Shown here: positions 1-64,000 of the stretch, piece after piece
Numbering within the stretch: the stretch's first letter is position 1
How the letters are laid out: each line of letters begins with the position of its first letter
Source of the DNA: Escherichia coli
Lineage (GTDB): Bacteria > Pseudomonadota > Gammaproteobacteria > Enterobacterales > Enterobacteriaceae
Assembly (NCBI RefSeq): GCF_050920415.1
Contig: NZ_CP169309.1
Strand: one strand, 5' to 3'
DNA length: 64,000 nucleotides
Program-made: the position numbers and the translations under genes
Notes under the pieces: generated by a model
The model's database searches: none
The model's input: the letters and a program-made list of their open reading frames with translations, nothing else
Told to the model about the DNA's origin: nothing

Positions 1-8301: not shown

Positions 8302-9689
8302 CCACTCCAGTATGGCGTAACGATGATCTGGAAGGCGCTGTCATTGGCGCGTTTTTTCTGCGTGGGGCAGATCATGAAGTGATGGATATTCTGGCCACAC
8401 TGCCAGCGGACGTTTTTTCTGTACGAGCGTATAGGGATATCTACACAGGCATCTGCCGACAGGCTCGTGTTTCAGGTGTGATTGATCCTGTGCTGCTGTG
8501 TAATGAAATGCCGGAACTTGCTCCGGTGATTACTGATACCGGGCGTAAAACCTGGGTGAAGTCTTCACTGGAGCACTATGTTGCAGCGTTGCGGCGCAAT
8601 GCTGCATTGCGTGATGCAGAAAAAACACTGAATGAGGCGCTGCAGAAATTACGTGATGCGCATACCTGTGAAGCAGCTGAAGATGTCCTGAAGGATGCGC
8701 AGAACATGATGGCTTCATTGTCGACGGAAAAGGGCATTATTCAGCCGATACATATTGATGATGTGCTTCCGGAGGTGGTTGAGCGTGTTGAATGCCGGAA
8801 TCAGGGACTGGAGAAATCCAGAACGTTGATGACCGGTATTGAGGAGCTGGACGCAAAGACAGGTGGCATGGAGCCCGGCGACCTGGTGTTCATTGCGGCT
8901 CGTCCGTCAATGGGCAAAACCGAACTGGCGCTGGATATCATCGACAAGGTGACTGAGCAGGGGCATGGTGTTCTTCTGTTCACAATGGAAATGGCGAACA
9001 TCCAGATTGGTGAACGCATGGTATCTGCGGCTGGAGGAATGCCGGTATCACGCCTGAAATCTGTCACTCACTTTGAAGATGAAGACTGGGCGCGTTTCTC
9101 ACAAGGGGTGGGACGGATGACCGGTCGCAATATCTGGATGGTGGACCAGGCGAATCTGACCATTGATGAGATATGCGCAACAACGAAACACCACCTGATT
9201 AAACATCCGGAAACGGCGCTGGTGGTGGTTGATTATCTCGGGCTGATAAAAACCCGGAGCACGGGGCGTCATGACCTTGCCGTGGGTGAAATCTCAAAGG
9301 GGCTTAAAGGCCTGGCAAAATCCGGTGGTTTTCCGTTGATTGCGCTGAGCCAGCTCTCCCGCGGTGTGGAGTCCAGGCCCAATAAACGCCCCATGAACTC
9401 AGACCTGAAAAATTCCGGAGAAATAGAGGCGGATGCAGACATCATTCTGATGCTTTACAGGGATGAAGTGTACAACCCGGATACGCAGGCCAGGGGCATC
9501 GCAGAAATCAATATCACGAAACAACGTAACGGTTCTCTGGGGACAATTTACCGGCGTTTTTATAACGGACATTTTCTGCCTGTAGACCAGGAAAGCGCAC
9601 AGGTTCTTTCCACCCCAATGCAGCCGCCTCAGCCGCGCAGATACAGCAATAAACGAACCGACAGTAGTAAGATGGAGCGTTTCTTTTGA
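8298..9689 (+). CDS. DnaB-family replicative helicase
   Basis: RecA-like core with Walker A (ARPSMGKTELAL) and DnaB-type motifs (DYLGLI, ALSQLSRGVE). Confidence 0.85.
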   Translation: MTTPVWRNDDLEGAVIGAFFLRGADHEVMDILATLPADVFSVRAYRDIYTGICRQARVSGVIDPVLLCNEMPELAPVITDTGRKTWVKSSLEHYVAALRRNAALRDAEKTLNEALQKLRDAHTCEAAEDVLKDAQNMMASLSTEKGIIQPIHIDDVLPEVVERVECRNQGLEKSRTLMTGIEELDAKTGGMEPGDLVFIAARPSMGKTELALDIIDKVTEQGHGVLLFTMEMANIQIGERMVSAAGGMPVSRLKSVTHFEDEDWARFSQGVGRMTGRNIWMVDQANLTIDEICATTKHHLIKHPETALVVVDYLGLIKTRSTGRHDLAVGEISKGLKGLAKSGGFPLIALSQLSRGVESRPNKRPMNSDLKNSGEIEADADIILMLYRDEVYNPDTQARGIAEINITKQRNGSLGTIYRRFYNGHFLPVDQESAQVLSTPMQPPQPRRYSNKRTDSSKMERFF

Positions 9690-9943
9690 ACAACCAGACA
9701 ATGACTTTTACCCCTGAACAATTACGCAAACAGGCGCAGGAAATGCTGCGACAGGCGGAACAACTGGAAAAATCAGGCGTAACAAAAGATGCCATTCGTC
9801 GGGATATGGTACCCGCGCTCAGAGAACTGATGCAGGCAAAACACCGCGCACAAAAAGCGGTGGATGAGCTGGTGGATTGTGTGGCAGAGCTGGAAACAAA
9901 AGTTGGAAAATTTGAAAAACTGGTGCAGGAGGTACTGCGCTGA
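9686..9943 (+). CDS. Small hypothetical coiled-coil protein (probable start at ATG 9701)
   Basis: Track ORF between the helicase and the Q-like gene; no family recognised. Confidence 0.4.
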
Positions 9944-10308
9944 TGCGTGATATTCAGATGGTTCTTGAGCGTTGGGGGGCGTGGGTGGCAAATAACCACG
10001 AAGATGTTACCTGGTCGTCGATTGCTGCGGGATTCAAAGGACTGATTCCGTCAAAGGTTAAGTCACGTCCGCAATGTTGTGACGATGACGCGATGATCAT
10101 TTGTGGTTGCATGGCTCGTCTGAAAAAGAACAACCGTGACTTGCATGATCTGCTCGTGGATTATTACGTTGGGGGAATGACTTTTATGGCGCTTGCAAGG
10201 AAACATGGACGTTCAGATTGCTGGGTTGGTCGTTTGTTGCAAAAAGCAGAGGGGATCGTGGCTGGTATGTTAATGATGTTGGATGTCAAACTAGAGATGG
10301 AATATTAA
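9943..10308 (+). CDS. Late-gene antiterminator, Q-like (short QuuD-type)
   Basis: 121 aa; sequence ([24 protein letters not shown]...[20 protein letters not shown]) closely resembles what I recall of DLP12 QuuD; lies just upstream of the late/lysis region. Confidence 0.65.
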
Positions 10309-10475
10309 TTTAATTCTCATAGAATTCTTTTCTTTATGAGGGGCGAATAATGCCCCTAAACTAGAATATTATAGCTGCCTCATTATCTGGGCAGCATTAG
10401 GTTGTTGAGTGGTTTTCGCTATTAAAGCAATCATTCAAAAGGTATAAAATATGAAGCTGGGTTCTATATTAACGC

Positions 10476-11663
10476 TTACTCCATGCTAAGTGAATCCTGA
10501 TAGCGCTTAAATGCCTCCGCGAAAGCTAGAGCAGCATCAGCATTTGATACCATGTATTCTTCTGTAATGCCTGTTTGGGACTGGAAATATAACTTTCCAT
10601 AAATGCAAATTGGGATTTGATAGTTATCTTTAAATCGTCGGTCTGGTGAGCCATCTTTATTTGTTTTTGCCCATGTATGCCCAGCTATGCTGGCATCACT
10701 CGGAACACCATCCTCTTCATGGAACCCTTGATGCTGCGCATTAATTTGTAATTCCCGTAAGTCAATCAGAGCAAATGCCCCATCGGGGCGAGGAATTACA
10801 GCAATACCCGGATAAAGCAATATATCGTCGCCATTGACATTTTCAAATCGCATTGCTCTTCCAGTAAAACGAATTAGATCTGTTGAAGCGAAATCAAATA
10901 CGACTGGATGACGATCAACTGCTCGTGTAGCTAACGTCCTTTCTGCAAACTGATCTATAGCTTTATCTGCGGTAATATCCCATTTTTTGATACTTGATTT
11001 TAAAATATCGAAAGCACGAATCATTGCTGCATAAGCCCGCTGTGAGGAATCGCTGGTTTCGAAATTAATGACGATTTTAGTGTTATCTTCCCAGGATACA
11101 AGACGAGATACTTCTGCTTGTATTTGTGGTAGCGTTGCTTCAAGTTCTGCAATGCGACGTTTATAAAACCATCGAAACAGGCTTGATTTACGTCGAGCCA
11201 ATTCACTCTTTTGTCTTGATTCTTCTGCAAGAGCCTCTTGTAAGTCAGATGCTATTTCCGCTCTTTGTTCTCGTGCTTTAACGATCAAGTCTCGTAAAGG
11301 TAAAAGAGATGTACTTGTCAAGGCCTCTACTGAGGCACTGGAGATTTCATTCATGCCTGTTTGTGGCATGTACATTTTTGCGTTTGATGGGGTGTTGTCT
11401 GAAATTAACTCGGGTGCATCAATATGAGATTCTACAGACGACGGATTTAGCTGAATGGTTGTGGATGGTTTGTCTTTGTATGGTAAACGAGGGGATGTAT
11501 ACGATAAACCAGATCCTGGTAACCCTAGAGTTGCTTTAATTCCTTTTTGGTTAACATTAACTGTGGCTCCGGGGACACCAAAACTTGCGCTTACCCCATG
11601 TTTACCGATGTTAAGGCGTACTCCGGGGAAAATGGTAAAAGTTTGTCTGAAGCGAAGAGACAT
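10476..11663 (-). CDS. Cargo protein with DUF4236-like N-terminus, central coiled coil and uncharacterised C-terminal domain (395 aa)
   Basis: Long ORF opposite to the late operon in the Q-to-lysis slot; N-terminus LRFRQTFTIFPGVRLNIGKHGVSASFGVPGATVNVN matches the DUF4236 pattern; no signal peptide or TM segment. Confidence 0.75.
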   Translation of the reverse strand: MSLRFRQTFTIFPGVRLNIGKHGVSASFGVPGATVNVNQKGIKATLGLPGSGLSYTSPRLPYKDKPSTTIQLNPSSVESHIDAPELISDNTPSNAKMYMPQTGMNEISSASVEALTSTSLLPLRDLIVKAREQRAEIASDLQEALAEESRQKSELARRKSSLFRWFYKRRIAELEATLPQIQAEVSRLVSWEDNTKIVINFETSDSSQRAYAAMIRAFDILKSSIKKWDITADKAIDQFAERTLATRAVDRHPVVFDFASTDLIRFTGRAMRFENVNGDDILLYPGIAVIPRPDGAFALIDLRELQINAQHQGFHEEDGVPSDASIAGHTWAKTNKDGSPDRRFKDNYQIPICIYGKLYFQSQTGITEEYMVSNADAALAFAEAFKRYQDSLSME

Positions 11664-11693
11664 AAGATAATCCCTGTGTAGTAATGTCTAAAG

Positions 11694-11716
11694 TTACATT
11701 CCATACTGGAATGTAA
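11694..11716. promoter_or_regulatory. Perfect inverted repeat TTACATTCCA-tac-TGGAATGTAA upstream of the cargo gene (candidate operator)
   Basis: 10-bp arms with 3-bp spacer, 30-55 bp upstream of the start codon at 11663. Confidence 0.35.
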
Positions 11717-11854
11717 TACTGCGATGAGACACGAGGCTCATTAAGGATTTTGGCATTTTGCTGACATAAATTCTATAAAAATTATGGTGATAAACGTTTT
11801 ACAATCGTAAAAAAACAAATATGCTGTTAAGAGTGGTACTACGCCACACAGCTT

Positions 11855-11881
11855 AAACCCGCCGATGAGCGGGTTTTTTTG
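11855..11881 (+). terminator. Intrinsic terminator
   Basis: CCCGC-cgatga-GCGGG followed by TTTTTTT. Confidence 0.55.
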
Positions 11882-11890
11882 TGCACAGAA

Positions 11891-11913
11891 AACCCCCAGC
11901 TAGGCTGGGGGTT
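11891..11913 (-). terminator. Hairpin, probable leftward terminator
   Basis: AACCCCCAGC-tag-GCTGGGGGTT perfect inverted repeat; a T-run follows on the minus strand. Confidence 0.4.
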
Positions 11914-12036
11914 CCGGAAAGCTTTCAGCTTTGAGCCAGTTATTAAAACCCCTTTTGATTTGTTAAAACACCTTGCGGTCTGGCAACTTCTTAACTCACT
12001 TATTGTTTCCACCCATGTTTTTGGATACCTGCTGTA

Positions 12037-12074
12037 GCTGTCAGATTAGCGCGATAATCTGACAGCTTTTTTTT
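12037..12074 (+). terminator. Strong intrinsic terminator
   Basis: 12-bp stem GCTGTCAGATTA / TAATCTGACAGC followed by TTTTTTTT. Confidence 0.65.
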
Positions 12075-12363
12075 ACAACGAATCCTTCTGATCTGCTTTT
12101 GCGGGGCTTTTTTGTATCCGCTCCATGCCCGGCGTATAAGCGGAGGTTGGTCAGTTTTCTAAAAATTGAAATACCTCACAATTCAGCCAGTTAATGGTTG
12201 TTTGTCTGGCGAAGAGTTTGTAAATAAAAAAACGCATGGTGAATCCCCCTAAGCGGCGGGGCGAATCAGCAGTCAGTTCTGGGATAATCGCGGGTTCGTA
12301 TGCTGATGCCGGACTCACCGGGAGGCACCCGGCACCATGCATCATGGTCATCCCCTTGTATGA

Positions 12364-12389
12364 TACCCCTCTCCGGAGGGGTATTTTTT
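12364..12389 (+). terminator. Intrinsic terminator
   Basis: TACCCCT-ctccgg-AGGGGTA followed by TTTTTT. Confidence 0.55.
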
Positions 12390-12821
12390 GGATAAAAAAG
12401 CCCGCGCTGGGAGGCACGGGCGGCAAGGAATAAAACGTGAAGAAATTTTCACAGGCGCATAATAATCCGATGTTGCCAGATTTTGCAACTGCATCATCTG
12501 GTTATTATGTGAGCTGGAAAATCAGATTCTGTATGGACTGAAGCCATGCTGTTATTCAGGGCCAAAGAACGGACTTTTTCTTCCGCCTTTCAGGTAACGA
12601 TTAATGAGAAAAAGACTGAAATGCCCCCTCGGGGAGGAGGATAGTAGAAAAAAGAACCCGCCAGCAAAAATATTGGGGGGATGAACAGCTTTCGCTACTC
12701 TGGTTGCTGGCGGGTATAGCTCCTCATGAATAAGAATGTCGCGGTATTTTTTAATGGAAATGAGAATCATTGTCAACTGATTGCGTGTGTTGTCTTCATA
12801 CATGACTGGTAAAGGTGATTC

Positions 12822-12854
12822 AGGCCATCAGAGTTTTGCTGATGGCCTTTTTTC
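12822..12854 (+). terminator. tR'-like terminator immediately upstream of the holin gene
   Basis: AGGCCATCAG-agttttg-CTGATGGCCT followed by TTTTTTC, ~35 bp before the holin start. Confidence 0.55.
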
Positions 12855-12886
12855 TTTCCGGTAGCACAGGTCTGTCGGGGCGGGAT

Positions 12887-13102
12887 ATGTATCAGATGGA
12901 AAAAATATCAACAGGCATTGCCTACGGCACCTCCGCAGGCAGTGCTGGCTACTGGTTTTTACAGTGGCTTGATCAGGTCAGCCCGTCACAGTGGGCTGCG
13001 ATTGGTGTACTGGGAAGTCTGGTTCTGGGCTTTCTGACTTATCTGACGAATCTGTACTTCAAAATCAGAGAAGACAGAAGAAAGGCTGCGAGAGGAGAGT
13101 AA
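12887..13102 (+). CDS. Pinholin, phage-21 S21-like (71 aa)
   Basis: [71 protein letters not shown] matches what I recall of S21; track ORF 12815 trimmed to the Met after the terminator. Confidence 0.8.
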
Positions 13103-13106
13103 TATA

Positions 13107-13457
13107 ATGGTCCAAAACTATGAAATGATTGTGAAAGGGATCCGCAATTTTGAGAATAAAGTTACGGTAACTTTAGCATTACAGGACAAAGAACGCTTTG
13201 ACGGTGAAATTTTTGACCTGGACATCTCGCTGGACCGTGTTGAAGGTGCCGCGCTGGAGTTTTATGAGGCAGTAGCCAGAAGGAGCATCAGACAGGTCTT
13301 CCTGGATGTTGCTGCCGGGTTATGTGAAGGGGATGAGCAGTCGCCGGAAAAGCGCCCCGTAATTTTAGAGGCGCAGAATGTGTGGATAACCTACAAAGGA
13401 AAGCTACCAGGAAGAATTACTGGTTCTCTGAAGACTCCTCCGGAATCACAACCTTAA
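13107..13457 (+). CDS. Hypothetical 116-aa protein embedded in the lysis cassette
   Basis: Starts 4 bp after the pinholin stop and ends 63 bp before the endolysin; soluble, acidic, no family recognised. Confidence 0.5.
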   Translation: MVQNYEMIVKGIRNFENKVTVTLALQDKERFDGEIFDLDISLDRVEGAALEFYEAVARRSIRQVFLDVAAGLCEGDEQSPEKRPVILEAQNVWITYKGKLPGRITGSLKTPPESQP

Positions 13458-13520
13458 GTCACTGACCGGAACAGATAAACCTGTCCGTGGGCAGAAACCG
13501 ATAAATCCTGATAAATATCC

Positions 13521-14054
13521 ATGAACGCAAAAATCAGATACGGCCTGTCGGCTGCCGTTCTGGCACTGATTGCCGTCGGTGCTCCCGCGCCTGATATTCT
13601 CGACCAGTTTCTGGATGAAAAAGAAGGTAACCACACAACGGCATACCGCGATGGTTCCGGCATCTGGACCATCTGTCGGGGTGCCACGATGGTGGATGGA
13701 AAACCCGTTTTTCCCGGTATGAAACTGTCGAAGGAAAAATGCGACCAGGTTAACGCCATTGAACGTGATAAGGCGCTGGCATGGGTGGAGCGCAATATTA
13801 AAGTACCACTGACCGAACCACAGAAAGCGGGTATAGCGTCATTTTGTCCCTATAACATTGGCCCCGGTAAGTGTTTCCCGTCGACGTTTTATAAGCGGCT
13901 GAATGCCGGTGATCGTAAGGGTGCATGCGAGGCGATTCGCTGGTGGATAAAAGATGGTGGGCGCGATTGCCGCATACGTTCAAATAACTGCTATGGACAG
14001 GTTATTCGTCGTGACCAGGAAAGCGCATTAGCCTGTTGGGGGATAGATCAGTGA
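13521..14054 (+). CDS. SAR endolysin (GH24 T4-lysozyme-like with N-terminal signal-anchor-release segment)
   Basis: Hydrophobic N-terminus ([15 protein letters not shown]) then catalytic E-D-T region ([20 protein letters not shown]). Confidence 0.8.
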
Positions 14055-14515
14055 GCAGAGTCGCCGCGATTATTTATGCTCTGGTTATCTGCATCATCGT
14101 CTGCCTGTCGTGGGCGGTCAATCATTACCGTGATAACGCCATCGCCTACAAAGAACAGCGTGATAAAAAAGTCAGTGAGCTGAAGCAGGCGATCGCCACC
14201 ATCGCTGACATGCAGCAGCGTCAGCGTGATGTTGCTGCGCTCGATGCAAAGTACTCGAGAGAATTAGCCAATGCGAAAGCTGAAAATGAAACTCTGCGCG
14301 CTGATGTTGCCGCTGGTCGTCGTCGGTTGCACATCAAAGCAGTCTGTCAGTCAGTGCGTGAAGCCACCACCGCCTCCGGCGTGGATAATGCAACCAGCCC
14401 CCGACTGGCAGACACCGCTGAACGGGATTATTTCACCCTCAGAGAGCGGCTGATGACGATGCAGATGCAACTGGAAGGGGCACAGGAGTATATCCGCACT
14501 CAGTGCATTAAGTAG
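14051..14515 (+). CDS. Rz i-spanin
   Basis: GTG start overlapping the endolysin stop (GTGA); N-terminal TM ([19 protein letters not shown]) and coiled coils; closely resembles lambda Rz as recalled. Confidence 0.75.
14271..14453 (+). CDS. Rz1 o-spanin lipoprotein embedded in Rz (+1 frame)
   Basis: 60 aa with lipobox LPLVVVGC and PPPPP tract; near-identical to lambda Rz1 as recalled. Confidence 0.75.
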
Positions 14516-14557
14516 CCTTTTTATCGTGGTAAACATTTCGCAGGGTATGAGGTATTT

Positions 14558-14908
14558 ATGCCATCACGAATCCCACGCGCCTGCCGTAAGCGTGGATGTG
14601 CAGGTACAACCACAGACAGTTCTGGTTACTGCGATAAACATCGTGGCGAAGGATGGGTACAGCATCAACGCGGACTGAGCCGCCACCAGCGTGGCTATGG
14701 CTCGAAATGGGATGCCATACGTGCGCGCATACTGAAGCGTGATAATCATCTGTGTCAGAACTGCCTGCGCAATGGGAGAGCCGTTGAAGCCAGAACTGTG
14801 GACCACATCATTCCGAAAGCTCATGGTGGCACGGATGCAGACAGTAACCTGCAGAGTCTGTGCTGGCCCTGTCATAAAGCAAAAACAGCGCGCGAACGCA
14901 TCAATTGA
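14558..14908 (+). CDS. HNH endonuclease (terminase-associated)
   Basis: Cys-rich HNH motif (HLCQNCL...DHIIPKAHGG...CWPCH) directly upstream of terS/terL. Confidence 0.75.
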   Translation: MPSRIPRACRKRGCAGTTTDSSGYCDKHRGEGWVQHQRGLSRHQRGYGSKWDAIRARILKRDNHLCQNCLRNGRAVEARTVDHIIPKAHGGTDADSNLQSLCWPCHKAKTARERIN

Positions 14909-15056
14909 TAACAGTTCCCATCTGTAGGGGAGGGGCGGGTCAAATCTCTGCAACCCTGGCTGCTCAGTACCGCCGCCTGACCCTTCCTCACATCGCCGCA
15001 GGTTCGAAAACTTTTTTTTGGAAATGTGAACAAACGATTGATAGGTAAGACCGATT

Positions 15057-15539
15057 ATGTCAGGACCTCCGAAAACCCCGCCACGCCTGCATTTGATACG
15101 AGGCAACCCCTCAAAGCGTCCCGTTAAAGACCACAAAAAAACCGCTAAAAAGGATGAAAAAGGTCTTCCTAAAATTCCGCAGCATTTAGGGGCTCAGGGG
15201 AAGTACTGGTTCAGGCGAATGGCGGAAGAGCTGAATGCGGAAGGGATCATTTCTCAGCTTGATGCACGTGCGCTCGAGTTGCTGGTGGAAGCCTACACCG
15301 AATATCGGCATCACTGCGAAACACTCGATGTTGAGGGGTATACTTACCGCACGGAAACGCAGAGCGGTGATGTACTGATTAAGGCGCACCCCGCGGCGGC
15401 AATGAAAGCGGATGCCTGGAAGCGGATCCGGGCAATGCTTGCAGAGTTTGGTATGTCACCGGCAAGCCGGGCTAAAGTAAATATCGCCGGACCGGATGAT
15501 GTTGATCCGCTGGCGGAGCTTTTAAAAGCGAGAGACTGA
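15057..15539 (+). CDS. Terminase small subunit (P27-family-like)
   Basis: Position before TerL and after HNH; basic N-terminus. Confidence 0.65.
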   Translation: MSGPPKTPPRLHLIRGNPSKRPVKDHKKTAKKDEKGLPKIPQHLGAQGKYWFRRMAEELNAEGIISQLDARALELLVEAYTEYRHHCETLDVEGYTYRTETQSGDVLIKAHPAAAMKADAWKRIRAMLAEFGMSPASRAKVNIAGPDDVDPLAELLKARD

Positions 15540-17296
15540 TGGCAAAAGTGGCTGACGGGATCCGCTACGCCGAACGTGTTGTTGCAGGAGAAATTGTTGC
15601 TGGCGAATTTGTCCGCCTGGCCTGCCAGCGTTTTCTTGATGATCTGAAGTACGGCGAAGAGCGGGGGATTTATTTCAGTGAACCCCGTGCGCAGCACATC
15701 CTGAATTTCTACAAATTTGTGCCTCATGTAAAAGGGGCGCTGGCAGGCCAGCCCATTGAGTTGATGGACTGGCATGTATTTATCCTCATTAATATTTTTG
15801 GTTTTGTCATTCCGCTGGTCAATGAAGAGACCGGGGAAGTTGTCATGCGCAGCGATGGCAGCGGACGTCCGGTGATGGTGCGCCGGTTCCGGACGGCGTA
15901 CAACGAAGTCGCCCGTAAAAACGCAAAATCAACTCTGTCATCGGGTATCGGCCTGTATATGACGGGGGCAGATGGTGAAGGCGGAGCTGAGGTGTATTCA
16001 GCCGCAACCACGCGTGACCAGGCCAGAATCGTGTTTGAAGACGCCAAAAATATGGTCAGAAAAGCCCGGTCGACACTCGGGCGGTTGTTTGATTTCAACA
16101 AGCTGGCGATTTACCAGGAGCAGAGCGCATCAAAATTTGAACCGCTTTCTTCGGATGCAAACAACCTGGATGGTCTGAACATTCACTGCGCCATTATTGA
16201 TGAGCTGCATGCACATAAAACCCGTGACGTGTGGGACGTTCTGGAAACGGCAACCGGTGCTCGTCTGCAGTCCCTTTTATTTGGTATCACCACGGCAGGG
16301 TTTAACAAGGAAGGGATTTGTTACGAGCAGCGTGATTACGCCATCAAGGTATTGCGTGGCTATAACAGCGACGTGGAGGGCGCGGTAAAAGACGACTCCT
16401 ACTTTGCGATTATTTACACCCTCGATGAGGGAGATGATCCGTTTGATGAAACGGTCTGGCAGAAAGCGAATCCCGGCCTGGGCATCTGTAAACGCTGGGA
16501 TGATCTGCGTCGCTTGGCGAAAAAAGCGAAAGAACAGGTCTCTGCTCGGGTGAATTTTTTTACCAAACACATGAATGTGTGGGTAACAGCAGAGTCTGCC
16601 TGGATGGACATGATTAAGTGGGAGAAGTGCGAATACATTGCCCCACGACATGAGCTGAAAACGTATCCCATGTGGGTCGGCGTTGACCTTGCTCATAAGA
16701 TTGATATCTGTGCGGCGGCAAAACTCTGGCGAACGGATAACGGGCATGTTCATGCCGATTTTAAATTCTGGCTTCCGGAAGGACGGCTGGAACGATGCTC
16801 GCGGCAGCAGGCAGAACTTTACCGGAAGTGGGCGGAGATGGATAAGCTGATTCTGACGGATGGTGATGTTATCGATCATGCTCAGATAAAAAGTGACTTA
16901 CTGGAATGGATTGGTGGTGAAAACCTCAGGGAACTGGGATTTGACCCGTGGAGCGCGATGCAGTTCAGCCTGGCACTGGCTGAAGAAGGGATACCGCTGG
17001 TGGAGGTTCCGCAGACGGTTCGCAATCTGTCAGAGGCCATGAAGGAAACGGAATCACTGGTCTATGCCGGGCGTTTCCATCACAGCAATCATCCGGTCAT
17101 GAACTGGATGATGTCTAACGTTACGGTAAAACCGGACAAAAACGACAATATCTTCCCGAATAAATCCACGCTGGAAGCCAAAATCGACGGTCCTGTTGCG
17201 ATGTTTACAGCAATGAGCCGGATGCTGGTCAATGGCGGTGAACCGGAGCCGGATCTGTCTGAGCATCTGGTCAGCGTTGGTATCCGCTCGCTTTAA
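15539..17296 (+). CDS. Terminase large subunit
   Basis: 585 aa with ATPase N-domain and nuclease C-domain architecture; overlaps terS stop. Confidence 0.9.
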
Positions 17297-17307
17297 CCGA
17301 GGTCATT

Positions 17308-17490
17308 ATGTTTCTGATAATTCTCACGCCACTGGTGGGCGTGCTGGGGGCGCTTTTGCTGTCGTATGGCACATGGCTGATTTATCCCCCGGCAGGTTTT
17401 GTTGTTGCCGGGGGGCTGTGCCTGTGCTGGTCGTGGCTGGTTGCGCGTTATCTCGATCGTGGTCACCGGGTCGCCTCCGGAGGTGAGTAA
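17308..17490 (+). CDS. Small two-TM membrane protein (60 aa) between terminase and portal
   Basis: GAGGT SD 5 nt before ATG; stop overlaps portal ATG (TAATG); two hydrophobic helices. Confidence 0.45.
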
Positions 17491-27530: not shown

Positions 27531-28228
27531 TGCAGGATATACAGCAGGAAACACTCAATGAGTGCACTAAAACGGAGCAATCCGCGCTGGTCGTGCTCTG
27601 GGAAATTGATCTGACAGAGGTCGGCGGAGATCGTTACTTTTTCTGCAATGAGCAGAACGAAAAAGGTGAACCAGTCACCTGGCAGGGGCGGCAGTATCAG
27701 GCCTATCCCATTCAGGGAAGTGGATTTGAGATGAACGGCAAAGGAGCCAGTGCAAGGCCAACGCTGAAAGTCTCTAATCTGCACGGCATGGTCACCGGGA
27801 TGGCGGAAGACCTGCAGAGTCTGGTCGGCGGAACGGTGGTCCGGCGTAAGGTTTACGCCCGTTTTCTGGATGCGGTGAACTTCGTCAACGGAAACAGTGA
27901 CGCCGATCCGGAGCAGGAGGTGATCAGCCGCTGGCGCATCGAGCAGTGCAGCGAACTGAGCGCGGTGAGTGCCTCCTTTGTACTGTCCACGCCGACGGAA
28001 ACGGATGGCGCTGTTTTTCCGGGACGTATCATGCTGGCCAACACCTGCACCTGGACCTATCGCGGTGATGAGTGCGGTTATCACGGTCCGGCAGTCGCGG
28101 ATGAATATGACCAGCTGACGTCCGATACCACGAAAGATAAATGCAGCAAATGCCTGAGTGGCTGTAAGTTTCGCAATAACGTCGGCAACTTTGGCGGCTT
28201 CCTTTCCATTAACAAACTTTCGCAGTAA
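27530..28228 (+). CDS. Minor tail protein (lambda gpL-like)
   Basis: TGATG coupling to gpM; Cys cluster near C-terminus typical of gpL. Confidence 0.85.
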   Translation: MQDIQQETLNECTKTEQSALVVLWEIDLTEVGGDRYFFCNEQNEKGEPVTWQGRQYQAYPIQGSGFEMNGKGASARPTLKVSNLHGMVTGMAEDLQSLVGGTVVRRKVYARFLDAVNFVNGNSDADPEQEVISRWRIEQCSELSAVSASFVLSTPTETDGAVFPGRIMLANTCTWTYRGDECGYHGPAVADEYDQLTSDTTKDKCSKCLSGCKFRNNVGNFGGFLSINKLSQ

Positions 28229-28232
28229 ACCC

Positions 28233-28976
28233 ATGACAGAAACAGAATCAGCGATTCTGGCGCACGCCCGGCGATGTGCGCCAGCGGAGTCGTGCGGCTT
28301 CGTGGTGAGAGCGCCGGAGGGGGAAAGATATTTTCCCTGCATGAATATTTCCGGTGAGCCGGAGGGTTATTTCCGGATGTCGCCGGAAGACTGGCTGCAG
28401 GCAGAGATGCAGGGTGAGATTGTGGCGCTGGTCCACAGCCACCCCGGTGGTCTGCCCTGGCTGAGTGAGGCCGACCGGCGGCTGCAGGTGCAGAGTGATT
28501 TGCCGTGGTGGCTGGTCTGCCTGGGCGTGATTCACAAGTTCCGCTGTGTGCCGTATCTCACCGGGCGGCGCTTTGAGCACGGAGTGACGGACTGTTACAC
28601 GCTGTTCCGGGACGCTTACCATCTGGCGGGAATTGAGATGCCGGATTTTCATCGCGAGGATGACTGGTGGCGTCACGGTCAGAATCTCTATCTTGACAAT
28701 ATGGAGGCAACGGGTTTTTACCGTGTCGCACTGACAGAGGCGCAGCCGGGCGACGTGCTGCTGTGCAGCTTTGGTTCATCGGTGCCGAATCATGCTGCCA
28801 TTTACTGTGGCGACGGCGAGCTGCTGCACCATATTCCTGAACAACTGAGTAAACGAGAGAGGTACACCGACAAATGGCAGCGACGCACACACTCCCTCTG
28901 GCGTCACCGGGCATGGCACGCATCTGCCTTTACGGGGATTTGCAACGATTTGGCCGCCGCATCGACCTTCGTGTGA
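28233..28976 (+). CDS. Tail assembly protein (lambda gpK-like; JAB/MPN + NlpC/P60)
   Basis: HSHP JAMM-like motif and NlpC/P60-like C-terminus; track ORF trimmed to Met MTETESA. Confidence 0.85.
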   Translation: MTETESAILAHARRCAPAESCGFVVRAPEGERYFPCMNISGEPEGYFRMSPEDWLQAEMQGEIVALVHSHPGGLPWLSEADRRLQVQSDLPWWLVCLGVIHKFRCVPYLTGRRFEHGVTDCYTLFRDAYHLAGIEMPDFHREDDWWRHGQNLYLDNMEATGFYRVALTEAQPGDVLLCSFGSSVPNHAAIYCGDGELLHHIPEQLSKRERYTDKWQRRTHSLWRHRAWHASAFTGICNDLAAASTFV

Positions 28977-29521
28977 AAACGGGGGCTGAAGCCATCCGGG
29001 CGCTGGCCACACAGCTCCCGGCGTTTCGTCAGAAACTGAGCGATGGCTGGTATCAGATACGGATTGCCGGGCGTGATACAGGTGAAAACGAATTATCAGC
29101 CCGTCTGAATGAGCCGCTGGAAAATGGTGCCGTGATCCACATCGTACCGCGTCTGGCGGGTGCTAAAAGTGGCGGTATTTTTCAGGCAGTGCTGGGGGCG
29201 GCGTTGATTGCGGTTGCATGGTGGAACCCTGTGGGCTGGCTGGGGGCCGCGGCTGTATCGGGTATGTATGCGGCAGGGGCCAGTATGATCCTGGGCGGTG
29301 TTGCACAGATGCTGGCCCCCAAACCCAGAACCCCCCGAACACAGACAACGGATAACGGTAAGCAGAACACCTATTTCTCCTCACTGGATAACATGGTTGC
29401 CCAGGGCAATGTTCTGCCTGTTCTGTACGGTGAAATGCGCGTGGGGTCACGCGTGGTTTCTCAGGAGATCAGCACGGCAGACGAAGGGGACGGTGGTCAG
29501 GTTGTGGTGATTGGTCGCTGA
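28874..29521 (+). CDS. Tail assembly protein (lambda gpI-like)
   Basis: Starts MAATHTLPLASPGMARICLYGDLQRFGRR as lambda I; overlaps gpK 3' end as in lambda. Confidence 0.85.
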   Translation: MAATHTLPLASPGMARICLYGDLQRFGRRIDLRVKTGAEAIRALATQLPAFRQKLSDGWYQIRIAGRDTGENELSARLNEPLENGAVIHIVPRLAGAKSGGIFQAVLGAALIAVAWWNPVGWLGAAAVSGMYAAGASMILGGVAQMLAPKPRTPRTQTTDNGKQNTYFSSLDNMVAQGNVLPVLYGEMRVGSRVVSQEISTADEGDGGQVVVIGR

Positions 29522-29581
29522 TGCAAAATGTTTTATGTGAAACCGCCTGCGGGCGGTTTTATCGTTTATGGAGCGTGAGGA

Positions 29582-32500
29582 ATGGGTAAAGGCAGCAGTA
29601 AGGGGCATACCCCGCGCGAAGCGAAGGACAACCTGAAGTCCACGCAGCTGCTGAGTGTGATCGATGCCATCAGCGAAGGGCCGGTTGAAGGTCCGGTGGA
29701 TGGATTAAAAAGCGTGCTGCTGAACAGTACACCTGTGCTGGACAGAGAGGGGAATACCAATATCTCCGGCGTCACGGTGGTGTTCCGGGCCGGTGAGCAG
29801 GAGCAGACACCGCCGGAGGGGTTTGAATCCTCCGGCTCCGAGACGGTGCTGGGTACGGAAGTGAAATATGACACGCCGATCACCCGCACCATTACGTCTG
29901 CAAACATCGACCGTCTGCGCTTTACCTTCGGTGTACAGGCACTGGTGGAAACCACCTCAAAGGGTGACAGGAATCCGTCGGAAGTCCGCCTGCTGGTTCA
30001 GATACAACGTAACGGTGGCTGGGTGACGGAAAAAGACATCACCATTAAGGGCAAAACCACCTCGCAGTATCTGGCCTCGGTGGTGGTGGGTAACCTGCCG
30101 CCGCGCCCGTTCAACATCCGGATGCGCAGGATGACGCCGGACAGCACCACAGACCAGCTGCAGAACAAAACGCTCTGGTCGTCATACACTGAAATTATCG
30201 ATGTGAAACAGTGCTACCCGAACACGGCACTGGTCGGCGTGCAGGTGGACTCGGAGCAGTTCGGCAGCCAGCAGGTGAGCCGTAATTATCATCTGCGCGG
30301 GCGTATTCTGCAGGTGCCGTCGAACTATAACCCGCAGACGCGGCAATACAGCGGTATCTGGGACGGGACGTTTAAACCGGCATACAGCAACAATATGGCA
30401 TGGTGTCTGTGGGATATGCTGACCCATCCGCGCTACGGCATGGGGAAACGTCTTGGTGCGGCGGATGTGGACAAATGGGCGCTGTATGTCATCGGCCAGT
30501 ACTGCGACCAGTCGGTGCCGGACGGCTTTGGCGGCACGGAGCCGCGCATCACCTGTAATGCGTACCTGACCACACAGCGCAAGGCGTGGGATGTGCTCAG
30601 TGATTTCTGCTCGGCGATGCGCTGTATGCCGGTATGGAACGGGCAGACGCTGACGTTCGTGCAGGACCGACCATCAGATAAGGTGTGGACCTATAACCGC
30701 AGTAATGTGGTGATGCCGGATGATGGCGCGCCGTTCCGCTACAGCTTCAGCGCCCTGAAGGACCGCCATAATGCCGTTGAGGTGAACTGGATTGACCCGA
30801 ACAACGGCTGGGAGACGGCGACAGAGCTTGTTGAAGATACGCAGGCCATTGCCCGTTACGGTCGTAATGTTACGAAGATGGATGCCTTTGGCTGTACCAG
30901 CCGGGGGCAGGCACACCGCGCCGGGCTGTGGCTGATTAAAACGGAGCTGCTGGAGACGCAGACCGTGGATTTCAGCGTGGGTGCCGAAGGGCTTCGCCAT
31001 GTGCCGGGTGATGTTATTGAAATCTGCGATGATGACTATGCCGGTATCCGCACCGGCGGGCGCGTGCTGGCTGTGAACAGCCAGACCCGGACGCTGACGC
31101 TCGACCGTGAAATCACGCTGCCATCCTCCGGTACCACGCTGATAAGCCTGGTTGACGGAAGTGGCAATCCGGTCAGCGTGGAGGTCCAGTCCGTCACCGA
31201 CGGCGTGAAGGTAAAAGTGAGCCGTGTTCCTGACGGCGTTGCCGGATACAGCGTATGGGGGCTGAAGCTGCCGACGCTGCGCCAGCGCCTGTTCCGCTGC
31301 GTGAGTATCCGTGAGAACGATGACGGCACGTATGCCATCACCGCCGTGCAGCATGTACCGGAAAAAGAGGCCATCGTGGATAACGGGGCGCACTTTGACG
31401 GCGACCAGAGCGGCACGGTGAATGGTGTCACGCCGCCAGCGGTGCAGCACCTGACTGCCGAAGTCACCGCAGACAGCGGGGAATATCAGGTGCTGGCGCG
31501 CTGGGACACGCCGAAGGTGGTGAAGGGCGTGAGCTTCCTGCTCCGTCTGACCGTAACAGCGGATGACGGCAGTGAGCGGCTGGTCAGCACGGCCCGGACG
31601 ACGGAAACCACATACCGCTTCAGGCAGCTGACGCTGGGGCGTTACAGGCTGACAGTCCGGGCGGTAAATGCGTGGGGGCAGCAGGGCGATCCGGCATCGG
31701 TATCGTTCCGGATTGCCGCACCGGCAGCGCCGTCGCGGATTGAGCTGACACCGGGGTATTTTCAGATAACGGCGGTCCCGAAACTGGCTGTATATGACCC
31801 GACGGTGCAGTTTGATTTCTGGTTCTCGGAAAAACGGATTGCGGATATCAGGCAGGTTGAAACCACAGCCCGCTATCTTGGCACGGCGCTGTACTGGATA
31901 GCTGCCAGTATCAATATCAGGCCGGGCCATGATTATTATTTTTACGTTCGCAGTGTGAACACCGTTGGCAAATCGGCATTCGTGGAGGCTGTTGGTCAGC
32001 CGAGTGATGATGCATCCGGCTATCTGGATTTTTTCAAAGGCGAGATAGGAAAAACCCATCTGGCTCAGGAGCTGTGGACGCAGATTGATAACGGTCAGCT
32101 GGCGCCTGATCTGGCTGAAATCAGGACGTCCATTACGGATGTCAGCAATGAAATCACACAGACCGTCAATAAGAAACTGGAAGACCAGAGTGCGGCAATT
32201 CAGCAGATACAGAAGGTTCAGGTTGATACAAATAATAACCTGAACAGCATGTGGGCTGTGAAGCTGCAGCAGATGCAGGACGGACGCCTTTATATCGCGG
32301 GTATTGGTGCCGGTATTGAGAACACCCCTGACGGCATGCAGAGTCAGGTGCTGCTGGCGGCGGACAGGATTGCGATGGTTAATCCTGCGAATGGCAACAC
32401 AAAACCGATGTTTGTTGGTCAGGGCGATCAGATATTCATGAACGACGTGTTCCTGAAGCGCCTGACGGCCCCCACCATTACCAGCGGCGGCAATCCCCCG

Positions 32501-33061
32501 GCCTTTTCCCTGACACCGGACGGAAAGCTGACGGCTAAAAATGCGGATATCAGTGGCAGTGTGAATGCGAACTCCGGGACGCTCAACAACGTCACGATTA
32601 ATGAGAACTGTCAGATTAAGGGGAAACTGTCAGCCAATCAGATTGAAGGCGATATTGTCAAAACAGTGGGTAAGGCTTTCCCGCGGGACTCCCGGGCACC
32701 GGAGCGGTGGCCATCAGGGACCATTACCGTCAGGATTTATGACGATCAGCCTTTTGACAGGCAAATTGTTATTCCAGCGGTGGCATTCTGCGGCGCTAAA
32801 CATGAGCGGGAGAATAACGATATTTATTCGTCATGCCGCCTGATAGTGAAGAAAAATGGTGCTGAAATTTATAACCGTACCGCGCTGGATAATACGCTGA
32901 TTTACAGTGGTGTTATTGATATGCCAGCTGGTCACGGCCACATGACGCTGGAGTTTTCGGTGTCAGCATGGCTGGTAAATGACTGGTATCCCACAGCAAG
33001 TATCAGCGATTTGCTGGTTGTGGTGATGAAGAAAGCCACCGCAGGCATCAGTATCAGCTGA
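29582..33061 (+). CDS. Central tail fibre / host specificity protein (lambda gpJ-like)
   Basis: 1159 aa; N-terminus [34 protein letters not shown] as in gpJ. Confidence 0.9.
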
Positions 33062-33127
33062 ATTTTATAACCCCAATACGGGCGCCAGAAATGGCGCTTT
33101 TTTATTGCAGAAAAGCGAGAGGTAATT

Positions 33128-33727
33128 ATGCGTAAATTATGTGCTGTTATTCTGTCTGCAGTAGTCTGGCTGGTCGCCGCTGGTACGCCAGCGAGTGCAG
33201 CAGAGCATCAGTCCACACTAAGCGGCGGGTATCTTCAGTCCCATACTGATATGCCCGGAAACGATGACCTGAAGGGCATTAACGTGAAATACCGTTATGA
33301 ATTTACGGACACGCTGGGGCTGATTACGTCATTCAGTTATGCCAACGCTGAAGATGAGCAAAAAACGCATTACAGCGATACCCGCTGGCATGAAGATTCC
33401 GTGCGTAACCGCTGGTTCAGCGTGATGGCGGGGCCGTCTGTGCGCGTGAATGAATGGTTCAGCGCGTATGCGATGGCGGGTATGGCTTACAGCCGTGTTT
33501 CGACTTTCTCCGGAGATTATATCCGCGTAACTGACAACAAGGGGAAAAAGCACGATGTGCTGACCGGAAGTGATGACGGTCGCCACAGCAACACGTCTCT
33601 GGCGTGGGGGGCTGGCGTGCAGTTTAACCCGACCGAATCCGTGGCCATTGATATTGCTTATGAAGGCTCCGGCAGTGGTGACTGGCGCATTGACGGTTTC
33701 ATCGTGGGTGTCGGTTATAAATTCTGA
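33128..33727 (+). CDS. lom: Lom-like outer-membrane protein (Ail/Lom family)
   Basis: Signal peptide, beta-barrel pattern, C-terminal ...GVGYKF; directly after gpJ as in lambda. Confidence 0.85.
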
Positions 33728-33753
33728 TTAGCCAGGTAACACAGTGTTATGAC

Positions 33754-33782
33754 AGCCCGCCGGGTTCAGGCGGGCTTTTTTG
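33754..33782 (+). terminator. Intrinsic terminator after lom
   Basis: AGCCCGCC-gggttcag-GCGGGCT followed by TTTTTTG. Confidence 0.55.
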
Positions 33783-33792
33783 TGGGGTGAAT

Positions 33793-35883
33793 ATGGCAGT
33801 AAAGATTTCAGGTGTCCTGAAGGACGGAGCGGGTGAGCCTGTCGTAAACTGTGCGATTGAATTGCGTGCCAGAAGAACCAGTCCGACAGTTGTGGTTAAT
33901 ATTGTGGCAACCTGTCTTACGGGAAGTGATGGTGGGTATACTATTAATGCTGAGCCGGGATTTTATGATGTATTTTTGTCCCGCTCAGGGCATCCTCCTG
34001 TAAAGGCGGGGGAAATTTATGTTGCACCGACAGATGAGCCGGATACGCTGAATGCTTTTCTGGATGCACCAAAGGAGGGTGATTTACGCCCTGAGGTAAT
34101 GAAGCGTTTTGAGGAAATGATAAATACCGTTTTTCGCTTGTCTGAGCAGGTGGTCAGTGACAGGGAGAGAGCAGAAACAGCTGCTGATGATGCAATCAAT
34201 GCAGCAACATCTGCGGCGGTTAGTAAGGATGAGGCAGAAGAGCTAAAAAATCAGACACAGCAGAGCGCCGAAGCTGCAGCCGGAAACGCACAGCAGACGG
34301 CACAGGATGTGACGACAACCGCAACGGCCCGTGATGATGCGGAACGTTTTGCGGGTGAGGCAGAAAACAGCGCACAGTCATCAGGCACATCGCGGGATGA
34401 ATCAGTCGATGCCGCCGAACGTGCCCGCCTTTATCATAATGCCGCATCATCAGCTGCAACCAGCGCGGAAAATGCAGCAAATGCTGCACTCGGGCATGAA
34501 AATAACGCTGCCGAATACGCCCGACAGGCTAAAGACAGCCAGGATGCAGGTGCAGACAATGCGCAGGAAGCGAAACAGTACAGGGATGAGGCGCAGCAGA
34601 TAGTTGATGACCTGAATGCAACAAATGCCAGCACGACAGAAAAAGGTCTGGTGCAACTGTGTAGTGATACGGACAACGACAGCGATGAACTGGCTGCCAC
34701 GCCAAAGGCTGTCAAAGCCGTCATGGACGAAACGAAAACAAAAGCGCCACTGGACAGCCCGGCCTTCACCGGCACCCCAACCACCCCAACCCCACCGGAT
34801 GATGCCGCCGGTCTGGAAGCAGCGAACGCAGCGTTTGTGCGCAAACTGCTTGCTGCGCTGGTTGGCTCATCGCCGGAAGTTCTGGACACCCTGAACGAGC
34901 TGGCAGCGGCGCTGGGCAATGACCCGAACTTTGCGACGACAATCACAAACGCGCTGGCAGGCAAACAACCGCTTAATGACGTCTTAACGGCAATCAGCGC
35001 ACTGACGCAACGGGCAGATAATCTTCTGTACTTCAATACGGACGGGAATGCCTCACTGTCTCCGCTGTCAGAGAAGGCCCGCGCATTACTGGCGCATGAC
35101 ACGGCTGAAGCCATGCGCACGGAGCTTGAGCTGAACGCGGCTGCGACGATGGAACCCCAGAGTGATATCCGTGACCGCACACCGGGCAGGCTGGCCCTGT
35201 CCGGGATGTATGGGTTTGGACAGGCATTCACCAGCGCCGAAGCTCTGTCATTTAACGGACAGGCTGATTTCGTTATATGGCTGCAGACAGTCACCCCGGG
35301 GCGTTATGCGGTCAGTATTGCGGACTCCTCCACGCTGCTGAAGGGGACCACGAAATTTAACGGTATCATTGATGTGATGTGGTCACCGTCTGATAACGAC
35401 GAATCAGACACGGCGCGTAAATTCAAAACGCTGCTGTACTACAACCAGTATTACGAGGATGAGCACAGCATACATTGTATGCGTTATCGCTACAGTGGTA
35501 ACAGCTGGAATGCAACATCAAGCCTTATTGTGTATGACGGCAACTCCCTGGCATATCTGATGTCCTCAACCGCCGGTAATGGTCCGTTCTCATATTACAA
35601 ATACCCGGCCGTCGGTGTGCCGATAATGGCGGTATATCAGGGAGAAAGTTTTGGTGAAAATGCTTCTCTGGGACTCGGTGATACTGTGCCGGGTTCCCGT
35701 CTTGGTCCTCTGGCCATGAGTGCACAGGTTAGTGATACAGGGACATACGCATCCTCACCGCAGGTTGTGATTGGCGGTGCCGGTGAATACAACTTCCCCG
35801 GTCGTTACACGGCGCTTTCGGGCCTGGGTAACAATTATGGTACTCAGCGTGGCTTTATCGGTCTTTTTGTACGCATTGAGTAA
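33793..35883 (+). CDS. stf: Side tail fibre protein (lambda Stf-like)
   Basis: N-terminus MAVKISGVLKDGAGEPV as lambda Stf; Ala/Ser-rich repeats; conserved ...LAATPKAVK...NELAAALGNDP region. Confidence 0.85.
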   Translation: MAVKISGVLKDGAGEPVVNCAIELRARRTSPTVVVNIVATCLTGSDGGYTINAEPGFYDVFLSRSGHPPVKAGEIYVAPTDEPDTLNAFLDAPKEGDLRPEVMKRFEEMINTVFRLSEQVVSDRERAETAADDAINAATSAAVSKDEAEELKNQTQQSAEAAAGNAQQTAQDVTTTATARDDAERFAGEAENSAQSSGTSRDESVDAAERARLYHNAASSAATSAENAANAALGHENNAAEYARQAKDSQDAGADNAQEAKQYRDEAQQIVDDLNATNASTTEKGLVQLCSDTDNDSDELAATPKAVKAVMDETKTKAPLDSPAFTGTPTTPTPPDDAAGLEAANAAFVRKLLAALVGSSPEVLDTLNELAAALGNDPNFATTITNALAGKQPLNDVLTAISALTQRADNLLYFNTDGNASLSPLSEKARALLAHDTAEAMRTELELNAAATMEPQSDIRDRTPGRLALSGMYGFGQAFTSAEALSFNGQADFVIWLQTVTPGRYAVSIADSSTLLKGTTKFNGIIDVMWSPSDNDESDTARKFKTLLYYNQYYEDEHSIHCMRYRYSGNSWNATSSLIVYDGNSLAYLMSSTAGNGPFSYYKYPAVGVPIMAVYQGESFGENASLGLGDTVPGSRLGPLAMSAQVSDTGTYASSPQVVIGGAGEYNFPGRYTALSGLGNNYGTQRGFIGLFVRIE

Positions 35884-35897
35884 TGAGGAAATCAGGC

Positions 35898-36470
35898 ATG
35901 AAAATCAGAGCGGTGAAAGGCATCAGAAACGCACATTATCTTGAAAATGGTGCGGTTGACTGCGAGGTGTTATTTGAAGGTGAAACGGAGTTCGCCCTGT
36001 ATACTGCCATACAGGATGATATGGCCCCGACAGGCCAGCATGTCTGGCAGGAGCTGCAAAGCGGGAAATGGGGCGAAATCGCCCCGTTCACCGTCACGCC
36101 GGAACTTATTGCAGCGGCAAAGGATGCCAAAAGGCGGGAAATTGAGGCATGGCGCGACAGTCAGGAAAACGTTGAGTTTATTTTCACGTTTGATGGCCGT
36201 CGTTTTGATGGCGGAAAAACCTCGCAGTCACGCCTTGCGCCCGTGGTTGCAACAGCGCAGGCCGGACTGCTTCCGGAGGGTTTTTTCTGGACTGATGCGG
36301 ATAATAACAACGTCGTACTGACCAGGGAGAAACTTATTGCGCTGAACGATGCCATGATGGTGGCCATGGTGGCGGAGGGCTTTAAAATCCACGAACGCCA
36401 GCGCGAGATGAAGGAACAACTGAATAATCTGAATGACTTGGCTTCAATTCGAGCGCTTGACGTTACGTAA
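35898..36470 (+). CDS. Tail-fibre-associated protein in the Tfa position (Tfa signature not recognised)
   Basis: Directly after stf where the fibre assembly chaperone is expected; I cannot see the usual Tfa C-terminal pattern. Confidence 0.4.
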   Translation: MKIRAVKGIRNAHYLENGAVDCEVLFEGETEFALYTAIQDDMAPTGQHVWQELQSGKWGEIAPFTVTPELIAAAKDAKRREIEAWRDSQENVEFIFTFDGRRFDGGKTSQSRLAPVVATAQAGLLPEGFFWTDADNNNVVLTREKLIALNDAMMVAMVAEGFKIHERQREMKEQLNNLNDLASIRALDVT

Positions 36471-36540
36471 TAAAAATCACTGATATGCCAGCCCCTTGTA
36501 AAGATATTGATCAGGGTTGTTTTGATGTGAATTAGATTTA

Positions 36541-36650
36541 CATGGGGTGCTTTGGGGCATGTATGGGACAGAAATGTCTGTTTTGGGACATTTTGGGGCA
36601 TGGTTGGGACACTATAACACATACGAACTTAACCGAATTTCGTATGGTGT
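36541..36650. repeat. Repeat cluster at the prophage right end (TTGGGGCATG x2, TGGGACA x3, plus CATACGAA/TTCGTATG inverted repeat)
   Basis: Short direct repeats between the last phage gene and yecD; consistent with attR arm-type recombinase/IHF sites. Confidence 0.4.
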
Positions 36651-36820
36651 TAATTTTTAACGTGTTGAATACACTAGAGAAAGCGAATGCTCTTGGGCGT
36701 TCTTTAGTGATTTTTAAAATAGTCCTGTCATGCAGTTAAAGTGGCGGGCATACTCTTCAAGGCTGGTGATCCCCAACCGCACCCATTTAGGATGCGACCA
36801 TTGTGGCAGACCGATGTAAA

Positions 36821-37387
36821 TCATAATGCGTTGAGGATCTCTTCCACACTGCGCACACGGGCGATGCGTGGGTAGATATGGTTGATGCTGTTATTATGCT
36901 GCTCAGCGCTGGCGGCGCTGCAGGCGTCTTCGGCAATCACCAGATTAAAACCAAGTTCCCAGGCATTGCGGGCGGTGGATTCAACACCGATATTGGTCGA
37001 GATCCCACATAATACTATTGTATCGATACCCCGGCGGCGTAATTGCAACTCCAGATCCGTACCGTAAAACGCACCCCATTGACGTTTGATGATTTCAATA
37101 TCGCTGTCTGTTGCACCCAATGCAGCAGGATGTTGCCACCAATTTTCGGGCAACACTTTAGCGGGGGAGGGGGCATCAACCGGCTGTTTTAATGCTTCGG
37201 CGTAATCGGTAGACCAACCAACGCGCACCAGAAACACGGGCTGACCGTTCGCGCGAAATTTCGCCGCCAGCTTCCCTGCTCGATTAACCACCTCATCGGC
37301 AGTATGAGGACCACCGGCAAAAGGTAAGATGCCTTCTTGTAAGTCAATTACCACCAGCGCAGTGGTATTAGCATTCAGTTCAAGCAT
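36821..37387 (-). CDS. yecD: Isochorismatase-family hydrolase YecD
   Basis: 188 aa recognised as E. coli YecD; divergent from aspS as in the chromosome. Confidence 0.9.
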
Positions 37388-37696
37388 ATTGTCTCCTGAT
37401 AAAACAAAATCGTGCCTCTCACCTTAATGCGATTAGCCGATGGCGGAACGACAATTTTTGTTAATTTTTATGAGTTCGGGCAACACCTTTATAGCAAACT
37501 GGCGTAGAGTCTGATTTCAGGCCCGATATAAAGTGGTAACGAGGCGTTCCAGCGCGGGCCAGGCTCTTACGGTGCGGCAGAATTTCCAGTATAATAGCCG
37601 CCTTTTTTCATTCAGTTGTGACATACAGCTAACGCTGCGACTTGGTCACCTGCGCAGCAGGGGGCATCCGCCGGCAGCTAAGTTAAGGGATATCTC

Positions 37697-39469
37697 ATGC
37701 GTACAGAATATTGTGGACAGCTCCGTTTGTCCCACGTGGGGCAGCAGGTGACTCTGTGTGGTTGGGTCAACCGTCGTCGTGATCTTGGTAGCCTGATCTT
37801 CATCGATATGCGCGACCGCGAAGGTATCGTGCAGGTATTTTTCGATCCGGATCGTGCGGACGCGTTAAAGCTGGCCTCTGAACTGCGTAATGAGTTCTGC
37901 ATTCAGGTCACGGGCACCGTACGTGCGCGTGACGAAAAAAATATCAACCGCGATATGGCGACCGGCGAAATCGAAGTGCTGGCCTCCTCGCTGACCATCA
38001 TCAACCGCGCAGACGTTCTGCCGCTTGACTCTAACCACGTCAACACCGAAGAAGCGCGTCTGAAATACCGCTACCTCGACCTGCGTCGCCCGGAAATGGC
38101 TCAGCGCCTGAAAACCCGCGCTAAAATCACCAGCCTGGTGCGCCGTTTTATGGATGACCACGGCTTCCTTGACATCGAAACTCCGATGCTGACCAAAGCC
38201 ACGCCGGAAGGCGCACGTGACTACCTGGTGCCTTCTCGTGTGCACAAAGGGAAATTCTACGCACTGCCGCAGTCTCCGCAGCTGTTCAAACAGCTGCTGA
38301 TGATGTCCGGTTTTGACCGCTACTATCAGATTGTAAAATGCTTCCGTGACGAAGACCTGCGTGCTGATCGTCAGCCTGAATTCACCCAGATCGATGTGGA
38401 AACCTCTTTCATGACCGCGCCGCAAGTGCGTGAAGTGATGGAAGCGCTGGTACGCCATTTGTGGCTGGAAGTGAAGGGCGTGGATCTCGGTGATTTCCCT
38501 GTAATGACCTTTGCGGAAGCAGAACGCCGTTATGGTTCTGATAAACCGGATCTGCGTAACCCGATGGAACTGACTGACGTTGCCGATCTGCTGAAATCCG
38601 TTGAGTTCGCGGTATTCGCAGGTCCGGCGAACGATCCGAAAGGCCGCGTTGCTGCTCTGCGTGTTCCGGGTGGCGCATCGCTGACCCGTAAGCAGATCGA
38701 CGAATACGGTAACTTCGTTAAAATCTACGGCGCGAAAGGTCTGGCGTACATCAAAGTTAACGAACGTGCGAAAGGTCTGGAAGGTATCAACAGCCCGGTA
38801 GCGAAGTTCCTCAACGCTGAAATCATCGAAGCCATCCTGGATCGTACTGCCGCGCAAGATGGCGATATGATTTTCTTCGGTGCTGATAACAAGAAAATTG
38901 TTGCCGACGCGATGGGCGCATTGCGTCTGAAAGTGGGTAAAGACCTTGGTCTGACCGACGAAAGCAAATGGGCACCGCTATGGGTTATCGACTTCCCGAT
39001 GTTTGAAGACGACGGTGAAGGCGGCCTGACGGCAATGCACCATCCGTTCACCTCACCGAAAGATATGACGGCGGCAGAGTTGAAAGCTGCACCGGAAAAT
39101 GCGGTGGCGAACGCTTACGATATGGTCATCAATGGTTACGAAGTGGGCGGTGGTTCTGTGCGTATCCATAATGGGGATATGCAGCAGACGGTGTTTGGTA
39201 TTCTGGGGATCAACGAAGAGGAACAGCGCGAGAAATTCGGCTTCCTGCTCGACGCCCTGAAATACGGTACTCCGCCGCACGCAGGTCTGGCATTCGGTCT
39301 TGACCGTCTGACCATGCTGCTGACCGGTACCGACAACATCCGTGACGTTATCGCCTTCCCGAAAACCACGGCGGCAGCGTGTCTGATGACCGAAGCGCCA
39401 AGCTTTGCTAACCCGACTGCTCTGTCCGAGCTGAGCATTCAGGTTGTGAAGAAGGCAGAGAATAATTGA
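37697..39469 (+). CDS. aspS: Aspartate--tRNA ligase
   Basis: 590 aa with class II aaRS motifs (FRDEDLR..., GLDR); N-terminus [24 protein letters not shown]. Confidence 0.95.
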
Positions 39470-39470
39470 T

Positions 39471-54490: not shown

Positions 54491-55966
54491 ATGGCGGTAA
54501 CGCAAACAGCCCAGGCCTGTGACCTGGTCATTTTCGGCGCGAAAGGCGACCTTGCGCGTCGTAAATTGCTGCCTTCCCTGTATCAACTGGAAAAAGCCGG
54601 TCAGCTCAACCCGGACACCCGGATTATCGGCGTAGGGCGTGCTGACTGGGATAAAGCGGCATATACCAAAGTTGTCCGCGAGGCACTCGAAACTTTCATG
54701 AAAGAAACCATTGATGAAGGTTTATGGGACACCCTGAGTGCACGTCTGGATTTTTGTAATCTCGATGTCAATGACACAGCTGCATTCAGCCGTCTCGGCG
54801 CGATGCTGGATCAAAAAAATCGTATCACCATTAACTACTTTGCCATGCCGCCCAGCACTTTTGGTGCAATCTGCAAAGGGCTTGGCGAGGCAAAACTGAA
54901 TGCTAAACCGGCACGCGTAGTTATGGAGAAACCGCTGGGGACGTCGCTGGCGACCTCGCGGGAAATCAACGATCAAGTTGGTGAATATTTTGAGGAGTGC
55001 CAGGTATACCGTATCGACCATTACCTTGGTAAAGAAACGGTGCTGAACCTGTTGGCGCTGCGTTTTGCTAACTCTCTATTTGTGAACAACTGGGATAATC
55101 GCACCATTGACCATGTTGAGATTACCGTGGCAGAAGAAGTGGGGATCGAAGGTCGCTGGGGCTATTTTGATAAAGCCGGTCAGATGCGCGACATGATCCA
55201 GAATCACCTGCTACAAATTCTCTGCATGATTGCGATGTCTCCACCGTCTGATCTGAGTGCAGACAGTATCCGCGATGAAAAAGTGAAAGTACTGAAGTCT
55301 CTGCGCCGCATCGATCGCTCCAACGTACGCGAAAAAACCGTCCGTGGGCAATACACAGCGGGCTTCGCCCAGGGCAAAAAAGTTCCGGGCTACCTGGAAG
55401 AAGAGGGCGCGAACAAGAGCAGCAATACAGAAACCTTCGTGGCGATCCGCGTCGATATCGACAACTGGCGCTGGGCCGGTGTGCCATTCTACCTGCGTAC
55501 TGGTAAACGCCTGCCGACCAAATGCTCTGAAGTTGTGGTCTATTTCAAAACACCTGAACTGAATCTGTTCAAAGAGTCGTGGCAGGATTTGCCTCAGAAT
55601 AAACTGACTATCCGTCTACAACCTGATGAAGGCGTGGATATCCAGGTACTGAATAAAGTTCCTGGCCTTGACCACAAACATAACCTGCAAATCACCAAGC
55701 TGGACTTGAGCTATTCAGAAACCTTTAATCAGACGCATTTAGCAGATGCCTATGAACGTCTGCTGCTGGAAACCATGCGTGGTATTCAGGCACTGTTTGT
55801 ACGTCGTGATGAAGTAGAAGAAGCCTGGAAATGGGTGGACTCCATTACTGAGGCGTGGGCGATGGACAATGATGCGCCGAAACCCTATCAGGCCGGAACC
55901 TGGGGACCGGTTGCCTCGGTGGCGATGATTACTCGTGATGGCCGTTCCTGGAATGAGTTTGAGTAA
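54491..55966 (+). CDS. zwf: Glucose-6-phosphate 1-dehydrogenase
   Basis: G6PD signature RIDHYLGKE; 491 aa. Confidence 0.95.
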
Positions 55967-56200
55967 TATCTGCACTCATCCTTTATGGTTATTTTACCGG
56001 TAACATGATCTTGCACAGATTGTAGAACAATTTTTACACTTTCAGGCCTCGTGTGGATTCACCCACGAGGCTTTTTTTATTACACTGACTGAAACGTTTT
56101 TGCCCTATGAGCTCCGGTTACAGGCGTTTCAGTCATAAATCCTCTGAATGAAACGCGTTGTGAATCATCCTGCTCTGACAACTCAATTTCAGGAGCCTTT

Positions 56201-58012
56201 ATGAATCCACAATTGTTACGCGTAACAAATCGAATCATTGAACGTTCGCGCGAGACTCGCTCTGCTTACCTCGCCCGGATAGAACAAGCGAAAACTTCGA
56301 CCGTTCATCGTTCGCAGTTGGCATGTGGTAACCTGGCACACGGTTTCGCTGCCTGCCAGCCAGAAGACAAAGCCTCTTTGAAAAGCATGTTGCGTAACAA
56401 TATCGCCATCATCACTTCCTATAACGACATGCTCTCCGCACACCAGCCTTATGAACACTATCCAGAAATCATTCGTAAAGCCCTGCATGAAGCGAATGCG
56501 GTTGGTCAGGTTGCGGGCGGTGTTCCGGCGATGTGTGATGGTGTCACCCAGGGGCAGGATGGAATGGAATTGTCGCTGTTAAGCCGCGAAGTGATTGCGA
56601 TGTCTGCGGCGGTGGGGCTGTCCCATAACATGTTTGATGGTGCGCTGTTCCTCGGTGTGTGCGACAAGATTGTTCCGGGTCTGACGATGGCAGCCCTGTC
56701 GTTTGGGCATTTGCCTGCGGTGTTTGTGCCGTCAGGTCCGATGGCAAGCGGTTTGCCAAATAAAGAAAAAGTGCGTATTCGCCAGCTTTATGCTGAAGGT
56801 AAAGTGGACCGCATGGCGCTGCTGGAGTCAGAAGCTGCGTCTTATCATGCTCCAGGGACATGTACTTTCTACGGTACCGCCAATACGAATCAGATGGTGG
56901 TGGAGTTTATGGGGATGCAGTTGCCGGGCTCTTCTTTTGTTCATCCGGACTCCCCGCTGCGCGATGCTTTGACCGCTGCAGCTGCGCGCCAGGTTACACG
57001 CATGACCGGCAATGGTAATGAATGGATGCCGATCGGTAAGATGATCGATGAGAAAGTGGTGGTGAACGGTATTGTTGCACTGCTGGCGACCGGTGGTTCC
57101 ACTAACCACACCATGCACCTGGTGGCGATGGCGCGCGCGGCTGGTATTCAGATTAACTGGGATGACTTCTCTGACCTTTCTGATGTTGTACCGCTGATGG
57201 CACGTCTCTACCCGAACGGTCCGGCCGATATTAACCACTTCCAGGCGGCAGGTGGCGTACCGGTTCTGGTGCGTGAACTGCTCAAAGCAGGCCTGCTGCA
57301 TGAAGATGTCAATACGGTGGCAGGCTTTGGTCTGTCTCGTTATACCCTTGAACCATGGCTGAATAATGGTGAACTGGACTGGCGGGAAGGGGCGGAAAAA
57401 TCACTCGACAGCAATGTGATCGCTTCCTTCGAACAACCTTTCTCTCATCATGGTGGGACAAAAGTGTTAAGCGGTAACCTGGGCCGCGCGGTTATGAAAA
57501 CCTCTGCCGTGCCGGTTGAGAACCAGGTGATTGAAGCGCCTGCGGTTGTTTTTGAAAGCCAGCATGACGTTATGCCGGCCTTTGAAGCGGGTTTGCTGGA
57601 CCGTGATTGTGTCGTTGTTGTCCGTCATCAGGGGCCAAAAGCGAACGGAATGCCAGAATTACATAAACTCATGCCGCCACTTGGTGTATTATTGGACCGG
57701 TGTTTCAAAATTGCGTTAGTTACCGATGGACGACTCTCCGGCGCTTCAGGTAAAGTGCCGTCAGCTATCCACGTAACACCAGAAGCCTACGATGGCGGGC
57801 TGCTGGCAAAAGTGCGCGACGGGGACATCATTCGTGTGAATGGACAGACAGGCGAACTGACGCTGCTGGTAGACGAAGCGGAACTGGCTGCTCGCGAACC
57901 ACACATTCCTGACCTGAGCGCGTCACGCGTGGGAACAGGACGTGAATTATTCAGCGCCTTGCGCGAAAAACTGTCCGGTGCCGAACAGGGCGCAACCTGT
58001 ATCACTTTTTAA
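56201..58012 (+). CDS. edd: Phosphogluconate dehydratase (Entner-Doudoroff)
   Basis: 603 aa IlvD/Edd family; followed by eda. Confidence 0.95.
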
Positions 58013-58048
58013 GACGACAAATTTGTAATCAGGCGAGAGAAAACTCTG

Positions 58049-58690
58049 ATGAAAAACTGGAAAACAAGTGCAGAATCAATCCTCACCACCGGCCCGGTTG
58101 TACCGGTTATCGTGGTAAAAAAACTGGAACACGCGGTGCCGATGGCAAAAGCGTTGGTTTCTGGTGGGGTGCGCGTTCTGGAAGTGACTCTGCGTACCGA
58201 GTGTGCAGTTGACGCTATCCGTGCTATCGCCAAAGAAGTGCCTGAAGCGATTGTGGGTGCCGGTACGGTGCTGAATCCACAGCAGCTTGCAGAAGTCACC
58301 GAAGCGGGTGCACAGTTCGCAATTAGCCCGGGTCTTACCGAGCCGCTGCTGAAAGCTGCTACCGAAGGGACTATTCCTCTGATTCCGGGGATCAGCACTG
58401 TTTCCGAACTGATGCTGGGTATGGACTACGGTTTGAAAGAGTTCAAATTCTTCCCGGCTGAAGCTAACGGCGGCGTGAAAGCCCTGCAGGCGATCGCGGG
58501 TCCGTTCTCCCAGGTCCGTTTCTGCCCGACAGGTGGTATTTCTCCGGCTAACTACCGTGACTACCTGGCGCTGAAAAGCGTGCTCTGCATCGGTGGTTCC
58601 TGGCTGGTTCCGGCAGATGCGCTGGAAGCGGGCGATTACGACCGCATTACTAAGCTGGCGCGTGAAGCTGTAGAAGGCGCTAAGCTATAA
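58049..58690 (+). CDS. eda: KDPG/KHG aldolase
   Basis: 213 aa; edd-eda operon. Confidence 0.95.
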
Positions 58691-58695
58691 AAGTC

Positions 58696-58726
58696 AAAAT
58701 GCCCGATCGTGAATCGGGCATTTTTG
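58696..58726. terminator. Bidirectional terminator between eda and purT
   Basis: ATGCCCGAT-cgtga-ATCGGGCAT flanked by A-run and T-run. Confidence 0.7.
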
Positions 58727-58744
58727 TAGCGTTTTTCGCCGGGG

Positions 58745-59923
58745 TTAAGCTTGTACTTTTACCTGTGCTGCGGCGTGCTTTGCGCGCTCAATCGCTTCAT
58801 CAACACTCTCAGCGGTCGCCAGCGCTACACCCAGACGACGGCTGCCATCAATTTCCGGCTTACCAAATAAACGAATCTGCAAACCTGCCCCTACGGCATT
58901 CTGCACATTATCAAACGTGACATTCTGACTGGTCAGTTGTGGCAGGATAACGGCAGAAGCTGCAGGGCCATACTGGCGGATCCCGCCAACCGGAAGTCCG
59001 AGGAAAGCACGCACATGCAGGGCAAATTCCGAGAGATCCTGAGAAATTAACGTCACCATCCCGGTGTCATGCGGGCGAGGGGAGACCTCACTGAAAATCA
59101 CCTCATCACCACAGACAAACAGCTCGACACCAAACAGACCATAACCGCCCAGTGCCAGTACTACTTTGCGGGCAATCTCCTGCGCACGTTTCAGAGCCAG
59201 CTGACTCATTTGCTGCGGTTGCCAGGATTCACGATAGTCGCCATCTTCCTGGCGATGACCTACCGGTGCACAGAAATGGACGCCATCCACTGCGCTGACG
59301 GTTAGCAGGGTAATTTCGAAGTCAAACTTAACGACGCCTTCAACAATCACGCGGCCCGCTCCGGCGCGTCCACCTTGCTGAGCGTATTCCCACGCATGTG
59401 TAAGCTGCTCGGCGGAACGAATAAACGTCTGCCCTTTGCCGGAAGAGCTCATTACCGGTTTAACTATGCAGGGATAGCCAATAGCGGCAACTGCTTCGCG
59501 GAAAAGACTTTCACTATCGGCAAAACGATAAGTTGAAGTGGGTAGCTGCAGTTCTTCTGCCGCCAGGCGACGGATACCCTCGCGATTCATCGTTAATTTC
59601 GTTGCGCGAGCGCAGGGGACAACATTCCGTCCTTCCTTTTCAAGCTGGATCAGCATATCGGTGGCAATAGCTTCGATCTCCGGCACGATATAATGTGGTT
59701 TTTCCAGTTCAACCACACGGCGTAATGCATCACCATCAAGCATATTAATGACATGGGAGCGATGCGCGACATGCATGGCTGGTGCGTCGGCATAGCGATC
59801 GACGGCAATCACCTCGACACCGAGACGCTGACACTCGATGGCCACTTCTTTACCCAGTTCACCGGAGCCTAATAACATCACGCGAGTTGCTGCCGGACGC
59901 AGCGCAGTGCCTAATAACGTCAT
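58745..59923 (-). CDS. purT: Phosphoribosylglycinamide formyltransferase 2 (ATP-grasp)
   Basis: 392 aa; N-terminus [27 protein letters not shown]. Confidence 0.95.
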
Positions 59924-60019
59924 AACGAATATCCCCTGATTAATTCCGCGCGCAGTATAAACGAAAACGTTTGCGCGTGTCTTTATTGTTGATGTTGATT
60001 TCCCAATCGAGAAGAAATA

Positions 60020-60039
60020 TACTGTATAAAATCACAGTT
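60020..60039. promoter_or_regulatory. LexA box upstream of yebG
   Basis: TACTGTATAAAATCACAGTT (CTGT-N8-ACAG) 20-35 bp upstream of the start. Confidence 0.7.
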
Positions 60040-60056
60040 ATTATGAGAGGCTGCAA

Positions 60057-60347
60057 ATGGCGGTTGAAGTTAAATACGTAGTCATTCGTGAGGGCGAAGA
60101 GAAAATGTCGTTTACCAGCAAAAAGGAAGCCGATGCTTATGACAAAATGCTTGATACGGCGGATCTGCTTGACACCTGGCTGACAAATTCTCCAGTGCAA
60201 ATGGAAGACGAGCAACGTGAAGCCCTTTCGCTATGGCTGGCAGAACAAAAAGATGTGCTGAGCACCATTCTGAAAACCGGCAAATTACCGTCCCCACAGG
60301 TCGTCGGTGCTGAATCCGAAGAGGAAGATACCTCACACGCGGCCTAA
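60057..60347 (+). CDS. yebG: DNA damage-inducible protein YebG
   Basis: 96 aa, MAVEVKYVVIREGEEKMSFTSKKEADAYDKML. Confidence 0.9.
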   Translation: MAVEVKYVVIREGEEKMSFTSKKEADAYDKMLDTADLLDTWLTNSPVQMEDEQREALSLWLAEQKDVLSTILKTGKLPSPQVVGAESEEEDTSHAA

Positions 60348-60365
60348 AGCAACTTGCGCTCCTGA

Positions 60366-60770
<405 letters not shown>

Positions 60771-61096
60771 TGGCCTCTGATAATTCGATTGACCGTCGGC
60801 GGATGCGGCGCGAGTGCCTGGTCCGCCCTACAAGGCACCTCAATCGTAGGCCTGGGAAGACGCAACAGCGTCGCATCGGGCAATCAGCATCAAACAATGC
60901 CACTCAAAACGTCAAATTACGTTCACCTAAAATACCCTTATCACCTGATATACAGTGAACACCTTACCTGGCGCGAATTTCTTTGAATAACGGCCTGCCG
61001 ACCCGCTTATTTGCGCATCTTTTGTCTCGATATACATTTTCTGACATCCTCATCCGCTATGCTACAGGCACTAAAAATGGTTATTGAGGAGCAAAT

Positions 61097-61756
61097 ATGG
61101 CTAACTGGTTAAATCAACTGCAATCCCTGCTTGGGCAAAGCAGTTCTTCTACCTCCTCGTCTGCGGATCAGGGATTGGGCAAACTTTTAGTGCCTGGCGC
61201 ATTAGGCGGACTGGCTGGGCTGCTGGTCGCAAATAAATCAGCACGTAAACTTCTTACGAAATATGGCACCAACGCGTTGCTGCTTGGCGGCGGAGCGGTA
61301 GCGGGTACGGTGCTGTGGAATAAATACAAAGATAAAATTCGCGCGGCGCATCAGGACGAACCGCAGTTTGGCGCGCAAAGTACGCCGCTGGATGAGCGTA
61401 CGGCACGTTTGATCCTTGCGCTGGTCTTTGCCGCTAAAAGTGATGGTCATATTGATGCCAAAGAACGTGCGGCAATCGACCAGCAATTGCGTGAAGCCGG
61501 CGTGGAAGAGCAGGGGCGTGTACTCATTGAGCAGGCAATAGAACAACCGCTGGATCCACAACGCCTGGCTACCGGGGTTCGTAATGAAGAAGAGGCGCTG
61601 GAAATCTATTTCCTGAGCTGCGCGGCTATTGATATTGACCATTTTATGGAACGCAGTTACCTGAATGCCCTGGGTGACGCGCTGAAAATCCCCCAGGATG
61701 TTCGTGAAGGTATTGAACGCGATCTCGAACAGCAAAAACGTACTTTGGCGGAATAA
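61097..61756 (+). CDS. yebE: Inner membrane protein YebE (DUF533)
   Basis: 219 aa, [18 protein letters not shown]... with one TM segment. Confidence 0.85.
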
Positions 61757-61937
61757 TTCCGCTCTCTGGATAGCCTGAAGTTGACTATTTCGGGCTATCC
61801 AGAACCGCACAGCCATTTGAGCAGGCTGATTTTCTCTGTCTGCATAACATTCGATATCCGCGCCATTACCTGTCATCATCTAAGCAATGACTCCCCTGTT
61901 TCGCTTGCATCCCCGGTGAGTTTTGCCACCCTTATAA

Positions 61938-64000
<2,063 letters not shown>

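Follow-up and report, generated by a model that had tools for sequence, protein, structure and literature searches.

The window, a 64,000-nucleotide stretch of Escherichia coli DNA, contains a single foreign gene on the opposite strand between the Q gene and the lysis cassette of a lambdoid prophage, as a preliminary description drawn from the sequence had stated. The 395-residue open reading frame called there is confirmed (Table 1), and a Shine-Dalgarno sequence, AGGGA (11671..11675, minus strand), lies 7 nt 5' of its ATG. This cargo gene and the Q gene are convergent, and neither inspection of the sequence nor a terminator scan finds a canonical terminator on either strand of the region between them. 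Homology among the cargo cassettes of different genera stops at the stop codon. On the other side, the slot ends at a class II holin gene, 3' of which are located the genes for an endolysin and then an Rz spanin.

Table 1. Features of the cargo gene and of the prophage slot; positions refer to the window.
Feature	Position	Strand	Basis or remark
Q-like antiterminator, 121 aa, QuuD/Q933 type	9943..10308	+	phrog_79, E 1e-50; RefSeq 'antiterminator Q family protein'
Convergent intergenic region, 167 bp	10309..10475	.	two short G+C hairpins without T-tracts
Cargo gene, 395-aa protein	10476..11663, stop codon included	-	ORF call, ATG start
Conserved C-terminal domain, residues 195-395	10479..11081	-	predicted PH-like beta-sandwich core, C-terminal helix as cap
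Antiparallel helical hairpin / coiled coil, residues 123-194	11082..11297	-	AF2 helices 123-160 and 164-194, pLDDT 85-91
Linker, residues 57-121	11301..11495	-	homologue alignment and AF2
DUF4236 domain, residues 3-56	11496..11657	-	Pfam PF14020, model positions 1-55 of 55, E 3.6e-19
Perfect 10-bp inverted repeat, 3-nt spacer	11694..11716	.	30-52 nt 5' of the ATG; lineage-specific
Inferred late promoter block (pR'-tR')	11798..11883	+	promoter and terminator scan, conservation; divergent from the cargo gene
Class II holin, 71 aa, first lysis gene	12887..13102	+	phrog_9876 and phrog_20; RefSeq name; right-hand slot boundary

The cargo gene has a GC content of 41.8% (GC3 30%), compared with 50.4% for the prophage, and by this composition it is a foreign insert. 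It separates two modules, Q and the pR' block, that are contiguous in O157, and this interruption and the atypical GC content are features of a lambdoid moron.

The promoter of the putative late block is composed of a -35 element, TTTACA (11798-11803), a 16-nt spacer, and a -10 element, TATGCT (11820-11825). The 3' part contains a conserved leader of ~30 nt and an intrinsic terminator, whose stem (11855-11876) is followed by a T-tract. Of 5,426 E. coli genomes, 3,706 contain a homologous block. In an O157:H7 prophage the block abuts the Q stop codon, and this Q-to-pR' junction is interrupted by the cargo gene in the window and by nmpC in DLP12. Q, the cargo gene and the pR' block form a single conserved module in 12 E. 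coli genomes, with homology ending at 11882; strain 08-00022 carries an identical one. A tR' located ~258 nt from pR', as in Sakai StxS, was sought without success in the O157 comparison locus; instead, this locus shares the early hairpin terminator of the window. The pR' assignment hence relies on the block's position and its conservation rather than on mapped ends. A literature search on the DLP12 late promoter yielded nothing usable.

The comparison with nmpC made in the preliminary description holds well. In DLP12 of E. coli K-12, the late block lies between the 5' end of nmpC and essD, and nmpC occupies the slot between a QuuD-like Q and the late block on the opposite strand, the same topology as in the window. 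The products are different: NmpC is an outer-membrane porin with a signal peptide, whereas the cargo protein is a soluble DUF4236/PH-like protein of unrelated sequence. The parallel drawn with stx fails. The stx genes of Stx phages are also foreign cargo in the Q-to-lysis region of a lambdoid prophage with a Q of the same family, but they belong to the late strand, downstream of pR'/tR', and are Q-dependent (PMC7547250). The cargo gene is on the minus strand, 5' of the inferred pR' and divergent from it. It is not late-operon cargo of the stx type and cannot be transcribed from the inferred pR'.

Domain structure of the cargo protein and its relatives

The identical gene in RefSeq is named 'DUF4236 domain-containing protein' (WP_000058540.1). 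The cargo protein is a full-length member of PHROG 17982, with residues 1-393 matching profile positions 1-382 of 390 (E 3.4e-172). PHROG 17982 is a phage protein family without an assigned function. A literature search on DUF4236, PF14020 and the RefSeq accession found one passing mention and no functional study.

The DUF4236 domain consists of three Gly-rich amphipathic beta-hairpin repeats. Its strands, placed by AF2 at residues 7-12, 15-20, 23-30, 33-38, and 41-47, display alternating polar and hydrophobic residues. The domain is near-invariant in an alignment of 46 homologues, over which column identity averages 76%, and is modelled with moderate confidence (pLDDT 66-73). The linker that follows is variable at residues 58-92 and near-invariant at residues 95-121 (NAKxYMPQxGMNEISSASVExLTSxSL). 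Residues 64-121, including the conserved motif, have pLDDT below 50 and are predicted to be disordered. The chain is then predicted to fold into the antiparallel helical hairpin and the C-terminal domain, which contains an invariant loop, W-x-K-x-N-K-D-G-S-P-D-R-R-F.

A Foldseek search of the PDB with the full-length model returned only insignificant coiled-coil and MscS matches. After this search proved uninformative, the C-terminal domain was refolded alone with a deeper alignment. The resulting model is confident (pLDDT 95.8), and its structural matches are PH/PTB-type folds only. The predicted structure, a two-sheet beta-sandwich capped by an amphipathic C-terminal helix, is that of the PH-domain-like superfold. 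The likeness to eukaryotic-type PH/PTB domains, such as the Sin1 PH domain (PDB 3voq), is a distant one in the model, with identities of 3-13%, Z below 7, and about 100 further residues of the domain left uncovered.

Sequence searches add no further assignment. Profile searches of PDB sequences with two family alignments gave coiled-coil noise only and no relative, and DUF4236 is the sole match in a Pfam scan of the protein, which reveals no enzyme signature. No family in Pfam, NCBIfam or PADLOC covers the C-terminal 200 residues. An NCBIfam match to ArsN2 is spurious (12.5 bits against a 125-bit cut-off). No TM segment is detected in the 395 residues even at a low threshold (no 19-mer above 1.2 on the Kyte-Doolittle scale). 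A check against defence models, proposed earlier, came back empty: the PADLOC-DB v2.0.0 HMMs match the cargo protein with 0 families at E <= 1. The preliminary description had anticipated the main outline, namely a DUF4236 pattern at the N terminus, a coiled coil at about residues 120-190, the absence of a signal peptide and TM segment, and a C-terminal part of ~200 residues that belongs to no nameable family; the Pfam match, the AF2 hairpin, the hydropathy scan and the family searches agree with it on each point. As predicted by these models, the cargo protein is soluble and consists of a DUF4236 module followed by a disordered but conserved motif, the helical hairpin and the PH-like domain at the C terminus; no catalytic fold can be recognised in it.

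The family comprises 2,934 clusters at 50% identity in Proteobacteria, Bacteroidota, Cyanobacteria and other groups. Longer relatives carry additional parts: one TM segment directly follows the core in 48 of 65 relatives of at least 430 residues, and SH3_3 is found in 29 of 50 and PG_binding_1 in 2-4. The positive-inside rule leaves the topology of the long TM forms unsettled (16, 19 and 13). A TM2-domain fusion is also found among the relatives. AFDB50 matches to the C-terminal domain carry the names DUF4263, DUF4238, CHASE, FtsK-gamma and AAA+, among which the FtsK-gamma/AAA+ fusion alone is confirmed. The short form in the prophage has neither the TM nor the SH3b part, and no helicase partner accompanies it in E. 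coli.

Upstream region, selection and distribution

The perfect 10-bp palindrome reported earlier, TTACATTCCA-tac-TGGAATGTAA, is present upstream of the cargo gene, with its near end 30 nt from the ATG. The window contains 9 perfect inverted repeats with arms of at least 10 bp and loops of up to 12, compared with 0.87 in dinucleotide shuffles, and the full palindrome pattern, allowing up to 3 mismatches, occurs once where 0 are expected. The palindrome is beyond chance. It is the sole AT-rich inverted repeat and has no T-tail, and is therefore not a terminator. As RNA, it is predicted to form a hairpin in the 5' region (MFE -23.1 kcal/mol, z -2.0).

The operator, or dedicated regulation, proposed for this palindrome is not borne out. 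The left arm is lost in L002, a 94%-identical O158:H23 relative (TTAT-TGCCA), in which the ORF is intact, and no copy of the palindrome precedes the orthologues in Serratia, Klebsiella, Enterobacter and Paracoccus. There is no second copy within the window and no regulator gene adjacent to the cargo gene. Since the nearest divergent relative has a broken copy and other genera have none, the comparison does not support a conserved operator. A LexA box inside this repeat was dismissed by eye, as the sequence reads CTG-N10-CTG instead of CTG-N10-CAG. An upstream motif, GTTTATCACCATAATTTTTATAGAA, considered common to Serratia was also rejected, with a local alignment score of 30 against a shuffle maximum of 27. 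Conservation across genera is seen in the alignment for a leader of ~45 nt (~45-100 nt) that includes the Shine-Dalgarno sequence. Scans detect neither a minus-strand sigma-70 consensus promoter 5' of the cargo gene nor a terminator for it.

Comparison of the cargo gene with the 94%-identical allele gives a dN/dS ratio of 0.20, and comparison with the Serratia, Klebsiella and Enterobacter copies gives 0.09. These sequence comparisons show a real and intact gene that is under strong purifying selection. Copies in Rhodobacterales are 62-64% identical, and their GC content is ameliorated. An intact copy also persists within a decayed prophage in which the tail and DinI genes are pseudogenes, which argues for selection at the level of the host.

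The gene follows Q in the window, as it does in 12 E. coli genomes, and lambda P in Enterobacter. In Klebsiella and 122 E. coli genomes it lies beyond the tail fibre genes, where the prophage ends. The Serratia copy is carried by a conjugative element, further copies reside on plasmids, and the Paracoccus copy stands alone among housekeeping genes. At its loci the gene is always solo. These locations show a mobile gene that travels among the cargo slots of prophages, integrative conjugative elements, plasmids and chromosomes. Its occurrence is patchy, with 134 of 5,426 E. coli genomes positive and 126 motif matches in 100,044 species genomes. The family is scarce in phages (2 full-length matches among 50,697 phage records; 13 loci among 2.9 million viral contigs). 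By itself, the DUF4236 domain is frequent in phages, both virulent and temperate, and is found on about 2,690 plasmids.

Defence neighbours and possible function

Hhe/PDC-S37 helicase-nuclease, Zorya, Hachiman or Gabija genes adjoin 13 of 84 family loci (~15%, ~7 lineages). The commonest neighbour is an Hhe/PDC-S37-like helicase-nuclease, found at 10 of the 84 loci in at least 5 lineages. In Azospirillum, this gene and the family gene are arranged like an operon, with gaps of -29 to +11 nt. GajA/GajB (E = 0) adjoin the Serratia orthologue, a complete set of Zorya ZorB/C/D genes lies directly upstream of the Labrenzia/Roseibium orthologue (63% identical), and the Arenibacter copy is flanked by HamB and an Hhe/PDC-S37 helicase. 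Hhe and PDC-S37, named so in PADLOC, are single-gene helicase-nuclease defence candidates; the family protein is encoded by a separate gene outside those models. No strong defence match was obtained for 30 large neighbours from 16 further loci, and an Hhe/PDC-S37 neighbour is absent from the window and from all enterobacterial loci examined. Ion-channel genes adjoin the family gene in 4 loci of 3 lineages. The association with defence genes is above our estimate for a random gene. Calls by guilt by association usually need a majority of a family to lie beside defence genes, and ~15% is far below this. The cargo gene can be regarded as an uncharacterised moron and a moderate defence candidate. 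The abortive-infection or exclusion function suggested earlier is still a guess, favoured by the 13 loci beside defence systems and disfavoured by the empty PADLOC search.

The reading that we prefer, tentatively and with somewhat less than even confidence, is a self-contained foreign moron that benefits the host, probably by exclusion or defence, through a scaffold at the envelope. A foreign accessory gene would have been inserted between the prophage Q gene and the late promoter block and would be transcribed leftward from its own upstream region. Such transcription would be independent of Q, so that the gene could be expressed in the lysogen. The product may oligomerise via its helical hairpin and act, without enzymatic activity, as a binder or scaffold on the cytoplasmic side of the envelope. 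In the model, recognition of a conserved ligand or partner would fall to the PH-like domain and its invariant charged loop, and assembly or contact with the membrane to the DUF4236 module. The beneficiary would be the host, most likely because incoming phages or other mobile DNA would be excluded or fought off. That the gene protects its host is a reasonable hypothesis. Counted against this explanation are the lack of a minus-strand sigma-70 consensus, the lack of TM and SH3b parts in the short form and the lack of a helicase in E. coli. The defence component is further weakened by the missing PADLOC match, the 16 loci without defence neighbours and the rarity in phages, and the very high conservation across classes is unusual for arms-race genes.

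Some of the same observations would suit a scaffold for the envelope or cell physiology unrelated to phage defence, with the prophage copy acting as a lysogenic-conversion gene that alters physiology or stress tolerance; long forms could, for example, couple a cytoplasmic process to peptidoglycan. The TM and SH3b/PG_binding_1 parts of the long forms, the many family genes that have housekeeping neighbours and neither a mobile element nor defence genes around them, the strong purifying selection with an ancient, GC-ameliorated residence in Rhodobacterales, the scarcity in phages and the lack of a PADLOC match all point this way. We nevertheless consider such a scaffold rather unlikely, as the family is patchily distributed, repeatedly occupies moron slots and mobile elements, repeatedly adjoins defence systems, and in its short form is missing the envelope-anchoring parts. 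Quite improbable is an abortive-infection effector, in which triggering of the C-terminal domain would lead the amphipathic DUF4236 hairpins to perturb or insert in the inner membrane and kill or arrest the cell. Neither a TM segment nor a pore-forming fold is predicted for the protein, the DUF4236 model is of moderate confidence only, and the frequency of DUF4236 alone in virulent and temperate phages and on plasmids would be odd for a suicide module. The Gly-rich strands with alternating polar and hydrophobic residues, the relatives fused to membrane modules (a single TM or a TM2 domain), the solo gene, which suits single-protein Abi systems, and the ion-channel gene neighbours are in its favour.

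It is very improbable that the locus serves the phage, either by transcription convergent on Q that damps Q and stabilises lysogeny in the manner of lambda paQ, or by a protein that acts lytically, with the palindrome as operator. Convergence on Q across a gap devoid of a canonical terminator, the non-random palindrome and the module of Q, cargo gene and pR' block kept in 12 E. coli genomes are consistent with this proposal. The protein, however, is strongly constrained where Q or any phage is missing, and the palindrome is broken in L002, absent elsewhere, and accompanied by neither an adjacent regulator gene nor a second operator copy.

A broader version of the defence reading would make the DUF4236/coiled-coil/PH-like core a new and widespread module of conflict systems. 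The long form, tethered to peptidoglycan by its TM and SH3b parts and paired with an Hhe/PDC-S37-type helicase-nuclease, would act as an envelope-coupled invasion sensor similar to Zorya with unrelated parts, and the short prophage form as a stand-alone single-gene exclusion or defence factor outside current catalogues. We regard this version as unlikely. The resemblance to Zorya, in which an envelope-anchored ZorAB complex works with the helicase-nuclease ZorC/ZorD, is one of logic only and concerns the long members only: a membrane-anchored protein that binds peptidoglycan, a cytoplasmic coiled coil and an adjoining large helicase-nuclease. The window protein differs in having no TM segment, peptidoglycan-binding domain or, in E. 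coli, helicase partner, and the ZorA/ZorB models are among the PADLOC models that it does not match.

If the cargo gene has no phenotype, it is an ordinary uncharacterised moron. The tight pairing of long forms with Hhe/PDC-S37 suggests that in some lineages these 'single-gene' candidates may in fact be envelope-linked systems of two genes. Two cargo sites can be told apart in the Q-to-lysis region, a presumably Q-independent site upstream of pR' that holds nmpC and the cargo gene and a Q-dependent site downstream that holds stx, and the distinction matters for predicting the timing of cargo expression. If it is true that lysogens are protected, an unlisted single-gene system would join the anti-phage repertoire, and DUF4236 and a very conserved PH-like domain would gain their first function.

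The cargo gene and its insertion site

The window contains a single opposite-strand ORF of 395 aa between a Q-like antiterminator and a holin, and the ORF list, phrog match and RefSeq names agree with the preliminary description on the gene and its flanks. The holin is followed by an endolysin and then an Rz spanin, with the same RefSeq names in near-identical loci. An additional ORF, of which the function is not known, lies between holin and endolysin. No tRNA genes are found in the window.

The cargo ORF is a real gene. Eleven complete E. coli genomes have the identical gene and a twelfth has an allele of 94% identity; all 12 copies are annotated 'DUF4236 domain-containing protein'. Full-length homologues of 394–405 aa with 62–93% identity occur in Serratia, Yersinia, Klebsiella, Enterobacter, Edwardsiella and Rhodobacterales, and the mean column identity is 76% in an alignment of 46 sequences. 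Compared with the closest divergent allele, dN/dS is 0.20; for comparisons with other genera, it is ~0.09. The GC content of the gene is 41.8% (GC3 30%), compared with 50.4% for the surrounding prophage. In Paracoccus, the gene has 59.5% GC and its locus 66.7%, indicating long residence there rather than recent transfer.

A module matching that of E. coli strain 08-00022 extends over Q and the cargo gene, together with the region upstream of the latter, and ends at window position 11882. Its last 85 bp form a block in which a sigma-70-like promoter (TTTACA, 16 nt, TATGCT) is followed by a short stretch of conserved leader and then by an intrinsic terminator. Of 5,426 complete E. coli genomes, 3,706 carry a homologous block. 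The block begins at the Q stop codon in an O157:H7 prophage and lies between the nmpC 5' end and essD in DLP12 of K-12; five block sequences align well over promoter, leader and terminator. What defines pR'-tR' is a constitutive promoter with an immediate terminator, located between Q and the lysis cassette, as is established for lambdoid phages; PMC7547250 restates this for Stx phages. From this layout, we infer that the block is pR'-tR'. A tR' at +258, as described for Sakai (PMC7547250), was not seen in the O157:H7 comparison locus, so the assignment stays putative.

The cargo gene would then be inserted between Q and pR', diverging from pR'. It had been placed in the classic cargo slot as in stx, but the position of stx is on the late strand and downstream of tR', and this equation does not hold. 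The comparison with nmpC stands, since nmpC is likewise inserted between Q and pR' on the opposite strand. As a prophage feature, the gene is an nmpC-like, opposite-strand moron in the Q-to-pR' gap.

The homology to the module stops in a mosaic junction at 11882, just past the pR'-proximal terminator, and from ~11793 on other E. coli prophages match the window instead. No complete E. coli genome covers all of 10300–12900. Several plus-strand terminators lie in the 1.1 kb of non-coding sequence that precedes the holin. This late-operon leader, located between the pR'-like block and the holin, also has Rfam matches to two sRNAs, STnc490 and STnc100, both scoring above threshold. Strong intrinsic terminators on the plus strand number at least four in 11855–12848 (stems at 11855, 12036, 12362 and 12822), and 10200–13000 holds 13 terminator-like sites against 3.0 expected. 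The arrangement is consistent with a leader of multiple terminators through which Q-modified polymerase has to read.

Features of the locus (window coordinates) and parts of the cargo protein (residues)
Feature	Position	Strand	Basis or remark
Q-like antiterminator, 121 aa	9943–10308	+	phrog_79, E 1e-50
Cargo gene	10476..11663	-	single long ORF, 395 aa, ATG start (ORF list)
Ribosome-binding site AGGGA	7 nt upstream of cargo gene	-	sequence
Promoter-leader-terminator block	11798–11883	+	scan; oriented toward lysis genes
STnc490 (Hfq-binding sRNA) match	11891–12005	+	Rfam, 72 bits vs threshold 56
STnc100 match	12205–12393	+	Rfam, 114 bits vs threshold 47
SgrS-like match	12634–12853		sub-threshold
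Class II holin, 71 aa	12887–13102	+	same RefSeq name in near-identical loci
116-aa ORF	13107–13457	+	phrog_406/2091, E 1e-66
Beta-hairpins	residues 7–56		AF2
Disordered region	residues 64–121		AF2
Helical hairpin	residues 123–194		AF2
Alpha/beta domain, long helix at end	after helical hairpin		AF2

The upstream palindrome

The perfect 10-bp inverted repeat TTACATTCCA-tac-TGGAATGTAA is located exactly at 11694–11716, as described. The window contains nine perfect inverted repeats of this size, compared with 0.87 in shuffles. The remaining eight have a higher G+C content, and at least three of them correspond to terminator-like hairpins; this one is the only AT-rich repeat without a T-tail and occurs once in the window. 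Loci of 99.7% identity share the perfect form with the window. In the O158:H23 relative, which has an intact ORF, two substitutions and a deletion change the left arm to TTAT-TGCCA. The Serratia, Klebsiella, E. coli O8 and Enterobacter orthologues share a ~45-nt leader and the ribosome-binding site with the window, and among their upstream regions only that of Klebsiella has an inverted repeat at this position, a weak one of 6 bp. None is found upstream of the Paracoccus orthologue.

The palindrome is a real sequence feature, but the dedicated regulation proposed for it is not borne out: the left arm is broken in O158:H23, the repeat is absent in Paracoccus, the window contains neither a second copy nor an excess of half-sites, and no regulator gene adjoins the cargo gene. 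These comparisons do not support a conserved, dedicated operator. As RNA, the palindrome is predicted to form a 10-bp hairpin that leaves the ribosome-binding site accessible. It could represent a hairpin in the 5' UTR or a site specific to this lineage.

The protein and its family

The proposed DUF4236-like N-terminus is recovered by Pfam at residues 3–56 (E 3.6e-19), the sole Pfam match, and a hydropathy scan finds no TM segment, again as described. PADLOC, NCBIfam and PDB sequence searches return no match. The full-length AF2 model (pLDDT 72) is composed of four parts. Residues 95–121 are nearly invariant though predicted to be disordered, which suggests that they fold on a partner or in an oligomer. 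About 25 positions are invariant in distant relatives, including W228-D229, R242, R251, E316, D323 and the loop W-x-K-x-N-K-D-G-S-P-D-R-R-F. Charged and aromatic residues are frequent among them, which points to a precise site for a ligand or partner; metal binding by the loop is speculation.

With residues 94–395 as query, 1.84 billion representative proteins yield 2,934 clusters at E < 1e-3, of which 417 reach E < 1e-30, and Foldseek finds the C-terminal domain spread over many phyla. Many relatives are 500–730 aa long. A single TM segment directly follows the core in 48 of 65 relatives of at least 430 aa, and a Pfam scan of 50 long relatives identifies C-terminal SH3_3 in 29 and PG_binding_1 in 2–4. 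Most simply, the core of these long forms would be cytoplasmic, because they have no N-terminal signal peptide, and the SH3b or peptidoglycan-binding domain periplasmic; the charges flanking the TM segment do not decide the topology. The protein encoded in the window belongs to the short, soluble form of the family. A 1,114-aa fusion in Chryseobacterium koreense (L071, 9017–12361) combines DUF4236, TM2, a coil with the family C-domain, a DNA-binding FtsK-gamma winged helix and AAA+ with AAA_lid_6.

Klebsiella plasmids carry unannotated copies that lack the N-terminus (residues 124–393, 80% identity). The DUF4236 N-domain alone matches ~2,690 plasmids, 1,689 of them conjugative. It also occurs in virulent Klebsiella and Brevundimonas phages and in C. 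difficile temperate phages, where its gene lies between tail chaperone and tape measure.

Genomic contexts and possible function

The gene is always solo, and its position varies: after Q, after lambda P, at a prophage end past the tail fibres, in a conjugative element, on plasmids and among housekeeping genes. The commonest neighbour over 84 loci is a giant SF1 helicase-nuclease (10 loci, at least five lineages) that matches the PADLOC candidate defence proteins PDC-S37 and Hhe (E 1e-57 to 1e-267). In Azospirillum, the helicase overlaps the family gene or sits at most 11 nt away. The gaps of -29 to +11 nt suggest that helicase and long family member may form a two-gene unit. Long TM+SH3b members lie directly downstream of the helicase at L017, L036, L037, L039, L040, L052 (Azospirillum and relatives), L095, L063 and L019. 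The helicase upstream of long forms is ~1,660 aa, with AAA_11/AAA_12 and a DUF559/MTES_1575 nuclease, and is PDC-S37/Hhe-like in PADLOC; that of L019 additionally has a protein-kinase domain.

A complete Zorya operon precedes a close Labrenzia/Roseibium orthologue, the Arenibacter copy is flanked by Hachiman HamB and an Hhe/PDC-S37 helicase, and Gabija GajA/GajB adjoin a Serratia orthologue. Thirty large neighbours from 16 other loci include no strong defence match. The defence association of the family is real, but concerns a minority of loci. L033 (Labrenzia sp. THAF82, 1140–15401) is a possible defence island with, in order, candidate ZorA (a 641-aa ORF), ZorB, ZorC, ZorD, the 389-aa family orthologue, a 412-aa unknown and a 1,145-aa SMC-like ATPase weakly similar to LmuB. 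A ~260-aa Ion_trans/Ion_trans_2 channel homologue lies close to the family gene, a few genes away at most, at L019, L029, L033 and L099, in three unrelated lineages.

The best-supported reading, to which we give somewhat less than an even chance, is a host-beneficial moron. Its product would be a non-enzymatic binding or scaffold protein, probably oligomeric, that acts at the cytoplasmic side of the envelope and most likely excludes or defends against invading DNA. The gene might instead serve the phage through regulation, being transcribed convergently with Q. In the 167-bp gap between the two genes (10309–10475), two short G+C hairpins are present but neither strand has a canonical terminator, and antisense transcription by read-through is therefore possible both ways. 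A second allele of 76% nucleotide identity is intact in a decayed prophage in 122 E. coli genomes. In E. coli DETEC-P169 (L104, 5970–7172), it lies at the prophage end at tRNA-Pro/yejM beside tail-tip, tail-fibre, tail-fibre-assembly and DinI pseudogenes. An intact allele in such surroundings argues for selection for the host's benefit. The gene is rare in phage collections (full-length matches in 2 of 50,697 phages; 13 loci in IMG/VR). Two further rivals concern the protein's action: a role in the envelope or in physiology that has nothing to do with defence, and a membrane-perturbing abortive-infection effector.

The sequence family is already catalogued (Pfam DUF4236, PHROG 17982, RefSeq), yet uncharacterised, and no functional literature on it was found. 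The family-level picture is not yet strong enough to constitute a new system. It is new and testable, and combines a PH-like core with long forms tethered to peptidoglycan, a pairing with Hhe/PDC-S37 helicases and occasional residence in defence islands.

Follow-up and report, generated by a model that had tools for sequence, protein, structure and literature searches.

We find that positions 11664-12886 of a 64,000-nucleotide stretch of Escherichia coli DNA (hereafter the window) very probably form the untranslated leader of the lysis operon of a lambdoid prophage, assembled as a mosaic of known modules (Table 1). The identity of these modules, their homology and their position are established by sequence comparison. 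The stacked terminators, for which a previous sequence-only reading had singled out this tract, are real, and they are of kinds already described in Shiga-toxin (Stx) and related prophages.

Table 1. Features of the tract and of its immediate surroundings, in window coordinates
Feature	Position	Strand	Details
Q antiterminator gene, H-19B/QuuD type	9943..10308	+	121 aa; outside the tract; cognate regulator
Moron	10302..11797	-	DUF4236 cargo gene 10476-11663(-) and AT-rich upstream region 11664-11797
pR'	11798..11825	+	-35 TTTACA 11798-11803, 16-nt spacer, -10 TATGCT 11820-11825
pR' leader	11832..11882	+	predicted start ~A11832, initial transcribed region, hairpin 11855-11876
Terminator	11855-11876	+	8 bp, T7, -12.7 kcal/mol
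IS200 left-end remnant (~nt 1-109 of 707 bp)	11880..11988	+	bidirectional terminator hairpin 11891-11913, tnpA start-site region
5'-truncated sRNA-like unit	11989..12091	+	ends in the 13-bp hairpin terminator
Terminator	12036-12067	+	13 bp, T8, -20.0 kcal/mol, z -5.4
argO-flank remnant (weak terminator and flank)	12092..12125	+	aligns with sequence immediately 3' of argO in Sakai Sp5/Sp4
STnc100/PasD/EcOnc05-family sRNA gene	12205..12393	+	terminator 12362-12385; conserved upstream region from 12166
Terminator	12362-12385	+	10 bp, -17.6 kcal/mol
EcOnc08/21/42-family sRNA (EPEC E2348C_1409-1408 IGR sRNA)	12394..12470	-	terminator 12421->12400, -16.7 kcal/mol
Promoter-like site TTGCAA-18-TATTAT	12488->12459	-	scan
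Conserved, uncharacterised pre-holin element	12493..12853		ends in the 12822 terminator
Minus-strand unit	TTGACA-17-TAAAAA 12776->12748; hairpin 12716->12658; T run 12657->12649	-	12 bp, -26.6 kcal/mol
Plus-strand module	12794-12853	+	invariant 27-nt stretch, then terminator 12822-12848
Terminator	12822-12848	+	10 bp, T6, -17.3 kcal/mol
Class II (S21-type) holin, first late gene	12887..13102	+	dual start, Met1 12887 and Met4 12896

A stack of terminators upstream of the holin gene

Nine terminator-like sites fall within 11664-12886, against 1.3 ± 1.2 in dinucleotide shuffles, and 13 are found across 9000-15000, where 5.7 ± 2.1 are expected. The four plus-strand terminators reported by the sequence-only reading were all recovered at their positions by pattern scan and folding, with hairpin z-scores of -2.8 to -5.4 relative to shuffles. 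The minus-strand hairpin that it had placed at about 11891 also exists (11913->11891, -20.4 kcal/mol, z -4.3, then UUUUCUG); it is supported by folding and absent from the pattern-scan list. Two minus-strand hairpin/T-run sites come in addition, at 12421->12400 and 12716->12658. The right boundary at 12886 was correctly drawn, the holin gene starting at the next nucleotide. Degenerate remnants, the outcome which that reading had itself set against its claim, account for part of the stack: a scar of IS200, an sRNA-like unit lacking a promoter and the remnant of a tRNA-cluster flank. A full-text search of the literature with the hairpin sequences returned no match.

Late promoter, antiterminator and the intervening moron

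The antiterminator encoded upstream of the tract is 83% identical to Q of H-19B and 84% identical to QuuD of DLP12, and is related to Q21, for which structures have been solved (6p18, E 3.5e-9). It has 121 amino acids versus 144 in H-19B: identity with the H-19B protein stops at residue 120 and the last ~23 residues are missing. The expectation that pR', qut and tR' would lie in the interval was borne out by homology to VT1-Sakai/H-19B and DLP12, which places them at 11798-11882; comparison with 933W-type phages and DLP12, as had been proposed, shows this segment to be homologous to their pR'/qut/terminator region. The promoter matched 9 of 12 positions in the scan and aligns column for column with the site annotated as 'putative late promoter' in VT1-Sakai and with its counterparts in H-19B, DLP12, Sp4, Sp5 and the related locus L018. 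Its core motif, TTTACR-N2-CGTAAAAA...TAAGAGTGG, occurs in 7 of the loci compared, all with a Q of the H-19B/QuuD type, and in none of the compared loci carrying other Q types. The best-conserved part of the alignment is the initial transcribed region, AAGAGTGG-TAC, a putative qut/pause region in a Q subtype for which QBE and SDPE are undefined; at the aligned positions, the VT1-Sakai annotation gives a Q-utilization site and a 'rho-independent terminator for pR' transcript'. Compared with most homologues, one nucleotide is missing from this region (GTGG-TAC), and Q loading could be impaired. For the homologous Sakai promoter, the start site was mapped and activity found to be constitutive, and a pR'-to-tR' distance of 258 nt was obtained by dRNA-seq and Term-seq (PMC7547250); the predicted start at about A11832 derives from that distance.

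The hairpin at 11855-11876 would be the first terminator met by the pR' transcript, and its termination is predicted from sequence. The 258-nt pR' transcript of Stx phages passes the homologue of this hairpin and ends at a second terminator, which is missing here. Beyond 11855-11876 come four more plus-strand terminators, and then, from 12887, the holin, lysozyme and Rz genes. StxS was considered and rejected: of the VT1-Sakai pR'-tR' query (L011 1495-1800), only nt 7-99 match, and the StxS-S region is unmatched.

The promoter does not lie directly beside the Q gene, a 1.5-kb moron being interposed. Homology to DLP12 breaks off at 10301 and restarts at 11798, and in DLP12 itself the slot between Q and pR' is taken by nmpC. 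The moron block recurs at 99.7% identity in 11 E. coli genomes, whose annotation assigns its gene to DUF4236; other morons found in this slot encode a CAAX protease (Sakai Sp4) or an ORF6N protein (Z1322HEC0003). Since pR' is likewise displaced behind a moron in DLP12, Sp4 and L018, adjacency of Q and pR' is not obligatory in this subfamily. For annotation this means that, in prophages of the H-19B/QuuD type, pR' may be found more than 1 kb away from Q, behind a moron.

An IS200 scar and other deletion remnants

The hairpin near 11891, although real, does not belong to the phage: what folds there is the bidirectional terminator carried by the remnant of an IS200 left end. The segment 11880-11988 scores 72.3 bits with the Rfam model STnc490 (RF01405; gathering score 56), the 3' third of the model aligning poorly. 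Its identity is 99% with the intact IS200 of phage Lambda_ev058, at the left end, and 100% with IS200C of E2348/69 (the anatomy of IS200 was taken from PMC4513863). At the identical left junction, L018 carries an intact IS200, followed by ORFs and tRNAs. Judged from these alignments, 11880-11988 is a deletion scar, and the deletion removed the body of IS200 together with small ORFs and a tRNA cluster that relatives have retained. A functional art200 was ruled out, since neither its promoter nor its 5' part is there and tnpA is absent. Thus, an Rfam match to STnc490 may designate a dead IS200 scar, a point to keep in mind for annotation.

The next unit, 11989-12091, is 99% identical to a segment of the related locus L001, in which a TTGACC-18-TAAAAA(T) stands just left of the junction; by this alignment, the promoter of the unit is deleted here. 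The unit has no Rfam match and no homologue among phage records. More generally, sequenced phages contain essentially nothing homologous to 11989-12165 and 12471-12840, and therefore no annotation could be borrowed for them. In 12092-12125 the scan shows a stem of 5 bp with a T run after it, and the flank to which it corresponds is the one that comes after the argO tRNA gene in Stx-type prophages.

A convergent pair of small RNA genes

The suggestion that the tract might hold one or more small RNAs found support in matches to two Rfam families above their gathering thresholds and to a third sRNA family, known experimentally in EHEC/EPEC, on the minus strand. The terminator near 12364 is genuine, but it closes an sRNA gene at the 3' end and is not a leader terminator. 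The region 12205-12393 matches the full Rfam model RF02076 (positions 1-206) with 114.5 bits versus a gathering score of 47 (E 2.6e-25), and it shares 77% identity with the part of Sakai Sp4 that bears the EcOnc05 Hfq peak. The 5' end of the RNA is probably G12234 (GCAUGGUGAAUCC, as in PasD), its first 17 nt being 94% identical to the PasD 5' end. The family occupies the same position in 6 related loci, and compensatory changes affect 5 of the 31 consensus pairs, in a small sample of 8 sequences. Among the homologues, EcOnc05 is ~222 nt long and PasD 172 nt, by northern blot and RIL-seq, and members of the family were detected in EHEC/EPEC by northern blot, Hfq-CRAC or RIL-seq. By analogy, a discrete Hfq-associated RNA is to be expected here too.

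On the opposite strand, 12394-12470 matches the 3' part of an EPEC sRNA over 86 nt at 81% identity, and can also be aligned with EcOnc08 of Sakai. Of its promoter-like site, the TATTAT, with a TTGC upstream of it, recurs in the EPEC and Sakai copies of the EcOnc08-type sRNA; the putative -10 elements of the sRNA promoters are, for their part, weak or non-canonical. What is shared amounts to the 3' ~80 nt of EPEC/EHEC RNAs of ~180-270 nt, and upstream of 12470 there is no homology to the EPEC and Sakai RNAs that would delimit a full-length body. Convergent pairs of Hfq-binding sRNAs lie between pR' and the lysis genes in 8 Sakai prophages (PMC4104026; PMC7873438). By sequence and layout, 12205-12393(+) and 12470-12394(-) constitute such a convergent dyad, as in Tree et al. 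2014; for annotation, it follows that dyads of the STnc100/EcOnc type exist in non-Stx prophages also. The anti-sRNAs AsxR and AgvB (RF02703, RF02702) were rejected: no match at E ≤ 1 was obtained in 9000-15000, only the terminator end aligning, while the same tool detects AsxR in Sp5.

A conserved element in front of the holin

Copies of 12493-12853 at ~82% identity are present in 1430 of 5426 E. coli genomes. Among the places that carry them, 643 are on plasmids, next to Rz remnants and iss, and the 3' module alone precedes, by 37 nt, a class II holin gene in an Stx1d prophage. No Rfam family reaches its threshold on the element, and no ORF is maintained from one homologue to the next. Candidates that were tried and dropped include SgrS (RF00534), with 29.4 bits against a gathering score of 37 at 12634-12853, a match consisting mostly of the terminator with the ptsG-pairing core unconserved; more broadly, the SgrS, Qrr and trp-leader matches all remained under the gathering scores and rest mainly on terminators. 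Likewise, PasA, PasB and PasC, which are holin-adjacent in EPEC, gave no significant BLAST match at word size 7. Homologues of the holin itself are annotated 'class II holin family protein'; after its gene come YdfR-like, lysozyme and Rz/Rz1 genes, in an intact lysis cassette.

At this point we may consider, as a doubtful proposition, that the element is an undescribed functional RNA module in two parts, and not filler. The first may be an sRNA of ~90 nt on the minus strand, which combines a perfect TTGACA -35 with a 12-bp hairpin and a T run. The second may be a terminator-proximal plus-strand RNA or leader, whose invariant 27 nt would pair with the dual starts of the S21-type holin and, if so, would set the holin/antiholin ratio or act in trans. 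A pairing of the leader with the holin start codons is predicted, at a z-score (-1.5) that is not significant, and covariation is not seen because both sides are invariant. Were the element such a module, its retention at ~82% identity next to iss would reflect selection after loss of holin and endolysin, and this on hundreds of ColV-type plasmids and on ST131 chromosomes. In any case, a widespread and uncharacterised pre-holin element adjoins the virulence gene iss on ColV plasmids.

Proposed working of the leader

Promoter activity, termination, Q-dependent read-through and sRNA expression in this strain, all of which we infer, would combine in the following way. Transcription would start constitutively from pR', at about 11832, and in the lysogen it would be halted at the promoter-proximal hairpin 11855-11876. 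Transcripts that escape or are started internally would meet the terminators 11891-11913, 12036, 12362 and 12822 before reaching the holin gene. After induction, the H-19B/QuuD-type Q would load on polymerase paused just past pR', and the Q-modified, terminator-resistant enzyme would read through every terminator into S, R and Rz. The two embedded convergent sRNA genes, with promoters of their own, would be expected to act as Hfq-binding riboregulators in the lysogen.

The tract leaves the current view of Q antitermination and of prophage sRNAs unchanged. It rather illustrates how the leader of prophage late genes may serve as a landing pad, in which the Q cassette is kept and morons, ISs, tRNAs and sRNA genes are swapped.

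Alternative explanations

In lambda, 21, 82 and H-19B, the late promoter is contiguous with the Q end or overlaps it. One could thus imagine that pR' lies directly past Q, in 10309-10475, late transcription running antisense through the cargo gene and the promoter at 11798 being a separate one, but this is very improbable. The scan shows no plus-strand promoter-like site in 10309-10475, homology to the Q genes stops at 10301 for DLP12 and at residue 120 for H-19B, the H-19B promoter, which in that phage overlaps the Q end, has its homologue at 11798, and DLP12, Sp4 and L018 provide precedents for the displacement. A pR' straight after Q was therefore rejected, the homology map putting it at 11798. 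Another idea, that the tract encodes small proteins or degenerate tRNAs missed by the tools, is exceedingly improbable. The STnc100 core does fold into a multi-arm junction with an 8-bp closing helix; however, the earlier statement that the tract lacks tRNAs agrees with ARAGORN, which finds 0 in the whole window, and with the negative result of the Rfam tRNA model, while annotation and Rfam detect tRNAs in relatives, which carry tRNA genes at exactly this interval. A tRNA or pseudo-tRNA of the ileZ-argN-argO type was dropped on the same two tests, and only the 3' flank at 12092-12125 survives. As for proteins, the claim that no ORF is convincing stands insofar as none of the listed ORFs (31-91 aa) is conserved, and needs correction insofar as one of them, and only one, starting with GTG at 12437, does have an SD-like AAGGA, 8 nt upstream. 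This ORF meets a stop after 2 codons in the Sakai Sp4 homologue. A 95%-identical relative has a 63-aa hypothetical CDS annotated just upstream of the holin gene, but the frame is interrupted by stops in the window; moreover, homologues of the tract are separated by indels that are not multiples of three. The small ORFs, being without conservation, were dropped.

A more serious objection to a working leader, though we consider it rather unlikely, is that the stack is mostly evolutionary debris: passing morons and ISs would have left terminators behind after deletions, nothing beyond pR' and the first hairpin would have a selected role, and the sRNA genes would be silent or decaying. Several elements do look like debris, namely the IS200 remnant, non-functional without tnpA and the art200 promoter, the 12036 unit deprived of its promoter and the leftover tRNA-cluster flank at 12092-12125. 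Furthermore, the two junctions are found together in no other complete genome (n = 5426), and block boundaries vary between prophages. Against this, the STnc100 unit retains the full Rfam model at 114.5 bits, with closing helix and terminator intact; the position of the dyad is retained across prophages with different morons; members of the families are abundant Hfq ligands in EHEC/EPEC; and the stretch 12794-12853 is invariant in homologues otherwise ~82% identical. 

Comparison with known systems

The closest relatives are the Stx phages H-19B, 933W and VT1-Sakai, together with DLP12 (quuD...essD). The Q family is the same (83-84% identity), and the -35, the -10, the initial transcribed region and the first hairpin are ~80-84% identical over ~80-95 nt; in DLP12 the downstream lysis genes are, like here, of the S21 type. 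In H-19B, however, Q and pR' overlap, whereas a 1.5-kb reverse-oriented moron separates them here, and homology stops past the first hairpin: the 258-nt StxS transcript, the 74-nt processed sRNA and the second tR' of Stx phages are all absent.

The IS200/art200 system (STnc490, RF01405) has in common with the tract the first ~109 nt of IS200C, at 99-100% identity, the hairpin being IS200 nt 12-34. The fragment breaks off inside the 5'-UTR stem-loop; it has neither tnpA nor the right end, and of art200 it lacks the promoter as well as the 5' part. Judged by content, it is a scar, neither an IS nor a functional antisense-RNA gene.

For the plus-strand sRNA, the full-length covariance model of STnc100 (RF02076), PasD1-PasD2 (EPEC) and EcOnc13, EcOnc05 and EcOnc27 = sRNA103 (EHEC) is matched, and the GCAUGGUGAAUCC...CACCAUGC closing helix, the internal hairpins, the intrinsic terminator and the prophage context are all shared. 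The linker between closing helix and terminator, which carries the PasD seed, is on the contrary unrelated to the one found here, so that the PasD targets are not transferable.

The dyads of Tree et al. 2014 (EcOnc05/EcOnc08-21 in Sp4, EcOnc27/AsxR in Sp5, EcOnc06/AgvB) likewise pair a plus-strand RNA of the STnc100 family with a minus-strand sRNA, with terminators back to back, ~15 nt apart. They too lie between pR' and the lysis genes, and identity to the Sp4 dyad is 77%. Unlike in the AsxR and AgvB dyads, the minus-strand member here is of the EcOnc08 type, with only the 3' ~80 nt conserved; and whereas those dyads sit at a moron site, here there are no moron CDS or tRNAs upstream of the dyad.

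Finally, the logic is that of the pR'-6S RNA-tR' region of lambda, in which the late promoter is constitutive, polymerase pauses close to it and Q is loaded there, lysogens make a short leader RNA that is terminated, and antitermination extends processively into S. The lambda Q belongs to an unrelated family (it is of the Q21/H-19B type here), and where lambda has a single tR', the present leader has several terminators and embedded sRNA genes.

Prophage setting and terminator stack

The window lies in an E. coli lambdoid prophage, with replication genes upstream of the ORF-poor tract (11664-12886) and a YdfR-like gene, lysozyme, Rz/Rz1 and terminase genes downstream of the holin. Because homology to DLP12 ends at 10301, the end of Q, and is picked up again at 11798, the cargo gene is a moron in the slot that nmpC holds in DLP12; this slot contains a minus-strand DUF4236 gene here, whereas Sakai Sp4 has a CAAX protease gene in it and strain Z1322HEC0003 an ORF6N gene. 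In this Q subfamily the moron insertion site lies between Q codon ~120 and the pR' -35 (window 9943-11825; loci L007, L013 from Sp4 and L018 from Z1322HEC0003), hence the variable C-terminus of Q (121, 127, 128 or 144 aa). The early region (4828-5669) carries isrK and C4 antisense RNA in two tandem pairs, all four above Rfam gathering thresholds, and is a duplicated P1/P7- or Gifsy-type immunity and antirepressor control region.

Features of the prophage in and around the tract
Feature	Position	Strand	Remarks
isrK	4828-4904 and 5481-5557		Rfam
C4 antisense RNA	4929-5016 and 5582-5669		Rfam
Q antiterminator	9943-10308		121 aa; upstream of tract
Cargo gene	10476-11663	minus	395 aa; DUF4236 by annotation in 99.7%-identical genomes
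Late promoter pR' and leader	11798-11882	plus	homology to known late regulatory regions
IS200 remnant, first ~109 nt	11880-11988		Rfam STnc490, 72.3 bits
STnc100-family sRNA	12205-12393	plus	Rfam, whole model, 114.5 bits vs gathering score 47
Convergent sRNA	12470->12394	minus	81% to 3' part of EPEC E2348C_1409-1408.IGR, EHEC EcOnc08/21/42
Class II holin, S21-type	starts 12887		dual start M-Y-Q-M

A sequence-only reading of the tract had described stacked terminators with neither a convincing ORF nor tRNA-like motifs, and its overall interpretation proved essentially right: no ORF is conserved among homologues, 0 tRNAs were detected and the stacked terminators are real. The four plus-strand hairpin/T-run terminators that it listed were recovered at 11855-11876, 12036-12067, 12362-12385 and 12822-12848, with fold energies of -12.7 to -20.0 kcal/mol and z-scores of -2.8 to -5.4. 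Its minus-strand hairpin at ~11891 was not among the sites of the pattern scan and is supported by folding (-20.4 kcal/mol, z -4.3). Two more minus-strand hairpin/T-run sites lie at 12421->12400, the terminator of the minus-strand sRNA of the convergent pair, and at 12716->12658. The tract holds nine terminator-like sites, as against 1.3 +/- 1.2 in shuffles.

Q and the late promoter

The pR'/qut/tR' interval expected from related phages was located by alignment to annotated VT1-Sakai elements: an 85-nt stretch beginning at 11798 aligns with the putative late promoter, the Q-utilization site and the rho-independent terminator for the pR' transcript, and also with H-19B, Sakai Sp4 and Sakai Sp5; the DLP12 counterpart lies 120-200 nt 5' of essD. 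The promoter sequence is TTTACA-16-TATGCT, and its core motif occurs in seven fetched loci, every one with this Q type, and is absent from fetched loci carrying other Q types. Q itself is 83% identical to H-19B Q, than which it is 23 residues shorter, and 84% identical to QuuD, and is related to the structurally solved Q21.

In Sakai, dRNA-seq and Term-seq showed that the homologous promoter fires constitutively and yields a terminated transcript of 258 nt, the precursor of StxS (PMC7547250). When this length is measured back along the VT1-Sakai sequence, the start falls 7-8 nt past the -10 hexamer, which in the window would correspond to about A11832. However, the transcript mapped in Stx phages runs past the homologue of the first hairpin, and the StxS part and second tR' present there are both absent from the window. 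The initial transcribed region (11834-11840) reads GTGG-TAC in the window, where DLP12, H-19B, VT1-Sakai and the O158 relative L009 (alignment A1 of the pR' region), as well as Sp4 (L013) and L018, have GTGGTTAC; this 1-nt deletion, also found in strain 52F4, might displace a sigma-dependent pause element. The pR'-proximal hairpin (11855-11877) has a counterpart with 96% identity over 23 nt in K-12 Qin (L016 6361-6384), ~110 nt past quuQ (ydfT); the Qin antiterminator is Q82-like and unrelated to the Q of the window.

IS200 scar and neighbouring remnants

The segment 11880-11988 is 99% identical to the intact IS200 of phage Lambda_ev058 and 100% to IS200C of E2348/69. In IS200, a bidirectional rho-independent terminator made up of nt 12-34 shields the element from impinging transcription, and tnpA transcription begins at about nt 40 (Ellis et al. 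2015, PMC4513863); hairpin 11891-11913 is this terminator. Since tnpA and the art200 promoter are gone, the remnant is not a functional sRNA gene. The left junction of the window recurs unchanged (100% over 142 nt) in E. coli Z1322HEC0003, which retains an intact IS200C; after it come a small ORF, an HTH gene, tRNA-Ile/Arg/Arg, the sRNA dyad and an esterase gene. We conclude from this that the window is a deletion derivative. Both of its junctions together were found in no other genome among 5426 complete genomes. In EPEC prophage PP5 of E2348/69, an ISEc13 insertion splits the IS200C left-end hairpin, and this locus (L006 3566-3600 and 5151-5241) also has STnc100 and PasC.

From 11987 to 12886 the window is 95-96% identical to a block that numerous E. 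coli prophages carry 5' of a class II holin. In one relative, FDAARGOS_1058 (L001), TTGACC-18-TAAAAA(T) stands a few nucleotides left of the junction, and ~95 nt beyond it a 13-bp hairpin with a T9 run ends an unannotated sRNA-like unit (L001 3960-4095). Because of this promoter-like site in the relative, the 13-bp terminator at 12036-12067 is taken to close a ~95-nt sRNA-like unit whose promoter is lost in the window and for which neither an Rfam family nor a phage homologue was found: 11989-12080 is a truncated copy, and the IS200 remnant sits where L001 has the promoter-like site. The weak tnpA start within the IS200 remnant (~11919) could now be driving the truncated unit. Further on, 12092-12125 aligns with a weak terminator and flank 3' of argO in Sp5 and Sp4, and is a relic of the tRNA cluster still present at this position in relatives.

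The sRNA dyad

The small RNAs that had been suggested are represented, within a dyad spanning 12166-12470, by an Rfam STnc100 match and by a homologue of an EPEC/EHEC sRNA. The STnc100 family is found at the equivalent position in six related loci, including Sp5, whose member, EcOnc27/sRNA103, is convergent with AsxR, and Sp4, whose member lies at the Hfq peak EcOnc05; the consensus fold from eight homologues has both-sided changes in 5 of its 31 pairs. By analogy with EPEC PasD, which has been linked to STnc100 (Zhu, Shabalina and Storz, 2026 preprint), the 5' end is probably G12234. On the minus strand, a promoter-like TTGCAA-18-TATTAT (12488->12459), whose hexamers recur in the copies from EPEC and Sakai, would yield an RNA of ~58 nt; the EPEC/EHEC RNAs are longer by northern blot, and the window conserves only their 3' ~80 nt.

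The pre-holin element

Copies of the element at 12493-12853, ~82% identical, occur in 1430 of 5426 E. coli genomes, including ST131 chromosomes and 643 places on plasmids, adjoining Rz/Rz1 remnants and iss. Hundreds of ColV-type plasmids have it between an IS remnant and the Rz/Rz1 remnants plus iss, and the ColV-type and ST131 copies (compared loci L014 3501-3854 and L015 3501-3860) have lost holin and endolysin. The element has no above-threshold Rfam family and no match to PasA, PasB or PasC, nor did its sequences match the full text of the literature searched. On its minus strand, a perfect TTGACA is separated by a 17-nt spacer from TAAAAA, and a 12-bp hairpin and T run follow; this unit is predicted to give a ~90-nt RNA. 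In the plus-strand module, a 27-nt stretch and the terminator 12822-12848 are invariant across otherwise diverged copies, and the module occurs alone in an Stx1d prophage, 37 nt 5' of a holin.

A sub-threshold Rfam match to SgrS (12634-12853; 29.4 bits vs 37, E 3.4e-5) reflects mostly the terminator and UGACUG-GUAAAGGUG vs SgrS UGACUGAGUAUUGGUG, and the ptsG-pairing core is not conserved there. In the MFE fold, the 12822 terminator is enclosed by pairing of 12790-12804 (UUGUCU..CAUACAU) with the start region of the holin at 12886-12899; such a helix would block both start codons of the dual-start holin, but it falls short of significance (z -1.5), and the invariance of both sides precludes a covariation test. 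The sole substitution seen in the 12-bp stem of hairpin 12658-12716, a C->T (12705-12716) in plasmid copy L014, retains a G-U pair in the plus-strand RNA, whereas the minus-strand RNA acquires an A-C mismatch; this one observation hints that the hairpin may be of importance on the plus strand. The simplest role for terminator 12822-12848 is that of a last barrier before a lethal gene.

Discussion

The analysis shows what each module is, what it is homologous to and in which order the modules lie, and established knowledge of Q cassettes indicates how they likely operate. pR' would fire constitutively; without Q, transcripts would stop either at the proximal terminator or further on, at one of the other four plus-strand terminators, while with Q, polymerase would continue past every one of these into S, R and Rz. 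Having their own promoters and terminators, the embedded sRNA genes would be expected to act as riboregulators expressed in the lysogen, their terminators doubling as insulators. The main rival explanation, that most of the stack is debris of moron and IS turnover, is partly true, as it holds for the IS200 scar and for the remnants at 11989-12165, but it fails to explain the intact and widely conserved STnc100 dyad.

All components identified in the tract are of known kind, the pre-holin element being the sole one left uncharacterised, and no second example of this particular mosaic occurs in the complete genomes searched. For eight Sakai prophages, Hfq-binding sRNA genes that converge within the moron site past pR' were described by Tree et al. 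2014 (PMC4104026), and the dyad of the window has exactly that arrangement.

Follow-up and report, generated by a model that had tools for sequence, protein, structure and literature searches.

The 60-codon open reading frame (ORF) at 17308–17490 on the plus strand of the window, that is, of the whole 64,000-nucleotide stretch of Escherichia coli DNA analysed here, is very probably a late prophage gene, which encodes a hairpin protein of the YmfR/PHROG-502 family and is a fixed component of the P27-type module. The best explanation as a whole adds to this identity a role as a membrane accessory of head morphogenesis or packaging, and this fuller reading is offered tentatively, at somewhat less than even chance. 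The gene itself is already known. It has been annotated since phiP27 was sequenced, and it has a name in K-12 (ymfR), a PHROG, an InterPro entry and the exact protein in RefSeq.

The ORF was read from the window sequence with an ATG start and a TAA stop, and the features around it lie on the same strand. The P27-type packaging module opens with an HNH endonuclease gene at 14558–14908 (PF01844, E = 1.9e-16; HNH endonuclease in the identical RefSeq region). The P27-family small terminase subunit (TerS, Terminase_4) is encoded at 15057–15539 (PF05119, E = 2.3e-25, and the RefSeq annotation), and the large terminase subunit TerL (585 aa) at 15539–17296 (PF03354 and PF20441, E = 4e-52). The TerL stop is at 17296, and the YmfR-type ORF begins 11 nt further on. 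Its Shine-Dalgarno sequence GAGGT at 17299–17303 is separated from the ATG by 4 nt (17304–17307), and the gagg is kept in all close relatives. The stop codon occupies 17488–17490, and its last A is the first base of the portal ATG (17490–17492), resulting in the stop/start overlap TAATG at 17488–17492. The HK97-type portal protein (413 aa) is encoded at 17490–18731 (PF04860, E = 3.3e-107). The near-perfect Shine-Dalgarno sequence of the portal gene, GGAGGTGA, is located at 17479–17486, inside codons 58–60 (Gly-Gly-Glu) of the YmfR-type ORF. The original prediction had described a hydrophobic 60-aa ORF with a good Shine-Dalgarno sequence and a stop overlapping the portal ATG, and the signals above and a GRAVY value of +1.05 agree with this description. 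A 'putative rho-independent terminator' is noted inside the gene in the SfII record. The site in the window (17341–17353) has a 5-bp stem, and matches of this kind occur at the chance level (6 versus 4.8), so that it was rejected.

An open frame of 60 codons is no evidence alone, because 129 ORFs of at least 30 aa are present in 12 kb of the window. Conservation was therefore considered together with the substitution pattern. According to tblastn over all the related loci, which were gathered with a single YmfR-type protein as the query, all 91 loci that gave a match keep an intact frame (81 of 60 aa, 6 of 59 aa and 4 of 52 aa). Among 47 distinct close coding sequences, the variable columns in codons 1–47 are distributed as 18, 6 and 31 over codon positions 1, 2 and 3. 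The hairpin core has a dN/dS value of 0.26, the tail one of 0.73 and the adjacent portal gene one of about 0.09. An exhaustive phmmer search against 1.8 billion cluster representatives gave 149 matches at E ≤ 1e-3, and nearly all of them are 45–80 aa in length with the same core. These results indicate that the YmfR-type ORF is a genuine gene under purifying selection, and the conservation and the coding-type substitutions rule out an intergenic linker that is open merely by chance. Conservation in related prophages had been proposed as a check, and absence of the frame from relatives that keep terminase and portal as contrary evidence. The frame is whole throughout the 91 related loci, and no case of such absence was found among them or in 60 sampled E. 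coli rows. An antisense ORF at 17293–17466 on the minus strand is also open in most relatives. The 18/6/31 variability, however, fits the sense frame only, and the antisense frame is expected to be open because the sense strand avoids TTA, CTA and TCA codons. It was thus rejected.

The window protein matches phrog_502 ('membrane protein') over residues 1–54 with E = 1.2e-24. It is 75% identical to gp3 of Shigella phage SfII, which has the same sequence as YmfR of the E. coli K-12 element e14, and 73% identical to L37 of phiP27, annotated as 'putative integral membrane protein'. In K-12, ymfR (b1150, 'IPR020297 domain-containing protein') is flanked by ymfN and beeE, which are remnants of the terminase and portal genes, respectively. 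Further annotated homologues are found in SfI, SfIV, ST64B (Sb3), phiKO2 (gp3), PY54, several Yersinia and Klebsiella phages, and Azospirillum phage Cd (gp30). The identical RefSeq region encodes WP_001406797.1, 'hypothetical protein', and RefSeq labels the P27-type homologue of many E. coli genomes 'ymfR: protein YmfR'. The family core is G..G......G.W...PPAG....G in proteins of about 50–80 aa, and the window protein has G11, G14, G21, W23, P27-P28-A29-G30 and G35. Thus, it agrees with the YmfR/PHROG 502/IPR020297 family in similarity, in size and core motif, and in its position between TerL and portal.

The family is broad. All of 133 diverse representatives match phrog_502, and 30 of them also match phrog_7105. 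The 53-aa hairpin of phage Evi belongs to phrog_7105, with a cross-match to phrog_502 at 1e-6. No Pfam, NCBIfam or PADLOC family was found at threshold for the window protein. Searches of the PDB by sequence profile and by fold gave nothing meaningful, the best fold match being the hairpin of V-ATPase subunit e (E = 7.8). When the phage collection was searched by tblastn with two distant members of the family, no match was obtained, probably owing to the short hydrophobic queries and the low-complexity filter. In the literature, no functional study of any family member was found, and mentions of ymfR were confined to gene lists and a single RNA-seq table.

The window protein has hydrophobic stretches at residues 1–25 and 29–46, with YPPAG between them. 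An AlphaFold2 model from an alignment of 133 cluster representatives (clusters at 50% identity) contains helices at residues 2–25 and 27–57, with a mean pLDDT of 87.9. Helix 1 (residues 2–25, 17311–17382) carries the conserved G11, G14, L17, Y20, G21, W23 and L24, as supported by hydropathy, the model and column conservation. The tight turn Y26-P27-P28-A29-G30 (17383–17397) shows the highest conservation in the family, and column conservation and K+R counts place it, by prediction, at the periplasmic face. The membrane part of helix 2 (residues 31–47, 17398–17448), assigned in the same way as helix 1, contains the invariant G35 and ends at R47. The remaining residues 48–60 (17449–17487) form a variable basic tail, predicted to be cytoplasmic, whose final codons are the ribosome-binding site of the portal gene.

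The basic residues R47, R51 and R54 of the window protein are all in the C-tail. In the 133 representatives, the two flanks have on average 2.1 (N-terminal) and 2.2 (C-terminal) K+R residues per sequence, and the loop has 0.14. According to the positive-inside rule, this distribution places both ends in the cytoplasm and the turn in the periplasm. The protein is thus predicted to be an inner-membrane hairpin of N-in/C-in topology with the conserved YPPAG turn at the periplasmic face. Conservation among the representatives is centred on residues 14–35 (G14 95%, L17 75%, Y20 68%, G21 99%, W23 85%, Y26 77%, P28 94%, A29 79%, G30 83%, I/V32 73% and G35 100%), and both cytoplasmic ends are variable. 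The sequences of many members finish with G-G, K-E-G or E-G, which would be compatible with a GGAGG or AAGGAG that is read in frame and serves the downstream gene. A small protein with two transmembrane segments, coupled to the portal, had been proposed for this ORF. The proposal holds in that the gene is genuine, the two helices are predicted by both hydropathy and AlphaFold2, and the coupling to the portal gene is tight.

The gene order was inspected in 12 contexts, namely the e14 remnant, phiP27, SfII, phage Evi, phiKO2, Azospirillum phage Cd and metagenomic loci at 32–45% identity. The hairpin gene is located directly after TerL in 12 of 12, and directly before the PF04860 portal gene wherever the downstream gene is identifiable, except in one metagenomic lineage (L093 and L094). 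In that lineage, a 267-aa gene with no Pfam match separates the hairpin gene from the portal gene, and the hairpin gene still adjoins TerL. The junctions in relatives are overlaps (TAGTG, TGATG, GTGA and ATGA) or gaps of 2–16 nt, and the upstream genes are P27-family TerS and often HNH. The position is kept where an S49 protease replaces S78, and also in an alphaproteobacterial phage. These results show that the gene is a fixed part of the P27-type module, which runs HNH, P27-family TerS, TerL, hairpin gene, portal, protease and HK97-fold capsid.

In HK97, gp2 runs straight into gp3 with no gene between them, and the hairpin gene is absent from 77 of 78 evaluable IMG/VR loci with portals 85–98% identical to that of HK97. 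The statement of the original prediction that HK97-type modules run TerL directly into portal is therefore true of HK97 itself and of these 77 relatives. The further statement that the 60-aa ORF is 'inserted' does not stand, as the ORF is a constant of the P27-type module from enterobacterial phages to the Azospirillum phage. Since HK97-type modules lack the gene and P27-type modules have it, its presence or absence is clade-wide and not sporadic. As a separate observation, the portals beside the hairpin gene often start with a short F/L-rich motif, and in HK97 a comparable aromatic patch is found a little further from the N-terminus.

Sliding identity revealed two independent mosaic junctions in the 3′ end of TerL, at about 17230 and about 17280. 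The similarity to phage Evi, whose TerL is 96% identical, stops at about 17230; the portal of Evi differs, and its hairpin is distantly related. The similarity to P27 and SfII starts at about 17280; the TerLs differ, and the hairpin and portal are 80–90% identical. In Evi, the same TerL therefore occurs with another portal and another hairpin, and P27 and SfII combine different TerLs with the portal type and the hairpin of the window. At both junctions the hairpin gene stays with the portal and not with TerL. In E. coli, 60 evenly spaced rows were sampled from 1,380 matching records. Thirteen contain the whole region, 21 contain the hairpin and portal with another TerL and are annotated ymfR, and 26 contain this TerL only. 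Each match is one uninterrupted piece, and flanks with the ORF deleted were found in none of the 60 rows. Recombination also occurs within the ORF. Two recombinant loci (L056 and L049) have the window-type N-terminal part and the P27-type tail, so that the tail alleles GHRVASGGE and TQSSVGGGK are swapped. By even sampling, a close homologue is present in roughly 780 of 5,426 complete E. coli genomes.

As for the function, gene order suggests, with considerable doubt, a non-structural accessory protein, embedded in the membrane, for portal or packaging assembly. An assembly role is favoured because operon genes tend to adjoin those of their partners and because the position is conserved beyond that of usual accessory genes. 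The joint inheritance of hairpin and portal at the two mosaic junctions also speaks for it. The YmfR-type protein would be synthesised late and together with TerL and portal, so that its amount would track theirs, and it would act in the inner membrane during the lytic cycle. The hairpin may give the portal or the terminase–procapsid complex a membrane address or a nucleation site. It is rather improbable, though conceivable, that hairpins form a membrane platform, possibly an oligomeric ring, which tethers or nucleates the portal dodecamer or the terminase–procapsid complex. In T4, a membrane factor interacting with the portal is required for head initiation; this is the only precedent among tailed phages, and the review that describes it states that proheads of other phages are not known to associate with the membrane (PMC3185693).

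Several features speak against such a role. The conserved half of the protein, residues 14–35, is the membrane and periplasm-proximal one, whereas the cytoplasmic tails, which would contact portal or TerL, are the least conserved. Another such feature is the metagenomic lineage in which the hairpin gene is parted from the portal gene and lies beside TerL. The gene is also not generally required for the assembly of HK97-fold heads, because HK97 and nearly all of the HK97-portal loci manage without it.

A rival reading is a lytic-cycle membrane effector unrelated to assembly, for which the head operon would be only a site of late timing and co-inheritance. Such an effector might act on holin triggering or lysis timing, on the membrane potential, on the late entry of competing phage DNA, or by binding a host inner-membrane protein. 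This reading is possible though doubtful in itself, and nearly as likely as the assembly accessory. Conservation of G14, G21, W23, P28 and G35 fits a partner or self-assembly inside the membrane, and the lack of the gene from HK97-type modules is as expected of an accessory. The size and the predicted N-in/C-in topology resemble those of class II holins, and PHROGs files phrog_502 under 'moron, auxiliary metabolic gene and host takeover'. However, the exact position and the stop/start overlaps, kept from alpha- to gammaproteobacterial phages, are rare for accessory genes, and no holin, defence or exclusion family is matched. Regarding the holins, no holin Pfam was found for the window protein, and one of the 133 relatives gives a sub-threshold match to Phage_holin_10. 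The prophage has its own complete lysis cassette at 12815–14515, consisting of an S21-type holin (12815–13102; PF04971, E = 3e-35), lysozyme and Rz, and the YmfR-type gene is outside it. A holin role is thus unlikely.

The original prediction offered two ideas, a moron, for example a membrane-acting exclusion peptide, or a packaging accessory. The packaging accessory is the more plausible of the two on the basis of gene order. A moron would have been acquired independently and expressed from the repressed prophage to the benefit of the lysogen, for instance in superinfection exclusion as by HK97 gp15, and we regard this as very unlikely. The protein is small and membrane-embedded, as HK97 gp15 and T4 Imm are, and ymfR is intact in the decayed e14, although the flanking terminase and portal genes are fragments. 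A weak promoter-like match is present at 17293–17321. This match, the only one on the plus strand, overlaps the start codon, so that the transcript would begin inside the ORF, and such matches are about as many as chance would give (4 found, 3.4 expected). The stop of the ORF overlaps the portal ATG and so leaves no space for a terminator. The GC3 value is 0.62, as compared with 0.57 for TerL and 0.59 for portal. The overall GC content of 0.59, higher than in the flanks, fits the composition rich in Gly, Ala, Leu, Val and Pro.

The gene shows no presence/absence polymorphism in close relatives (the 91 loci and the 60 E. coli rows), and it is fixed across very distant phages. Under SOS induction, e14 ymfR RNA rises by log2 4.5 (about 23-fold) together with other e14 genes (PMC10012262). 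This rise argues against strong constitutive expression, a weak point since e14 is rearranged. The moron idea accordingly fails on promoter and terminator, on GC3, which is like that of the flanks, and on deletion variants. The exclusion peptide fares no better, as there is no PADLOC match or other similarity to known defence models and exclusion proteins, with hhalign probabilities of 0.1% for Imm and 0.2% for gp15. In the same prophage, the appearance of a moron is shown by another ORF, at 23575–23946, which is located at the position of HK97 gp15. It encodes 113–123 aa with a lipoprotein-like signal and is AT-rich (GC 0.31, GC3 0.21).

It is highly improbable that the ORF is a translational-coupling spacer, which would pass ribosomes on from TerL to the start of the portal gene and hold the portal ribosome-binding site while the peptide itself is functionless. 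In every lineage the ORF is tightly joined to both of its neighbours, the portal Shine-Dalgarno sequence falls within its final codons, and the tail evolves almost neutrally, in line with its dN/dS value. Nevertheless, coupling is not needed where the portal gene has a near-perfect Shine-Dalgarno sequence of its own, and HK97 couples TerL to portal directly with no spacer. The residues G14, G21, W23, P28 and G35 and the two-helix hydropathy, kept across 133 clusters, would be needless for a spacer. The palindrome TCGCCTCC/GGAGGTGA at 17471–17486 had raised the possibility that translation of the portal requires the passage of ribosomes through the YmfR-type ORF. The suspected hairpin sequestering the Shine-Dalgarno sequence is no more stable than that of shuffled sequences (z = 0.0), the palindrome is missing from the P27-type allele, and this candidate was rejected.

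Finally, a chance frame in a linker, as the abundance of short ORFs might allow, or a head-tail joining protein like lambda gpW, as suggested by the position of lambda W between A and B and by several GenBank phage records that label a homologue 'head-tail joining protein W', is scarcely credible, since conservation and coding substitutions exclude chance, and gpW is hydrophilic, gives no BLASTP alignment with the YmfR-type protein and has an hhalign probability of 2%. As a practical point, the label on these records appears to be positional and wrong.

As a discovery the result is modest, and its value is a well-defined and very widespread uncharacterised family. A membrane hairpin gene amid a head-assembly and packaging operon, in the same place after TerL from Azospirillum to E. 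coli phages, is of noteworthy constancy. It would mean either a membrane step in assembly or packaging, or a late membrane effector long co-inherited with TerL and portal. To our knowledge, current models of HK97-type head assembly contain no membrane step. If the hairpins do form a membrane platform for the portal or the terminase–procapsid complex, membrane-associated head assembly or packaging, so far shown only for T4, would be standard in the large P27-type branch of the HK97-fold phages of Proteobacteria, and dispensed with in HK97 proper.

Among known systems, T4 gp40 is a phage-encoded, non-structural, membrane-associated initiator of the head vertex that is tied to the portal (gp20). 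The YmfR-type protein is likened to it on membrane association, which is predicted here from two hydrophobic helices and positive-inside charges. In contrast to the YmfR-type protein, gp40 has 114 aa, is largely hydrophilic with no two-helix hydrophobic hairpin, and is encoded far from the portal gene; no homology between the two was found by sequence or by profile (hhalign probability 0.4%). Class II holins and pinholins such as phage 21 S are closer in form, with about 60–70 aa, two transmembrane helices, N-in/C-in topology and a basic C-tail as in the YmfR-type protein. HK97 gp15 and T4 Imm are likewise small hydrophobic phage proteins (62–83 aa) of the inner membrane. The gp15 gene, however, is an annotated moron in the tail region with a putative terminator directly downstream, and the YmfR-type gene is without these moron marks. 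Lambda gpW (68 aa) shares the place of the gene, between A/TerL and B/portal with overlapping stop and start codons, but it is soluble and hydrophilic, whereas the YmfR-type protein has a strongly positive GRAVY value (+1.05). The likeness is greatest to the YmfR family itself (YmfR, phiP27 L37, gp3 of SfI, SfII and SfIV, ST64B Sb3 and phiKO2 gp3), with 73–80% identity, 60 aa and the same two-helix hydropathy. In these phages the gene is located as in the window, after TerL and before portal with a stop/start overlap. The window allele differs at its two ends, starting with MFLIIL and ending in GHRVASGGE, whereas the alleles of the YmfR-family phages start with MIMLIL and end in TQSSVGGGK.

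Recombinant alleles of the small ORF at 17308-17490 (+), which encodes the predicted two-helix membrane hairpin, are found in two related loci, L056 and L049 (match 3501-3683 in each). The N-terminal part of these alleles is of the window type, and the C-terminal tail and the start of the portal gene are of the type of phage P27. According to these sequences, the conserved core of the small ORF seems to be a site where crossovers join a terminase module to a portal module. In the comparison with phage SfII, synonymous divergence (pS) is 0.28 for the small ORF, about half the value of 0.57 for the portal gene (17490-18731). The low pS would fit a core homogenised through recombination, or an added constraint at the nucleotide level.

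At the 3' end of the TerL gene (window ~17230-17296), the final ~14 residues of the window protein are also present in the TerLs of P27 and SfII. These two TerLs are diverged elsewhere from the window TerL, yet they are paired with the same portal type. The TerL of phage Evi is 96% identical to that of the window, but its tail and its portal are both different. Since P27 and SfII share the tail and the portal and Evi shares neither, the portal type and the TerL C-terminal tail seem, as judged from sequence, to co-vary. Separate ORFs for the ATPase and nuclease parts of TerL are called in two JGI samples (L006 2284-4007 and L008 3-1345), and in a third, closely related contig TerL is intact with 574 aa (L007 2283-4007). 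Possible causes of the two-ORF calls are a frameshift, a misassembly and a genuine split of the gene.

Over the packaging and head region, the window and E. coli E21845/O/A (NZ_CP076272; L001) are 100% identical, whereas the lysis cassettes of the two differ upstream of ~14500. The window cassette consists of an S21-type holin, DUF1327, lysozyme and Rz, and in the E21845/O/A cassette an M15 peptidase is combined with two different holins. A further mosaic junction is located upstream of the HNH gene (14558-14908).

Tandem duplications are also observed in the hairpin family, with two hairpins per protein in P0145 (122 aa), P0155 (102 aa) and P0161 (108 aa). Such a protein is encoded at 127-495 of L096, and at least one member of this kind is still directly 5' of a portal gene. 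A 267-aa gene for which Pfam gave no match (L093 4247-5050, L094 2546-3349) separates the hairpin gene from the portal gene in one metagenomic lineage, and the hairpin gene still adjoins TerL. Hairpin homologues in the phage records ON470580, ON470603, ON470584 and PQ793804 are named 'head-tail joining protein W'. As lambda gpW is hydrophilic and unrelated to the membrane hairpin, this name appears to be a positional mis-annotation.

In the tail region, a lipoprotein-like signal (MRKSVVTLACLFFISAC) is present in the 113-123-aa ORF at 23575-23946 (+), which has the tail-chaperone genes on one side and the tape-measure gene on the other. Its GC content is 0.31 and its GC3 is 0.21, against ~0.50 in the flanks, and no Pfam match was obtained for it. 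A terminator-like hairpin (ccgcagaagcgg, followed by a T-run) is located 3' of the ORF at ~23962-23985. This ORF looks like a genuine moron, and in phage HK97 the same position is occupied by the gp15 moron.

What the first reader, a model, noticed from the sequence alone, without database searches (positions are those of the whole stretch)
35898..36470. Protein in the tail-fibre assembly position lacks a recognisable Tfa signature
The gene directly after stf is where a Tfa chaperone is expected, but I cannot see the usual Tfa C-terminal pattern in the 190-aa product. It may be a divergent chaperone or a different fibre accessory such as a receptor-modifying or exclusion factor.
Basis: inference. 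Interest (0 to 1): 0.3.

Follow-up and report, generated by a model that had tools for sequence, protein, structure and literature searches.

The report
DUF4376-type tail-fibre chaperone after stf
The gene after the side tail fibre gene is an ordinary member of a second, already described family of phage tail-fibre folding helpers (DUF4376) that replaces the classical Tfa, so it is neither a mystery protein nor an exclusion factor.

Summary
The 190-aa product of window 35898-36470 has no Caudo_TAP (Tfa) signature by Pfam or by profile-profile comparison. It does match Pfam DUF4376 strongly (71 bits against a cut-off of 25, residues 73-180). Members of that family have been shown by experiment to be tail-fibre chaperones (Alteromonas phage V22 gp27, Campylobacter CJIE1).

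Homologues lie directly after a fibre gene in sipho-, myo- and podoviruses; 75 of 83 related loci show this.

The protein has two parts. The N-terminal beta domain (about residues 1-66) follows the type of fibre tip. The C-terminal helical DUF4376 domain is exchangeable.

Natural chimeras join the N-terminal fibre-binding region of lambda Tfa or Mu U to a DUF4376 C-domain. One sits after a lambda-Stf-like fibre tip. DUF4376 therefore stands in for the conserved C-terminal assembly domain of classical Tfa.

The best reading is a cognate intermolecular chaperone of this Stf: it works like Tfa but is not a Caudo_TAP member. It is a new member of a known kind and of low interest. The host prophage, inserted in yecE, is annotated with many pseudogenes. 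No biochemistry was possible, and a fused Stf-chaperone AlphaFold run was inconclusive.

The parts
33787..35883 (+). stf, the side tail fibre gene (698 aa from the GTG; RefSeq starts at 33793). It has a lambda-like N-terminus and a non-lambda C-terminal tip, residues about 449-698, that ends ...GLFVRIE.
   Evidence: Pfam gives phage_tail_N (residues 3-136) and Phage_fiber_2 (282-321). The tip has no Pfam or PDB match. The tip is 38% identical to the fibre of phage Av-05 and 50% identical to Rac-SA53 tail3.
35885..35889 (+). Shine-Dalgarno sequence GAGGA of the chaperone gene, 8 nt before the ATG and inside the 14-nt gap after the stf stop codon.
   Evidence: Read directly from the sequence. 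The same 14-nt gap occurs in 33 of 75 related loci.
35898..36470 (+). Gene for the 190-aa DUF4376-family tail-fibre chaperone (stop codon included).
35898..36095 (+). N-terminal domain, residues 1-66: three beta strands (6-14, 20-26, 33-37) and a helix (44-54). This is the proposed fibre-tip-specific binding module.
   Evidence: AF2 model with pLDDT 97.8. Its identity between homologues tracks fibre-tip similarity (Spearman 0.87; partial 0.81 after controlling for the C-domain).
36114..36437 (+). DUF4376 domain, residues 73-180: long helices (68-90, 107-121, 143-177) with two beta hairpins (94-105, 130-140). This is the proposed generic assembly or oligomerisation module.
   Evidence: Pfam PF14301, E 1.1e-19. 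AF2 model. It is 49-51% identical to the C-domains of the natural Tfa-N/DUF4376 chimeras P0138 and P0142.
36471..36729 (.). AT-rich non-coding end of the prophage (GC 0.39). The junction with the chromosome (attR side) lies at about 36729-36733.
   Evidence: Similarity to uninterrupted yecE in other E. coli genomes starts at query position 259-263. GC content. No convincing terminator and no Rfam match.
36723..36824 (-). Remnant of yecE (DUF72), the gene split by the prophage insertion.
   Evidence: RefSeq annotation of NZ_CP169399. The integrase lies next to the other yecE part at the left end.

Best explanation
The gene encodes the cognate intermolecular chaperone of the Stf fibre encoded just upstream. 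It is made with Stf from the late operon. Its variable N-terminal beta domain (about residues 1-66) is proposed to bind the C-terminal tip of nascent Stf chains. Its conserved helical DUF4376 domain (about 67-190) is proposed to oligomerise, probably as a trimer. That would bring three fibre C-termini into register so that trimer folding starts at the tip. The chaperone would then leave, or stay only loosely as a cap. What is shown: family membership, gene position, the two-domain architecture, the association of the N-domain with fibre-tip type, and the natural replacement of the Tfa C-terminal domain by DUF4376. What is inferred by analogy with V22 gp27, TfaMu and Pam3 gp25: physical binding, 3:3 stoichiometry, trimerisation and release.
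For: (1) Pfam DUF4376 scores 71.3 bits against a cut-off of 25, and the best PHROG match (1141) is in the tail category at 1.7e-81.
(2) V22 gp27 is needed to obtain functional fibre gp26 (PMC7289586). It hits the same Pfam model at 3.2e-21 and aligns with this protein at 25% identity over 161 aa, E 3e-5. The DUF4376 gene after the Campylobacter CJIE1 H-fibre is likewise needed for function (PMC7882524).
(3) Synteny: homologues lie directly after a fibre gene in P-EibA and Rac-SA53 (sipho), phiP27 and Av-05 (myo), and GER2 (podo). In 75 of 83 usable loci a fibre-sized ORF ends between 4 nt of overlap and 20 nt before the homologue's start.
(4) Among 68 unique fibre-chaperone pairs, N-domain identity tracks fibre-tip similarity (Spearman 0.87; partial 0.81). 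The C-domain adds little (partial 0.20). Recombinants exist: L014 versus L024 have N-domains 100% identical, C-domains 41% and tips 98%; P-EibA versus PhiR5_2 have N-domains 30% and C-domains 98%.
(5) Natural chimeras exist. P0142 is 47% identical to lambda Tfa over residues 1-117 (E 8e-40), followed by a DUF4376 domain 51% identical to this protein. It sits in the gene-G position of a P2-like prophage, after a fibre whose tip is 54% identical to lambda Stf. Of 150 family representatives, 13 carry a lambda-Tfa-like N region and 3 a Mu-U-like N region.
(6) The AF2 model (pLDDT 97.8) shows an N-terminal beta domain and a helical body with hairpins, as described for V22 and A5 chaperones (PMC10579305). 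The overall plan matches TfaMu and Pam3 gp25: the N domain binds the fibre and the C helical domain trimerises (PMC9608196).
(7) The protein is acidic, soluble, 21 kDa and has no membrane segment.
Confidence: 0.8

Rival explanations
1. The protein is a retained fibre-tip component. It stays on the mature fibre as a cap or adhesin and takes part in, or gates, receptor binding, as proposed for TfaMu, T2-type gp38 and the transient caps of Alteromonas phages.
For: PHROG families that match it are labelled 'tail fiber protein'. A5 gp9 co-purifies with its fibre and is not needed for folding, which led to the cap proposal (PMC10579305). TfaMu stays bound to its fibre.
Against: V22 gp27 does not co-elute with the mature fibre. 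Pam3 gp25 is absent from virions. The variable part follows the fibre tip rather than varying on its own, as a receptor-contacting adhesin would be expected to do. The conserved half is a helical bundle shared across phages of many hosts.
Confidence: 0.12
2. The protein is a highly diverged true homologue of Caudo_TAP Tfa, that is, the same family drifted beyond recognition.
For: It has the same position, size and two-domain plan. A short local motif, G-x-L-P-E-x-F-x-W, is shared between lambda Tfa residues 88-101 and residues about 120-131 here.
Against: The Pfam Caudo_TAP model gives no hit at E<=1. hhalign gives probability 0.25%. Lambda Tfa, Mu U and U', and phiP27 L55 hit only Caudo_TAP and never DUF4376 at E<=10. 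phiP27 and Rac-SA53 carry one gene of each type side by side.
Confidence: 0.05
3. The protein is a lysogenic-conversion or exclusion factor: a moron at the prophage end that modifies a receptor or blocks superinfection.
For: It is the last gene of the prophage. In related phages that end of the genome carries cargo such as eibA or an adhesin.
Against: It has no signal peptide or membrane segment and no PADLOC hit. It has no promoter of its own above chance. It starts 14 nt after the stf stop with its own Shine-Dalgarno sequence. The family is present in the virulent phage Av-05 and in baseplate modules of P2-like phages. In related phages the cargo genes lie after the homologue, not in its place.
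Confidence: 0.03

Closest known systems
Alteromonas phage V22 gp27 and A5 gp9 (DUF4376 tail-fibre chaperones; PMC7289586, PMC10579305)
   Same: They share the Pfam family PF14301 and align pairwise at E 3e-5. Size is similar, 190 versus 195 aa. Both genes lie directly after the fibre gene. Both have three N-terminal beta strands followed by a helical body with a beta hairpin.
   Different: Identity is only 25%. The N-terminal domain and the partner fibre tip are unrelated; V22 gp26 lacks the ...LFxRI ending. The host and phage type differ: E. coli lambdoid siphovirus versus marine myo- and podoviruses. Nothing has been tested for the E. coli protein.
Lambda Tfa, Mu U (TfaMu) and P2 G: Caudo_TAP PF02413 tail fibre assembly proteins
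   Same: They share the position after the fibre gene, a size of about 20 kDa, and a variable N-terminal fibre-binding domain plus a conserved C-terminal domain. Natural chimeras show that the DUF4376 domain can take the place of the Tfa C-terminal domain behind a lambda-Tfa or Mu-U N-domain.
   Different: There is no sequence or profile similarity. The conserved C-terminal domain belongs to a different family and is longer, about 120 versus about 70 residues.
Cyanophage Pam3 gp25 (cryo-EM complex with fibre gp24, PDB 7YPX; PMC9608196)
   Same: The same working plan is inferred here: an N-terminal beta domain grips the fibre tip, and a C-terminal helical domain trimerises, giving a 3:3 complex that is released before virion maturation.
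   Different: By its authors' account gp25 is Tfa-like, not DUF4376. No similarity to it was seen in the PDB searches.
C-terminal intramolecular chaperone domains (Peptidase_S74 type; K1F endosialidase 3GW6, T5 pb1 4UW8)
   Same: The authors of PMC10579305 report that DUF4376 chaperones resemble these domains: a helical core trimer with beta-hairpin tentacles at the fibre tip.

Membership tests
DUF4376 (PF14301) tail-fibre chaperones | Match to the Pfam model above its gathering score | tested here: met
   71.3 bits against a cut-off of 25, E 1.1e-19, residues 73-180. All 110 aligned relatives also match.
DUF4376 (PF14301) tail-fibre chaperones | Detectable homology to an experimentally validated member (V22 gp27) | tested here: met
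   BLASTP gives 25% identity over 161 aa, E 3e-5. gp27 itself matches PF14301 at 3.2e-21.
DUF4376 (PF14301) tail-fibre chaperones | Gene lies directly downstream of a tail fibre gene on the same strand | tested here: met
   It starts 14 nt after the stf stop. The same arrangement holds in 75 of 83 related loci and in seven annotated phages.
DUF4376 (PF14301) tail-fibre chaperones | Fold: N-terminal three-stranded sheet plus a helical body with a beta hairpin | tested here: met
   The AF2 model (pLDDT 97.8) has strands 6-14, 20-26 and 33-37, helices 68-90, 107-121 and 143-177, and hairpins 94-105 and 130-140. BFVD gives 44 hits at E<=1e-3, and nearly all of the named ones are DUF4376 proteins. 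The match to the published description is qualitative only; no superposition was possible.
DUF4376 (PF14301) tail-fibre chaperones | Co-expression is needed for, or improves, production of functional fibre | not testable with these tools
   This needs wet-lab co-expression. The in-silico substitute, a fused-chain AF2 run, was inconclusive.
Caudo_TAP (PF02413) Tfa proteins | Match to the Caudo_TAP model, i.e. the conserved C-terminal Tfa motif | tested here: not met
   No hit at E<=1. The controls lambda Tfa, Mu U and U', and phiP27 L55 hit at 1e-22 to 1e-43.
Caudo_TAP (PF02413) Tfa proteins | Profile-profile similarity to a Tfa alignment | tested here: not met
   hhalign of A1 against A2 gives probability 0.25% over 13 columns.
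Caudo_TAP (PF02413) Tfa proteins | Variable N-terminal fibre-specific domain plus conserved C-terminal domain | tested here: met
   Many family representatives match only residues about 70-180. The N-domain tracks the fibre tip. This is a likeness in how the protein works, not evidence of membership.
Intramolecular chaperone domains (Peptidase_S74 type) | Sequence or structural match to the K1F or T5 chaperone domains | tested here: not met
Superinfection-exclusion or receptor-modifying prophage factors | Envelope targeting (signal peptide or membrane segment), or a match to a known defence or exclusion family | tested here: not met
   The highest 19-residue Kyte-Doolittle hydropathy is 1.36 and GRAVY is -0.32. 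The best PADLOC E-value is 0.022.

The most novel reading that the evidence does not exclude
The DUF4376 protein may be more than a folding helper. It may remain loosely on the Stf tip of released particles as a removable cap that shields the receptor-binding site. If so, its exchangeable C-domain subtypes would tune how long fibres stay masked. The two C-domain subtypes, only about 41-44% identical, are found behind identical N-domains and fibre tips, as in L014 versus L024. That would make the chaperone gene a hidden regulator of adsorption timing and host range in E. coli lambdoid phages.
Probability: 0.12. Interest if true: 0.45.

Novelty: new member of a known kind. Interest (0 to 1): 0.18.

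Why it matters
For annotation, genes now labelled 'DUF4376 domain-containing protein' or 'tail fiber protein' after stf in E. coli prophages can reasonably be called tail-fibre chaperones. For phage engineering, a transplanted fibre tip of this type should be moved together with at least the N-terminal third of the downstream gene. The natural chimeras suggest that the DUF4376 and Tfa C-terminal domains are interchangeable assembly modules. None of this changes current understanding of fibre assembly. The family's role was already shown in other phages.

Tried and rejected
(1) PDB sequence search with the protein and with the Stf tip found nothing.

(3) The afdb50 structure library was unavailable.

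(4) The search for related loci with family alignments A1 and A3 failed because no stretch was conserved enough. The single-protein scan worked.

(5) I predicted a fused chain of Stf tip (residues 449-698), a 30-residue GS linker and the chaperone, using a paired 17-sequence alignment. It gave pLDDT 63 and pTM 0.48. This is inconclusive, and the tool returns no coordinates, so no interface could be read.

(6) I considered that the fibre's conserved C-terminal L-F-x-R-[IV]-x ending is the docking site of the DUF4376 domain. I rejected this as a general rule. DUF4376 chaperones also partner fibres ending ...NYIVRLA...AMVKF and ...ITVNF.

(7) The statement in PMC7882524 that Mu U contains DUF4376 was not reproduced.

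(8) Rfam and the promoter and terminator scans around the gene found nothing meaningful.

Full report
**What is there.** The window matches the E. coli MFDS1022581 chromosome at 100% identity over the 3-kb query. The finding lies at the right end of a lambda-like prophage of about 46 kb inserted into yecE. The late-gene order is J, lom, stf (33787-35883), then the ORF in question (35898-36470). About 260 bp of AT-rich non-coding DNA follow, and then the junction with the yecE remnant at about 36729-36733. The ORF is intact and encodes 190 aa. It starts 14 nt after the stf stop codon and has a GAGGA Shine-Dalgarno sequence 8 nt before its ATG. It is a real and common gene. 1549 clusters at 90% identity match it, mostly from E. 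coli and mostly named 'DUF4376 domain-containing protein'. The exact stf-plus-ORF combination is present in 19 of 5426 complete E. coli genomes.

**The observation.** Pfam gives no Caudo_TAP hit even at E<=1. NCBIfam gives nothing. BLASTP against lambda Tfa is not significant. A profile-profile comparison of 110 relatives against a Caudo_TAP alignment (lambda Tfa, Mu U and U', phiP27 L55 and others) gives probability 0.25%. As positive controls, those Tfa proteins hit Caudo_TAP at 1e-22 to 1e-43 and never hit DUF4376.

**What it is.** Residues 73-180 match Pfam DUF4376 at 71.3 bits against a cut-off of 25. The best PHROG family is in the tail category at 1.7e-81. DUF4376 is no longer of wholly unknown function.

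- Alteromonas phage V22 gp27 is required to obtain receptor-binding-competent fibre gp26 and is not part of the final complex (PMC7289586).
- Its relative A5 gp9 binds its fibre, and the authors modelled a 3:3 tip complex (PMC10579305).
- The DUF4376 gene after the Campylobacter CJIE1 H-fibre must be co-expressed for the fibre to work (PMC7882524).

I confirmed that V22 gp27 hits PF14301 at 3.2e-21. It aligns with the window protein at 25% identity over 161 residues, E 3e-5.

**Context in other phages.** Homologues lie directly after a fibre gene in several morphotypes.

- Siphoviruses: P-EibA orf-191A and Rac-SA53 tail4.
- Myoviruses: phiP27 L57 and Av-05 gp77.
- A short-tailed Sepvirinae phage: GER2.

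I fetched 80 viral-contig loci and added the annotated phage loci. Of the 83 that carried a usable homologue, 75 had a fibre-sized ORF ending between 4 nt of overlap and 20 nt before the homologue's start. The commonest gap was the same 14 nt seen here. phiP27 and Rac-SA53 each carry two fibre-chaperone pairs, one with a Caudo_TAP gene and one with a DUF4376 gene. This argues that the two gene types do the same job for different fibres.

**Architecture and mechanism.** AlphaFold2 with a 110-sequence alignment gives a very confident model (pLDDT 97.8, pTM 0.83).

- The N-terminal domain has three strands (6-14, 20-26, 33-37) and a helix (44-54).
- The C-terminal body has long helices (68-90, 107-121, 143-177) with two beta hairpins.

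This fits the published description of the V22 and A5 chaperones. Against 1.84 billion cluster representatives, 367 match at E<=1e-3. Many of them match only residues about 70-180, so their N-termini are different.

In 68 unique fibre-chaperone pairs, N-domain identity follows the similarity of the last 200 residues of the fibre. Spearman correlation is 0.87, and 0.81 after controlling for the C-domain. The C-domain adds little, with a partial correlation of 0.20. Clear recombinants exist.

- L014 versus L024: identical N-domains and fibre tips, but C-domains only 41% identical.
- P-EibA versus PhiR5_2: C-domains 98% identical, but N-domains only 30% identical.

One caveat applies. The N-domain is encoded next to the fibre's 3' end, so genetic linkage alone could give part of this signal.

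**The chimeras.** The strongest evidence comes from natural chimeras that cross the family boundary. P0142 is 248 aa and sits in the gene-G position of P2-like prophages. Its residues 1-117 are 47% identical to lambda Tfa (E 8e-40). Its residues 121-235 are 51% identical to the DUF4376 domain of the window protein. The fibre before it has a lambda-Stf-type tip, 54% identical over 248 aa, with the same ...NIAFNYIVRLA ending. P0138 is built the same way. Among 150 family representatives, 13 have a lambda-Tfa-like N region, 3 have a Mu-U-like N region (P0140, E 5.5e-31), and 40 have the window-type N region.

So the N-domain goes with the fibre tip. The DUF4376 domain occupies the place of the conserved C-terminal domain of classical Tfa. 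For Tfa-type chaperones it is established that the N-domain binds the fibre tip and the conserved C-terminal helical domain oligomerises, in a 3:3 complex. The sources are TfaMu, as summarised in PMC7882524 and PMC9608196, and the Pam3 gp24-gp25 cryo-EM structure. I therefore infer the same division of labour here.

**Rivals.**

- A retained cap or adhesin role remains possible, at about 0.12. A5 gp9 and TfaMu stay bound to their fibres.
- An exclusion or receptor-modifying factor is very unlikely. The protein has no membrane or export signal and no defence-family hit. The gene has no promoter of its own above chance. The family is present in virulent phages and in baseplate modules.
- A drifted Caudo_TAP homologue is not supported by any profile test. 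Only a short shared motif, G-x-LP-E-x-F-x-W, is seen.

**Verdict.** The protein works like a Tfa, but it is a member of the DUF4376 chaperone family and not of Caudo_TAP. It is a new member of a known kind and of low interest. In this strain the prophage is annotated with many defects: frameshifts in the genes for tail protein U, J and the lysis proteins, a tape-measure gene in two fragments, and an IS66 insertion. These annotations were not checked independently. If they are real, the gene may no longer serve a working virion.

Noticed in passing
window 33787-35883 (Stf C-terminus) and loci L003-L090: 74 of 75 fibres encoded directly before enterobacterial DUF4376 genes end in L-F-x-R-[I/V]-x (here ...GLFVRIE). 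This holds even where the rest of the tip shows no detectable similarity. Lambda-type tips end ...NYIVRLA and V22 gp26 ends ...ITVNF, so the motif marks a fibre-tip family rather than all DUF4376 partners.
   Followed up: partly
window 35131-35880 (Stf residues 449-698): The receptor-binding tip of this Stf has no Pfam or PDB match. It is shared with the rV5-like virulent phage Av-05 (38% identity) and with Rac-SA53 and phiP27 fibres. It is an uncharacterised tip domain that moves between phage morphotypes.
   Followed up: partly
window 1-36730 (prophage; RefSeq annotation of NZ_CP169399, 2110149-2156411): The prophage in yecE is annotated as decayed. The genes for tail protein U, J and several lysis proteins are marked frameshifted, the tape-measure gene is in two fragments, and an IS66 element is inserted. 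Some frameshifts could be assembly errors. This was not checked.
   Followed up: no
window 36471-36729: An AT-rich (GC 0.39) non-coding stretch of about 260 bp lies between the chaperone gene and the prophage end, with no convincing terminator. In related phages this position carries cargo genes: eibA in P-EibA and an adhesin in GER2.
   Followed up: partly
lambda Tfa residues 88-101 (L002) versus window protein residues about 120-131 (window 36255-36290): A short motif, G-x-L-P-E/D-x-F-x-W, is shared between Caudo_TAP proteins and the DUF4376 hairpin region. It recurs as a secondary phmmer hit in several chimeras. It is not significant at profile level, and its meaning is unknown.
   Followed up: partly
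L003 (phiP27) and L004 (Rac-SA53): Both phages carry two consecutive fibre-chaperone pairs, the first with a Caudo_TAP chaperone and the second with a DUF4376 chaperone.
   Followed up: yes
literature: PMC7882524: The paper states that the Mu U gene has a DUF4376 domain. Here Mu U and U' hit only Caudo_TAP, even at E<=10. However, natural proteins with a Mu-U-like N region and a DUF4376 C-domain do exist (P0140).
   Followed up: yes
window about 41712-43382 (+): Three annotated hypothetical genes (287, 61 and 194 aa) lie between yebB and ruvA. None has a Pfam or PADLOC match. They may form a small accessory island.
   Followed up: partly
window about 45449-46429: An IS621 (IS110-family) transposase gene lies between ruvB and znuB.
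   Followed up: no

Follow-up and report, generated by a model that had tools for sequence, protein, structure and literature searches.

A probable lambda-like attR site of a phiP27-type prophage inside yecE of Escherichia coli

The prophage in this stretch of the E. coli chromosome ends inside yecE, and we consider it probable, at roughly 0.85, that positions 36548-36748 of the window (the whole 64,000-nucleotide stretch that was analysed) are the attR site (P-O-B') of a lambdoid prophage using a phiP27-type tyrosine integrase, with arm, core and IHF roles as in lambda. Phage gives way to host DNA 85 bp left of the yecD stop, and yecE is split, not missing. A first-pass annotation of the same DNA had taken the interval between the last phage gene and yecD for the right boundary (attR) of a prophage at this locus, a reading that is supported. 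It had further placed integration downstream of yecD, at the usual position of yecE; the yecD/yecE locus stands, but the core is inside yecE, of which codons 1-31 remain.

As had been stated there, the last phage gene ends at 36470 (open reading frame 35883-36470, plus strand) and yecD stops at 36821 (stop codon 36821-36823). The elements at and around the junction are these:

35883..36470, plus strand: last prophage gene, tail-fibre-associated (PGAP: DUF4376); matches PHROG tail-fibre families, E 1.9e-81; outside the att site
36471..36547, no strand: lineage-specific phage spacer from the last gene to the att arm; absent from other phages with the same att module
36548..36732, no strand: P arm of attP, which since integration forms the phage-derived side of attR; kept as a unit in the phiP27 attR (88.9% identity) and contiguous with core, P' arm and int in CharmingMan
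36724..36732, no strand: phage core-type site C, CCTGTCATG, from the attR/attB/attL alignment and attP reconstruction; inverted partner of C' (CATGACGGG) in attP
36733..36739, no strand: overlap (crossover) region CAGTTAA, common to attR, attL and attB; inside the phiP27 11-bp att and the published 21-bp att
36740..36748, no strand: bacterial core-type site B', AGTGGCGGG, identical to K-12 yecE
36732..36824, minus strand: 5' fragment of yecE, codons 1-31; its translation equals K-12 YecE residues 1-31
36821..37387, minus strand: yecD, intact chromosomal flank; stop at 36821-36823

The position of the crossover comes from a three-way alignment of the window attR, the empty K-12 attB and the attL of a related genome, in which CAGTTAA, at 36733-36739 and within yecE codons 29-31, is the only stretch that all of them share; this puts the prophage within codons 29-31 of yecE. 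The heptamer is shared by the window attR, the K-12 attB and the attL of two related genomes. Alignment with an empty locus, which the first-pass annotation had proposed as a check together with a search for a core shared with the left prophage end, thus gave a clear outcome on both counts: K-12 yecE runs continuously through the junction locus and lacks 36471-36732, and CAGTTAA recurs at the left end of a relative. On the host side, the minus-strand translation from 36824 matches K-12 YecE for its first 31 residues and diverges afterwards, the yecE start overlaps the yecD stop (ATGA), and a RefSeq genome that is 100% identical over 36300-37000 has, at the positions corresponding to 36723-36824, a truncated DUF72 gene (yecE) that PGAP annotates as a pseudogene. 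On the phage side, phage DNA within the interval is limited to 36471-36732, and the att arm common to relatives to 36548-36732.

The window starts inside the early region of the prophage, and attL and int lie outside it; judging from relatives, attL would be found about 2.7 kb to the left of window position 1. In NZ_CP169399.1, in which attR is 100% identical and window positions 1-2500 are matched at 100% identity, and in NZ_AP042598.1 (OkiPb01701), in which attR is 98.6% identical, the order at the left end is yecN, the yecE 3' part, core, integrase and excisionase. In these two genomes, with 98.6-100% identical attR, the left end is thus also in yecE and not at another locus, which the first-pass annotation had named as a refutation of its reading; the left junction in a related genome reads CCACG CAGTTAA CATGACGGG. 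The integrase, taken from a genome with an identical attR and encoded outside the window, has 97% amino-acid identity to phiP27 Int over 436 residues. Read from related genomes, Int carries the Pfam domains Arm-DNA-bind_2 at residues 7-70 (E 2.4e-23) and Phage_integrase at residues 202-395, and the adjacent 78-aa protein is a DUF1233/PHROG excisionase; int and xis are both full-length in relatives.

The yecE 3' part at attL is called by PGAP as an intact 256-aa DUF72 protein and not as a pseudogene (9398-10168 in the sequence from NZ_CP169399.1; 91-861 in a further left-end sequence). The first ~15 codons of this open reading frame are phage DNA and overlap the int 3' end on the same strand, so that read-through from int could express an N-terminally altered YecE.

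We reconstructed attP by joining the phage sides of attR and attL. The product, CCTGTCATG CAGTTAA CATGACGGG, has a 7-bp overlap between inverted core-type sites, and attB, CCCTCCACG CAGTTAA AGTGGCGGG, has inverted core-type sites flanking the overlap in the same manner, a description of sequence symmetry only. P arm, core, P' arm and int follow one another without interruption, in the attP configuration, in CharmingMan, a free phage genome, and in several IMG/VR contigs. The short repeats of the interval, whose presence in the attP of an excised phage the first-pass annotation had made a test of its reading, are found in the contiguous attP of free phage genomes.

These repeats had been described as TTGGGGCATG twice and TGGGACA three times, and this holds, with starts at 36552 and 36593 for the former and at 36564, 36584 and 36605 for the latter. 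They are one motif, TGGGRCA: TGGGGCA is a one-base variant of TGGGACA, and therefore the two kinds of repeat amount to five copies of TGGGRCA, all on one strand, with start-to-start spacings of 11, 20, 10 and 11 bp. A 20-nt composite unit, TTTGGGGCATGnnTGGGACA, occurs twice. The conservation of each copy was followed in P arms gathered by a conserved-block pattern search, which yielded 55 IMG/VR loci and from them 47 distinct P arms; collected in this way, the 47 are one family and not independent samples.

36553..36559 (-183 to -177 from the core centre), plus strand: putative arm-type site a, TGGGGCA; exact TGGGRCA in 43/47 P arms
36564..36570, plus strand: putative arm-type site b, TGGGACA; exact in 42/47 and within one mismatch in 46/47; forms a doublet with a, 11 bp apart
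36584..36590, plus strand: arm-type-like site c, TGGGACA; exact in 17/47, deleted in 16/47 including phi80-type copies
36594..36600, plus strand: putative arm-type site d, TGGGGCA; exact in 46/47
36605..36611, plus strand: putative arm-type site e, TGGGACA; exact in 35/47 and within one mismatch in 47/47; forms a doublet with d, 11 bp apart

Throughout the 47 P arms TGGGRCA is always on one strand, with none on the other, and TGGGGCA is a common variant; site c is probably dispensable, given its pattern of loss. The motif is equally regular in the P' arm, where a TGGGRCA doublet stands at +68/+79 in 10/10 P' arms, one of them otherwise dissimilar and with its doublet at +67/+78. This doublet falls in the last codons of int, its two copies in different reading frames, and the residues encoded there differ among relatives (VPMMSH vs APQMPQ), which places the constraint on the DNA and not on the protein. 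TGGGRCA is unrelated to the core-type sites. As judged by sequence, a motif that is present in both arms and distinct from the core sites is the signature of a heterobivalent, lambda-like integrase, and we regard the TGGGRCA repeats as very probably the arm-binding sites of the integrase. The proposal of the first-pass annotation that the interval fits arm-type sites for integrase and host factors is likewise favoured by the conservation of the motif and by the arm-binding domain of Int. At 36567-36578, following arm site b, stands a small inverted repeat, GACA-GAAA-TGTC; phi80-type arms have GGCA-TAAA-TGCC there, tracking the A/G variant of the arm motif, and the feature is inconsistent across all relatives.

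Between the repeats and the core, the P arm, which is carried by ~324/5426 complete E. coli genomes, contains three further elements:

36620..36646 (-116 to -90), no strand: conserved palindrome CATACGAA-N11-TTCGTATG; half-sites 36620-36627 and 36639-36646
36658..36670 (-78 to -66), minus strand: IHF-consensus site ATTCAACACGTTA; one mismatch to WATCAANNNNTTR
36687..36720 (-49 to -16), no strand: 34-bp block ATGCTCTTGGGCGTTCTTTAGTGATTTTTAAAAT, nearly invariant, beside the core; the most conserved stretch in a BLAST-derived alignment of nine arms

The inverted repeat noted at first pass is indeed present, as CATACGAA at 36620-36627 and TTCGTATG at 36639-36646, with a spacer of 11 nt instead of the 13 that had been given. 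A candidate IHF site matching WATCAANNNNTTR with at most one mismatch occurs at the same position in 41/47 P arms, against a background of 0.9 per kb, and a candidate IHF consensus match lies at +23 to +35 in 9/10 P' arms. The 34-bp block served as the search pattern for the IMG/VR arm set, and its conservation in that set is by construction; that Xis or a host factor binds it is a guess from position alone. Visual comparison of the Fis and CRP consensus sequences with the palindrome and with the invariant block gave no convincing match. A promoter scan returned a single weak promoter-like site, inside the tail gene. A 65-aa open reading frame at 36542-36739 (plus strand), homologous to 'L58' of phiP27, has no PHROG match and contains stops in CharmingMan, and was treated as a repeat artefact.

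Homology with phiP27, CharmingMan, the phi80-type scars described below and other yecE prophages begins at 36548-36551, just before the first repeat. The spacer at 36471-36547 contains short inverted matches, TAAAAATCACT/AGTGATTTTTA (11/11), TATGCCAGCCCCTT/B' region (12/14) and GATTTACATGGG/yecE start (11/12), which are not collinear with yecE and are possibly chance or else a relic. Relative to NZ_CP169399.1, the best-matching genome, the prophage of the window is a mosaic:

1-5432: 99.7% identity to NZ_CP169399.1
6271-9947: 94.6% identity
beyond 9947: divergent, with only a short 85% match at 13496-14059
36300-37000: 100% identity

The prophage in positions 1-8000 of the strain 100117 sequence, which has the same att arm from 36548 and the same yecE site, carries a different, myovirus-like tail module (baseplate J/gp47, GP46, baseplate V). 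The int/att module passes between phage backbones that are unrelated.

Several other readings of the interval deserve to be weighed. That it might be ordinary chromosome with repeats arisen by chance is suggested by the count of TGGGACA over the window, which equals expectation (8 matches vs 8.0 expected). The distribution of those matches tells otherwise: three of the eight fall within 48 bp, all four TTGGGRCA of the 64-kb window fall within 60 bp, and among 300 first-order Markov simulations of the window, our null for clustering, none reached three TGGGACA in 60 bp or five WTGGGRCA in 70 bp, the maximum being two. With yecE continuous in K-12, where 36471-36732 are missing, and with the interval segment present in phage genomes, we give this reading almost no weight. 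The repeats might instead bind the excisionase or another directionality factor, and not the arm-binding domain of integrase, since direct repeats in the P arm, in tandem and helically spaced, resemble the Xis sites of lambda as they are generally known. It is general knowledge too, however, that the Xis sites of lambda are confined to the P arm and its Int arm sites are found in both arms, and here the doublet is conserved in the P' arm as well (+68/+79, 10/10 relatives); Int, moreover, has an arm-DNA-binding domain needing such sites. We therefore hold binding by a directionality factor to be quite unlikely and retain the integrase as the protein that very probably recognizes TGGGRCA.

The palindrome is open to a reading as an RNA hairpin that closes the int transcript at its 3' end, either as a terminator or as a sib-like retroregulator, and that integration severs from int. 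In attP it would follow the int stop by ~115-140 nt, on the same strand as int; complementarity holds in 94% of pair cells, with compensatory T:A to C:G changes at two pairs (27 distinct variants), pairing values reached by only 1/500 shuffles; and as RNA it folds at -11.4 kcal/mol (z -3.7), more stable than shuffles on either strand (z about -3.5). Yet the stem is 8 bp with a loop of 11 nt, the stem being too short for RNase III by general knowledge, no U-tract follows on either strand, the scan for terminators found none there, and an Rfam search returned nothing relevant. Several relatives, furthermore, break strict complementarity and keep the half-site consensus (YR)3GAA, which fits a symmetric site at the DNA level better, and we think a hairpin improbable. 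A symmetric protein site is favoured; an excisionase or accessory-factor site is possible because the palindrome lies between the arm sites and the IHF site, this being a guess from position alone. A broader proposal, that attP in the Arm-DNA-bind_2 family is organised unlike that of lambda, with three TGGGRCA doublets, a compensating palindrome and the 34-bp block, the latter two serving uncharacterised control by the DUF1233 excisionase or host factors or acting as a DNA or RNA hairpin signal, and not being plain equivalents of the X and F sites of lambda, seems to us doubtful, if less so than the hairpin by itself. Finally, the prophage could be a cryptic remnant that no longer excises, with att sites intact in sequence and arm sites that are relics. 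The version in the nearest genome, NZ_CP169399.1, has an IS66 element and several frameshifted lysis genes, and many prophages at such sites are defective (PMC8112680); the window version is free of these lesions and its late region has long intact open reading frames, the attR elements match the family consensus, and int and xis are full-length in relatives. Such a state is a real if minority prospect, and it bears on current activity and not on sequence identity, for which an attR with lambda-like roles remains our preferred reading.

A close precedent is phiP27, the Stx2e phage (AJ298298/NC_003356), for which we took the att sites from the GenBank att features. The target yecE and the core are the same, CAGTTAA being within its annotated 11-bp attL/attR, CACGCAGTTAA; in a search against phage genomes the int side of att is 97.8% identical; and in the P arm, 88.9% identical, the arm motifs, the palindrome and the conserved block are the same. 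The two differ in that phiP27 has another tail/late region and carries stx2e, whereas the present prophage is a lambda-like mosaic with no stx noted in the part of the window that was examined. The identity between attL and attR is 8 bp here (GCAGTTAA) as opposed to 11 bp in phiP27, because the P arm here has TCATG and not TCACG. More widely, both Stx and non-Stx phages use yecE as an integration hot spot, and the 21-bp att of phages that integrate there, GTCATGCAGTTAAAGTGGCGG (Nakamura et al. 2021, PMC8112680), matches window positions 36727-36747 exactly. The same study confirmed the attP of related yecE phages by PCR and defined both the core identity and a yecE-derived secondary attB ('attB-in-PP_1') inside PPompW prophages (PMC8112680); the term 'arm-type' does not occur in it.

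Some phages that carry this module do not use it as a live junction. Internal attR-like scars in phi80, mEp237, P-EibC and PPompW comprise the same P arm, core and yecE 5' fragment, with 78-91% identity to the window from 36551 onward, but sit inside the phage genomes beside dinI/msgA or tail genes and are not live chromosome junctions; phi80 itself integrates elsewhere via its own int and attP. In the extracted sequences the scars occupy 2471-2961 (phi80, JX871397), 401-891 (mEp237), 401-995 (P-EibC) and 401-668 (PPompW). Three of them also include the yecD 3' end, ~230 bp of it in phi80 and mEp237 and at least 320 bp in P-EibC, and the phi80 record annotates only the DUF72 fragment, leaving the yecD piece without annotation. 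The scars look like transduced host DNA gained by aberrant excision from yecE. IMG/VR also contains PPompW-type scars with another phage integrated, in which the P' arm beyond CAGTTAA is unrelated yet has a TGGGGCA/TGGGACA doublet at +67/+78; these loci match the prophage-in-prophage integration reported in PMC8112680.

The layout of lambda, as known in general terms, supplies the frame for the roles assigned above. Common to both are a 7-bp overlap between inverted core sites; arm repeats that are present in both arms and unlike the core sites; a tandem arrangement of P' sites, roughly from +55 to +85; candidate IHF sites that separate the core from the arm sites to either side; genes for Int and Xis next to the P' arm; and an N-terminal arm-binding domain in Int. 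In contrast to lambda, the motif here is TGGGRCA and the arm sites form three doublets, of which P has two and P' one, with the P' sites inside the coding end of int; the arm-binding domain is of another Pfam family (Arm-DNA-bind_2), Xis is of the DUF1233 type, and Int itself is distant (E 0.0076 to the lambda Int structure 1Z1B). The palindrome and the 34-bp invariant block have no obvious lambda counterpart. Our literature search returned no paper combining 'arm-type' with 'yecE' and none describing a three-doublet attP organisation.

Taken together, the observed elements, namely the junction, the shared core, the conservation of the motif and the integrase and excisionase domains, lend themselves to a scheme in which the assignment of proteins to sites and the continued excision of the prophage are what we infer. 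Int would exchange strands between attP and the yecE attB within the 7-bp overlap CAGTTAA. The P arm would contribute two conserved TGGGRCA doublets (a/b and d/e) and a probably dispensable fifth copy, c, and the P' arm, now at attL, a third doublet. By the lambda paradigm, the N-terminal domain of Int would bind TGGGRCA and its catalytic domain the core sites, while IHF would bend the P arm at 36658-36670 and the P' arm at +23 to +35, and arm-bound Int could in this way reach the core. Excision would call for attR to pair with attL, aided by the adjacent DUF1233-type excisionase; on the P arm this protein probably binds the stretch that separates the arm sites from the core, with the palindrome (36620-36646), the block (36687-36720) or both as its target.

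For annotation, the base-pair placement fixes the right boundary of the prophage at 36733-36739 and shows yecE to be disrupted, not absent; the attR, attL and attP sequences are also ready for primer design. In E. coli, Shiga-toxin phages and lambdoid phages of other kinds have one of their main integration hot spots here, and the prophage belongs to the known phiP27-type module for integration into yecE, has a lambda-like layout, and as such is biologically ordinary. Perhaps the arm map is undescribed, yet it would be an expected feature of a known system, and current understanding is unchanged. What the comparison of arm sites, IHF sites, palindrome and block adds is modest, though it could be of use in designing a minimal attP or in work on the specificity of the integrase.
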